Below, piece by piece: positions 1-32,000 of a stretch of 32,000 nt of DNA; position 1 is the stretch's first letter, and the number at the start of each line of letters is the position of its first letter. The DNA is taken from contig NC_013849.1 of NCBI RefSeq assembly GCF_000025505.1, forward strand, positions 2,130,001-2,162,000, in the 5' to 3' direction. The position numbers and the translations under genes are program-made. The notes below the pieces were generated by a model that did no database searches, was not told the DNA's origin, and worked only from the letters and a program-made list of their open reading frames with translations. The DNA is from Ferroglobus placidus DSM 10642. Its GTDB lineage: Archaea > Halobacteriota > Archaeoglobi > Archaeoglobales > Archaeoglobaceae.

Positions 1-40
1 TAACGACATGTTTTTATTTCCCTACGCTTTTCCGCTTTGC

Positions 41-1291
41 ATGGGCAAAACCATTGCCGAGAAGATACTCAGCGAGAAAAGCGGCAAAGATGCTTATGCT
101 GGAGACATAGTTATTGCGAAAGTTGATAGAATTGCTTTGCAAGACGGAACTGCCCCTTTAGCAATAAAACAAGTTGAGAAGCTCGGATTGGAAGTTAAAG
201 CTGCAAAAATAACTCACTTTTTCGTCGACCACGCAGCTCCATCGCCGAGAAAGGAGCTTAGCAACGATCAGAAGCTAATTAAAGAGTTCGCCGAAAAGGT
301 AGGGGCGGAATTCAACAAACCGGGAGAGGGAATAATTCATCAGCTTATGGTTGAAAGATACGTAAATCCCGGAGATTTGATTGTTGGTGCAGATTCTCAC
401 ACTTGCACCTACGGAGCTCTTGGAGCTTTCGCCACCGGAATGGGATCGACGGACATTGCTATAGCGATGGCTCTGGGAAAGAACTGGTTCAGGGTTCCCG
501 AGAGCTTTAAAATAGTAGTCGAGGGAGAATTCCAGAAAGGAGTTTTCGCCAAAGATTTGATACTCTGGATAATCGGAGAGCTTGGAGTTGACGGAGCAAC
601 GTATAAAGCTCTGGAATTTCACGGAGAAACGATCGACAAGCTCGACATGGACTCGAGGCTGACAATTGCTAACATGGCCATAGAGTGCGGAGCTAAAGCT
701 GGGCTTTTCAAGAGCGACGAGGTCACGAAGAAGTTTTTGATGGAGAGGGGGAGAGGAGATAAGTTCAGGGAGATAAAGCCGGATGAGGATGCGGAATACG
801 AGAAGGAGATGTACTTCGACGTTTCGGATCTAACTCCGATTGTAGCTAAGCCTCATCAGGTTGATAACATAGCGAGAATCGACGAGGTGGAGGGAGTAAA
901 GGTTGATCAGGTTTTCGTGGGAACGTGCACCAACGGAAGGCTTTCGGATTTGGAAGTGGTCGCGAGGATTCTTAAGGGTAGAAAAGTTCACAAAGATGTC
1001 CGACTTCTCGTAGGTCCGGCAAGCAGGGAAGTTTACATGAAAGCTCTTGAAAGGGGATACATTCAGGAGATAATCAAAGCTGGAGGAGTAATTTTACCTC
1101 CGGGCTGCGGACCTTGCGTTGGAATTCACTTGGGAATTCTCGCTGACGGGGAGGTTTGCCTCTCAACCCAAAACAGAAACTTCAAAGGAAGAATGGGGAA
1201 TCCGAACGCTGAAATTTATCTCTCCTCACCAGCCACGGCTGCAGCTTCGGCAATAGAGGGGAAAATAGCGGATCCGAGAAAGTACCTCTAA
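41..1291 (+). CDS. leuC: Aconitase-family dehydratase large subunit (3-isopropylmalate / homoaconitate dehydratase, LeuC/HacA type)
   Basis: ORF 8..1291. The likely start is ATG 41 (MGKTIAEKIL). Aconitase-family blocks are present: GADSHT, VGTCTNGR, GCGPCVG, NRNFKGRMG. LeuC and HacA cannot be separated by eye. No small-subunit gene is adjacent. Confidence 0.9.
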   Translation: MGKTIAEKILSEKSGKDAYAGDIVIAKVDRIALQDGTAPLAIKQVEKLGLEVKAAKITHFFVDHAAPSPRKELSNDQKLIKEFAEKVGAEFNKPGEGIIHQLMVERYVNPGDLIVGADSHTCTYGALGAFATGMGSTDIAIAMALGKNWFRVPESFKIVVEGEFQKGVFAKDLILWIIGELGVDGATYKALEFHGETIDKLDMDSRLTIANMAIECGAKAGLFKSDEVTKKFLMERGRGDKFREIKPDEDAEYEKEMYFDVSDLTPIVAKPHQVDNIARIDEVEGVKVDQVFVGTCTNGRLSDLEVVARILKGRKVHKDVRLLVGPASREVYMKALERGYIQEIIKAGGVILPPGCGPCVGIHLGILADGEVCLSTQNRNFKGRMGNPNAEIYLSSPATAAASAIEGKIADPRKYL

Positions 1292-1292
1292 A

Positions 1293-1300
1293 TTTTTATT
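1293..1300 (+). promoter_or_regulatory. TATA-like box TTTTTATT upstream of the DRG GTPase gene
   Basis: The octamer is centred about 26-27 nt upstream of position 1323, and the ATG is at 1326. This fits a leaderless or near-leaderless archaeal promoter. The same octamer recurs at 12864-12871. Confidence 0.4.
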
Positions 1301-1325
1301 CCGATTAGTAATAAGCTGCTCGAAA

Positions 1326-2390
1326 ATGGACGTGGCTGAGGAGATCAGGAGGCTCGAAGAGGAAATAAGGAGAACGCCCTACAATAAAGCGACGGAACAT
1401 CACATAGGCAGGCTTAAAGCTAAGCTTGCGAGGCTTAGAGAAGAGGCTGAGAAGCAGAGGAGAAAGAAGAGCGGAGAAGCTTACGCGATAAAAAAGGAGG
1501 GAGACGCTACGGTCGTTTTGGTCGGCTACCCTTCTGTTGGAAAGTCTACTCTCCTCAACGCTTTAACCGGAGCGAAGAGCGAAGTGGCTGATTACGCTTT
1601 CACCACTCTTAAGCCAACTCCCGGAATGCTCGAATACAAAGGAGCGAAGATTCAGATTATAGACGTTCCCGGAGTAATAGAGGGAGCATCTCAGGGAAGA
1701 GGAAGGGGAAGGGAAATTCTCTCGGCTATAAGAGTCGCGGATCTTATTGTCATCGTGGCTGACGTTTTCAACGTTCACACCATCGATCTCGTTAAAAAAG
1801 AGCTTTACAACGCAGGTTTCAGATTGAACGAGAAGAAGCCGGAGGTTTACATAAAGAAGACAGTCACGGGAGGAATAAACGTAAAGACGACGGTCAAGCT
1901 GTCTTTGAGCGAGGAAACTATAAAGTCTATACTCAGGGAGTACAAGATCCACAGCGGAGAGGTTTTGATCAGAGAAGACGTGACGATAGACAGGCTTATC
2001 GACGCTATTCTCGGCAATAGAGTTTACGTTCCGGCGATAACTGTTGTGAACAAAATCGATCTCTATCCTGAGGCTGAAATTCCGAAAGACGCTATACCCA
2101 TTTCCGCTGAGAAGAGGATTAACCTCGACAAGCTCGTTGAGGAAATTTACAGAAAGCTCGAATTCATCAGAGTTTACCTCAAACCTCCGGGAGGAAAAGT
2201 AGAGGAGGAACCGATGATTCTTAGAAGAGGGGCTAAGGTTGAGGACGTCTGTAAAAGATTGCACAGAGACATGGTCGAGAACTTTAAGTACGCTAAAGTG
2301 TGGGGGAAGAGCGTAAAATTCGACGGGCAGAGGGTCGGATTGGATCACGTTCTCGAAGATGGAGATATTGTTACGATTTACGCCAAATAA
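1326..2390 (+). CDS. DRG/OBG-family GTPase with C-terminal TGS domain
   Basis: P-loop GYPSVGKST, then FTTL, DVPG and NKID motifs. It has an N-terminal coiled-coil segment and a TGS-like tail (LEDGDIVTIYAK). Confidence 0.9.
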   Translation: MDVAEEIRRLEEEIRRTPYNKATEHHIGRLKAKLARLREEAEKQRRKKSGEAYAIKKEGDATVVLVGYPSVGKSTLLNALTGAKSEVADYAFTTLKPTPGMLEYKGAKIQIIDVPGVIEGASQGRGRGREILSAIRVADLIVIVADVFNVHTIDLVKKELYNAGFRLNEKKPEVYIKKTVTGGINVKTTVKLSLSEETIKSILREYKIHSGEVLIREDVTIDRLIDAILGNRVYVPAITVVNKIDLYPEAEIPKDAIPISAEKRINLDKLVEEIYRKLEFIRVYLKPPGGKVEEEPMILRRGAKVEDVCKRLHRDMVENFKYAKVWGKSVKFDGQRVGLDHVLEDGDIVTIYAK

Positions 2391-3227
2391 TTAGGGTTTT
2401 AGCAGCTCTTTTATTATCGAAAGGGTTGAAATTTTGGCTATGTAAGGAACGCTTCCACCTCCAAGAACTACGACGAGCTTTTCGTCGCAGATTTTCTTAG
2501 CCGATTCCTTAACGATCTTCGCGATCTCCACGTATTCGTTGACCGTCAATCCTATGTCTCCGTAATCTCCCACGTGAGTGTCGTGTCCGAAGTACCAGAA
2601 AATCAAGTCTGGAGAGAACTTCTCGGCTCTATCGGCGAATTCTCTTACCAAGTCCACGTATTCCTTTCTACTCAGTCCGATGTAGCTTCTGTCTATCTTA
2701 AGTCCGTCCGGACTTTCGTAATCGCTTGCGCATATGCAGTAGTGCAAAACCTTGTCGTCATCCTTAACGAGCTCCCTCGTTCCATCTCCGTGATGAGCGT
2801 CGGTGTCGACGATGGCAAATTTAACATCGCCATACTTATCTCTTAAGTTTCTCATAGCCAAAATAACGTCGTTGAAGCAGCAATACCCCCAGAAGATTCT
2901 CTTTCCGGAGTGATGTCCTCCGGCACCTATGTAGCAAAAAGCGTTTCTCAACTCCCCTTCGTAAACCATCTCGGTTGCTTTAACAACTCCTCCGGCAGAG
3001 TGCCAGGCGGTGGAGCATAGAGGATCAGCCTTAACTCCTTCGAGTAGCTCCGGATCGTGGACTTTCAAAATTAACTCCTCGCTCACTTCCGGACATTCTA
3101 TCAACTTGAAGTTCTCGAAGCTCTTCAGCTCTTCGAATGCTTCTGGAAAATCTTTGAGTCTCGTGCCGACAGTTAAGTAGCTCCTTCTGCTAAAACTTAT
3201 GTGGTAAAATACTCCCGTCGGCTTCAC
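2391..3227 (-). CDS. Histone deacetylase / acetoin-utilisation (AcuC) / acetylpolyamine amidohydrolase family protein
   Basis: Motifs GAGGHHSGK and DTDAHHGDGT are present, plus a GGGS near the C-terminus. The track ORF runs to ATG 3341, but that N-terminus is hydrophobic, AT-rich and covers the neighbouring promoter. I prefer GTG 3227 (MKPTGVFYHISF); the start is uncertain. Confidence 0.8.
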   Translation of the reverse strand: MKPTGVFYHISFSRRSYLTVGTRLKDFPEAFEELKSFENFKLIECPEVSEELILKVHDPELLEGVKADPLCSTAWHSAGGVVKATEMVYEGELRNAFCYIGAGGHHSGKRIFWGYCCFNDVILAMRNLRDKYGDVKFAIVDTDAHHGDGTRELVKDDDKVLHYCICASDYESPDGLKIDRSYIGLSRKEYVDLVREFADRAEKFSPDLIFWYFGHDTHVGDYGDIGLTVNEYVEIAKIVKESAKKICDEKLVVVLGGGSVPYIAKISTLSIIKELLKP

Positions 3228-3318
3228 AAATTGAGTGAAGCTGCTGAAGTTAAAACGTTTTCCAAATACAAATTGTATTAAAATCACGATATAGTTTGCT
3301 AAAAAGGTTTTGAAAAAA

Positions 3319-3326
3319 TTTAAATT
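3319..3326 (+). promoter_or_regulatory. TATA-like box TTTAAATT for the CoA-transferase pair
   Basis: It lies in the AT-rich divergent intergenic region. The predicted TSS is near 3349, upstream of SD GGAGGTGG (3354-3361) and the in-frame TTG at 3368. Confidence 0.35.
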
Positions 3327-3367
3327 GTTTTCAATTACCATTGTTTACAGAGTGGAGGTGGTCAAGC

Positions 3368-4758
3368 TTGGAGAAGGACATCGAAAGTTTGCCTTACACC
3401 GAATTTATTAGAGAGCTTATGAACCCCGAAGAGATTTTCGAAAAGCCAGAGCCGCTCAAGGGGATAAGAGTTCTTGACGTTGGAACGTTAATTTTCGGAC
3501 CAATGGTCGCAACGTACCTGGCTGAGTTTGGAGCTGAAGTAATTCACGTGGAAATGCCGGGAAGAGGAGACACGATGAGACCCCTCACTCCTTTCGCAGA
3601 TTTCCACAAGGGCGTTCTGGCTGCCGGATTTGAGGCTACGAACAACAGCAAGTACCACGTTGCTATCGACATGAGAACTCCGGAAGGAAAGGAGCTGATT
3701 TACAGGCTTGTGAGGAAGTGCGACGTTCTTGTTGAAAATTACCGCCCAGGAACTCTTGACAGGTGGGGTCTCGGCTACAGACAGCTCAGCAAGATAAATC
3801 CGAGGCTTGTTTACATAAGCATGTCCGGATTCGGACAGTGGGGACCCTTGTTTACATAAGCATGTCCGGATTCGGACAGTGGGGACCCTGGACGATGAGA
3901 CCGAGTTACGATGCTGTTGCTCAGGCAACGTCTGGATTGATAGAAATCACCGGTTTTCCAGATGCTATCCCGCTAAAAGCCGGAGCTTGGATCGGCGACT
4001 ACTACGGAGCTTTGATGGGTGCTTTTGCTGTTATGGTAGCTTTGTACTGGAGGGAGAAGACCGGAGAAGGGCAGTACATCGACCATCCGCAGGCTGAAAA
4101 CTTGATTAGAAACATGGACTGGACTTGGCTTTACATATATCTGACTGGAAAGAACAGAGAGAGAACCGGAAACAGGGATGTGGCAATCGTTCCTTCTGAC
4201 ATCGTAAAAGTGAAGGACGGTTTTGTTGCCATCGCAGCCTTCAGCGAGGACGAGTTCATGGGGTTGTGTGAAGCTATGGGTAGGATGGACCTCTTCGAAA
4301 AATACGCGAGCATAGAGGAGAGGTTGAAGGAGGAGAATCAGAAAGTGATCTACGAAGCTTTGCACGAGTGGGCTAAGGATAAAAGCGTGAGCGAGATTAT
4401 AGAGAAGGCTGAGAAGTTCGGTTTTTCGGCTGCTAAAGTTATGAGTGCTAAGGATCAGTACGAAGACGAGCACTGGAGAGCGAGAAAATCAATCTGGATT
4501 CACGAAGACCCGATTTTCGGAGAGCTTGCTGAAGTTAGCCCGGTTCCAAAGCTGAGCGAAAGTCCCGGAAGAATAAAGTGGGCTGCTCGACCCAACGGAA
4601 TAGACAACGAGCACGTTTTCATAAGACTGCTCGGATTAACGAAGGAAGAGCTTGACGAGCTTTACAAGAAGGGCGTTATAGGAAAGTGGGACGAAAACGT
4701 GCCTTGGAGCTGTCCGCCTAAGGATTGGGATGGTAAGAGCGGTTTGTTCTATCCGTGA
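3368..4758 (+). pseudogene. Family III (CaiB/BaiF/Frc-type) CoA-transferase, frameshifted by a 41-bp tandem duplication
   Basis: ORFs 3341..3859 and 3763..4758 both encode LVYISMSGFGQWGP. Removing one repeat copy joins them into one frame collinear with the paralog at 4768..6072. The start is uncertain (TTG 3341, SD-preceded TTG 3368, or ATG 3419). Confidence 0.8.
3806..3887 (+). repeat. Perfect head-to-tail duplication of a 41-bp unit (3806-3846 and 3847-3887)
   Basis: The unit CTTGTTTACATAAGCATGTCCGGATTCGGACAGTGGGGACC was read twice with no mismatch. The next 2 nt (CT) continue the periodicity. Confidence 0.97.
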
Positions 4759-4767
4759 GGTGGTAGA

Positions 4768-6072
4768 ATGGAGGAAATGAGCTGGGCTGACTGGGCGAGG
4801 GAGAATACCGATCCGAGGAAAGCTCACCTAAAGCCGGAAGCTCTTGAAGATGTAGTCGTCCTCGACCTCAGCTACGGGAGTTTTGCCGGATTGTACGCTT
4901 CCTCTCTTTTAGCCGAGTACGGAGCTAAGGTAATAAGAATAGAGCCTCCGGAGGGAGATATAGCCAGAAAAATGACTCCCTTCGGGATAAAGCACAAAGA
5001 CACCGGTTTGGCTTACATAGTTGAAGGGAGGAACAAGTACCACATAACCCTCGACATAACTAAGGAGAAGGGAAGGAAGTTGCTCAAAAAACTCGTTAAA
5101 AAGGCTGACGTGCTGATAGAAACTTATCCCCCCGGCTACATGGACGAGCTCGGAATTGGCTACAGACAGCTGAGAAAGATAAATCCGCAGCTGATTTACT
5201 GTGCCATCCACAGCTTCGGACACTTCGGACCTAAAGCAAAGACGAAGATGAGGGACTACGATGTAATCGATCAGGCGATGGGCGGAATAGTGTGGACTAC
5301 CGGCATTCCGGAGGACTACGAGGAGTATCCAGAACACACGAGGGTTCCGACAAAGCTTGGAAACTGGATGGGGTGGTATGTAGGAGGAGGATTTGCCGCT
5401 TTCGGCATAATGGTAGCTTTGTTCTGGAGGAGGAAGAGCGGTAAGGGGCAGTTCATAGACGTCGCTCCTCCCGAGGCTATGGCGAAGGTGACGAACTACT
5501 ACATCCAGTACTACCACTACAGGAGGAAAGTCATAAACAGGGTTGCGAACTTCGACCCGGCTGTTTTCGTCTACACTTTAGCGAGAGCCAAGGATGGAAT
5601 GGTGTTCATGGCTGGGTTCAGCGACATAAACTTCTACGCCTTAACGCAGATAATAGGAAGACCTGATCTGAGGGAAAAGTATCCGACGATAAGGGAAAGG
5701 CTAACTCCGGAAAACTGGCCGGTTTGTCTGGCTGAGATAGAAAAGTGGAGCAGGGAAAGGACGGTGAAGGAGATAATCGATGCATTCTTGGCGTACAAGG
5801 GTGAAGGAACCGCCGTGGCTGGAGAGGTGCTTAAGCCGATAGAAACTTTCAAAGTTGAGAACTGGTGGGACAGGGGAATATTCCAGGAGATAGATGATCC
5901 AGAGTACGGAAAGCTTGTAGTACAAAGCGTAGTTGCGAAGTTCGAAAAAACTCCCGGAAGGATAAAGTGGGTCTGCAGAAGGGTTGGAGCCGACAACGAC
6001 TACATCTACAAGGAGTTCTTAGGTCTGAACAAGAGCGATTTGGAGGAGTTGAAGAAGGAAGGAGTTATCTAA
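4768..6072 (+). CDS. Family III CoA-transferase (CaiB/BaiF/Frc/alpha-methylacyl-CoA racemase family)
   Basis: It is collinear with the upstream paralog (VLDLSY..AG, GAKVIRIEPP, GIGYRQLRKINPQLIYC, YDVIDQAMGG). SD GAGGTGG precedes ATG 4768, overlapping the upstream stop at 4756-4758. Confidence 0.88.
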   Translation: MEEMSWADWARENTDPRKAHLKPEALEDVVVLDLSYGSFAGLYASSLLAEYGAKVIRIEPPEGDIARKMTPFGIKHKDTGLAYIVEGRNKYHITLDITKEKGRKLLKKLVKKADVLIETYPPGYMDELGIGYRQLRKINPQLIYCAIHSFGHFGPKAKTKMRDYDVIDQAMGGIVWTTGIPEDYEEYPEHTRVPTKLGNWMGWYVGGGFAAFGIMVALFWRRKSGKGQFIDVAPPEAMAKVTNYYIQYYHYRRKVINRVANFDPAVFVYTLARAKDGMVFMAGFSDINFYALTQIIGRPDLREKYPTIRERLTPENWPVCLAEIEKWSRERTVKEIIDAFLAYKGEGTAVAGEVLKPIETFKVENWWDRGIFQEIDDPEYGKLVVQSVVAKFEKTPGRIKWVCRRVGADNDYIYKEFLGLNKSDLEELKKEGVI

Positions 6073-7420
6073 CCTCCCTATTTTTTATGTTTTCTGCAGC
6101 AAGCACGAGCGAAGACACTATCAAAGCGTACACTCCGTAAAGCATCACTCCGGCAAGTTTGAATACGATCGCAGCTACAAATCCGGCAGCTATCGAAGCT
6201 CTCGCTCTTTTAATTCTCTCCGAAAAAACTCCGAGCGTGGCTGGGAGCAGGCAGAGGAGAATTGCCGAAGACATGACGGAAAGCTCGACTATGTAGCTAA
6301 GCCTGAAGTAGGCGAAGATTCCGACGATCACGGATAAGATTACCACGAAAATTTTTCCGTAGAAAACTCCCTCTTCCCTTAGAATGTCCCTCGAAATCAT
6401 CGATGCCAAGCTCAGAATTATGGAGTTTGCCGTCGTTATTGCAGCGGCTAAAATGCTTAGAGCTATAATCAATCCAGCATACTCTGGAATTTTGGTGATG
6501 AATACCGGAGTTACGTCGTCTCTGTAGCTAATCTCGGGAAAGTTTCCTTGGACGGTTGCTATTTTCAGAGTTATTCCCATGAAGGTTACGATAAAGGTGT
6601 AAATCAATCCGAAGAGTCCGAAGAGTACGACCATCCTCTTCAAATCTTTCTCAGACTTCGGAATGAAAACTCTCTGCACAACCTGCGGATTCGTTAAAGC
6701 GAAGAAGAACCACGGAACGGTCAGAGCGATGAATCTTTCGACCGTCCAAATTTTGTTCGGAACTTGAAGCAGAGAGCCGAGAGAAGAAGATTCTTCGAGA
6801 ACGTTTCCCTCAACAAAATTTAAAGCTAAGGCTAAAGCTAAAAAGCCGGCTAAAAGCATAATCACTCCTTGGACAGCATCCGTCCAAGCGACTCCCCTCA
6901 AACCACCTATCAAAGCCCAGAAGGCTATGAGGAAGACTGAAATAACCAAAGCGTTTTGAAAAGTCAAGCCGACGGTTTTTTCTAAAATCAACGAAACTCC
7001 GATGATTTGGGCGGAGGTGTAGGGAATAAGAGCTACAACCGGAATGAGGGAAGCGAGAATTCCCTCAGCTTTGCCGTACTTCTTAGATAACATTTCAGCT
7101 GGAGTGACGACTCCGTTCTCTTTTGCGAACCTCCACATCTTCGGAGCGAAATAGGAGAGGAGGAAGAGAGTACCGACTAAGTAGAAGAGTTCGAAAGCAG
7201 CTGCTCCCACGCCGGTGGCGTAGCTTAAGCCAACCAACCCGACCATCATAAAAGCCGAATATGTTGTTGCGGCATATGTTAAAGCCGATACAACTCCGCT
7301 CACGTTTCTGCCGGCTATGAAGTATTCCTCGTGAGTTCTGAACCCGTATTTTCTTGAGTAGATCGCTAAGGCTGTTCCGGCAATAATGTAAGCGATTAGA
7401 AGGATGTAAAAGCTATTCAA
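6065..7420 (-). CDS. Sodium:solute symporter family (SSF; PutP/PanF/MctP-like) transporter
   Basis: A 451-aa polytopic membrane protein with a typical SSF N-terminus (EEYFIAGRNVSG..SAFMMVG). The TTG start at 7420 is preceded by strong SD AGGAGGTG (complement of 7426-7433). Confidence 0.85.
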   Translation of the reverse strand: MNSFYILLIAYIIAGTALAIYSRKYGFRTHEEYFIAGRNVSGVVSALTYAATTYSAFMMVGLVGLSYATGVGAAAFELFYLVGTLFLLSYFAPKMWRFAKENGVVTPAEMLSKKYGKAEGILASLIPVVALIPYTSAQIIGVSLILEKTVGLTFQNALVISVFLIAFWALIGGLRGVAWTDAVQGVIMLLAGFLALALALNFVEGNVLEESSSLGSLLQVPNKIWTVERFIALTVPWFFFALTNPQVVQRVFIPKSEKDLKRMVVLFGLFGLIYTFIVTFMGITLKIATVQGNFPEISYRDDVTPVFITKIPEYAGLIIALSILAAAITTANSIILSLASMISRDILREEGVFYGKIFVVILSVIVGIFAYFRLSYIVELSVMSSAILLCLLPATLGVFSERIKRARASIAAGFVAAIVFKLAGVMLYGVYALIVSSLVLAAENIKNREVR

Positions 7421-7562
7421 CTTCCCACCTCCTTATCGAGATGTAGAGGAGGTAGAGAGCCGTCACAGCGAACCAGTAGAAGTAAGCTGTAAGGTCGTTG
7501 CTTTTTAGCGAGATGAAAGGCAATAGCATCGCCAACAGAACGATAACTATGTCTATCCTCAT
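7413..7562 (-). CDS. 49-aa two-helix membrane micro-protein, candidate SSF accessory subunit (DUF3311/YhdT-like by context)
   Basis: Hand translation gives MRIDIVIVLLAMLLPFISLKSNDLTAYFYWFAVTALYLLYISIRRWEVE. Its ATG overlaps the upstream stop (ATGA) and its 3' end overlaps the SSF TTG start by 8 nt. It is below the track's length cutoff. Confidence 0.55.
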   Translation of the reverse strand: MRIDIVIVLLAMLLPFISLKSNDLTAYFYWFAVTALYLLYISIRRWEVE

Positions 7563-8095
7563 CGAACACGTGTTCGGTTACTCTGTTTATAAACTTTTTC
7601 GAACTCCTTAGAAAGTCTTCTTATCCGGAGGAGAAATGGAATTACGCTCAGCAGTAGCGTTACAATAACCAAATTGAACCACCACGGCAGCTCTCCCGTT
7701 TTTGATCCCAAATATATCCCCAAAGTTAGCAGATAAAAGCAGAAGGTCAAAAAAGCGTTCAAAGCATCAATAGAGTTGAAATAGCTGTTGACGAAGCGTT
7801 CTCTTTCGTTCTCCGGGAGGAAGTTTAACTTGGAAAAGAACGCTGGCAAGTTCATCCACCATACTGTTCCTTTCAAAACCTCACTCCTCTTACTTGAGAT
7901 TACGAGAAGTATAACTGGTGCAAAACTAAACGACAGCGGAAGAAGTAAGAAGATAATTTTCCCTCCGTACGAATCAGCTTTCCCGCTCGCGTTGAAGTGG
8001 ACTGGAACCCTTTCGGGCAGCGTAGAGTATGCGTAAATGGACGTGACCCAGATTAGCACGAGAAGTAAAACCACTACGAGCTGAAAACTTCTCAT
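7559..8095 (-). CDS. DUF1648-type (SdpI-like) membrane protein
   Basis: The motif LPERVPVHFNASGKADSYG follows the first TM helix, as is typical of DUF1648. There are four predicted TM segments. I prefer ATG 8095 (MRSFQLVV) to the track start at 8119. Confidence 0.7.
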   Translation of the reverse strand: MRSFQLVVVLLLVLIWVTSIYAYSTLPERVPVHFNASGKADSYGGKIIFLLLPLSFSFAPVILLVISSKRSEVLKGTVWWMNLPAFFSKLNFLPENERERFVNSYFNSIDALNAFLTFCFYLLTLGIYLGSKTGELPWWFNLVIVTLLLSVIPFLLRIRRLSKEFEKVYKQSNRTRVR

Positions 8096-8118
8096 TGAAT
8101 ATTCTTGACACAGACACA

Positions 8119-8128
8119 TTTATTTATT
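8119..8128. promoter_or_regulatory. Shared bidirectional TATA-like element TTTATTTATT
   Basis: It is centred about 28 nt from both divergent start codons (8095 minus strand, 8151 plus strand). Neither start has an SD, which fits two leaderless transcripts from one A/T element. Confidence 0.45.
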
Positions 8129-8150
8129 CTTTTGTAGAATCTCCATTCGA

Positions 8151-9083
8151 ATGAAGCTTCTGACGATAGGGGCTGGTAAAGCTGCAAACATCGTCGACGT
8201 ATTTGCTAAGAGGGGAGCTGAGGTTAACAAAGCAAAGCTTTTCAAATGCTACACTGTAAGCAACGAGCTTGAAGAGCTTAAAAAGTTGAGGAGCGTCCCG
8301 CAGGAAAATAGATTTTACGCCGTATGGAAAGAGGATCTTCCGGATTTGAGAAGCGTGATAAACAGCATAATGTCGAGATACGAGATTTACGAAGCATCCC
8401 TCGTTGTAACGGACTTAACCGACGACTTCAGCTTTTTTTCCTCAATTTCCCTCTTCGACGAGCTTGAGAGGAGTATGGAGGAGCCGAAGCTTTGTTTAGC
8501 TTTAATTCCGGATTTGTCTAATCCGGAAAAAATAGAGAAGGTTAGGAGGGGTCTGAGAACGCTCATGAAAACCTACGACTTCCTTTTCGTTTTCGAAAAG
8601 AGGAACAACTACGAGGATCTCATAGTCGATTCTTTCAACACGCTATCTCTCGTAGGAGAAATAGACGCGAGGAAAAAAACGAGCGGAGAAGTTGTTGTGG
8701 ACACGAGCGACTTTCTGAATTCCCTCGACAGAGAAGGTTTCACGATTCTCGGCTATTCGAAGAGAAAGATAAGCTTATTTTCGAGGATATTCAAGAGCGA
8801 TGCTGAGCTGAGGGGGGAGAGAACCAAGAGGATGGTCGATCTTCTCGAGGAATCTCTCTCAAATCTGAGTGCGAGAGGCGACATCGACTCAGCAAAAAAG
8901 GCTCTGATAGTTTTCTCCGGAAACCCCGAGGAGATAAGCATGGAAGGTCTTTTCACCTGCATAAAAAGGGTGGAGAAGATAAGCGGGGAGATGCTTGTAA
9001 GATACGGCGATTACCCCATTCCGAGGTCGAATTTCGTCAGCTCGGTAGTTTTATTTTCGGGAATTAAAAAATTCACGTTATGA
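8151..9083 (+). CDS. Hypothetical protein; FtsZ/tubulin-fold-like with degenerate GTP-binding motifs
   Basis: It is collinear by eye with FtsZ over the full length. Examples: KLLTIGAGKAANIV vs GVGGGGxNAV, VVTDLTDDFSF vs ITAGMGGGTGTG, VVVDTSDF..GFTILGYS vs INVDFADV..GxAxMGIG, and ALIVFSG..VVLFSGIK vs GVLINITG..VTVIATGF. The glycine-rich signatures are absent. Confidence 0.5.
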   Translation: MKLLTIGAGKAANIVDVFAKRGAEVNKAKLFKCYTVSNELEELKKLRSVPQENRFYAVWKEDLPDLRSVINSIMSRYEIYEASLVVTDLTDDFSFFSSISLFDELERSMEEPKLCLALIPDLSNPEKIEKVRRGLRTLMKTYDFLFVFEKRNNYEDLIVDSFNTLSLVGEIDARKKTSGEVVVDTSDFLNSLDREGFTILGYSKRKISLFSRIFKSDAELRGERTKRMVDLLEESLSNLSARGDIDSAKKALIVFSGNPEEISMEGLFTCIKRVEKISGEMLVRYGDYPIPRSNFVSSVVLFSGIKKFTL

Positions 9084-9930
9084 TTCTCGCTCCCCCTTCT
9101 TCAACAACTACCGTATGCTCCGCTTGAGAAACCAATCCGCCAGAGATTTCAGTCAAAACCGGATAGCTCCTCAAAATCTTTTCTCTGACGAGCTTTGCCA
9201 GAATTATTTCGGGAGCCTTCGTCAACCATCTCTTAGCGAAAGGGAGAGTTTTGTACTTCTCTATCTCTTTTAAAATTTCCCTCTCAATTCTCCCCCTAAC
9301 TGGTTTCTGCTTCAGGAGAGAGTATATCTCAACTTCGCTCCTCTCCGCCACTTTCCCTACTCCGTCGGTTACGAAAGGCTCGATAGCTATCACCGTTCCC
9401 TCTTCGAGCTTCACTCCCTTCTCTATTCCGTAGTTGTATATCGTCGGAGGGGCGTGAGCTACGTAGGGCAAAAATCCGTGTCCGGTCAGATTTATCACCG
9501 GCTTAAATCCGAACTCCTTTACCGTTTCTTCTATAACTCTTCCAATTTCGCTCGTCGAAACTCCAGCCTCTACTACTTCTATCGCCCTCTTCAAAGCCTC
9601 CTCTGCAGCTTTAACGAGGTCTTCGTTGTCTCCTAAATCGATTGTGAAGGCTGTGTCGGCTATGTATCCGTCCACGTGGGCGCCTATGTCTATCTTCACG
9701 AGGTCTCCTTCTTTGAAAGTTCTCTCATCGTTCTTTTTTGGCGTGCAGTGGGCAGCGTCGGAGTTTATCGAAATGTTGCAGGGAAATGCCGGCTCAGCGC
9801 CGAGCTCTCTAATTCTGTTTTCGACGAACTCCGCAACTTCCAAAAGCTTTACGCCCGGCTTAACTTTTTCTTTTACTTCCTCTCTGACTTTCCTCAAAAT
9901 TTCTCCAGCTTTCTCGTGCTTTTCGATCAA
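9073..9930 (-). CDS. map: Methionine aminopeptidase, type 2 (archaeal)
   Basis: M24A blocks are present: AFPCNISINSDAAHCTP, KIDIGAHVDGYIADTA, GHG, IEPF, AEHTV. The TTG start at 9930 is preceded by SD GAGGTGAT and overlaps the upstream stop (TTGA). Confidence 0.92.
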   Translation of the reverse strand: MIEKHEKAGEILRKVREEVKEKVKPGVKLLEVAEFVENRIRELGAEPAFPCNISINSDAAHCTPKKNDERTFKEGDLVKIDIGAHVDGYIADTAFTIDLGDNEDLVKAAEEALKRAIEVVEAGVSTSEIGRVIEETVKEFGFKPVINLTGHGFLPYVAHAPPTIYNYGIEKGVKLEEGTVIAIEPFVTDGVGKVAERSEVEIYSLLKQKPVRGRIEREILKEIEKYKTLPFAKRWLTKAPEIILAKLVREKILRSYPVLTEISGGLVSQAEHTVVVEEGGARIIT

Positions 9931-11030
9931 GGTATCACCTCTACGTAATCGCTAAATTTAGTTAAGACCTCACATCCGTTCTTTTTCACGAGAATCAGAT
10001 CTTCGACTCTAACCCCTCCCACTTTTTCGTAATACAGCCCCGGTTCCACCGTGAACACCATCCCGGATTTTAATTTCTCTTCAGAATTAAATATTTTCGG
10101 CTCTTCGTGCACTTCCAAACCCACTCCATGTCCTGTGGAGTGAATGAATCCCTCCTTAGCCTTCTGCCTTATAGTTTTATAGCCGTAGCTCTCCAAGACG
10201 TCGCAAACTTTATCGTGAATCTCTTTCGCTTCGACTCCTTCCTTAATTATTTTAATAGCTTCGTTCTTCGCCTCTACGCACGCCTTCAGCATTTCTGCTA
10301 TTTCTTCATCTTTCTCGATAATTACCGTCCTCGTAAAGTCTGAATAGTATCCGCTATCTCTGATCTTCGGAAAAATATCGAATATCACGTGCTTCTCTAT
10401 AATTCCCTCTCCCACGAAGTGGGGGTCTGCGCTTCTTTTTCCGGAAGTTATTATCGTATCTTCAGCCAACGCCCCTTTTTCGTAAACGAAAAGCTCTACC
10501 TTTCTCCTCAGCTCTTCAACTCTTCTCTCCTTTTTTACGATTTCGAGGAAGAATTTTAGAGCGTTCAAAGCTATTTCGCTCGCTTTTTTTATCTCTTTTA
10601 TCTCCCAAGACTTTTTAACGCTTCTCAGCTTCGAAAACGGGTTCGAGACTATCTCGATTTCGAAATGCTCTGAGAGTTGCTTGTACAAAAAGCTTGGAAA
10701 TTCCTTCGGCACGAGAATTTTTCTCGCTCTGTGCTCTTTCAAAATTTCAGCGTAAGTTTCCGCAAGAGCCTTTTCAACTCCAAGCTCCTTGACTTTCTCG
10801 TAAAATCCCACGTCAGATAACGAGACTATTTCCTTAACTCTGCTTTCCCTCTCAGCCCTCCTCCTCTCCATTTCGTGGACGACGAGAATTTCTGTGCCGT
10901 CCTCTCCTATTGCGTAAAAGGCTGGATCCGGAAGTTTCATACTCACTGCATAATAAAAATTCGGATCTTTACTGCTCGCATACATGACGAAAAAGTCCGC
11001 TTTATGCTTTTCCAGCAGTTCGTATATCAT
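9927..11030 (-). CDS. M24B-family Xaa-Pro aminopeptidase / prolidase (PepQ/PepP-like)
   Basis: C-terminal pita-bread domain motifs are present: DFTRT, HSTGHGVGLEVHEEP, FTVEPGLY, VRVEDLILV. I prefer ATG 11030 (MIYELLEKH) to TTG 11045. Confidence 0.88.
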   Translation of the reverse strand: MIYELLEKHKADFFVMYASSKDPNFYYAVSMKLPDPAFYAIGEDGTEILVVHEMERRRAERESRVKEIVSLSDVGFYEKVKELGVEKALAETYAEILKEHRARKILVPKEFPSFLYKQLSEHFEIEIVSNPFSKLRSVKKSWEIKEIKKASEIALNALKFFLEIVKKERRVEELRRKVELFVYEKGALAEDTIITSGKRSADPHFVGEGIIEKHVIFDIFPKIRDSGYYSDFTRTVIIEKDEEIAEMLKACVEAKNEAIKIIKEGVEAKEIHDKVCDVLESYGYKTIRQKAKEGFIHSTGHGVGLEVHEEPKIFNSEEKLKSGMVFTVEPGLYYEKVGGVRVEDLILVKKNGCEVLTKFSDYVEVIP

Positions 11031-11049
11031 GTGGCAAGAAGGCAAAGAA

Positions 11050-11059
11050 TTTATTTATT
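11050..11059. promoter_or_regulatory. Shared bidirectional TATA-like element TTTATTTATT (M24B peptidase / thiC)
   Basis: This is the same 10-mer as at 8119-8128. It lies about 24 nt from ATG 11030 (minus strand) and about 27 nt from ATG 11082 (plus strand), in a 51-bp intergenic region. Confidence 0.4.
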
Positions 11060-11081
11060 GTTTATCGTTAACCTCGAAAAT

Positions 11082-12368
11082 ATGGAAACTCTAATTGAAA
11101 TGACAAGGAATGGCAAACATCCCGAATGGTTGAAGAAAGTTGCGGAATACGAAGGAGTTGATTTAAACTTACTCGTCAAGCTCATCGCTAAAGGAGAAGT
11201 TGTAGTCCCGAGAAACGTTTTGAGAGACGAAGATTTTCAGGCTAAAGCCATAGGAAGGTTCATGTCCACGAAAGTTAACGCGAACGTCGGCACTTCGGCT
11301 GATTACGTTAACGTGGAGGAGGAGGTCGAAAAGGCGAGAGTGGCTGTTAAATACGGAGCAGATGCGGTCATGGATTTGAGCACCGGTGGAGACCTCGATT
11401 ACATAAGGAGAAGGATAATGGAAGCAGTTAACGTTCCTTTCGGCACCGTCCCTATATATCAGGCTGTGAGGGAAAAGAACGTGGAAGATTTGAGCGAGGA
11501 CGACTTCTTCAGAGTTGTCGAAAAGCACGCTAAGGATGGAGTCGACTTCATGACCATTCACGCTGGAGTTAACAAGATGAGTCTGGAGAGGTTGAAGAGG
11601 AGCAAAAGACTGATGGGAATCGTCAGCAGAGGAGGATCGATAATTGCGAAGTGGATTGAAACGACCGGAGAGGAAAATCCATATTACAAAGACTTCGACT
11701 ACCTCCTCGAAATTCTCAAAGAGTACGACGTTACAATAAGTCTTGGAGACGCTTTTCGTCCGGGATGCATAGCTGATGCCAGCGATAGGGCGAAGTTCAC
11801 AGAATTCATAATTCTGGGAGAACTCGTGGAAAAATGCAGGGAAGCCGGAGTTCAGGCTATGGTCGAAGGTCCGGGGCACGTGCCGATAGACGAAATAGAG
11901 ACGAGCGTAAAAGCTATGAAATTCGTGACGAAGAACGCTCCTCTCTACTTGCTCGGACCTCTCGTTACGGATATAGCTGCCGGATACGATCACATAGCCG
12001 CTGCTATAGGTGCGGCAATAGCGGGAATGCACGGAGCTGATTTCATCTGCTACGTCACGCCTTCGGAGCACCTCGCCCTTCCGACAGTTGAAGACGTTAG
12101 GGAGGGAGTTATAGCAGCTAAAATAGCTGCTCACGCAGCGGATTTGGTTAAGGAGGGGCAGAGGGAGAGAGCGAGAAAGAGAGACTACGAGATGAGCGTC
12201 GCAAGGAAAAATCTTGATTGGAGCAGGCAATTCGAGCTGAGCATAGATCCGGAAAAAGCAATGGAAGTGCATTCGAGAAGGAAGTCGAAGGGAGAAGCCT
12301 GCAGCATGTGCGGAGACCTTTGCGCGATAAAAATTTCAAGGGAAGTTCTCGAGAAAGCGAAGGATTAA
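11082..12368 (+). CDS. thiC: Phosphomethylpyrimidine synthase ThiC (radical SAM, thiamine pyrimidine branch)
   Basis: Blocks DLSTGG, TIHAGV, GPGHVP and the C-terminal CSMCGDLCA cluster motif are present. I place the true start at ATG 11082 (METLIEMTRNG). The track ORF start at 10875 runs antisense through the neighbouring gene. Confidence 0.93.
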   Translation: METLIEMTRNGKHPEWLKKVAEYEGVDLNLLVKLIAKGEVVVPRNVLRDEDFQAKAIGRFMSTKVNANVGTSADYVNVEEEVEKARVAVKYGADAVMDLSTGGDLDYIRRRIMEAVNVPFGTVPIYQAVREKNVEDLSEDDFFRVVEKHAKDGVDFMTIHAGVNKMSLERLKRSKRLMGIVSRGGSIIAKWIETTGEENPYYKDFDYLLEILKEYDVTISLGDAFRPGCIADASDRAKFTEFIILGELVEKCREAGVQAMVEGPGHVPIDEIETSVKAMKFVTKNAPLYLLGPLVTDIAAGYDHIAAAIGAAIAGMHGADFICYVTPSEHLALPTVEDVREGVIAAKIAAHAADLVKEGQRERARKRDYEMSVARKNLDWSRQFELSIDPEKAMEVHSRRKSKGEACSMCGDLCAIKISREVLEKAKD

Positions 12369-12830
12369 TGAGTAGCATTTTTCGCAAAACCTCACGGGCT
12401 TTAGATCCACCTCGTAAACGGAATTCGAGAACCTCATTACGCAGTGGTTGTTGCAGTGATCAAGTCCGAAGAGGTGACCGAGCTCGTGCATTATCTCCTT
12501 TTCGAGCCTCAAAATTAGGTTTTCCCCAACGAGTCTGAAGTACGAAACTACGGCGGTTCTGAGGAGTGGAATTGCTAAGCCAAAAACGAAGTTTAGCGGA
12601 TTCTCATAGAGGTCGACGGAGGTAACGATGACTTTAAAATATCCGTTTGCGCCCATTCTGACGATTTTGCTTGCGACGTATTGGTCTCTGAAGCTGTCGT
12701 ATGCTCGCTCGATAGGTAAATTTTCCTTCACAATCTCAAAATCCAGAAAAGGATAGATGTTTTCGAGCTTCTCTACAGCTTTCTCAACTATCTTCTCATC
12801 AGCCCTAACGACCGAAATTTTAACTATCAT
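12336..12830 (-). CDS. amzA: Archaemetzincin (zinc metallopeptidase AmzA)
   Basis: It carries the signature HELGHLFGLDHCNNHCVMRF...C..C (HExxHxxGxxxCxxxxCxM followed by CxxC). Its 3' end overlaps thiC convergently by 33 nt. Confidence 0.88.
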   Translation of the reverse strand: MIVKISVVRADEKIVEKAVEKLENIYPFLDFEIVKENLPIERAYDSFRDQYVASKIVRMGANGYFKVIVTSVDLYENPLNFVFGLAIPLLRTAVVSYFRLVGENLILRLEKEIMHELGHLFGLDHCNNHCVMRFSNSVYEVDLKPVRFCEKCYSLILRFLENFP

Positions 12831-12852
12831 TAAGGTATTTTTTTGGAGTGCC

Positions 12853-12871
12853 CAATAAAGAACTTTTTATT
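12853..12871. promoter_or_regulatory. Back-to-back TATA-like boxes (CTTTATTG on minus strand at 12853-12860; TTTTTATT on plus strand at 12864-12871)
   Basis: Each box is centred about 26-27 nt from its start codon (ATG 12830 minus strand, ATG 12897 plus strand). Neither has an SD, implying leaderless divergent transcripts. Confidence 0.45.
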
Positions 12872-12896
12872 CTGATAGTCCGACAAATAACTATTG

Positions 12897-13241
12897 ATGC
12901 TCGTGGAGAGCTACAGCTTTGGAAGAATTGTTGTAGGCGGAAGAGAGTATAGAAGCGATGTGGTTGTTGGAGACGAAATTATCGTCGAAAACTGGTGGAG
13001 AAAGGAAGGGCACAGGGTTTGCGTAGAAGACCTCGATTGGCTCGATAAAGTTGATGCGGAAGCGGTAATCTTCGGCACGGGAGCCTACGGAAGAGTGAAA
13101 GTTGATGAGGAAGTGGTGAGACTCCTTGAGGAGAAGGGAGTAGAAGTTATTATCGAAGAGAGCTCGAAAGCAGTGGAGAAGTTCAACGAGCTTAAAAAGA
13201 AGGGGAAAAAAGTCGTTTTAGCTATTCACCTAACTTGCTGA
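12897..13241 (+). CDS. Mth938-domain protein (DUF498; AAMDC/NDUFAF3 superfamily)
   Basis: It is collinear with remembered Mth938/AAMDC sequences, including the C-terminal block AVEKFNELKKKGKKVVLAIHLTC. I prefer ATG 12897 to TTG 12894. Confidence 0.85.
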   Translation: MLVESYSFGRIVVGGREYRSDVVVGDEIIVENWWRKEGHRVCVEDLDWLDKVDAEAVIFGTGAYGRVKVDEEVVRLLEEKGVEVIIEESSKAVEKFNELKKKGKKVVLAIHLTC

Positions 13242-13242
13242 G

Positions 13243-14226
13243 ATGAGGGAAGCGAAACTCTACAAAAATTTTGGGGATCACGCGAGATGCTTGGTCTGCT
13301 GGAGGTTGTGCAAGATAAAGGATTACGGGTACTGCAGGACGAGGGTGTACAAAGACGGGAAGCTCTACACCCTAACCTACGGAAACATCTCTGCATGCGA
13401 AAACAGACCTATGGAGATCAAGCCTTTCTTTCACTTCAAACCCGGAGACTACTCGATGACCTTCTCAACCTACTCCTGCAACCTCGACTGTCCTTGGTGC
13501 CAAAACTGGCACCTCTCCAAAACTCCGCCGAGAGAATCTTACGAGTACTTTCCCCCGGAAAAACTCGTGGAGTTAGCTTACAAAAACAGCAACGGCGTTT
13601 GCGCGAGTTTCAACGAACCCACTTTGCTCTTCGAATACCTCCTCGACCTCTTTCCGTTAGCCAAAAGTAAAGGCTTGCACACGACGATGGTTTCCAACGG
13701 CTACATGACTCCGAAAGCTTTGAAAATGCTTAGAGAAGCCGGTTTGGACGGAATGAACATCGATGTGAAGGGAGACGAAGACGTTTACACTCTCATCGGC
13801 GGAAAAGCGAAGTACGTCTGGAGAACGGCTGAGGAAGCAAAAAGGCTCGGCATACACTTGGAAATCGTTAATCTCGTTATTACAGACGTAAACGACAGAG
13901 AAGATGATTTTGAATGGCTCGTCGAGAATCACGTAAAGTACGTGGGAGAAGAAGTTCCTTTACACTTCACAAGGTACTTCCCGGCATACCTCTTCGACAA
14001 ACCTCCTACGAAAATTGAAAAGCTCGAAAAAGCTGCTGAAATTGCGAGGAAAGAGGGAGTGAAATTCGTTTACATCGGCAACGTTCCGGGGCACAGGCTT
14101 GAGAACACATTCTGTCCGAATTGCGGGAAACTTTTGATAAGAAGGTACTCTTACAGGGTTTTGGAAAACAAAATCAAAAACGGTAAATGCTTTAGTTGCG
14201 GCGAAAAGATCTACGGAGTTTTTTAA
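13243..14226 (+). CDS. AmmeMemoRadiSam-system radical SAM enzyme (PFL-activase-like)
   Basis: It has the radical SAM motif CNLDCPWCQNW, an N-terminal CLVCWRLCKIKDYGYCRTR motif and a C-terminal CPNCG..CFSCG ribbon. It starts 1 nt after the upstream stop. Confidence 0.8.
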   Translation: MREAKLYKNFGDHARCLVCWRLCKIKDYGYCRTRVYKDGKLYTLTYGNISACENRPMEIKPFFHFKPGDYSMTFSTYSCNLDCPWCQNWHLSKTPPRESYEYFPPEKLVELAYKNSNGVCASFNEPTLLFEYLLDLFPLAKSKGLHTTMVSNGYMTPKALKMLREAGLDGMNIDVKGDEDVYTLIGGKAKYVWRTAEEAKRLGIHLEIVNLVITDVNDREDDFEWLVENHVKYVGEEVPLHFTRYFPAYLFDKPPTKIEKLEKAAEIARKEGVKFVYIGNVPGHRLENTFCPNCGKLLIRRYSYRVLENKIKNGKCFSCGEKIYGVF

Positions 14227-14357
14227 GCGAAGGTGTGAACTTCGACTGGTTTGGAAAAGCAAACTCCGCCGTTGGCTACGTAATATTTGCAGAGCATTTT
14301 CGTGCAGTTTTCTTCCTTTACGAATAATTTTAATTTCTCGCACCAAATTCTTTCCAT
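14223..14357 (-). CDS. Candidate 44-aa cysteine-rich micro-protein
   Basis: Hand translation gives MERIWCEKLKLFVKEENCTKMLCKYYVANGGVCFSKPVEVHTFA, with 4 Cys. An A/T palindromic TATA-like element lies about 26 nt upstream of its ATG. It is absent from the ORF track because it is under 60 aa. Confidence 0.35.
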   Translation of the reverse strand: MERIWCEKLKLFVKEENCTKMLCKYYVANGGVCFSKPVEVHTFA

Positions 14358-14374
14358 GACAATTTTTCTTTGAC

Positions 14375-14389
14375 TTTAAAATTTTTAAG
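14375..14389. promoter_or_regulatory. A/T-rich quasi-palindromic TATA-like element TTTAAAATTTTTAAG
   Basis: It lies between the divergent starts 14357 (minus strand) and 14423 (plus strand). The spacing fits a leaderless minus-strand micro-ORF and a short-leader plus-strand gene. Confidence 0.35.
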
Positions 14390-14422
14390 TCTTTTTGTTC
14401 GATTAATCATTGGCGTAGTAGC

Positions 14423-14833
14423 ATGATACCAAGGGAGAATTTGATTCCTTGGAGAGAAATCGAGAAGTGGATGTGCGTTCACTGCGGCTACTGCTGCAAA
14501 GAGTACGATGTTCCTCTTTCTTTCGAAGAGGAGGAGAGGCTTAGAATCTTCGGTGACGTTTTCGTAAAAGGAAAACTCGGAGTTTACTTAAAGAAAAATG
14601 AGACGTGCGTTTTCAGAAAAAACGGGAGGTGTGCGATATACGAAATCAGACCGAAAGCTTGCGAAAAATATCCCTTCTTTTTCAGGGAAGAGGGAGAGAG
14701 GGAAGCTGAGTTCGAGTTTCAGGGGAAGAGATTTTTCGTCTACGTCGACAAAAACTGCGGAGGAATTGGAAAGGGGGAAGAAGTTGAAAGAGTAATAGAG
14801 AAAATTCTCAGAAGAATTCTTTTAGTCGTTTAG
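14423..14833 (+). CDS. YkgJ-family cysteine-cluster protein (UPF0153, CxxCxxCC)
   Basis: It has an N-terminal CVHCGYCC motif plus downstream C..RC and C residues typical of the putative Fe-S/zinc YkgJ family. Confidence 0.7.
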   Translation: MIPRENLIPWREIEKWMCVHCGYCCKEYDVPLSFEEEERLRIFGDVFVKGKLGVYLKKNETCVFRKNGRCAIYEIRPKACEKYPFFFREEGEREAEFEFQGKRFFVYVDKNCGGIGKGEEVERVIEKILRRILLVV

Positions 14834-15767
14834 CGGTCTCCTCCGGAGCTCTGTTTGTGTAAGCTTCGTCGTAAATCTTCGTTATCGCAAAAACGTCGCA
14901 CCAGTAGTATTTATCGAAGGGTGTTCTCGCCACTATGTCGAAGAGTGTTCCGAAGTAAGGCGTCTTTTTCAAACTTCCGAAGATTCCGAAGTTGAAGGAG
15001 TTGTACTCAGCTGAGTAGAACCTCAAGATCTTTACTATCCCTTCGCAGAGCTCTCTAAGCTCCTCTTCGTTCGCCTCCAAAATTGGCTTGTCGAGGTAAG
15101 CTGAGACGTGGTCGAAACCGCGAGGAGCGAAGGGAACGAACCAGAGCCACCTGCTTTTGCTCAGAACCAGATCTTCCCTCTCAGCCAAAACCTCCCAGAA
15201 CTGCTTTCCGTGATTTTCGTAGAAAGATTTTGCCGAGCTAACTATTCTGCTTTGGTAGTCCATCAGTTCTTCGGAAGCTATTAGCTGAATATGTGGATGA
15301 ACAACGCTGCTTCCGGCTGGCTTTAAGTAGTTCATCGTAATCGTGGCGTAGTCGATTTTTTCAGAAATCTCTTTCAAATATTCTATGGCTAATGTAAAGG
15401 AGTTGTAAAAGTCTTCAGCTCTGAATTCGTGGAGGTTTAAGTAGTGCTCCTTGCAAATTCTTATCACGAGAGAGTATCTTGCGTACGGCGAGATGTTGGC
15501 GAAGAGAATCGAGTCTCCTCTCCTTTTTAGATTTTTGTTGAGAACTTCTACGTCTCTCGCAGCAACTTTTTCAACAATGTCCTCGCAGAAGGGGCACGGC
15601 TTCTTCAAATCCTCTTCAAAGCTTCCTTTTGTAAAAGGCAAGGGCTTTTTCACGATTCTCGAAGGCTTTCCCGTCAGAGGGTCGAAGCGAATTTCCACCT
15701 CGACCTCTTCTTCTCTTCCTTCCATAGGGTTGAAAAGCCTGTATTTTTCGACCTTTTTTCGAAACAT
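14808..15767 (-). CDS. Galactose-1-phosphate uridylyltransferase-like nucleotidyltransferase (GalT branch of the HIT superfamily)
   Basis: It has the CPFCE zinc motif near the N-terminus and the active-site HPHIQ (HxHxQ). Its length and tandem half-barrel layout fit the family. Confidence 0.75.
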   Translation of the reverse strand: MFRKKVEKYRLFNPMEGREEEVEVEIRFDPLTGKPSRIVKKPLPFTKGSFEEDLKKPCPFCEDIVEKVAARDVEVLNKNLKRRGDSILFANISPYARYSLVIRICKEHYLNLHEFRAEDFYNSFTLAIEYLKEISEKIDYATITMNYLKPAGSSVVHPHIQLIASEELMDYQSRIVSSAKSFYENHGKQFWEVLAEREDLVLSKSRWLWFVPFAPRGFDHVSAYLDKPILEANEEELRELCEGIVKILRFYSAEYNSFNFGIFGSLKKTPYFGTLFDIVARTPFDKYYWCDVFAITKIYDEAYTNRAPEETAKRLKEFF

Positions 15768-15798
15768 GTTCTTCCGTAGGCTTTGAAGAATAAAACTG

Positions 15799-16620
15799 TT
15801 ATCTTCCTCTCTCGACTAAGTAGATTCCCAGAATTGTTAGGAATCCGCCGAAGATCTTTCTTGCTGTAAACTCCTCGGAAAAAACGAAGTAAGACATTAC
15901 AGCGGTAAGGAGAGGAATTAGGTAAACGAAAACCGAAGTTCTGGCAGCTCCTATTTTTTCAACGCAGTAATACCACACAACGTAGCCGACGACGGAGCAT
16001 AAAATGGCTAAGTAAACCACAGATATCCACGTAAGCGTTTTACTCGGAAGCTCAAGAGGAAATATCGAGAAGAAGGGGACGAGAGTAACTATGCCAAAAA
16101 GGAAGGAGTAGAAGACGATTTCGAAGCTCGAATACTTCTCAAAGAGCGGTTTTGCGTAAACAGTGTAGATAGCCCACAGGATTCCGTTTCCTATGACCAT
16201 CAAATCACCGATTAGCGATAAAGCGAAGTCTCTTTTGAAAAGTATGAGGACTATGCCGAGAAAAGACAATACTATCCCCGCCTTTTGCTTTGAAGAAAGT
16301 CTTTCCTTTGACATCGCAGCTATGAAGAGAACCGAGGTGTTTATTAAAATCGAAGCGTTCGTTGGAGTGGTGTAATACAAAGCCGAGAACTGCAGAATGT
16401 ACAGCAAAGATACTCCACTCACGCCGAGAACGACGAATCTGAGCGCATCTTTAAAATCCAACATCTTTTTAACAAAGGGAACAAGAAAAATCGTTGCGAG
16501 AGAGAAGCGGTAGAGCGTTAGGGATGCCGGGTTAATATCGGAGATAGCGAGTTTGATGAAAATAAAGCTGCCTGCCCAGAAAACCATCACTGAAAGAAGT
16601 AAAAAATACAGTAAAATCAT
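15799..16620 (-). CDS. EamA/DMT-superfamily transporter
   Basis: It has about ten hydrophobic helices in two EamA-like halves. Its ATG overlaps the S3Ae stop (TAATG). Confidence 0.8.
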   Translation of the reverse strand: MILLYFLLLSVMVFWAGSFIFIKLAISDINPASLTLYRFSLATIFLVPFVKKMLDFKDALRFVVLGVSGVSLLYILQFSALYYTTPTNASILINTSVLFIAAMSKERLSSKQKAGIVLSFLGIVLILFKRDFALSLIGDLMVIGNGILWAIYTVYAKPLFEKYSSFEIVFYSFLFGIVTLVPFFSIFPLELPSKTLTWISVVYLAILCSVVGYVVWYYCVEKIGAARTSVFVYLIPLLTAVMSYFVFSEEFTARKIFGGFLTILGIYLVERGR

Positions 16621-17255
16621 TAAGCTACAGCTTCTGCTGCTTCGGCAACCTTCTCTTCAACAACTTTCGGCTCTGAAAGCAGCTCGATCTTTCTAATCTC
16701 CACTCTCCTCAGCGGATAAATCTTCTTCGCGTTCTTGTAAATCTCAGCCGGTATTTTTCCGAGAACAGCTTCCTGCAAGAACTGGACGAATTTCTCCTTG
16801 CTTGCGGTGTTCGTGACGATCTCTCTCATTATTTTTCTTATCGCTCTCTTTTGTGAGCTCTGGCATCTCTTGACAGTGAAAGCTACGCTCTTCACTCTCA
16901 GCTTGTATCCGTCGGCAGTTGTAACGTCGACGATGTCCTCTATCTTGCTCGTCCTCCTCCTCGTTAGACTGTTGAGGTAGTCCCTCATCAACTCGAACTC
17001 GTGGAATTTCGTGTAGGCGTTCTCTCCAGCGACCTTGTAAACCTTGAACTTTAGCTTCTTGTAGGGATTCTGATTCGAATAGTCGTTGGTGAGTTCGGCT
17101 AAAGTTATCTCCACAGTCCTTCCTATAACTTTTTCCTCGCTATCAGCTGGAGTGTAGCCTACTTCCGCATATCCAAAATACTCAGGAGCGATTAGAGTGA
17201 ACCACTTCTTTGACGCCCACTTATCCTTAACCCTCGCTCTCCTCTTCCTTGCCAT
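16620..17255 (-). CDS. rps3ae: 30S ribosomal protein S3Ae (eS1)
   Basis: The N-terminus MARKRRARVKDKWASKKWF..IAP is characteristic. SD GAGGTG lies 5 nt upstream of the ATG. Confidence 0.93.
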   Translation of the reverse strand: MARKRRARVKDKWASKKWFTLIAPEYFGYAEVGYTPADSEEKVIGRTVEITLAELTNDYSNQNPYKKLKFKVYKVAGENAYTKFHEFELMRDYLNSLTRRRTSKIEDIVDVTTADGYKLRVKSVAFTVKRCQSSQKRAIRKIMREIVTNTASKEKFVQFLQEAVLGKIPAEIYKNAKKIYPLRRVEIRKIELLSEPKVVEEKVAEAAEAVA

Positions 17256-17297
17256 TTCAACACCTCTCAGGCAAGTTTTTCTCTCAATTAATAAACC

Positions 17298-18095
17298 TTA
17301 TCGTTGACTGAGTTTTCCAGTTCTGTAACCTTCGAGGTCGAGCAGCACAGCCTTAAATCCGAGGGATCTAAGCTTGGGAACTATCTTATCAACTATCTCT
17401 TTGTTTAAAAGCTTTTCAACCTCATCTTCGCCGACTTCTATGACCGCTCTACCGTCTATCTTCCTCACCCTAACCTGCCTAACTCCGGCAACTTCTATTA
17501 TGTGGTTTTCAGCTTCGTCCACCATTTTCAGCGAAACCTCGTCGATTGGTGTGTTGAACGGAATTCTCGAAGATAAACAAGCTACGCTCGGCTTATTCCA
17601 GAACGAGTAACCTTTCATTTTTGCTATTTCTCTAATTTCCTCCTTCGTAAAGCCGAAGATTGCCCAAGGACTGTAAACGTCTTCTAATTCTACTACCGCT
17701 CTGTATCCGGGTCTGTGCCCTTGCAGTTCGCTCGCGTTAGTTCCCTCGAAAACGGCTTCGTATCCTTCTTTTTCGGCGATTTTTTTCAGTGAAGTTAAAA
17801 CCATTCTCTTGCAGAAGTAGCATCTGTCCTCGGTGTTCCTAACGAAGTTCTCATCTTCAAGTTCGTTCAACTCGTGAAATCTGTGTTTCAGATTTAGCTC
17901 TCTCGCTATCCTTTCAGCATCTCTTATCTCCCTCGAAGGTGTTGTGGGGGAGATTATCGTTACAGCGAGAACTTCCGTAAGTTCGTTAGCCAGTCCGGCT
18001 AATGTCGAGCTGTCGACTCCTCCGCTGAATGCTACAACGACGCTTTCAAAATTCGAAATGAACTTTTCAAGTTTTTTGAGCTTTGCTTCGTTCAT
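17298..18095 (-). CDS. PP-loop ATP pyrophosphatase, LarE / TIGR00268-like sulfur transferase
   Basis: It has the PP-loop AFSGGVDSS and exactly three Cys (RCYFCK and VACLSSR). I prefer ATG 18095 (MNEAKLKKL) to TTG 18119. Confidence 0.75.
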   Translation of the reverse strand: MNEAKLKKLEKFISNFESVVVAFSGGVDSSTLAGLANELTEVLAVTIISPTTPSREIRDAERIARELNLKHRFHELNELEDENFVRNTEDRCYFCKRMVLTSLKKIAEKEGYEAVFEGTNASELQGHRPGYRAVVELEDVYSPWAIFGFTKEEIREIAKMKGYSFWNKPSVACLSSRIPFNTPIDEVSLKMVDEAENHIIEVAGVRQVRVRKIDGRAVIEVGEDEVEKLLNKEIVDKIVPKLRSLGFKAVLLDLEGYRTGKLSQR

Positions 18096-18525
18096 ATATT
18101 TGGTATGCGAAGTTTGCAAGGTTTATAAGGTCTTGCCTGTATTCGGAAGAGTAGCCGAGCATGACCAACTTCTCCCCGTTATACGTTATCGGGGTTCCGT
18201 TGGGATAAAGGAAGTGAAACTCAGGAGTGCCCGTTGCCCCGAACTTTTTAGCGAGATCCCTTTCTCTTACGTAGTCCACCTCTACTATCACGAACTTGCT
18301 CAAAGCGAGCTTCAAATCTTCGTATTTTTCGAAGTCCTCTTTGAATATCGTGCAGTAAACGCAGCTTTCAGAGTCAATTATGAGAAGAATTGGCTTGTTT
18401 TCCTTGGCTGCTACTTTCAACCCTTCTTCGTAGCTGTAAAAATTCACGTTTGGAGTTGACTGGAAGCTGAAGAGTAAGAAGGAGGCGCCGACAGCTATTA
18501 GTATTAAAGCAGCTATCGACCTCAC
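18067..18525 (-). CDS. Membrane-anchored thioredoxin-fold protein (CxxC)
   Basis: An N-terminal hydrophobic anchor (AALILIAVGASFLLF) is followed by a thioredoxin-like core with CVYC. It has a GTG start and overlaps the downstream LarE-like start. Confidence 0.65.
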   Translation of the reverse strand: MRSIAALILIAVGASFLLFSFQSTPNVNFYSYEEGLKVAAKENKPILLIIDSESCVYCTIFKEDFEKYEDLKLALSKFVIVEVDYVRERDLAKKFGATGTPEFHFLYPNGTPITYNGEKLVMLGYSSEYRQDLINLANFAYQIYERSKAQKT

Positions 18526-18598
18526 GGAAGGAAATTTAGCGGATAATATTTAAATTTTCCCCACCATTGATTTTTTACGCAAAAGCTCATCTCTTTTC

Positions 18599-19048
18599 AT
18601 GCCACTGCAAGTCGGTGTCATAGGAAGCGGGGATTGTTACGAAGACGTCTGCGAGATTGCCGAAAGAGTGGGAGAGCTTCTTGCCGAGAGAAAGTGCGTG
18701 ATTATAAACGGAGGGCTTTTCGGAGTTATGGAAGCTGTGAGCAGAGGAGCTAAGAGAAAAGGGGGTTTCGTGGTAGGTATCGTCCCGGGAAAAAGCAAAG
18801 AGGAGGCGAACAAGTACTGCGATATAGTCATAGCCACAAACATGGGGCACGCGAGAAATATGATAATCGTTCATTCGAGCGACGTTCTTATAGCCATCGG
18901 CGGAGGATACGGGACGATTTCGGAAATGGCTATAGCTTTAAAAGAGGGAAAGAGGGTAGTTGGAATAAAAACTCCCGTAAAGCTGCCGGGGTTAATTGAA
19001 GCTAAAACGGCTGAAGAAGCGGTGGACATTGCTTTAGGAAAAAGTTAA
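18599..19048 (+). CDS. TIGR00725 / LOG-like (lysine-decarboxylase-family) Rossmann protein
   Basis: It has the blocks VGVIGSG, INGGLFGVMEAVSRGA and IAIGGGYGTISEMAIAL. Confidence 0.8.
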   Translation: MPLQVGVIGSGDCYEDVCEIAERVGELLAERKCVIINGGLFGVMEAVSRGAKRKGGFVVGIVPGKSKEEANKYCDIVIATNMGHARNMIIVHSSDVLIAIGGGYGTISEMAIALKEGKRVVGIKTPVKLPGLIEAKTAEEAVDIALGKS

Positions 19049-19072
19049 TATCTCAAGATCGTCTTTTTAACT

Positions 19073-19483
19073 ATGAAAATTCTTGAGTTCGAGGTCGAGA
19101 GGGATGGCATGGTCGACTTAACTGAGGAGGTAAGGAAGTTCGTGAAAGAAAGTAAGGTTGACAGCGGAGCAGTCCTCGTTTTCTCCGTAGGCTCTACTGG
19201 AGCGATCACAACGATAGAATACGAGCCGGGATTAAAAAAAGATCTTCCGGCTATAATGGAGAAAATAGCTCCTTACAGCTACCCCTACGAGCATCACAAA
19301 ACTTGGGGCGACGATAACGGATCTTCCCACGTAAAATCTTCTATAATTGGTCCGAGCGTTGTGATACCCTTCAAGAACAAAGAGTTAATGCTCGGAACTT
19401 GGCAGCAGGTGGTTCTGATAAACTTCGACACGAGGAAGAGAAGGAGAAAAGTCGTTCTGCAAATTCTAAGGGGAGAAGAATGA
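19073..19483 (+). CDS. YjbQ/UPF0047 family protein (secondary thiamine-phosphate synthase enzyme)
   Basis: Typical UPF0047 blocks are present: VFSVGSTGAITTIEYEPGL, NGSSHVKSS, LGTWQQVVLINFD. Confidence 0.85.
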   Translation: MKILEFEVERDGMVDLTEEVRKFVKESKVDSGAVLVFSVGSTGAITTIEYEPGLKKDLPAIMEKIAPYSYPYEHHKTWGDDNGSSHVKSSIIGPSVVIPFKNKELMLGTWQQVVLINFDTRKRRRKVVLQILRGEE

Positions 19484-21330
19484 TCCATCCGATTCTATCA
19501 GCTTTAATTTTCGCGGGAGTCAACTTTTATTTCAACCAGCTCGGAAAGCCTGTTTACATCTCAAGATTTTTGAGTCTTATACTCATATCTTTCATCTCCT
19601 TCTTTCTCTCCTTCTTCTTAAGCTTTCACCTCGCCTTCACCGTAGCTTTCCTCATCGTCGTTGCTGCAATAGCTTTGAGAATTTACTCAGGTGGCTTTGT
19701 CGTGGAGTGGAAGAACGACGCGATCTTCTACTCAACCTACTTCTTCTTCCTCTTCCTTCGTTCTCTCGTTCCTGAAGCGATGGGAGCTGAGAAGCTCATG
19801 GACTTCGCCTTTTTAAGCTCGACTTTTTACGCTGAAAGGTTTCCTCCTCTCGATCCCTTTTTCGCCGGAGGAAAGCTCGACTTCTACTATTACTTCGGCT
19901 ACGTTATAGCTGCCGTAATAACGAAGATTTCTCTAACAACTCCGGATTACGGCTTCAACATAGCGATGGCGTCAATTCCGGCTTACACGTTGTCTATCCT
20001 CTTCGGATTCTTCAGGGAATTTAACCTGGACAAGAGAGTTTTAGCCTTGGTGCCGCTAATTTCCGGAAATCCTCACTCCGTTTACGAGTTCTTTCAGAGC
20101 GTTTTGAGCGGAAAGCTTCCGGGATTTCTGTACTACTGGAATTCGACGAGAATCATTCCGGACGAAACCTACAGGTTCGTCATAACCGAATTTCCGTACT
20201 TCAGCTTCATTCACGCTGATCTCCACGCTCACGTTGTTGCCATCCCGGTAAAAATTTTGTTTTTAGCGATCCTCTACTACATCTACAAAGATGGAAGATA
20301 CGCTTTCCTCTTGCCAATTTTACTGTTCGTAAGCTACGCGACGAATTCCTGGGACTTTCCGGCATTTTTGCTCTTATCTTTACTCGTCGTCCTTAAAAGA
20401 AGGGGGATCTCTTACCTCTACTTCACCCTCGGCTTGTTGATCGTAGCAGTTTACGCTTCAACGATGAACGTCAAAGCCGGATTCTTCTTCACGTCAGAAA
20501 GAACGAATTTCAAAGAATTTCTTATGTACTGGGGTTTCATTCTGCTCCTCAGCTACGTTTACTTCAGAGAGGAAATCGAAAAGGTTCCACACTTTCTAAT
20601 AGCTCTGATTCTTGCGGTAATTTCCCCAATCTTTTTGCTTATCCCCCTCGCTTTGTACTCGCTGATGAGGAGAGATTTCGTTTCCTACCTCGTTCTCGTG
20701 GCTGTTCTTTTCGTAGCTTCCTGCGAATTCTTCGCTATAGACAGCAGGATGAACACGTACTTCAAATTCTACATTCTCTCCTGGGTTTTGCTGAGCATTC
20801 CAGCCGGAATCTCCCTGGTGCAAATTTATGAAAAGAAGAAAGCGTTAGCCTTGGTTTTAGCTGCTTTAATGCTGATCTATCCAGTTGTGGCAACTCCCGT
20901 GAGGCATTACAAAGCTGAGCTGACGCTCGATGCAACGAAGTTCCTCAAGGAATACAGCAGGGGAGATTACGAGGCTGCGATGTGGCTTAGAGGAAAAGAT
21001 GGAAGCGTTATAATCGAAGCTGCTGGAGACTGCTACACGCTCGGAGGGAGAATTGCTGCCATTTCCGGTAAGCAAGCTGTCGTGGCTTGGCAGTGCCATG
21101 AGGTGCAGTGGAGGAAGAACGGTTTGGAGCTGGCAGAGAGGATAGAGGACGTTAGAAAGGTTTACGAGTACGGAAACTGCTCCTTGACGAATAGCATAGC
21201 GGAGAAGTATAACGCAAGTTACATCATTCTTGGAAAATTTGAAAGGGAAATGTACAGAGTGAGGGAGAATTTCAGCTGCTTCGAACTCGTTTTCTCCTTC
21301 GAGGGGACGAAGGTTTATGCGAAAAGGTAA
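19480..21330 (+). CDS. DUF2298 (chlor_Arch_YYY) polytopic membrane protein, GT-C-like
   Basis: It has many TM helices, a DFYYYFGY motif and a soluble C-terminal domain. I prefer ATG 19480, which overlaps the yjbQ stop (ATGA). The track start at 19399 lies inside yjbQ. Confidence 0.7.
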   Translation: MIHPILSALIFAGVNFYFNQLGKPVYISRFLSLILISFISFFLSFFLSFHLAFTVAFLIVVAAIALRIYSGGFVVEWKNDAIFYSTYFFFLFLRSLVPEAMGAEKLMDFAFLSSTFYAERFPPLDPFFAGGKLDFYYYFGYVIAAVITKISLTTPDYGFNIAMASIPAYTLSILFGFFREFNLDKRVLALVPLISGNPHSVYEFFQSVLSGKLPGFLYYWNSTRIIPDETYRFVITEFPYFSFIHADLHAHVVAIPVKILFLAILYYIYKDGRYAFLLPILLFVSYATNSWDFPAFLLLSLLVVLKRRGISYLYFTLGLLIVAVYASTMNVKAGFFFTSERTNFKEFLMYWGFILLLSYVYFREEIEKVPHFLIALILAVISPIFLLIPLALYSLMRRDFVSYLVLVAVLFVASCEFFAIDSRMNTYFKFYILSWVLLSIPAGISLVQIYEKKKALALVLAALMLIYPVVATPVRHYKAELTLDATKFLKEYSRGDYEAAMWLRGKDGSVIIEAAGDCYTLGGRIAAISGKQAVVAWQCHEVQWRKNGLELAERIEDVRKVYEYGNCSLTNSIAEKYNASYIILGKFEREMYRVRENFSCFELVFSFEGTKVYAKR

Positions 21331-21358
21331 TATTCAGAAATGAGCTTTCTTGAAGCTA

Positions 21359-22192
21359 ATGATCATTCCGGGAAGCAACGGCTTTTTAGCCGTTAAAATT
21401 GCCAGAATTTGCGGGGAGAATTTGCATTTAATAGAACTTGAAAAGCTTAAATACGGGGAAAAGTACGTAAGACTGACTTTTGATGTTGAAGGAGAAGACG
21501 TGTACCTCGTGAACACGTTTCATCCAAATCCGGACGAAATATTCCTCGAAAACCTCTTCGTTGCCGAAGCTTTAAAAGAGTACGGGGCTAAAAGAATTTA
21601 CGGGATTTTCCCCTACATAGCTTATTCGAAAAAGGGTAGAAAGTTGATAAAAGGAGAACTGCCTCCTTTAAAAGTTCTTTCGAAGCTTTACGACGTTTTT
21701 GAAAAAATATACTCAGTCAACTTTTCGGGGGAGATGGATGTAGTGAACATCTCCGCTGCGGAGCTCATAGGAGAGTATTTCGCCGATAAGCTTGGAGAGA
21801 AGTGCATAGTGATCTCCCCGGACGAAACTTCCGAAGAGCTTGCAAAAGGAGTTGCTGAGAAGCTTGGCACAGATTACGAGCTGATGAAGAAAATCAGAGT
21901 TGACGCCGAGAACGTTATAGTTTCGGCTAAGAAAATGAACCTCGACGGCTACGAGGTTCTTTTGGTGGACGATCTCATTTACACTGGAAGCTCGATGGTG
22001 CAGGCGATTAAAATCGTAAAAAGGAGCAACGCGAAGAGAATCTTCGTTTCTTGCGTTCACGCTCTCGCGGACATGCGAGATCTTCTCAACATATACGTTT
22101 CCGGGGCAGACGAAATTGTTGCAACAGACACGGTTTTAAGCTACGTGAGCAAGATAAGCGTAGCGGAGCTTCTCGCTGAAAAGGTTTTCTGA
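21359..22192 (+). CDS. prs: Ribose-phosphate pyrophosphokinase family protein (archaeal short form), divergent
   Basis: It has the PRTase loop VLLVDDLIYTGSSM and the tail ATDTVLSYVSKISVAE, collinear with archaeal Prs. The usual YARQD(R/K)K and DxH motifs read YSKKGRK and NFSGEM here. I prefer ATG 21359 to TTG 21350. Confidence 0.65.
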   Translation: MIIPGSNGFLAVKIARICGENLHLIELEKLKYGEKYVRLTFDVEGEDVYLVNTFHPNPDEIFLENLFVAEALKEYGAKRIYGIFPYIAYSKKGRKLIKGELPPLKVLSKLYDVFEKIYSVNFSGEMDVVNISAAELIGEYFADKLGEKCIVISPDETSEELAKGVAEKLGTDYELMKKIRVDAENVIVSAKKMNLDGYEVLLVDDLIYTGSSMVQAIKIVKRSNAKRIFVSCVHALADMRDLLNIYVSGADEIVATDTVLSYVSKISVAELLAEKVF

Positions 22193-22615
22193 TCACTTTA
22201 TTTTATCAAGAACTATAGCCGGACAGACTCTCTTTACACCTTCTATCTTTCCGACGATTTCTGAAAGAATTTTCGTCAGCTCGTCTCCGTTCTTTGCAAC
22301 TATCTCCGCCATTATCATGTGATCCCCGCTCGTGATGTAAAGGGATTTGACGAAGTCGTAGTCCTTTAGCTTTTTGGCAACGTCCAAGAATTTGTCCGGC
22401 TCGGTATCCACTCCCGTTAGTGAGATAACTCCGTATCCGGCTTTTTCGTAATCGATTATTGCCGTGTAACCTTTTATTATCCCTCTCTCCTCCAAGTTTT
22501 TCAACCTCTTCCTCACGGCAGCCTCCGAAATTCCGAGTTCCTTTGCAATTTCAGTTAGCGTCGCTCTTCCATTTTTCACGAGAATTTCGACGATTTTTCT
22601 GTCTCTCTCGTCCAT
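22193..22615 (-). CDS. Lrp/AsnC-family transcriptional regulator
   Basis: The HTH is [47 protein letters not shown], followed by a RAM/ACT-like C-terminal domain. The true start is ATG 22615. The track ORF extension to 22855 is non-homologous. Confidence 0.9.
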
Positions 22616-22681
22616 TGAAGTGTATTTTTCCGTGATAAAATTTAAATTTTTCCACTCGAAGTAAATAATTGAAACCAAAAA

Positions 22682-22710
22682 AGTTAAATATTCGAAACGA
22701 ATAGTTAAAT
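22682..22710. promoter_or_regulatory. Operator-like architecture: AGTTAAAT - ATTCGAAACGAAT (5-3-5 inverted repeat) - AGTTAAAT
   Basis: This was read directly from the sequence. The first AGTTAAAT doubles as a TATA-like box about 26 nt upstream of the rubrerythrin start cluster (22711-22723), and the palindrome sits between the TATA box and the predicted TSS. Confidence 0.35.
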
Positions 22711-22716
22711 TTGGTG

Positions 22717-23223
22717 ATGCAGATGAGGGAGATGACGAAGAAGTCTTTGAGCGAAGCTTTTGCCGGAGAGAGCCAGGCGCACATGAGGTATCTGATATTT
22801 GCGCAGAAAGCGAGAGAGGAAGGATTCGAGAACGTGGCGAGGCTGTTCGAAGCAATAGCTTTTGCCGAATTCGTGCACGCGAGAAACCACCTCGAAGCTC
22901 TGGAGCTCGTTGGAGAAACGAAGGAAAACCTTCAAACGGCTATAAACGGTGAGACCTTCGAAGTTGACGAGATGTATCCGGCGTACAATGCAATAGCCGA
23001 GCTTCAGAACGAGGGGAGAGCGAAAAGAAGCATAAGGTACGCTCTTGAGGCTGAAAAAATACATGCGGCGCTGTATTCGAAGGCAAAGCAGGCGGTTGAG
23101 GAAGGAAAGGACGTTGAAGTGGGAGACATCTACATCTGCGAAGTCTGCGGATACACGAGCGAAAGCTTGCCAGATAGATGTCCGATTTGCGGAGCTACCA
23201 AAGACAAATTCAAAAAGTTTTAG
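22717..23223 (+). CDS. rbr: Rubrerythrin
   Basis: A ferritin-like diiron domain ([20 protein letters not shown]) is followed by a C-terminal rubredoxin-like CEVCGY...CPICG. The start is ambiguous among 22711 (TTG), 22717, 22723 and 22732 (ATGs). Confidence 0.9.
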
Positions 23224-23278
23224 CGAAACAGAAAGATTTTTACCTTACTAAATTTTTATTTAATACCGAGGTGATAAG

Positions 23279-23695
23279 ATGGTAAGCGAGAAGCTTAAAA
23301 GTTTGCTGAACGACGCTATAGCGAGGGAAATACAGGTTTCGATTCAGTACCTCTGGCAGCACGTTTTGGCAAAAGGCTTTGAAGGGGAAACCGTAAAAGG
23401 AAAGTTGAAGGAGATTGCCATAACAGAAATGAAGCATGCCGAGGCTATAGCCGAGAGGTTGGCTTATCTCGGAGGAACTCCCACGACGAAGCCAACGCCG
23501 ATTACGATAGGTAACACTGTAAGAGAAATGATAGAAATAGACAAAAAAGAGGAAGAGAAGGCAATAGAGCTCTACAAGGAGATAATAAAAGTGGCAAGAG
23601 AGGAAGGAGACATCACGACTGCGAGGCTTTTCGAGGAAATTCTCGCGGACGAAGAAGAACATCACGACTTCTTCTCTTCGGTGCTGGAGGGCTAA
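23279..23695 (+). CDS. Ferritin-like / bacterioferritin-family diiron protein
   Basis: It has a four-helix-bundle pattern with AREIQVSIQY, EMKHAE and ADEEEHHDFF. SD GAGGTGAT lies 5 nt upstream of the ATG. Confidence 0.8.
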   Translation: MVSEKLKSLLNDAIAREIQVSIQYLWQHVLAKGFEGETVKGKLKEIAITEMKHAEAIAERLAYLGGTPTTKPTPITIGNTVREMIEIDKKEEEKAIELYKEIIKVAREEGDITTARLFEEILADEEEHHDFFSSVLEG

Positions 23696-23700
23696 ATTGT

Positions 23701-24201
23701 ATGAAAACCGAGGGGAATTTAAAAGCTGCTTTCGCCGGAGAGAGTCAGGCGCACGTCAAATACTTAATTTTTGCAGAGCTGGCAAGAGAAAAGGGATTGA
23801 GAAATCTCGCAAGGGTTTTCGAAGCCTTCGCTTTTTCAGAGTTCGTCCACGCGAAAAACCACTTCAAAAACTTAGAAAGCGTTGAAGACCCGGTAAAAGC
23901 TCTCGACGAAGCGATTAAGGGAGAGACTTACGAAGTGGAAGAGATGTATCCGAAGTTCTACGAGGAAGCAATAAAGGAAAAGGAGAAGAAAGCTGCCACG
24001 TCCTTTAGGTGGGCGATGGAAACGGAGAAAAAGCATGCAGAGATTTACAAAGAGTTGAAAATACTTGTCGAAAGCGGGAGAGACAAAGCTTACGACAAGA
24101 AAATCTACGTTTGCCCGGTTTGCGGATACATCTTCGTCGAAACACCTCCGGACGTCTGTCCTATTTGCAGCGTCGGAAAAGAGAAGTTCAAAGAGTTTTA
24201 G
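23701..24201 (+). CDS. rbr: Rubrerythrin (second paralog)
   Basis: It contains [20 protein letters not shown] and the C-terminal CPVCGY...CPICS. Confidence 0.9.
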   Translation: MKTEGNLKAAFAGESQAHVKYLIFAELAREKGLRNLARVFEAFAFSEFVHAKNHFKNLESVEDPVKALDEAIKGETYEVEEMYPKFYEEAIKEKEKKAATSFRWAMETEKKHAEIYKELKILVESGRDKAYDKKIYVCPVCGYIFVETPPDVCPICSVGKEKFKEF

Positions 24202-24214
24202 CACCCAAAATTAA

Positions 24215-24220
24215 TTTTTT
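24215..24220 (+). terminator. Oligo-T tract (T6) downstream of the rubrerythrin cluster
   Basis: The T6 run lies 14 nt after stop 24201. Archaeal intrinsic terminators are oligo-T tracts. No hairpin is required or seen. Confidence 0.25.
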
Positions 24221-24239
24221 GGAATAGATTGGCAGGCTT

Positions 24240-24905
24240 TTAACGTTCTTTCTTTTTCATTTGCTTATCGAGTTCTTCCAGAATTAATCGAAGAATCTGT
24301 TCCCAAAATCTATTGTTGGACAGCACATTCCAAATTGCTTGAGTTTTTTTAAAAAAAGGATATTCCAGATTATTCCTTTTGTTCATATCATCGAGCTTCT
24401 CGTTCAGAATTTTAAGGAATTTCTTTTCGCGTTTCACTTCTTTGCTTAATCTTTCGTCAAATTTCGGATGTTCCATTATTAATCTCCAATCTGGCTCTTC
24501 CGATTCAAAGGCTTTCAATGTTATTTCGAGGAGGAGAACCTCATTTTTACGGAGCACTTGTTTAAATTCATCTTGATGTGCGGATACTACTTTCATTAGG
24601 TCAATTAGGGATTTTTTAACTGCAATAAACTCCCGTTCAATGCGATTTACTACCTTTTCAGCCATTTTTTCGGGATCTGATGGTTCAATAACACTGCTGA
24701 CTACTGACATGCCCAGAGCGGTGGAGAACGCCTCATAAAACCGATCAAATGATTCCAATGCTCGATTAAGTGGCTTTTCAATAGCTAATGCTAAATCCTT
24801 TTTCAACTGATTTTTGGCTGTTATATCTTTTATCTTACCGATAAGCCAGACAACAGTTGGGAGTATATTGAAAGCTATGTCGAGCAAACTACTGCCACCT
24901 CTCAA
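24240..24905 (-). CDS. Hypothetical protein (orphan-like, predicted all-helical, hydrophobic N-terminal segment)
   Basis: A 221-codon ORF is maintained in a visibly AT-rich stretch where stops should be frequent. I recognise no family motif. It has a TTG start and no internal ATG near the N-terminus. Confidence 0.55.
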   Translation of the reverse strand: MRGGSSLLDIAFNILPTVVWLIGKIKDITAKNQLKKDLALAIEKPLNRALESFDRFYEAFSTALGMSVVSSVIEPSDPEKMAEKVVNRIEREFIAVKKSLIDLMKVVSAHQDEFKQVLRKNEVLLLEITLKAFESEEPDWRLIMEHPKFDERLSKEVKREKKFLKILNEKLDDMNKRNNLEYPFFKKTQAIWNVLSNNRFWEQILRLILEELDKQMKKKER

Positions 24906-25015
24906 AAATAAGTCTCGTCAACGAAAATATAAATTTTCACTCAATTTTCATTTGTGCATCATCCAAGATTACACCAAAACTTTCATAAGCAAATTTAAAT
25001 AAAACATTTATCGCT

Positions 25016-25097
25016 GCCGGGGTTGCAGAGAGGCACTGCGCCGGCCTTGAGAGCCGGTGCCCGCAAGGGCTCCTGGGTTCAAGTCCCAGCCCCGGCG
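25016..25097 (+). tRNA. tRNA-Ser (anticodon UGA), class II, no encoded CCA
   Basis: Hand-folded cloverleaf: acceptor GCCGGGG/CCCCGGC, D stem GCAG/CTGC, anticodon stem CCGGC/GCCGG. The anticodon loop is CTTGAGA, the 15-nt variable arm has a GCCC/GGGC stem, the T arm is CTGGG-TTCAAGT-CCCAG, and the discriminator is G. Confidence 0.93.
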
Positions 25098-25124
25098 CTC
25101 TTCTCAAAGGTTTAAGTCTCATGT

Positions 25125-25544
25125 TCAAATTCTCTCTAAAATCACTTTTCCATCGACGACTTTTACCGAAACTGTATCGCCCTCCACGACTTCGAAGTAA
25201 TTCCTAAGTTTTCTGCTAAGATAAACGCAAAGCCCGTTTCCGAGCCTCCGCACCTTCTGCAACTCCTCGTATCTCGCACTACTGGCAATAATTGAATCTA
25301 CGAGTATCGCGCTTCTTACAGCCATAATTTTCTTAAGCGTATCTTCAATCGATGATAACTTCTCGAAAATCTTTACCAGCTTTGTAAGAGTTTTATCGCC
25401 AAATCTTTCGATTTTTAGAGGCTTTCTGGATAACTTTCCCAGCTCTACGAGTTCTTGTAGACTCAAACCTTTCTCAACGACTTCCGAAAGTTCGCTCGCG
25501 AACAGGTTGCCGAGAACGGTATCGTCATTAAAGTGCAGACCCAA
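25125..25544 (-). CDS. Hypothetical protein with C-terminal SpoVT/AbrB-like (swapped-hairpin) domain
   Basis: The C-terminus LGNGLCVYLSRKLRNYFEVVEGDTVSVKVVDGKVILERI fits the AbrB/MazE pattern. The N-terminal ~95 aa is unassigned. It has a non-ATG (TTG) start, and its boundaries are uncertain. Confidence 0.5.
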   Translation of the reverse strand: MGLHFNDDTVLGNLFASELSEVVEKGLSLQELVELGKLSRKPLKIERFGDKTLTKLVKIFEKLSSIEDTLKKIMAVRSAILVDSIIASSARYEELQKVRRLGNGLCVYLSRKLRNYFEVVEGDTVSVKVVDGKVILERI

Positions 25545-25925
25545 GGTAAAAACGTATTGGAGTTTATTCCATACGTCAGTGGAGATAGCCGGGGAGGAGT
25601 GCTAATTCCCAAAGAAATTAGGAACTTGGATAAAAAGGTAATTGAAAAATTGAGAGAAATCTTGGAGAATGTTTACCATGCCAAAATCGTTCCTAAAAAA
25701 GCTGACAAAAATTCGAACTCAAGTTCTTTGATTGTATCGAAAAAAGCTGTCAGTAAACGTGTGGTCCTCTTTGAAGGAGTTAGAAAGTGTCCCAAGTGTG
25801 GTGGCGACATGTATTACGACTTAGTGACATCTCAGCCGAGTTACAGAGTTATAGGGACACTCTCTTTTTTCGATTACACTTCGTTGGATGGGAAAAGGGC
25901 GCTTTTAAAGATTTTAGAACTCTGA
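25533..25925 (+). CDS. Hypothetical protein (possible AbrB-like N-terminal strand, single CPKCGG knuckle)
   Basis: This ORF has only non-ATG starts (GTG 25533 or TTG 25557). It contains GGVLIPKEIRNL, which resembles the AbrB DNA-binding strand. The coding status is uncertain. Confidence 0.35.
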   Translation: MQTQGKNVLEFIPYVSGDSRGGVLIPKEIRNLDKKVIEKLREILENVYHAKIVPKKADKNSNSSSLIVSKKAVSKRVVLFEGVRKCPKCGGDMYYDLVTSQPSYRVIGTLSFFDYTSLDGKRALLKILEL

Positions 25926-25992
25926 AACGTCGAAATAGACTTCTGGAAAGTTTATTTAAAAGAGGGAAAAACAGGATATGTGGGTGGGATAC

Positions 25993-26946
25993 ATGTGCGA
26001 ACTCTTCGGTCTATGCTCCAACAAAATCGTTGGAATCAGCTTCTCGTGGCGCGGTTTCGTTAGAAGAGGTGCAAAACACAGATCTGGGTGGGGCGTTGGC
26101 TGGTACGTCGAGAACGAGAGAGGAGAACGGTATGCAGCTCTGGTCAAAGAGCCGAGACCTTCGGTCAGTAGCCCCGTTGCGGAGCTTTTGAGAAGGGGAA
26201 TTAGAAGTAACATCGTTGTCAGCCATGTTAGGCTCGCAACCGAAGGGGATCCGAAGTACGTAAACACTCACCTATTCGTGAGACCTTTCGGAGAAGATGA
26301 ATGGATTTTCGCCCACAACGGAGATGTTTCGGAAATAAAAGGTTACAGACTGGAGAGATTTCATCCGATTGGTGATACGGATTCGGAATACGCTTTCTGC
26401 TACATCTTAGATAATCTCCCGAGTTATGCGAGGCTGGGAGATTTGTTTAGGATGTTGTTCGAGCTCGCGCAAGAGATTGCAGATTACGGCACCTTCAACT
26501 TCTTGATGAGCAACGGAAGATACCTCTTCGCCCACACAAACAACGGCAGATTGCACTACCTTCTGAGGCATCCTCCTCACGCCGGAAAGGTGAGAATATT
26601 TGGAGATGACGACTACCAAGTATCTCTCGGAGAAGTGAAAAGTGCTGACGAATACGCTGCACTTCTTGCTACAGTCCCGCTGACCGACGAGAACTGGATA
26701 AGGATGGAGAAAGGAAGGTTATACGTTTTCAGAGATGGAGATCTCGTTCTCGTAATTAGCTCCGACGGTTTTAAGCCTATGCTGAATGATAAAGAACTGG
26801 AGATTTTGAGAGTTGTTAGAACTGCTCCGAGCTCTTTAAAGCTCTCTGAGATAGCGGACAGTATTGGGGACGACATCGAGAGGAACGTACAGAATCGTCA
26901 GGAGCCTCGTTCGCAGACGCTATTTAAAGCAACACTCACACGATAG
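25993..26946 (+). CDS. Class II (Ntn) glutamine amidotransferase-like protein (YafJ/GATase_4 type) with truncated C-terminal HTH
   Basis: The start MCELFG places the nucleophile Cys right after Met. Other Ntn-fold blocks are HVRLAT, FAHNG and GDTDSEY. The C-terminal LEILRVVRTAPSSLKLSEIADSIG looks like the first two helices of a winged helix. Confidence 0.75.
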   Translation: MCELFGLCSNKIVGISFSWRGFVRRGAKHRSGWGVGWYVENERGERYAALVKEPRPSVSSPVAELLRRGIRSNIVVSHVRLATEGDPKYVNTHLFVRPFGEDEWIFAHNGDVSEIKGYRLERFHPIGDTDSEYAFCYILDNLPSYARLGDLFRMLFELAQEIADYGTFNFLMSNGRYLFAHTNNGRLHYLLRHPPHAGKVRIFGDDDYQVSLGEVKSADEYAALLATVPLTDENWIRMEKGRLYVFRDGDLVLVISSDGFKPMLNDKELEILRVVRTAPSSLKLSEIADSIGDDIERNVQNRQEPRSQTLFKATLTR

Positions 26947-27052
26947 AGTCGGGCAAAGTCATCCTGAAGCCAGGTACTTTACGAGAAAAAACAAGAGAGC
27001 TTTGATCGATCTTCTGCTGAACGACGCGGAAAATGGCTTCTCACCTCTGTGA
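26864..27052 (+). other. Out-of-frame continuation encoding the rest of the winged-helix domain (probable frameshifted 3' end of the amidotransferase gene)
   Basis: The +1 frame reads TYRIVRSLVRRRYLKQ...ARYFTRKNKRALIDLL, i.e. a recognition helix plus wing. Deleting one A at 26884/26885 joins it in frame to ...SIGDDIER. Confidence 0.45.
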
Positions 27053-27069
27053 TGAAAGAAAAAAAAGAC

Positions 27070-28911
27070 TCACCCGGACAGAAACCTCTCCAGCTCGCTT
27101 TTCAGCTTTTCCGCAACTATTTTTCCGTCCACCTTTCCCCTGAACTCCTTCATAACCACACCCATCAGTGGTTTGAAAGCCCCCATCCCTCTTTCGAGGA
27201 CGAAGTCCTTTCTTTCCTCTATGACCTTTCTTATGTACTCCTCCAGATTTTCCGCTTTCCCTATCCTTTCGGCTATTTCCTCTTTCGATAGATCCTCTTC
27301 GCAAAGCATTTTCAAAGCCTCTTCAGCCCCTTCTTTAGCTATCTTCTTCTCAGCTATTAATTCAAGAACTTTTCTGAAGTCTTCCTTGCTGAGCTTTTCA
27401 ACTTTAAAACCTTCCTTTTTAAGCTCCGAAGGTATTATGTGGAGGACTTTCGCGGCTGTGGTTGCTCCAATTTTTTTAGCGAACTCTTCGAAGAGATCGT
27501 AGAATTCGGAATCCGCTATGACCATTGCCAGGTCTTTCGGAAGAGAATACTCTCTGACGTACCTTTCCGCCCTCTCTTCGATCAGTTCTGGAATCTCCAC
27601 CTCTATGTCTCTTATCTCCACTGGAGGAACGTCAGTTTCTGGATACATTCTTGCCGCTCCCGGAAGAGGGCGGAGGTAGGATGTTGTTCCGTCTTCGTTT
27701 GCTTTCCTCGTCTCCTCCGGAACTCCGATTAGGCAGTACTTGGCTCTCTCTATAATCCTTCTCAAAGCTCTATTAACTCTCTCCTCATCTCCGGCAGCTA
27801 TGACAACAGCATCATTCTCCCCAGCTCCGACGAACTCTTTGAGCTTCTTTACTTCTTCCTCGCCTATCCCGTAAGCTGGAAGCTCGTCCGTGTGAAATAT
27901 TCCTCCCAAGCCAAACGTTTTGGCTATGTCCGCAAATTCTGTTCCGAGCCTTCTTCCGGGCTGAATTTCCCTTCCAACGATTCCGCCAAAGTTTTTGAGG
28001 AGGATAGCTTTGACTTTTTTAGCTTTCCTCAAAATCTTCGACTTCGTGTCCTTGAAAATCTCGCTAACGTCGAAAATTTCCTCGACCACCTCAGCTTTCC
28101 TTTTTCTGAGCTCATCTCGTATTTTGAGCAGGTTGACCTGCCTGAGAACTTCGTACTCAACGACTTTATCGAGAATTTCAAGGCTTTGAACACCTTTTAT
28201 TTCAACCCTCGCCCCCTCAGCTATGGATATGTTCACGTCCTGCCTTATCGTCCCGAGTCCTCTCTTAACTTTTCCGGTACTTCTCAAAATCATTCCTATC
28301 TTCCAAGCAACCTTTTTCGCCAGCTCCGGAGAATCTATGTCCGGCTTGGTTCCTATCTCAACGAGAGGTATTCCGAGTCTGTCCAAAGAATAGACGACAA
28401 CTCCGTTTCTCTCTTCTATCTTTCTGCAAGCTTCCTCTTCGAGGCAGAGCGTTGCTATACCTATCTTTCTTCCGTCAACTTCTACGTATCCATCGAAAGC
28501 CACCAAAGCTGTTCTCTGAAATCCTGTGGTGTTGCTTCCGTCTATGACTATCTTCCTCATAACGTGAACCTCATCGACGAGCTCCATGTTGAGCATTTTT
28601 GCAATTTGAACGGCTATCTCCAAAGCTTCCCTATTTAGCTCGCTCGGGGGCTCTTCATCAGCCTCAACGAGGCACGTTGTCGGATAAAACTTGTAAAGAA
28701 ACTTTTTACTCCTCTCAACCTCCTCTTTCGCAGCTCTATCCTCTTCTCCAAGCTCGCTCCTTTTTAACCTTAAGTAGCGAAAGAATTCGAAGTTAGATTC
28801 CTCTAATTCCATAAGCTTTGTGGGACATCTGCAAAACAGCTTGTGTTTAGTGTCAAGCTGCTGATGAATTTCGATTCCAACCTTGAGTCCGAGCTCCGAG
28901 TAGTTCATCAA
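27070..28911 (-). CDS. gatE: Glutamyl-tRNA(Gln) amidotransferase subunit E (archaeal GatE)
   Basis: The N-terminus is GLKVGIEIHQQLDTKHKLFCRCPT. Its ~610-aa length, the AspRS-like insertion and the C-terminal YqeY-like tail fit GatE rather than GatB. Confidence 0.93.
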   Translation of the reverse strand: MMNYSELGLKVGIEIHQQLDTKHKLFCRCPTKLMELEESNFEFFRYLRLKRSELGEEDRAAKEEVERSKKFLYKFYPTTCLVEADEEPPSELNREALEIAVQIAKMLNMELVDEVHVMRKIVIDGSNTTGFQRTALVAFDGYVEVDGRKIGIATLCLEEEACRKIEERNGVVVYSLDRLGIPLVEIGTKPDIDSPELAKKVAWKIGMILRSTGKVKRGLGTIRQDVNISIAEGARVEIKGVQSLEILDKVVEYEVLRQVNLLKIRDELRKRKAEVVEEIFDVSEIFKDTKSKILRKAKKVKAILLKNFGGIVGREIQPGRRLGTEFADIAKTFGLGGIFHTDELPAYGIGEEEVKKLKEFVGAGENDAVVIAAGDEERVNRALRRIIERAKYCLIGVPEETRKANEDGTTSYLRPLPGAARMYPETDVPPVEIRDIEVEIPELIEERAERYVREYSLPKDLAMVIADSEFYDLFEEFAKKIGATTAAKVLHIIPSELKKEGFKVEKLSKEDFRKVLELIAEKKIAKEGAEEALKMLCEEDLSKEEIAERIGKAENLEEYIRKVIEERKDFVLERGMGAFKPLMGVVMKEFRGKVDGKIVAEKLKSELERFLSG

Positions 28912-28950
28912 GAGAGAATTTGCGATGCGTTAAAAACATTTTTCCAAGAA

Positions 28951-28965
28951 TTTAAATTATATAAG
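28951..28965 (+). promoter_or_regulatory. TATA-like element TTTAAATTATATAAG upstream of the flavin reductase gene
   Basis: The TTATATAA core is centred about 26 nt upstream of position 28987, and the ATG is at 28982. There is no SD, so the transcript is probably leaderless. Confidence 0.4.
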
Positions 28966-28981
28966 CTTCCTTTATTCTACC

Positions 28982-29515
28982 ATGAAGGTGAAAGTTGAAG
29001 AAGCCTACAGACTCCTACACCCTCGTCCGGTGGTTTTGATATGCTCTTCCTACGAAGGAAAAACGAGTTTCATGGCTTGTTCTTGGATTACGCCGGTAAA
29101 TGATGAGCCGGCTATGTTAGCTGCAGCCATATGGGAGGAAAACTTCACCCACGAACTGATAGAGAAGAGTAACGAGTTCACCGTCAACGTCCCAAGCGTT
29201 GACATCGCTGAGAAGGTCTGGCTTGCTGGAAAGAAGAGTGGAAGAAACGTTGATAAAGCTAAGTTGACGAAATTAAAACTCGGAAAAGCGAAGAAAGTTT
29301 CAGCTCCAATAATAGAGGACTGCGTAGCAAACCTCGAATGCGTCGTCAAGGATAAAGTAAAAGCCGGAGATCACACGGTATTCATTGGTGAAATTGTTGA
29401 AGCTTACGCAGAAAAAGACCTTTTCGAAAAGGTCTGGAAAGAAGATGCAAGGATTCTGATGCACGTGGGAGGAAAAGTATTTTCAACGAGCAGTAACTTC
29501 TTTGAAGTCCGCTGA
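28982..29515 (+). CDS. Flavin reductase-like FMN-binding protein (flavoredoxin family)
   Basis: The split-barrel family pattern is present: LLHPRPVVLI, MACSWITPV, FTVNVP, DHTVFIGEIV. Confidence 0.85.
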   Translation: MKVKVEEAYRLLHPRPVVLICSSYEGKTSFMACSWITPVNDEPAMLAAAIWEENFTHELIEKSNEFTVNVPSVDIAEKVWLAGKKSGRNVDKAKLTKLKLGKAKKVSAPIIEDCVANLECVVKDKVKAGDHTVFIGEIVEAYAEKDLFEKVWKEDARILMHVGGKVFSTSSNFFEVR

Positions 29516-29530
29516 TGAGAGCGATGACGC

Positions 29531-30679
29531 ATGAGGGGATTCAAAGAAAAAGTGATTACAGCTTGGAAATTTACTCTTCCAGCTATTTTACTCTCTCTTC
29601 TCCTTGAATTTTCAGCCGGAATTTTCCTCGGTAAGTATTTTGAAAAACTTATGCTTCACTACCCTCTAATTCTTCTCGTTCTCCCGGGGTTGATGGGTTT
29701 AAGAGGAAACATATTTGGAGCTCTCTCTTCGAGATTTACGAGCGCTTTGTATCTTGGAGAAATAGAGCCGAAGCTTAAAGATAGGAGAGTTTTGGAGATA
29801 ATACTAACTGGAGTTTCTCTTTCTCTTCTTCCGGTGGCAATTCTCTGGTTTGTGGGTGTTGCGAAGCTCGGCTTGGACAACGCTATCGTTGTTTTCGCCA
29901 TATTGCTCGCTTCCACCATCTTCGTCAGCATGATTCTCGGACTTACCGCTGCGAGCGTTACGATAATCCCCTTCAGAAGAGAAATAGATCCCGATGCCAT
30001 AGCGACTCCCGTTGTAACTTCTGTAGCCGATCTACTAACGATTCCAACTTTGATCGCATTCGTTCTCCTCTTCGAAACTCACGAAGGAGTGTTCCTGTTT
30101 ACTTTAATTTTTTTCCTCGCTCTTTTCGGAGTCATGGGTATAAAATACAAAATTTCGAGGAAGATTTTTTTCGAACTTTCAGCAGTGTTAATCGTTCTCG
30201 CTGCAGTAAGCTCGATTTCGGGAGCTTTGCTTGAAACATTCAGCAAAGAAATTCACGAGTCCCTCCTTTTCAGCATTCTCTATCCGGCAATAATAGGCAG
30301 CCTGGGCAACTTCGGAGGAGTTGTAGGAGCGAGAGTTTCGACGAAACTACACATAGGAGAGGTTGAGAGATTTTTCGAGAAAGACGTCCTTCTCGACATT
30401 CTCGCTTTAACGACCTTGACTTTGCCCTTAGCTTCGATAATGTACTCTTCTGGAGTTCTCGTCGCTTACTTCATTTTCGGAAGAGTTCCGGGAATTTACT
30501 ACTTCTTCTTCCCTTTTTACATGCTCACAGCTTTGTTCGTTATGATTCTCGGAAATTTAATTTCTGTAACTTTCCACAAGTTCGGTTTCGATCCGGACAA
30601 CGTTACAGTTCCCGCTATAACGACTTTAGCCGATCTGATCGGAACTGCCCTCACCATTCTCCTTTCCTTCCTCTCTTAG
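29531..30679 (+). CDS. Divalent-cation transporter made of two MgtE-type membrane domains (SLC41-like architecture)
   Basis: There are two internal repeats, each ending in the MgtE TM-domain signature (DPDAIATPVVTSVADLL and DPDNVTVPAITTLADLI). No N-terminal or CBS cytosolic domains are present. Confidence 0.75.
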   Translation: MRGFKEKVITAWKFTLPAILLSLLLEFSAGIFLGKYFEKLMLHYPLILLVLPGLMGLRGNIFGALSSRFTSALYLGEIEPKLKDRRVLEIILTGVSLSLLPVAILWFVGVAKLGLDNAIVVFAILLASTIFVSMILGLTAASVTIIPFRREIDPDAIATPVVTSVADLLTIPTLIAFVLLFETHEGVFLFTLIFFLALFGVMGIKYKISRKIFFELSAVLIVLAAVSSISGALLETFSKEIHESLLFSILYPAIIGSLGNFGGVVGARVSTKLHIGEVERFFEKDVLLDILALTTLTLPLASIMYSSGVLVAYFIFGRVPGIYYFFFPFYMLTALFVMILGNLISVTFHKFGFDPDNVTVPAITTLADLIGTALTILLSFLS

Positions 30680-31711
30680 CTCCTTTTCGAGTTCCTCGTA
30701 AACGTCGAGTAAAGCTATGAGTGTCGTTGGGATCGTGTGCTCGGTTGCGAACGTTATGTAAGGTGTGAGATCTATAACGAAATCCGCAAACCGGAAAATA
30801 CCCTTCGGCAAACCAACTCTACTTCCGGCGAAAACGACGATTTCATCCGCTCTTCTAAAAGCCTTCTTTAATTCCTCTTTTATGTCGGAAAGTTGCTTTC
30901 CCGTCGGATCGGTTACAATTAAAACGTTCCTCCTCCTCCTTTTGTCTCTAACGGTCTGATATAAGTCGTGCACGTAAACCGGAACCTCTCTGACTTCTCT
31001 CGCGTAAGACTTCCTCTGAATTTTCAGCCTCGCAGTCTGCCCCCTCCTCACGCCTTTAAGGAACTCGAGAAGTTCGTAAGCGTTTACGTAATTGTAAGGA
31101 GCGATAATCAGCTCTTTTATCTCGAAAGATTGAGCGGCTCTTCCTATTCTCTCTCCAATCTGCTTCGCTCCTCTCAAGTCCTCTAAATAAGGCATCTGAA
31201 CGAAGCTGATTTTTCCGAAAAACTTGGTCGAATCGACCTTCTCCGGAGTGTACTTCTTGTGCTCCTCCTTGCCGTCTATCACTCCTATAAACGTCCTCTC
31301 GTTGACGATTTCAACGTAAACGGCTTTTTCCGGAAAGTTTAAATCTACATCAGCACCGCTTAATTCCTGAATTCTCCTTCCGAGCTCTACGTTAACGTCC
31401 GTGCTCGTAAAGTCGTGTTTTAAGCCTCTTCTCGTTGTTCTCACCGCAAAGCTTCTGAATTCTCCCATCGCCTTTACTATGTCTTCCGCTCTGGAGACTA
31501 TCTCCTTCAAGTCGGATTTAACTTCAAAAAGAACGGGTATGGCTCTTTCAACTTCTGGAACTTCTTTCACCTTCTCGACGTCGTCGCTATGAACAATTAA
31601 AATTCCGAGGTAACCGGCGGGTCTTACTTCAATTTTGACGTCTCCGAGCTCGTCCTTTATGCGGCTTGCAGCTATGTATTCCATTCCTCTCTGAGTTTTA
31701 ACGAATATCAT
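30626..31711 (-). CDS. THUMP-domain protein fused to an AF2226-like SPOUT putative RNA methyltransferase
   Basis: The N-terminal ferredoxin-like plus THUMP pattern includes FAVRTTRRG..DFTS.DVN..LG. The C-terminal half looks like an alpha/beta knot (VLIVTDPTG...VFAGSRVGLP...ATEHTIPT). I prefer ATG 31711. Confidence 0.6.
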   Translation of the reverse strand: MIFVKTQRGMEYIAASRIKDELGDVKIEVRPAGYLGILIVHSDDVEKVKEVPEVERAIPVLFEVKSDLKEIVSRAEDIVKAMGEFRSFAVRTTRRGLKHDFTSTDVNVELGRRIQELSGADVDLNFPEKAVYVEIVNERTFIGVIDGKEEHKKYTPEKVDSTKFFGKISFVQMPYLEDLRGAKQIGERIGRAAQSFEIKELIIAPYNYVNAYELLEFLKGVRRGQTARLKIQRKSYAREVREVPVYVHDLYQTVRDKRRRRNVLIVTDPTGKQLSDIKEELKKAFRRADEIVVFAGSRVGLPKGIFRFADFVIDLTPYITFATEHTIPTTLIALLDVYEELEKELREEGKENGEGSSDQIG

Positions 31712-31744
31712 CCGCAAACTTTGAGAATTCGTTATTTAAAACTA

Positions 31745-32000
31745 TCAGATAATTCTGAATGAAGGGTAGTCTCCCTCGTAAGCAAGCTCCTTTTCGAACT
31801 CCCTTACAGCCTTGTGTAAATCGAAAAGCTCCTCGAAGTATTCGGAATTTATTCCGATGTGGCAGCCCCGGTTATACTTCTCGTGAACTATTTTAAACCC
31901 TCTGATCTCGTCACCTTTTTTAGAGTAAACCCTCAGGTATCCTTCCTTACCGCACTTCGGACAGGTGACGATAATGCTGAACTTTCCTCTGCGATTCTTC
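31745..32000 (-). CDS. Partial CDS (5' end outside the window): small zinc-ribbon-like hypothetical protein
   Basis: Hand translation of the minus strand gives ...KNRRGKFSIIVTCPKCGKEGYLRVYSKKGDEIRGFKIVHEKYNRGCHIGINSEYFEELFDLHKAVREFEKELAYEGDYPSFRII, with the stop at 31745-31747. It has a CPKC...C.H motif. It is not in the ORF track. Confidence 0.5.
   Translation of the reverse strand, partial: KNRRGKFSIIVTCPKCGKEGYLRVYSKKGDEIRGFKIVHEKYNRGCHIGINSEYFEELFDLHKAVREFEKELAYEGDYPSFRII

Follow-up and report, generated by a model that had tools for sequence, protein, structure and literature searches.

A recent out-of-frame 41-bp tandem duplication in a family III CoA-transferase gene of Ferroglobus placidus

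A family III CoA-transferase gene (hereafter gene A) is interrupted in the reference genome of Ferroglobus placidus AEDII12DO (DSM 10642) by an exact tandem duplication of 41 bp, which divides it into two ORFs. A 32-kb stretch of the chromosome (the window, whose positions are used throughout) was compared with public sequencing runs and with related genomes, and the results point to a real, very recent and spontaneous loss-of-function duplication in the lineage of the sequenced genome, a reading to which we give a probability of roughly 0.87. It is an ordinary recent mutation of its kind, unsurprising in itself but of use to annotators and to those who work with the strain.

The two adjacent 'CoA-transferase' CDSs of the F. 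placidus reference are halves of one gene, and the reference strain probably does not have an enzyme that strong selection maintains in its close relatives. This bears on metabolic reconstruction and on transcriptome and proteome work in a hyperthermophilic model iron reducer and degrader of aromatic compounds, and is relevant to comparisons among laboratory stocks. In addition, the locus provides a clean natural case of microhomology-flanked tandem duplication in a hyperthermophilic archaeon, and points to a pair of Asp-bearing and Asp-less family III CoA-transferase genes resembling BbsEF. Searches of the published literature for F. placidus together with frameshift or CoA transferase returned nothing on this locus, and searches by SRA run accession found nothing.

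Sequence and Extent of the Duplication

The 41-nt unit (CTTGTTTACATAAGCATGTCCGGATTCGGACAGTGGGGACC) is repeated head to tail without a single mismatch, and the identity extends 2 nt (CT) to the right and 0 nt to the left, which makes the end-points of the duplication ambiguous by 2 nt (Table 1). Analysis of the window with TRF gave this array a score of 168 (period 41, 2.0 copies, 100%), the runner-up array anywhere in the window scoring 51, and a gap-free repeat search recovered the same 41-bp pair; by chance, about 7e-21 perfect tandem repeats of 41 nt would be expected in 32 kb. These comparisons bear out the exact duplication described in an earlier note on this DNA. The small hairpin within the unit has a folding energy of -6.2 kcal/mol (DNA, 37 °C; z = -2.5) and is imperfect or disrupted in the closest relative (locus L003). 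A 12/13 match between positions 3337-3349 and the junction was also considered and was judged to be due to chance. The G+C content of the window is 45.1%, and that of the F. placidus AEDII12DO chromosome (DSM 10642, CP001899; 2,196,266 bp) is 44.1% (PMC3236036).

Table 1. Features of the disrupted locus and of B-type genes in other loci; positions refer to the window unless a locus is named.
Feature	Position	Strand	Remarks
Shine-Dalgarno sequence of gene A	3354-3361	+	GGAGGTGG, good match, ahead of TTG 3368
N-terminal fragment of A	3368-3859	+	TTG start; 163 aa, ending in GQWGPLFT and stop
Copy 1 of the 41-bp unit	3806-3846	+	encodes LVYISMSGFGQWGP, residues 147-160 of the intact protein
Copy 2 (inserted extra unit)	3847-3887	+	shifts the frame by +2; contains the premature TAA 3857-3859
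Junction of copies 1 and 2			GGACAGTGGGGACC / CTTGTTTACATAAGC
Junction in longer context			…GGGGACC / CTTGTTTACA…
CT microhomology, 2 nt	3888-3889	+	matches the first two bases of the unit, 3806-3807
Small hairpin in the unit	3822-3837; again 3863-3878	+	TGTCCG-GATT-CGGACA, 6 bp
C-terminal fragment of A	3838-4758	+	public CDS from GTG 3838 (inside copy 1), 306 aa
Codon of Asp197	3997-3999	+	GAC, predicted catalytic nucleophile
Shine-Dalgarno sequence of gene B	4757-4763	+	GAGGTGG, overlaps the TGA stop of A
Gene B (paralog of A)	4768-6072	+	intact family III CoA-transferase, 434 aa; PF02515 1-366
B-type genes outside Archaeoglobales	L018 5359-6687 and 8058-9338; L020 5387-6709

The Two Fragments and the Repaired Frame

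The upstream ORF ends at the TAA within copy 2, with a product terminating in LVYISMSGFGQWGPLFT, and the peptide LVYISMSGFGQWGPWTMRPSYD is read again in the downstream frame; translation thus agreed with the earlier observation that the repeat peptide is present in both ORFs. When one copy was deleted in silico, a single ORF of 449 aa encoding a family III CoA-transferase was obtained, which matched the PF02515 profile over positions 1-365 of 366 (E 4e-111; 372 bits, cut-off 23.3) and was collinear with the paralogous gene B at 38% identity, as had been proposed for the repaired gene. The N-terminal and C-terminal fragments cover positions 1-127 and 119-365 of the same profile, respectively. 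The N-terminal fragment comprises residues 1-160, that is, the five-stranded alpha/beta N-domain without Asp197.

In the public record of the source genome, the locus is represented by two separate CDSs (163 aa and 306 aa) with a 22-nt overlap and not by a single pseudogene, and exact-sequence look-ups identified both fragments among the public proteins of NCBI and UniRef. Gene callers applied to Logan contigs begin the C-terminal fragment at ATG 3862 instead (298 aa), which sits 2 nt past the TAA. Shine-Dalgarno sequences were sought before both GTG 3838 and ATG 3862 and were found at neither. A scan for sigma-70 promoters and terminators, which has no meaning in an archaeon, yielded nothing above shuffled sequences. 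We also rejected programmed frameshifting, since the insertion occurs in no relative and a +1/-2 shift would merely add the duplicated 14-aa segment.

Support for the Second Copy in Public Sequencing Runs

Logan assemblies are de Bruijn graphs with k=31. The presence of the second copy was examined indirectly on the public Logan contigs of individual runs, and not on raw reads. For a tandem repeat of 41(+2) bp at this k, the left contig is predicted to end at 3835 (the last 31-mer with G3805, or G3805 plus 30) and the right contig to start at 3860 (the first 31-mer containing G3890, or G3890 minus 30). Contigs from SRR3923786, SRR019237, and SRR019238 end at 3835, and contigs from SRR3923786, SRR019237, and SRR071437 start at 3860; two of these broken contigs are each common to one further sample. 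At least four public runs, 454-like error-prone and cleaner ones alike, therefore show breaks at the predicted branch points. As a control, the 30.5-kb contig ERR15087784_21863, which has a single copy and an intact gene, is unbroken through the site, which implies that the 43-mer is otherwise unique in the genome and that no other copy of it causes the breaks.

These breaks bear directly on whether the true genome is single-copy and the second copy a product of the assembler, an option that the earlier note had raised. Such an error is conceivable in a genome whose assembly combined 454, Illumina, and 'fake read' data and whose repeats were finished with Dupfinisher (PMC3236036), and one public run (ERR15087784) does carry a single copy. 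However, a single-copy genome yields no branch, as the contig of that very run illustrates, whereas in at least four runs the independent de Bruijn assemblies break exactly at 3835 and 3860. Moreover, the F. placidus genome data consist of 454 Titanium reads with a mean length of 292 nt plus Illumina reads (PMC3236036), so that single 454 reads spanned the 82-bp array. Given the exact position of the breaks and the length of the reads, an assembly artefact is very unlikely and can be regarded as effectively excluded.

The contig breaks show that k-mers from the junction occur and are not rare, which does not fix the share of two-copy molecules. A single JGI DNA preparation may lie behind most or all of the runs with the duplication, in which case these runs would be technical and not biological replicates. 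In a separate observation, contig SRR019237_270 (L011) differs from window positions 1-3835 by a 1-nt indel, and, relative to the other runs, the genes for a GTPase and a DHH/S1 protein are split or shortened in it; this looks like a 454-type homopolymer error and agrees with these being the genome project's original 454 runs.

Ancestral State and Age of the Duplication

Over about 25 kb, the ERR15087784 contig differs from the window at three places, namely the 41-bp unit, T/C at 7277, and C/T at 17671. The first of the two SNPs is synonymous and lies in a sodium:solute symporter gene; the orthologues have A, A, and T at this third codon position (again synonymous), which is uninformative for polarising it. 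As SRR3923786 carries the window base at 7277, ERR15087784 represents a slightly different lineage (~8e-5 differences per site). Two SNPs in 25 kb exceed the expectation for subcultures of one stock, and this run probably comes from a sister strain or an environmental population. When the comparison was extended via window positions 25978-26946, only a 987-bp contig from another run matched.

Outside the insertion, gene A is 100% identical to the intact allele, and copy 2 is missing both from the ERR15087784 contig and from all orthologues. The intact 449-aa protein was found in a collection of 15 billion proteins only on that contig (30,518 bp), and an exact-pattern scan of JGI metagenome contigs for the left flank followed by the unit and CT gave 0 hits. 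Gene A is intact and single-copy (446-449 aa) at six of the seven related Archaeoglobales loci, which belong to a Ferroglobus sp. MAG, two uncultured Archaeoglobi MAGs, two Geoglobus MAGs, and Archaeoglobus sp. JdFR-32, and in the relatives with an intact gene the 14 duplicated residues hardly vary. The nearest other genome is the 'Ferroglobus sp.' MAG, with ~87.5% DNA identity and 98% protein identity. The dN/dS values of gene A against the two closest relatives are 0.012 and 0.035, with equally low values on either side of the break, and gene A is the best conserved gene in its neighbourhood; judging from these ratios (0.01-0.04), it is under strong purifying selection in the relatives.

Taken together, the near-identical single-copy contig, the intact relatives, and the low dN/dS indicate that the single-copy state is ancestral and functional. 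The duplication postdates the split from a 99.99%-identical lineage and has undergone no secondary decay; a gene whose frame is broken where its orthologues are intact, and which shows no other degradation, has the character of a recent pseudogene. The zero divergence of the copies had been taken in the earlier note as a sign of a very recent event, a view that the near-identical single-copy contig and the single-copy relatives support. An old, fixed split would have left two ORFs with diverged copies in related genomes, and a comparison of the orthologous loci found single copies and no such structure.

The same data bear on the idea that the culture held both one-copy and two-copy cells and that the assembler took the two-copy allele. 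The graph topology expected from such a mixture is identical to that of a pure duplication, and perfect tandem repeats collapse at appreciable rates. Nevertheless, direct evidence for a mixture is absent, and the run with the single-copy contig also differs at two SNPs, which assigns it to a different lineage and not to the same culture. Of the population heterogeneity that had been suggested, the difference in alleles is therefore found between near-identical lineages, and a mixture within one culture is a minor, rather unlikely possibility.

Apart from the six intact loci, the MAG of Archaeoglobales archaeon B5_G16 (L008, positions 2050-3950) has a gene A cut down to residues ~255-449, which borders directly on a gene for an AMP-forming acyl-CoA synthetase on the opposite strand, and a gene B broken into ORFs of 326 aa and 68 aa. 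Either the A/B pair has decayed independently in this lineage, or the MAG contains errors.

Enzyme Family and Catalytic Aspartate

The best PDB sequence matches of the repaired protein are Brucella CaiB/BaiF, human SUGCT, formyl-CoA transferases, YfdE, and BbsEF (E 1e-56 to 1e-44), and its more than 2,000 homologues bear generic names only. Among the NCBIfam equivalogs, it falls far under every cut-off (the best score being 247 bits versus 700), so that no substrate specificity can be assigned from them. The stretch around the active site (105-116 residues) could be aligned without any change in length to Frc 93-197; this ungapped alignment places Asp168 at Frc position 140 and Asp197 (WIGD197YYG) at Frc Asp169. 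Asp197 was also aligned to residue 178 of BbsEF chain B. The titles of PDB entries ('Asp169 to Ala/Ser/Glu', 'CaiB D169A', and 'BbsEF D178-CoA adduct') name these counterparts as mutated or adduct-forming residues. Asp197 is invariant in 44 homologues, as is Asp168. The break had previously been placed just upstream of the catalytic aspartate, which was located in a 'YD' segment (Asp168); the position of the break holds and the residue does not, the predicted nucleophile being Asp197. Since the break is still upstream of Asp197, the functional conclusion stands.

In the AlphaFold model of a 91%-identical orthologue (monomer, pLDDT 77.7), the duplicated segment corresponds to the fifth strand of the N-domain (E148-153) and the following loop, and Asp197 is situated at the start of a long helix (195-218). 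Comparison of this monomer with SUGCT, BbsEF, Frc, and CaiB by Foldseek gave a probability of 1.00 and TM scores of 0.55-0.66. The homodimeric enzymes Frc/YfdW, SUGCT, and CaiB resemble A in the full-length PF02515 match, the predicted monomer fold, and the conserved nucleophile Asp, and differ from it in that A has a conserved Asp-less partner gene.

A Conserved Pair of Asp-Bearing and Asp-Less Genes

Gene B starts 9 nt downstream of A. It has Trp in place of Asp197 of A, together with a 9-aa insertion just upstream, and both features are kept in all eight Archaeoglobales orthologues of B (8/8). With regard to membership of PF02515, A shows both the full-length match and the nucleophile equivalent to Asp169 of Frc/YfdW/CaiB, whereas B does not have the latter. 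Adjacency of A (Asp) and B (Trp) was observed at seven Archaeoglobales loci, on a vent metagenome contig with two tandem pairs (L018), and in Desulfacinum hydrothermale (L020). In the loci examined, B-type genes (Trp and a 9-10-aa insertion) are always directly downstream of an Asp-bearing A-type gene, and the two types form separate similarity groups (51-70% identity within and 36-40% between them). The A/B pair appears to represent a widespread two-subunit transferase.

The pair was compared with BbsEF, the succinyl-CoA:(R)-benzylsuccinate CoA-transferase (PDB 9fn0, 9fol), which likewise consists of two paralogous family III subunits encoded by adjacent genes. As in BbsEF, the nucleophile Asp is found in only one of the two adjacent paralogs: Asp178 of BbsEF chain B (seen as the D178-CoA adduct in 9fol) is the counterpart of Asp197 in A, and chain A has Tyr171 at the nucleophile site, where gene B has Trp, a similarly aromatic residue. 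Sequence identity between BbsEF and A/B is only ~25-29%, and the A/B complex is a presumed one. Unlike the situation in BbsEF, the genes near A/B include a deacetylase-family gene and a sodium:solute symporter, and none of a toluene or benzylsuccinate pathway. By analogy, B is probably a non-catalytic partner subunit, and the conserved adjacency and the resemblance to BbsEF suggest that A and B would be subunits of a single enzyme, with catalysis confined to A.

Proposed Mechanism and Functional Consequences

End-points that share only CT are typical of replication slippage or of template switching at microhomology, and one of these processes most likely produced the duplication between two CT dinucleotides spaced by 41 nt; the hairpin in the unit may possibly have facilitated it. 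The extra 41 nt would have been inserted after codon 160 of the 449-aa gene, and, because 41 mod 3 is 2, the reading frame is shifted. Translation from the native TTG would be expected to stop at the TAA in copy 2, giving a 163-aa piece from which the nucleophile Asp197, the small domain, and the C-terminal part are missing. The rest of the gene, 298-306 codons, would have no ribosome-binding site of its own and would specify a C-terminal piece without the N-domain. The lesion would accordingly rank as a pseudogenising mutation that has accumulated no further decay so far. As A is the only member of the pair with the catalytic Asp and B has Trp, the presumed heteromeric enzyme as a whole most likely loses its activity through the frameshift in A.

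Tandem duplication is a listed class in the spontaneous mutation spectra of the hyperthermophilic archaeon Sulfolobus acidocaldarius (PMC7785828). The pyrE spectra of this organism and mutation studies in bacteria include the same kind of event, i.e., short, perfect, head-to-tail, out-of-frame, and revertible duplications with minimal microhomology that inactivate a gene. The proposed mechanism is the same; the pyrE mutants were selected by an assay, whereas the F. placidus case was found in a deposited reference genome. Exact reversion through slippage or recombination would be possible, as for any perfect tandem repeat, and revertants should be expected in large populations.

This reversibility invites the question of a programmed or selected on/off switch (contingency locus) that toggles expression of the transferase, an idea that was also contained in the earlier note. 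The lesion could be reversed precisely, and both alleles are present in near-identical genomes; in phase-variable contingency loci, copy number likewise alters the frame and is reversible in principle. However, such loci consist of many copies of 1-8-nt units that are kept during evolution, whereas here a 41-nt unit is present in merely two copies within a conserved coding segment, without any simple-sequence tract and in no relative. All seven related loci and ERR15087784 have exactly one copy, in place of a tract that is maintained across strains and varies in copy number, and the microhomology is just 2 nt. Neither a recombinase nor other machinery occurs in the list of nearby genes, and the pattern is as expected from random mutation. 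A programmed switch thus finds no support in the single-copy relatives and is improbable.

It is conceivable that termination at the TAA is followed by reinitiation at ATG 3862, as the two are only 2 nt apart, yielding the C-terminal piece. A split enzyme might then arise, in which the pieces 1-160 and 152-449 reassemble, perhaps on B; together they hold every residue, and, in the orthologue AlphaFold model, the break falls in the loop that follows the fifth strand (E148-153), with low confidence for loop residues 157-166. Several points argue against it. No relative has a split A, save the 5'-truncated and decayed copy of the B5_G16 MAG, and both possible starts, ATG 3862 and GTG 3838, are without a Shine-Dalgarno sequence. 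In addition, the duplicated strand and loop would compete with themselves, loop 154-166 contains invariant residues (G154, G156, W158, G159, R164, and S166), and the event is too recent for compensatory adaptation. A functional split enzyme is hence highly improbable. Similarly, it is unlikely that the locus is a standing, interconverting polymorphism of one and two copies, which would amount to a de facto switch of the catalytic subunit, or that the fragments are active after reinitiation at TAA-GC-ATG. A simple loss of function by a spontaneous duplication remains the preferred reading.

Other Observations in the Window

A tRNA gene at 25016-25097 is the only Rfam match in the window. The Logan contigs of both ERR15087784 and SRR019238 end at 25042, inside this gene, which suggests that the genome contains part of the tRNA sequence at another place as well. 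Besides, three ORFs at 23023-24201 form a small paralog cluster, in which two rubrerythrin-family genes of 166 aa each flank a ferritin/rubrerythrin-like gene of 138 aa.

Follow-up and report, generated by a model that had tools for sequence, protein, structure and literature searches.

The gene that we studied occupies positions 8151 to 9083 of the forward strand of a 32,000-nucleotide stretch of the Ferroglobus placidus DSM 10642 genome, referred to here as the window. A preliminary description made from the DNA letters had given this ORF as a 310-residue product; the ORF is real and begins with ATG, and the sequence quoted there was exact. In our sequence search the translation was identical (100%) to a F. 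placidus protein, P0001, and the gene is Ferp_2493 (UniProt D3S2A9, FERP_RS12465, arCOG02202). Brown and Duggin (2023, PMC9856176) filed it under "CetZ - Non-haloarchaea", and the range listed for D3S2A9 in their Table S2 (NC_013849.1 2118151-2159083) is our ORF with 20 kb on either side. The initial remark that no characterised family of this kind was known was therefore mistaken, since the gene had already been catalogued as a CetZ. Database names attached to genes of this family, such as "cell division GTPase FtsZ" and "cell division protein", are misleading. The gene and its promoter-like element are as follows.

8119 to 8128, forward strand: TATA-like box TTTATTTATT, found by direct reading, with its centre about 27 nt upstream of the ATG

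8151 to 9083, forward strand: complete ORF from the ORF list, 310 aa plus stop, with an ATG start, encoding a CetZ-family pseudo-GTPase

Reading the sequence between the TATA-like box and the ATG revealed no Shine-Dalgarno-like sequence. Its absence suggests a leaderless transcript. Most orthologous loci have a TATA-like box at an equal distance from the ATG. Ferp_2493 has a promoter-like element to itself, and neither neighbour runs in its direction: the upstream gene is divergent, and the downstream one convergent, with an 11-nt overlap at the 3' end of Ferp_2493. At the sequence level, this agrees with the earlier picture of a lone gene with a well-placed leaderless TATA box and a divergent gene upstream.

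A Pfam scan matched residues 156-307 of Ferp_2493 to CetZ_C (PF21011) with an E-value of 2.9e-23 and a score of 82.7 bits against a gathering cutoff of 21.6. No further Pfam domain was matched at E-values up to 10, including PF00091 Tubulin and FtsZ_C, and no NCBIfam model matched the protein. Searching the PDB with phmmer (E up to 10) returned three matches, of which CetZ1 (4B46, E 1.8e-18) and CetZ2 alone were significant; the third was a C-type lectin (E 1.4). Aligned to a profile of canonical CetZ with hhalign, the family profile gave a probability of 99.95% and an E-value of 9e-38 over 308 aligned columns.

The AlphaFold2 model (pLDDT 89, pTM 0.88) predicts the two-domain tubulin/FtsZ fold, with a Rossmann-like N-terminal domain, helix H7 and a C-terminal domain. 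When we ran Foldseek with this model, the best 50 PDB matches were all CetZ, FtsZ, TubZ or tubulin. CetZ1 (4B46) ranked first (E 6.9e-21, TM 0.78), followed by CetZ2 (8.2e-18), and the best FtsZ scored 3.5e-16. By sequence and by structure, the nearest kin of Ferp_2493 is thus CetZ rather than FtsZ or tubulin. The protein lacks the FtsZ-type T7 motif (NxDxxD), its T7 loop being of the CetZ type (VVDTSD), and it also lacks a tail. Ferp_2493 is a CetZ paralogue with a full-length tubulin/FtsZ fold. The segment-by-segment correspondence with FtsZ that had been drawn by eye was reproduced throughout by phmmer, MAFFT, hhalign and AlphaFold2/Foldseek, and the proposed tubulin/FtsZ fold was borne out by the HMM-HMM and structure searches. 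The label "pseudo-FtsZ" was apt as to the degenerate nucleotide pocket and wrong as to the family, CetZ_C being the sole Pfam match.

The nucleotide pocket would lie in the N-terminal domain, whose columns hhalign pairs with those of the canonical CetZ GTPase domain. In all comparisons with canonical CetZ, orthologues from other genera stand in for F. placidus's own. The relevant features, all on the forward strand, are as follows.

8151 to 8615, forward strand: N-terminal domain, residues 1-155, a Rossmann-like former GTPase domain placed by hhalign, with no Pfam Tubulin match

8169 to 8189, forward strand: T1-loop remnant GAGKAAN, residues 7-13, from the alignments (GxGQAGGK in canonical CetZ)

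8322 to 8327, forward strand: site of the T3-loop deletion at the V58/W59 junction, from MAFFT alignments and hhalign

8412 to 8438, forward strand: T4 position DLTDDFSFF, residues 88-96, aligned with GLGGGTGSG of canonical CetZ

8595 to 8606, forward strand: site of the T6/H6 deletion, residues 149-152 (FVFE-KRN), from the alignments

We aligned 81 full-length family sequences with MAFFT and took motif counts from the column statistics. The tubulin G-box ([SAG]GGTG[ST]G; GGGTGSG) was found in none of the 81. Across these members the T4 position follows an acidic replacement pattern, S/D-L-x-D-[DE]-F-[GS], with the family consensus S-L-[DE]-D-[ED]-F-G; D, E or N occupies position 91 in 79 sequences, and D or E position 92 in 74. 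At T3, Ferp_2493 has lost about 20 residues equivalent to GETxVKGHGVGxDNxLG of canonical CetZ. At T6/H6 it has lost the DN motif and about 17 residues, both still present in basal relatives, and the predicted secondary structure of the AlphaFold2 model is without H6. G7 and G9, the T1 glycines, do not vary across the 81 sequences, and the Ferroglobus/Geoglobus clade has a one-residue deletion in T1. An Asn near the T2 position is common in the family.

Erosion of the pocket is graded. The G-box is already gone in basal members, which keep T1 as GxGGAGxN, an FEN motif, H6/H7 and a Pfam Tubulin match of 37.7 bits against a 33-bit cutoff; in crown Archaeoglobales T3 and H6/T6 are gone as well. 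The G-box loss that the preliminary description had reported therefore extends to every homologue surveyed. Its broader statement that every GTP-binding signature had been erased goes too far, given the invariant G7 and G9 and an intact T7 loop (G179-D187). The deletions of T3 (about 20 aa), of H6/T6 (about 17 aa) and of the C-terminal tail had been missed in that description.

With T3, T4 and T6 gone, we predict that GTP binding and GTP-dependent polymerisation have been lost. It is very improbable that Ferp_2493 is an ordinary divergent CetZ whose pocket, though non-canonical, still supports GTPase activity or the binding of another nucleotide. Such a protein would account for the invariant T1 glycines, the frequent Asn near T2 and the classification as CetZ in PMC9856176. 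It would have to do without the phosphate-binding G-box (replaced by acidic residues), the gamma-phosphate sensor T3 and the base-contacting T6/H7 region (both deleted), and it is hard to square with the absence of a Pfam Tubulin match even at E up to 10 and with an N-terminal domain that evolves faster than the C-terminal domain, the opposite of canonical CetZ.

The C-terminal half of the protein is preserved differently, and its features are as follows.

8616 to 9080, forward strand: C-terminal (CetZ_C) domain, residues 156-310, Pfam PF21011

8685 to 8711, forward strand: T7 loop GEVVVDTSD, residues 179-187, from the alignment to 4B46 in chain numbering

8997 to 9017, forward strand: VRYGDYP motif, residues 283-289, common to canonical CetZ (VR[GA]GDYP)

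In the alignment to 4B46, D187 falls on the catalytic E218 of CetZ1, and D184 and D187 together are the counterparts of the two acidic residues in the synergy loop of FtsZ and CetZ. D184 is invariant in the family and D187 is present in 80 of the 81 sequences. Within the T7 loop, positions 180, 182 and 184-186 are invariant, and positions 179, 181 and 187 are at least 98% conserved. The T7/H8 block (residues 181-190) is the most conserved in the protein, with a top-residue frequency of 0.89, and it is CetZ-like: GEVVVDTSDvfNaL here and GEMVVDSSEvINTL in the canonical CetZ of Archaeoglobales. Residues 170-183, which lead into T7, have low confidence in the AlphaFold2 model. The protein ends (...LFSGIKKFTL) directly after the last strand, without an H11 helix or a C-terminal tail; in the alignments, canonical CetZs run 40-80 residues beyond this point.

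The family is limited to Archaeoglobi, where we found it at 75 genome loci. At nearly all of these species-level loci the ORF is intact and about 300-340 aa long; partial matches came from L079 and from L077, which is cut short by its contig. Between close pairs dN/dS was 0.02-0.08 in both domains, and for the N-terminal domain (residues 1-155) it ranged from 0.008 to 0.12. Both domains of the family are under purifying selection. For the same species pairs, canonical CetZ is 83-89% identical and the Ferp_2493 family 42-66%. Canonical CetZ has an N-terminal domain more conserved than its C-terminal domain, and in the Ferp_2493 family this order is reversed.

These data effectively refute the notion that a duplicated cetZ is decaying here into a non-functional remnant. 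Lost catalytic motifs and a quickly diverging sequence are what such a remnant would show, but the low dN/dS, the intact ORFs at nearly all 75 loci and in all 81 full-length database proteins, and the conserved promoter-like element are not. Ferp_2493 has kept its fold, lost its motifs and stayed under purifying selection, as does a pseudoenzyme, here a pseudo-GTPase. We refer to it and its orthologs as pseudo-CetZ.

A separate canonical CetZ accompanies the pseudo-CetZ in every named isolate checked. All motifs are intact in the canonical CetZs of A. veneficus, A. fulgidus, G. acetivorans and G. ahangari. For F. placidus, Table S1 of PMC9856176 lists FtsZ1, FtsZ2, one "Halobacteria-like" CetZ and D3S2A9. 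A homology search seeded with the canonical CetZ of L081 recovered orthologues from A. veneficus, A. fulgidus, G. acetivorans, G. ahangari and A. sulfaticallidus; there was no F. placidus canonical CetZ among the 120 proteins listed. Seeded instead with P0089, the closest canonical match, the search returned mostly Hydrothermarchaeales-type CetZs and no Archaeoglobales names. The cluster-member names of ten other canonical matches were Nitrososphaerales and Thermococci. The best non-family BLAST matches were relatives of P0089, in the Hydrothermarchaeales-type set, and not the canonical CetZ of Archaeoglobi. An origin of the family by recent duplication of the latter is unsupported by similarity, as judged from BLAST rather than from a formal tree and for a family on a long branch.

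Two basal lineages carry the pseudo-CetZ gene immediately upstream of canonical cetZ. This arrangement persists though the pseudo-CetZ has fallen to 56% identity and the canonical CetZ just to 88%. In crown Archaeoglobales the two genes are unlinked: at 0 of 79 loci, including that in this window, was a canonical cetZ found within 6-8 kb of the pseudo-CetZ gene. Nor did these 79 loci have a conserved, functionally suggestive neighbour. Downstream genes include the M24 peptidases map (24/79 loci) and Xaa-Pro (22/79 loci) and, in three Archaeoglobus loci whose gene calls we inspected (L002-L004), TruA; upstream genes vary among loci. We looked for guilt by association in crown Archaeoglobales and set these neighbours aside as functionally uninformative.

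The T7 loop is under the strongest constraint in the protein, which argues for a one-sided subunit rather than an inert look-alike. Since the T7/H8 block is CetZ-like and the canonical cetZ is adjacent in basal lineages, we take the genome's own canonical CetZ, and not FtsZ, to be the likely partner. Our leading interpretation, held at somewhat less than even odds, is that Ferp_2493 is a pseudo-GTPase subunit that caps or tunes canonical CetZ filaments through its T7 face. A role as filament regulator had been suggested in the preliminary description, and it is likewise the best reading here.

According to PMC11239868, GTP held by the lower of two FtsZ subunits is hydrolysed by the upper one. 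Ferp_2493 would bind no GTP itself and would be unable to present a canonical top face to a further subunit. Its T7 face could dock on the GTP-bearing top face of a canonical CetZ, where D184 and D187 would complete the active site of that CetZ. No subunit would add beyond Ferp_2493, and the protofilament would end there. As a terminating or GTPase-activating cap, stabilising or destabilising, it might set the length or turnover of CetZ filaments. Because it has no C-terminal tail, Ferp_2493 would be untethered from any factor that binds to the C-terminal peptide conserved in canonical CetZ. The specific proposal that this one-sided subunit caps canonical CetZ protofilaments at the GTP-exposing end and fires the terminal GTPase is more tentative still; we put it at roughly one chance in three.

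Several findings count against the cap model. The two genes are unlinked in crown Archaeoglobales, the canonical partner retains its own T7, and the AlphaFold2 model has low confidence in the stretch before T7. We considered a complementary loss like that of alpha- and beta-tubulin and rejected it, as the canonical CetZ of Archaeoglobales retains GEMVVDSSE and all GTP motifs. Conservation extends to the acidic pair at the T4 position, and purifying selection to the N-terminal domain; for these two reasons the remodelled top face may serve some function in its own right.

One such function would be self-assembly. Ferp_2493 might form a nucleotide-independent structural polymer, a static filament built head to tail without hydrolysis, in which the acidic residues at the T4 position replace the GTP phosphates and the T7 face binds the remodelled top face of the next subunit. 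The conserved acidic pair at 91-92, the selection on the N-terminal domain, the conserved T7 face and a gene that stands alone in crown Archaeoglobales are all in keeping with such a polymer. However, a self-interface should co-vary on both sides, and here the top face varies by sub-lineage (the T1 deletion, the loss of H6/T6) while T7/H8 is nearly that of canonical CetZ, so we disfavour this reading. Both T3 and H6/T6, which in FtsZ and tubulin provide major longitudinal contacts, are absent. A non-hydrolysing filament also has no need of two acidic T7 residues. On balance we consider a structural polymer unlikely.

Selection on the N-terminal domain would equally fit a monomeric scaffold or adaptor working away from tubulin-family filaments, with the fold kept for stability and new surfaces bound to unrelated partners. 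Candidate surfaces are the invariant H1-S2 segment G22-x3-N26-x3-L30-F31 and N163, family-specific invariant residues that fall outside the classical motifs, and the lack of a linked cytoskeletal gene in crown Archaeoglobales is in keeping with such a role. Yet the most conserved part of the protein is the block common to canonical CetZ (T7/H8, EITMDG, VRYGDYP), the catalytic acidic residues are invariant, and the gene adjoins canonical cetZ in basal lineages. We would give repurposing of this kind about one chance in five. The capping or tuning of canonical CetZ filaments thus stays our preferred reading.

CetZ proteins form the archaeal branch of the tubulin superfamily, which governs cell shape and motility in haloarchaea. 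In the survey of PMC9856176 the two Archaeoglobales CetZs were seen as possibly working as a pair, both implicitly GTPases. What we add is that one CetZ of the pair is pocket-less in every member and keeps the trans-acting catalytic loop, which turns the idea of a functional pair into a concrete biochemical hypothesis about two thermostable proteins. Our literature searches on the accessions and on CetZ pocket or GTP loss found no earlier description of pocket loss, and the loss of the nucleotide pocket in this family appears to be unreported. If the cap model is true, it would show how the subunit of a cytoskeletal polymer can evolve into a regulator of that polymer, and Archaeoglobi would have a two-component system of polymer and dedicated homologous terminator. 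Ferp_2493 would then be the first pseudo-tubulin to be described in prokaryotes as a natural regulator of filaments, and it would offer a natural tool for capping CetZ filament ends. It would, besides, be an independent case of paralogue asymmetry in a tubulin-like polymer, distantly recalling the division of labour between alpha- and beta-tubulin.

Among known systems, CetZ1 and CetZ2 of Haloferax volcanii (4B46, 4B45) are the best sequence and structure matches to Ferp_2493, collinear in both domains. They share with it the CetZ_C domain, a CetZ-type T7 (VVDSSE in place of VVDTSD), membership in arCOG02202 and the motif VRGGDYP, the counterpart of VRYGDYP. In contrast to them, Ferp_2493 is without the G-box, the T3 loop, H6/T6, the C-terminal helix and tail, and a Pfam Tubulin match. 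According to the entry titles, the CetZ1 and CetZ2 crystals contained GDP and GTP-gamma-S, whereas Ferp_2493 is predicted not to bind GTP.

The canonical CetZs of Archaeoglobales (A. veneficus P0355, A. fulgidus P0398, G. acetivorans P0437) have fold and genomes in common with the pseudo-CetZ, a very similar T7/H8 block and, in two basal lineages, an adjacent gene. They are just 24% identical to Ferp_2493, and unlike the pseudo-CetZ they have all GTP motifs intact. They are 385-394 aa long and carry a conserved C-terminal peptide, LFDEDIEPL[IFV], where Ferp_2493 is tail-less, and they evolve far more slowly.

Nmar_1262 of Nitrosopumilus maritimus is likewise an archaeal tubulin-superfamily protein without a conserved GTP-binding motif; it has AGKAGSA in place of GGGTGTG and did not polymerise in yeast (PMC3684127). 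It belongs to another lineage and another subfamily, and it reportedly lacks the T7 loop too (PMC3684127), which in Ferp_2493 is the most conserved element. ARC3 of plant chloroplasts (an FtsZ-like and a MORN domain) offers a functional analogy only, as a protein that has an FtsZ-derived domain and works on canonical FtsZ filaments. It inhibits assembly of the Z ring directly, and it reportedly raises FtsZ2 GTPase activity. It is eukaryotic, multidomain and FtsZ-derived, not CetZ-derived, and its kinship to Ferp_2493 is no closer than the superfamily.

Engineered FtsZ interface mutants and end-cappers such as MipZ share with our proposal the concept of blocking one end. Top-face mutants of E. 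coli FtsZ such as L178E reportedly act in this way, in work attributed to Du et al. in PNAS in 2018. According to PMC5414002 and PMC9897490, a subunit or factor able to engage a polar FtsZ filament at just one of its ends blocks it there and alters turnover. The FtsZ mutants are laboratory-made and the end-cappers have unrelated folds, whereas Ferp_2493 would be a natural, genome-encoded one-sided subunit.

The ORF at 8151..9083 (+) begins with ATG, and its 310-aa product is identical to the sequence quoted in the preliminary description; the ORF list and a database match at 100% identity to a Ferroglobus placidus DSM 10642 'conserved hypothetical protein' both bear it out. The gene is FERP_RS12465 (old locus tag Ferp_2493); it belongs to arCOG02202/COG0206, and eggNOG describes it as 'Involved in cell shape control'. 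Brown & Duggin 2023 (PMC9856176) list it in Table S2 as UniProt D3S2A9, tagged 'CetZ - Non-haloarchaea', with the range NC_013849.1 2118151-2159083, which is the 933-bp gene ± 20 kb and agrees with the ORF coordinates; this match places the window at 2130001-2162000 of the genome. The earlier remark that no characterised family of this kind was known is therefore superseded, since the gene was already tagged as a CetZ and placed in an arCOG.

Ferp_2493 has a single Pfam match, CetZ_C (PF21011; E 2.9e-23, residues 156-307). No Pfam Tubulin (PF00091) match appeared even when E values up to 10 were allowed, and NCBIfam gave no match. With phmmer against PDB sequences, the only significant matches were Haloferax volcanii CetZ1 (4B46; E 1.8e-18, residues 58-306) and CetZ2 (4B45; E 7.6e-9); the third and last was a C-type lectin at a non-significant E of 1.4. 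An AlphaFold2 model built with 26 orthologues scored a pLDDT of 89.1 and a pTM of 0.88 and was poor only at residues 170-183. We looked for outcomes that would count against a tubulin fold, namely no tubulin-fold match or a better match to an unrelated Rossmann family, and found neither. Foldseek placed CetZ1 first among PDB structures (E 6.9e-21, TM 0.78) and CetZ2 next, followed by FtsZs, Methanosaeta CetZ 3ZID, TubZ and tubulins, with no unrelated Rossmann family among the best 50 matches. Profile-profile comparison of the family alignment with 15 canonical CetZs gave a probability of 99.95% (E 9e-38, 308 columns). The proposed FtsZ/tubulin-like fold is thus upheld, but the nearest family is CetZ rather than FtsZ. 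By homology (CetZ_C domain, best matches, arCOG and published tree) Ferp_2493 is a CetZ-family member, here called pseudo-CetZ since it fails the GTPase-domain features of that family: the PF00091 match, G-box, T3, T6 and tail.

The neighbouring genes in the window are as follows.

6065-7420, minus strand: sodium:solute symporter, upstream and divergent
7559-8119, minus strand: DUF1648 membrane protein, upstream and divergent
9073-9930, minus strand: methionine aminopeptidase, downstream and convergent
9927-11045, minus strand: M24B peptidase, downstream and convergent

Because the upstream genes diverge and the downstream genes converge, pseudo-CetZ has no co-oriented neighbour, in keeping with its preliminary description as a monocistron divergent from membrane-transport genes. 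A TATA-like box, TTTATTTATT, lies at 8119-8128 with its centre ~27 nt before the ATG, and most orthologous loci have one at equal distance. No Shine-Dalgarno-like sequence was found between box and ATG. These features fit a predicted leaderless transcript, as had been proposed. The listed start of the DUF1648 gene (ATG at 8119, minus) abuts the box; a start eight codons downstream, at an in-frame ATG near 8095 (MRSFQLVV...), is more plausible and would leave a 55-nt divergent promoter region. At the other end, the pseudo-CetZ ORF and the methionine aminopeptidase gene overlap by 11 nt at their 3' ends (9073-9083), with no intergenic terminator region between them. Gene neighbourhoods are not kept beyond genus level: downstream M24 peptidases occur as map in 24 of 79 loci and as Xaa-Pro in 22 of 79, and TruA lies downstream in all three Archaeoglobus loci whose gene calls were inspected. 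Elsewhere in the window, 24001-25000 is the lowest-GC kilobase (0.372 vs ~0.45). It lies directly upstream of tRNA-Ser(UGA) at 25016-25098, holds a 221-aa ORF (24240-24905, minus strand), and may represent a short stretch of integrated or foreign DNA.

Motifs were compared in two MAFFT alignments to tubulin-superfamily proteins, with column statistics from 81 full-length homologues. T1, T3, T4 and T6 are loops of a subunit's own GTP pocket, and T7 acts in trans on the GTP of the neighbouring subunit.

Motifs of canonical CetZ and pseudo-CetZ
T1: canonical GxGQAGGK; Ferp_2493 GAGKA-AN; GxGxRGx in most Archaeoglobaceae, GxGGAGx in basal members
T3: canonical GETxVKGHGVGxDNxLG; pseudo-CetZ, ~20 residues deleted
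T4 (G-box): canonical GLGGGTGSG; Ferp_2493 DLTDDFSFF; family consensus S-L-[DE]-D-[ED]-F-G
T6/H6: canonical DN + ~17 residues; deleted in crown Archaeoglobales (those outside the basal uncultured lineages)
T7: canonical GEMVVDSSE; pseudo-CetZ GEVVVDTSD, essentially invariant
C-terminal domain: GPPEE..G and VR[GA]GDYP in both
C-terminal tail: canonical, 40-80 further residues; pseudo-CetZ none, ending directly after the last strand

The G-box was found in none of the 81 homologues, and an acidic pair is conserved at its position. H6 is absent from the AlphaFold2 model, while G7 and G9 of T1 are invariant across the 81 sequences. The best-conserved ten-residue block family-wide is 181-190, comprising T7 and H8 (top-residue frequency 0.89). 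Within it, D187 aligns with CetZ1 E218 (chain numbering of the 4B46 alignment); Duggin and colleagues reportedly changed this residue in 2015 to make CetZ1.E218A, a GTPase-deficient protein. The claim that every GTP-binding signature is erased is only partly right, because T3, T4 and T6 are gone, T1 is partial, and the trans-acting T7, which had been overlooked, is kept.

Residues G22, N26, L30 and F31 (window 8214-8243) and N163 (window 8637-8639) reach at least 95% conservation across pseudo-CetZ proteins, whereas the equivalent positions vary in canonical CetZ. The first four belong to the H1-S2 segment, a site of lateral contact in tubulin. That the protein has been repurposed as a monomeric adaptor using such family-specific invariant residues seems to us unlikely.

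A word-indexed search recovered 79 homologues, whose lengths span 278-318 aa with a single one below 296 aa; every one has the CetZ_C domain only, and every attached organism name lies within Archaeoglobales. Among 1.84 billion cluster representatives, an exhaustive HMMER scan yielded only some six from the family (329-137 bits; 329-184 bits for the four that are full-length); after a gap came a family fragment at 96 bits, and canonical CetZs scored at most 71 bits. Scanning one genome per GTDB species gave 75 loci, titled Ferroglobus, Geoglobus, Archaeoglobus, Archaeoglobaceae, Archaeoglobales, Archaeoglobi or 'uncultured archaeon' with one exception. It is the 2.9-kb contig L077 (DQSS01000174.1), whose pseudo-CetZ is 40% identical and which belongs to a MAG with the title Arcobacter sp.; this is probably a binning error rather than a bacterial occurrence.

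Nei-Gojobori dN/dS was 0.02-0.08 for unsaturated orthologue pairs, and both halves are constrained (N-domain 0.008-0.12, C-domain 0-0.13). These values contradict the reading of the gene as a relic, to which we give almost no credence. In matched species pairs, canonical CetZs are 83-89% identical vs 42-66% for pseudo-CetZs. Canonical CetZ is better conserved in its GTPase domain than in its other half (86-92% vs 81-84%), whereas the former GTPase half of pseudo-CetZ is the less conserved (34-61% vs 50-72%), a reversal expected once nucleotide binding ceases to constrain the N-domain. Ferp_2493 is very probably a CetZ-family pseudo-GTPase under selection.

Table S1 of PMC9856176 records four tubulin-superfamily proteins each in F. 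placidus, A. veneficus, A. fulgidus and G. acetivorans. Canonical CetZs with all GTP motifs and T7 intact were recovered from A. veneficus, A. fulgidus, G. acetivorans, G. ahangari and others. Those of Archaeoglobales (P0348-P0467, outside the window) close with the strongly conserved sequence LFDEDIEPL[IFV], which recalls the C-terminal peptide through which FtsZ binds adaptors; pseudo-CetZ lacks any tail. The most divergent pseudo-CetZs (~36% identity to Ferp_2493) come from two uncultured basal lineages whose canonical CetZ is ~70-75% identical to those of Archaeoglobaceae. In both, canonical cetZ lies directly downstream on the same strand.

L081: pseudo-CetZ 6424-7410, canonical cetZ 7796-8947
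L082/L083: pseudo-CetZ 4834-5853, canonical cetZ 6001-7152

The basal proteins have SLESDF[GS] at the G-box position and no tail, and they keep T1 (GxGGAGxN), the FEN motif and H6/H7; the Pfam Tubulin threshold is reached by the L083 protein and not by P0082, which represents the L081 lineage. This combination suggests a stepwise loss, which appears to have taken first the G-box and tail, then T3 and H6/T6 in crown Archaeoglobales, and finally one T1 residue in Ferroglobus/Geoglobus. The genes are unlinked in crown Archaeoglobales: none of 79 loci has a canonical cetZ within 6-8 kb, and in one MAG, recognised by a shared accession prefix, they lie on different contigs (L046 and L084). In the two basal lineages the tandem pair is followed by a conserved gene (L083:7164-8327 (+) and L081:9325-10281 (+); 58-63% identity between lineages). 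Its ~387-aa product has an N-terminal hydrophobic/signal segment, a long coiled coil and a C-terminal transmembrane helix, and ends in GGGGRWDELR. It matches no Pfam family, and no homologue was found in the window or the other 79 loci. It may act as a membrane partner for CetZ.

Polymers of the FtsZ type hold the nucleotide on a subunit's top face, and the next subunit up contributes its T7 loop to complete the active site (PMC11239868). In the alignments pseudo-CetZ also lacks the sensor of the gamma-phosphate, the T6/H7 region that contacts the base, and two of the main elements of top-face contact, and the acidic residues replacing the phosphate-binding loop should, judging from sequence, repel phosphate. 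A still-functional non-canonical GTPase is highly improbable in our estimate. Acidic T4 residues might instead mimic phosphate in a nucleotide-independent homopolymer, a reading we consider doubtful. The strictest preservation is that of the CetZ-type bottom (T7) face with both catalytic acids. The top face varies from one sub-lineage to another, and the bottom keeps its likeness to canonical CetZ; most simply, this would mean that recognition of a canonical, GTP-bearing top face has survived on the bottom face. We tentatively propose that pseudo-CetZ would dock in this way on co-resident canonical CetZ and, with nothing canonical docking on its own top face, act as a terminating subunit, which could also fire the terminal GTPase. 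The earlier idea of a regulator agrees with this proposed role.

PMC9856176 raises the possibility that the two CetZs of Archaeoglobales form 'functional pairs' and compares M-loops, and its text says nothing on a missing GTP site. Santana-Molina et al. mention no such group, and published full texts gave no match for the accessions, nor for CetZ combined with the terms pseudo-GTPase or tubulin signature. The gene already has a place among catalogued CetZs; the new element would be a pseudo-GTPase subfamily, with a mechanism that we infer. Its T7-only architecture and ancestral tandem arrangement are noteworthy to specialists and directly testable. Many matches of the HMMER scan, P0086-P0088, P0095, P0097, P0101 and others (outside the window), are 500-950 aa long, with an N-terminal Tubulin + CetZ_C module followed by 170-580 residues without a Pfam domain (P0086, P0087 and P0097 checked). 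They may match the long 'CetZ cluster' proteins of Methanomicrobiales; in PMC9856176 the M. hungatei entry covers ~3.1 kb.

The nearest precedent is Nitrosopumilus Nmar_1262, a motif-less archaeal homologue; it failed to polymerise in yeast, and unlike pseudo-CetZ it reportedly has no T7 either (PMC3684127). In function, plant ARC3 offers the closest analogy: this FtsZ-like domain protein inhibits Z-ring assembly directly, and it reportedly increases the GTPase activity of FtsZ2.
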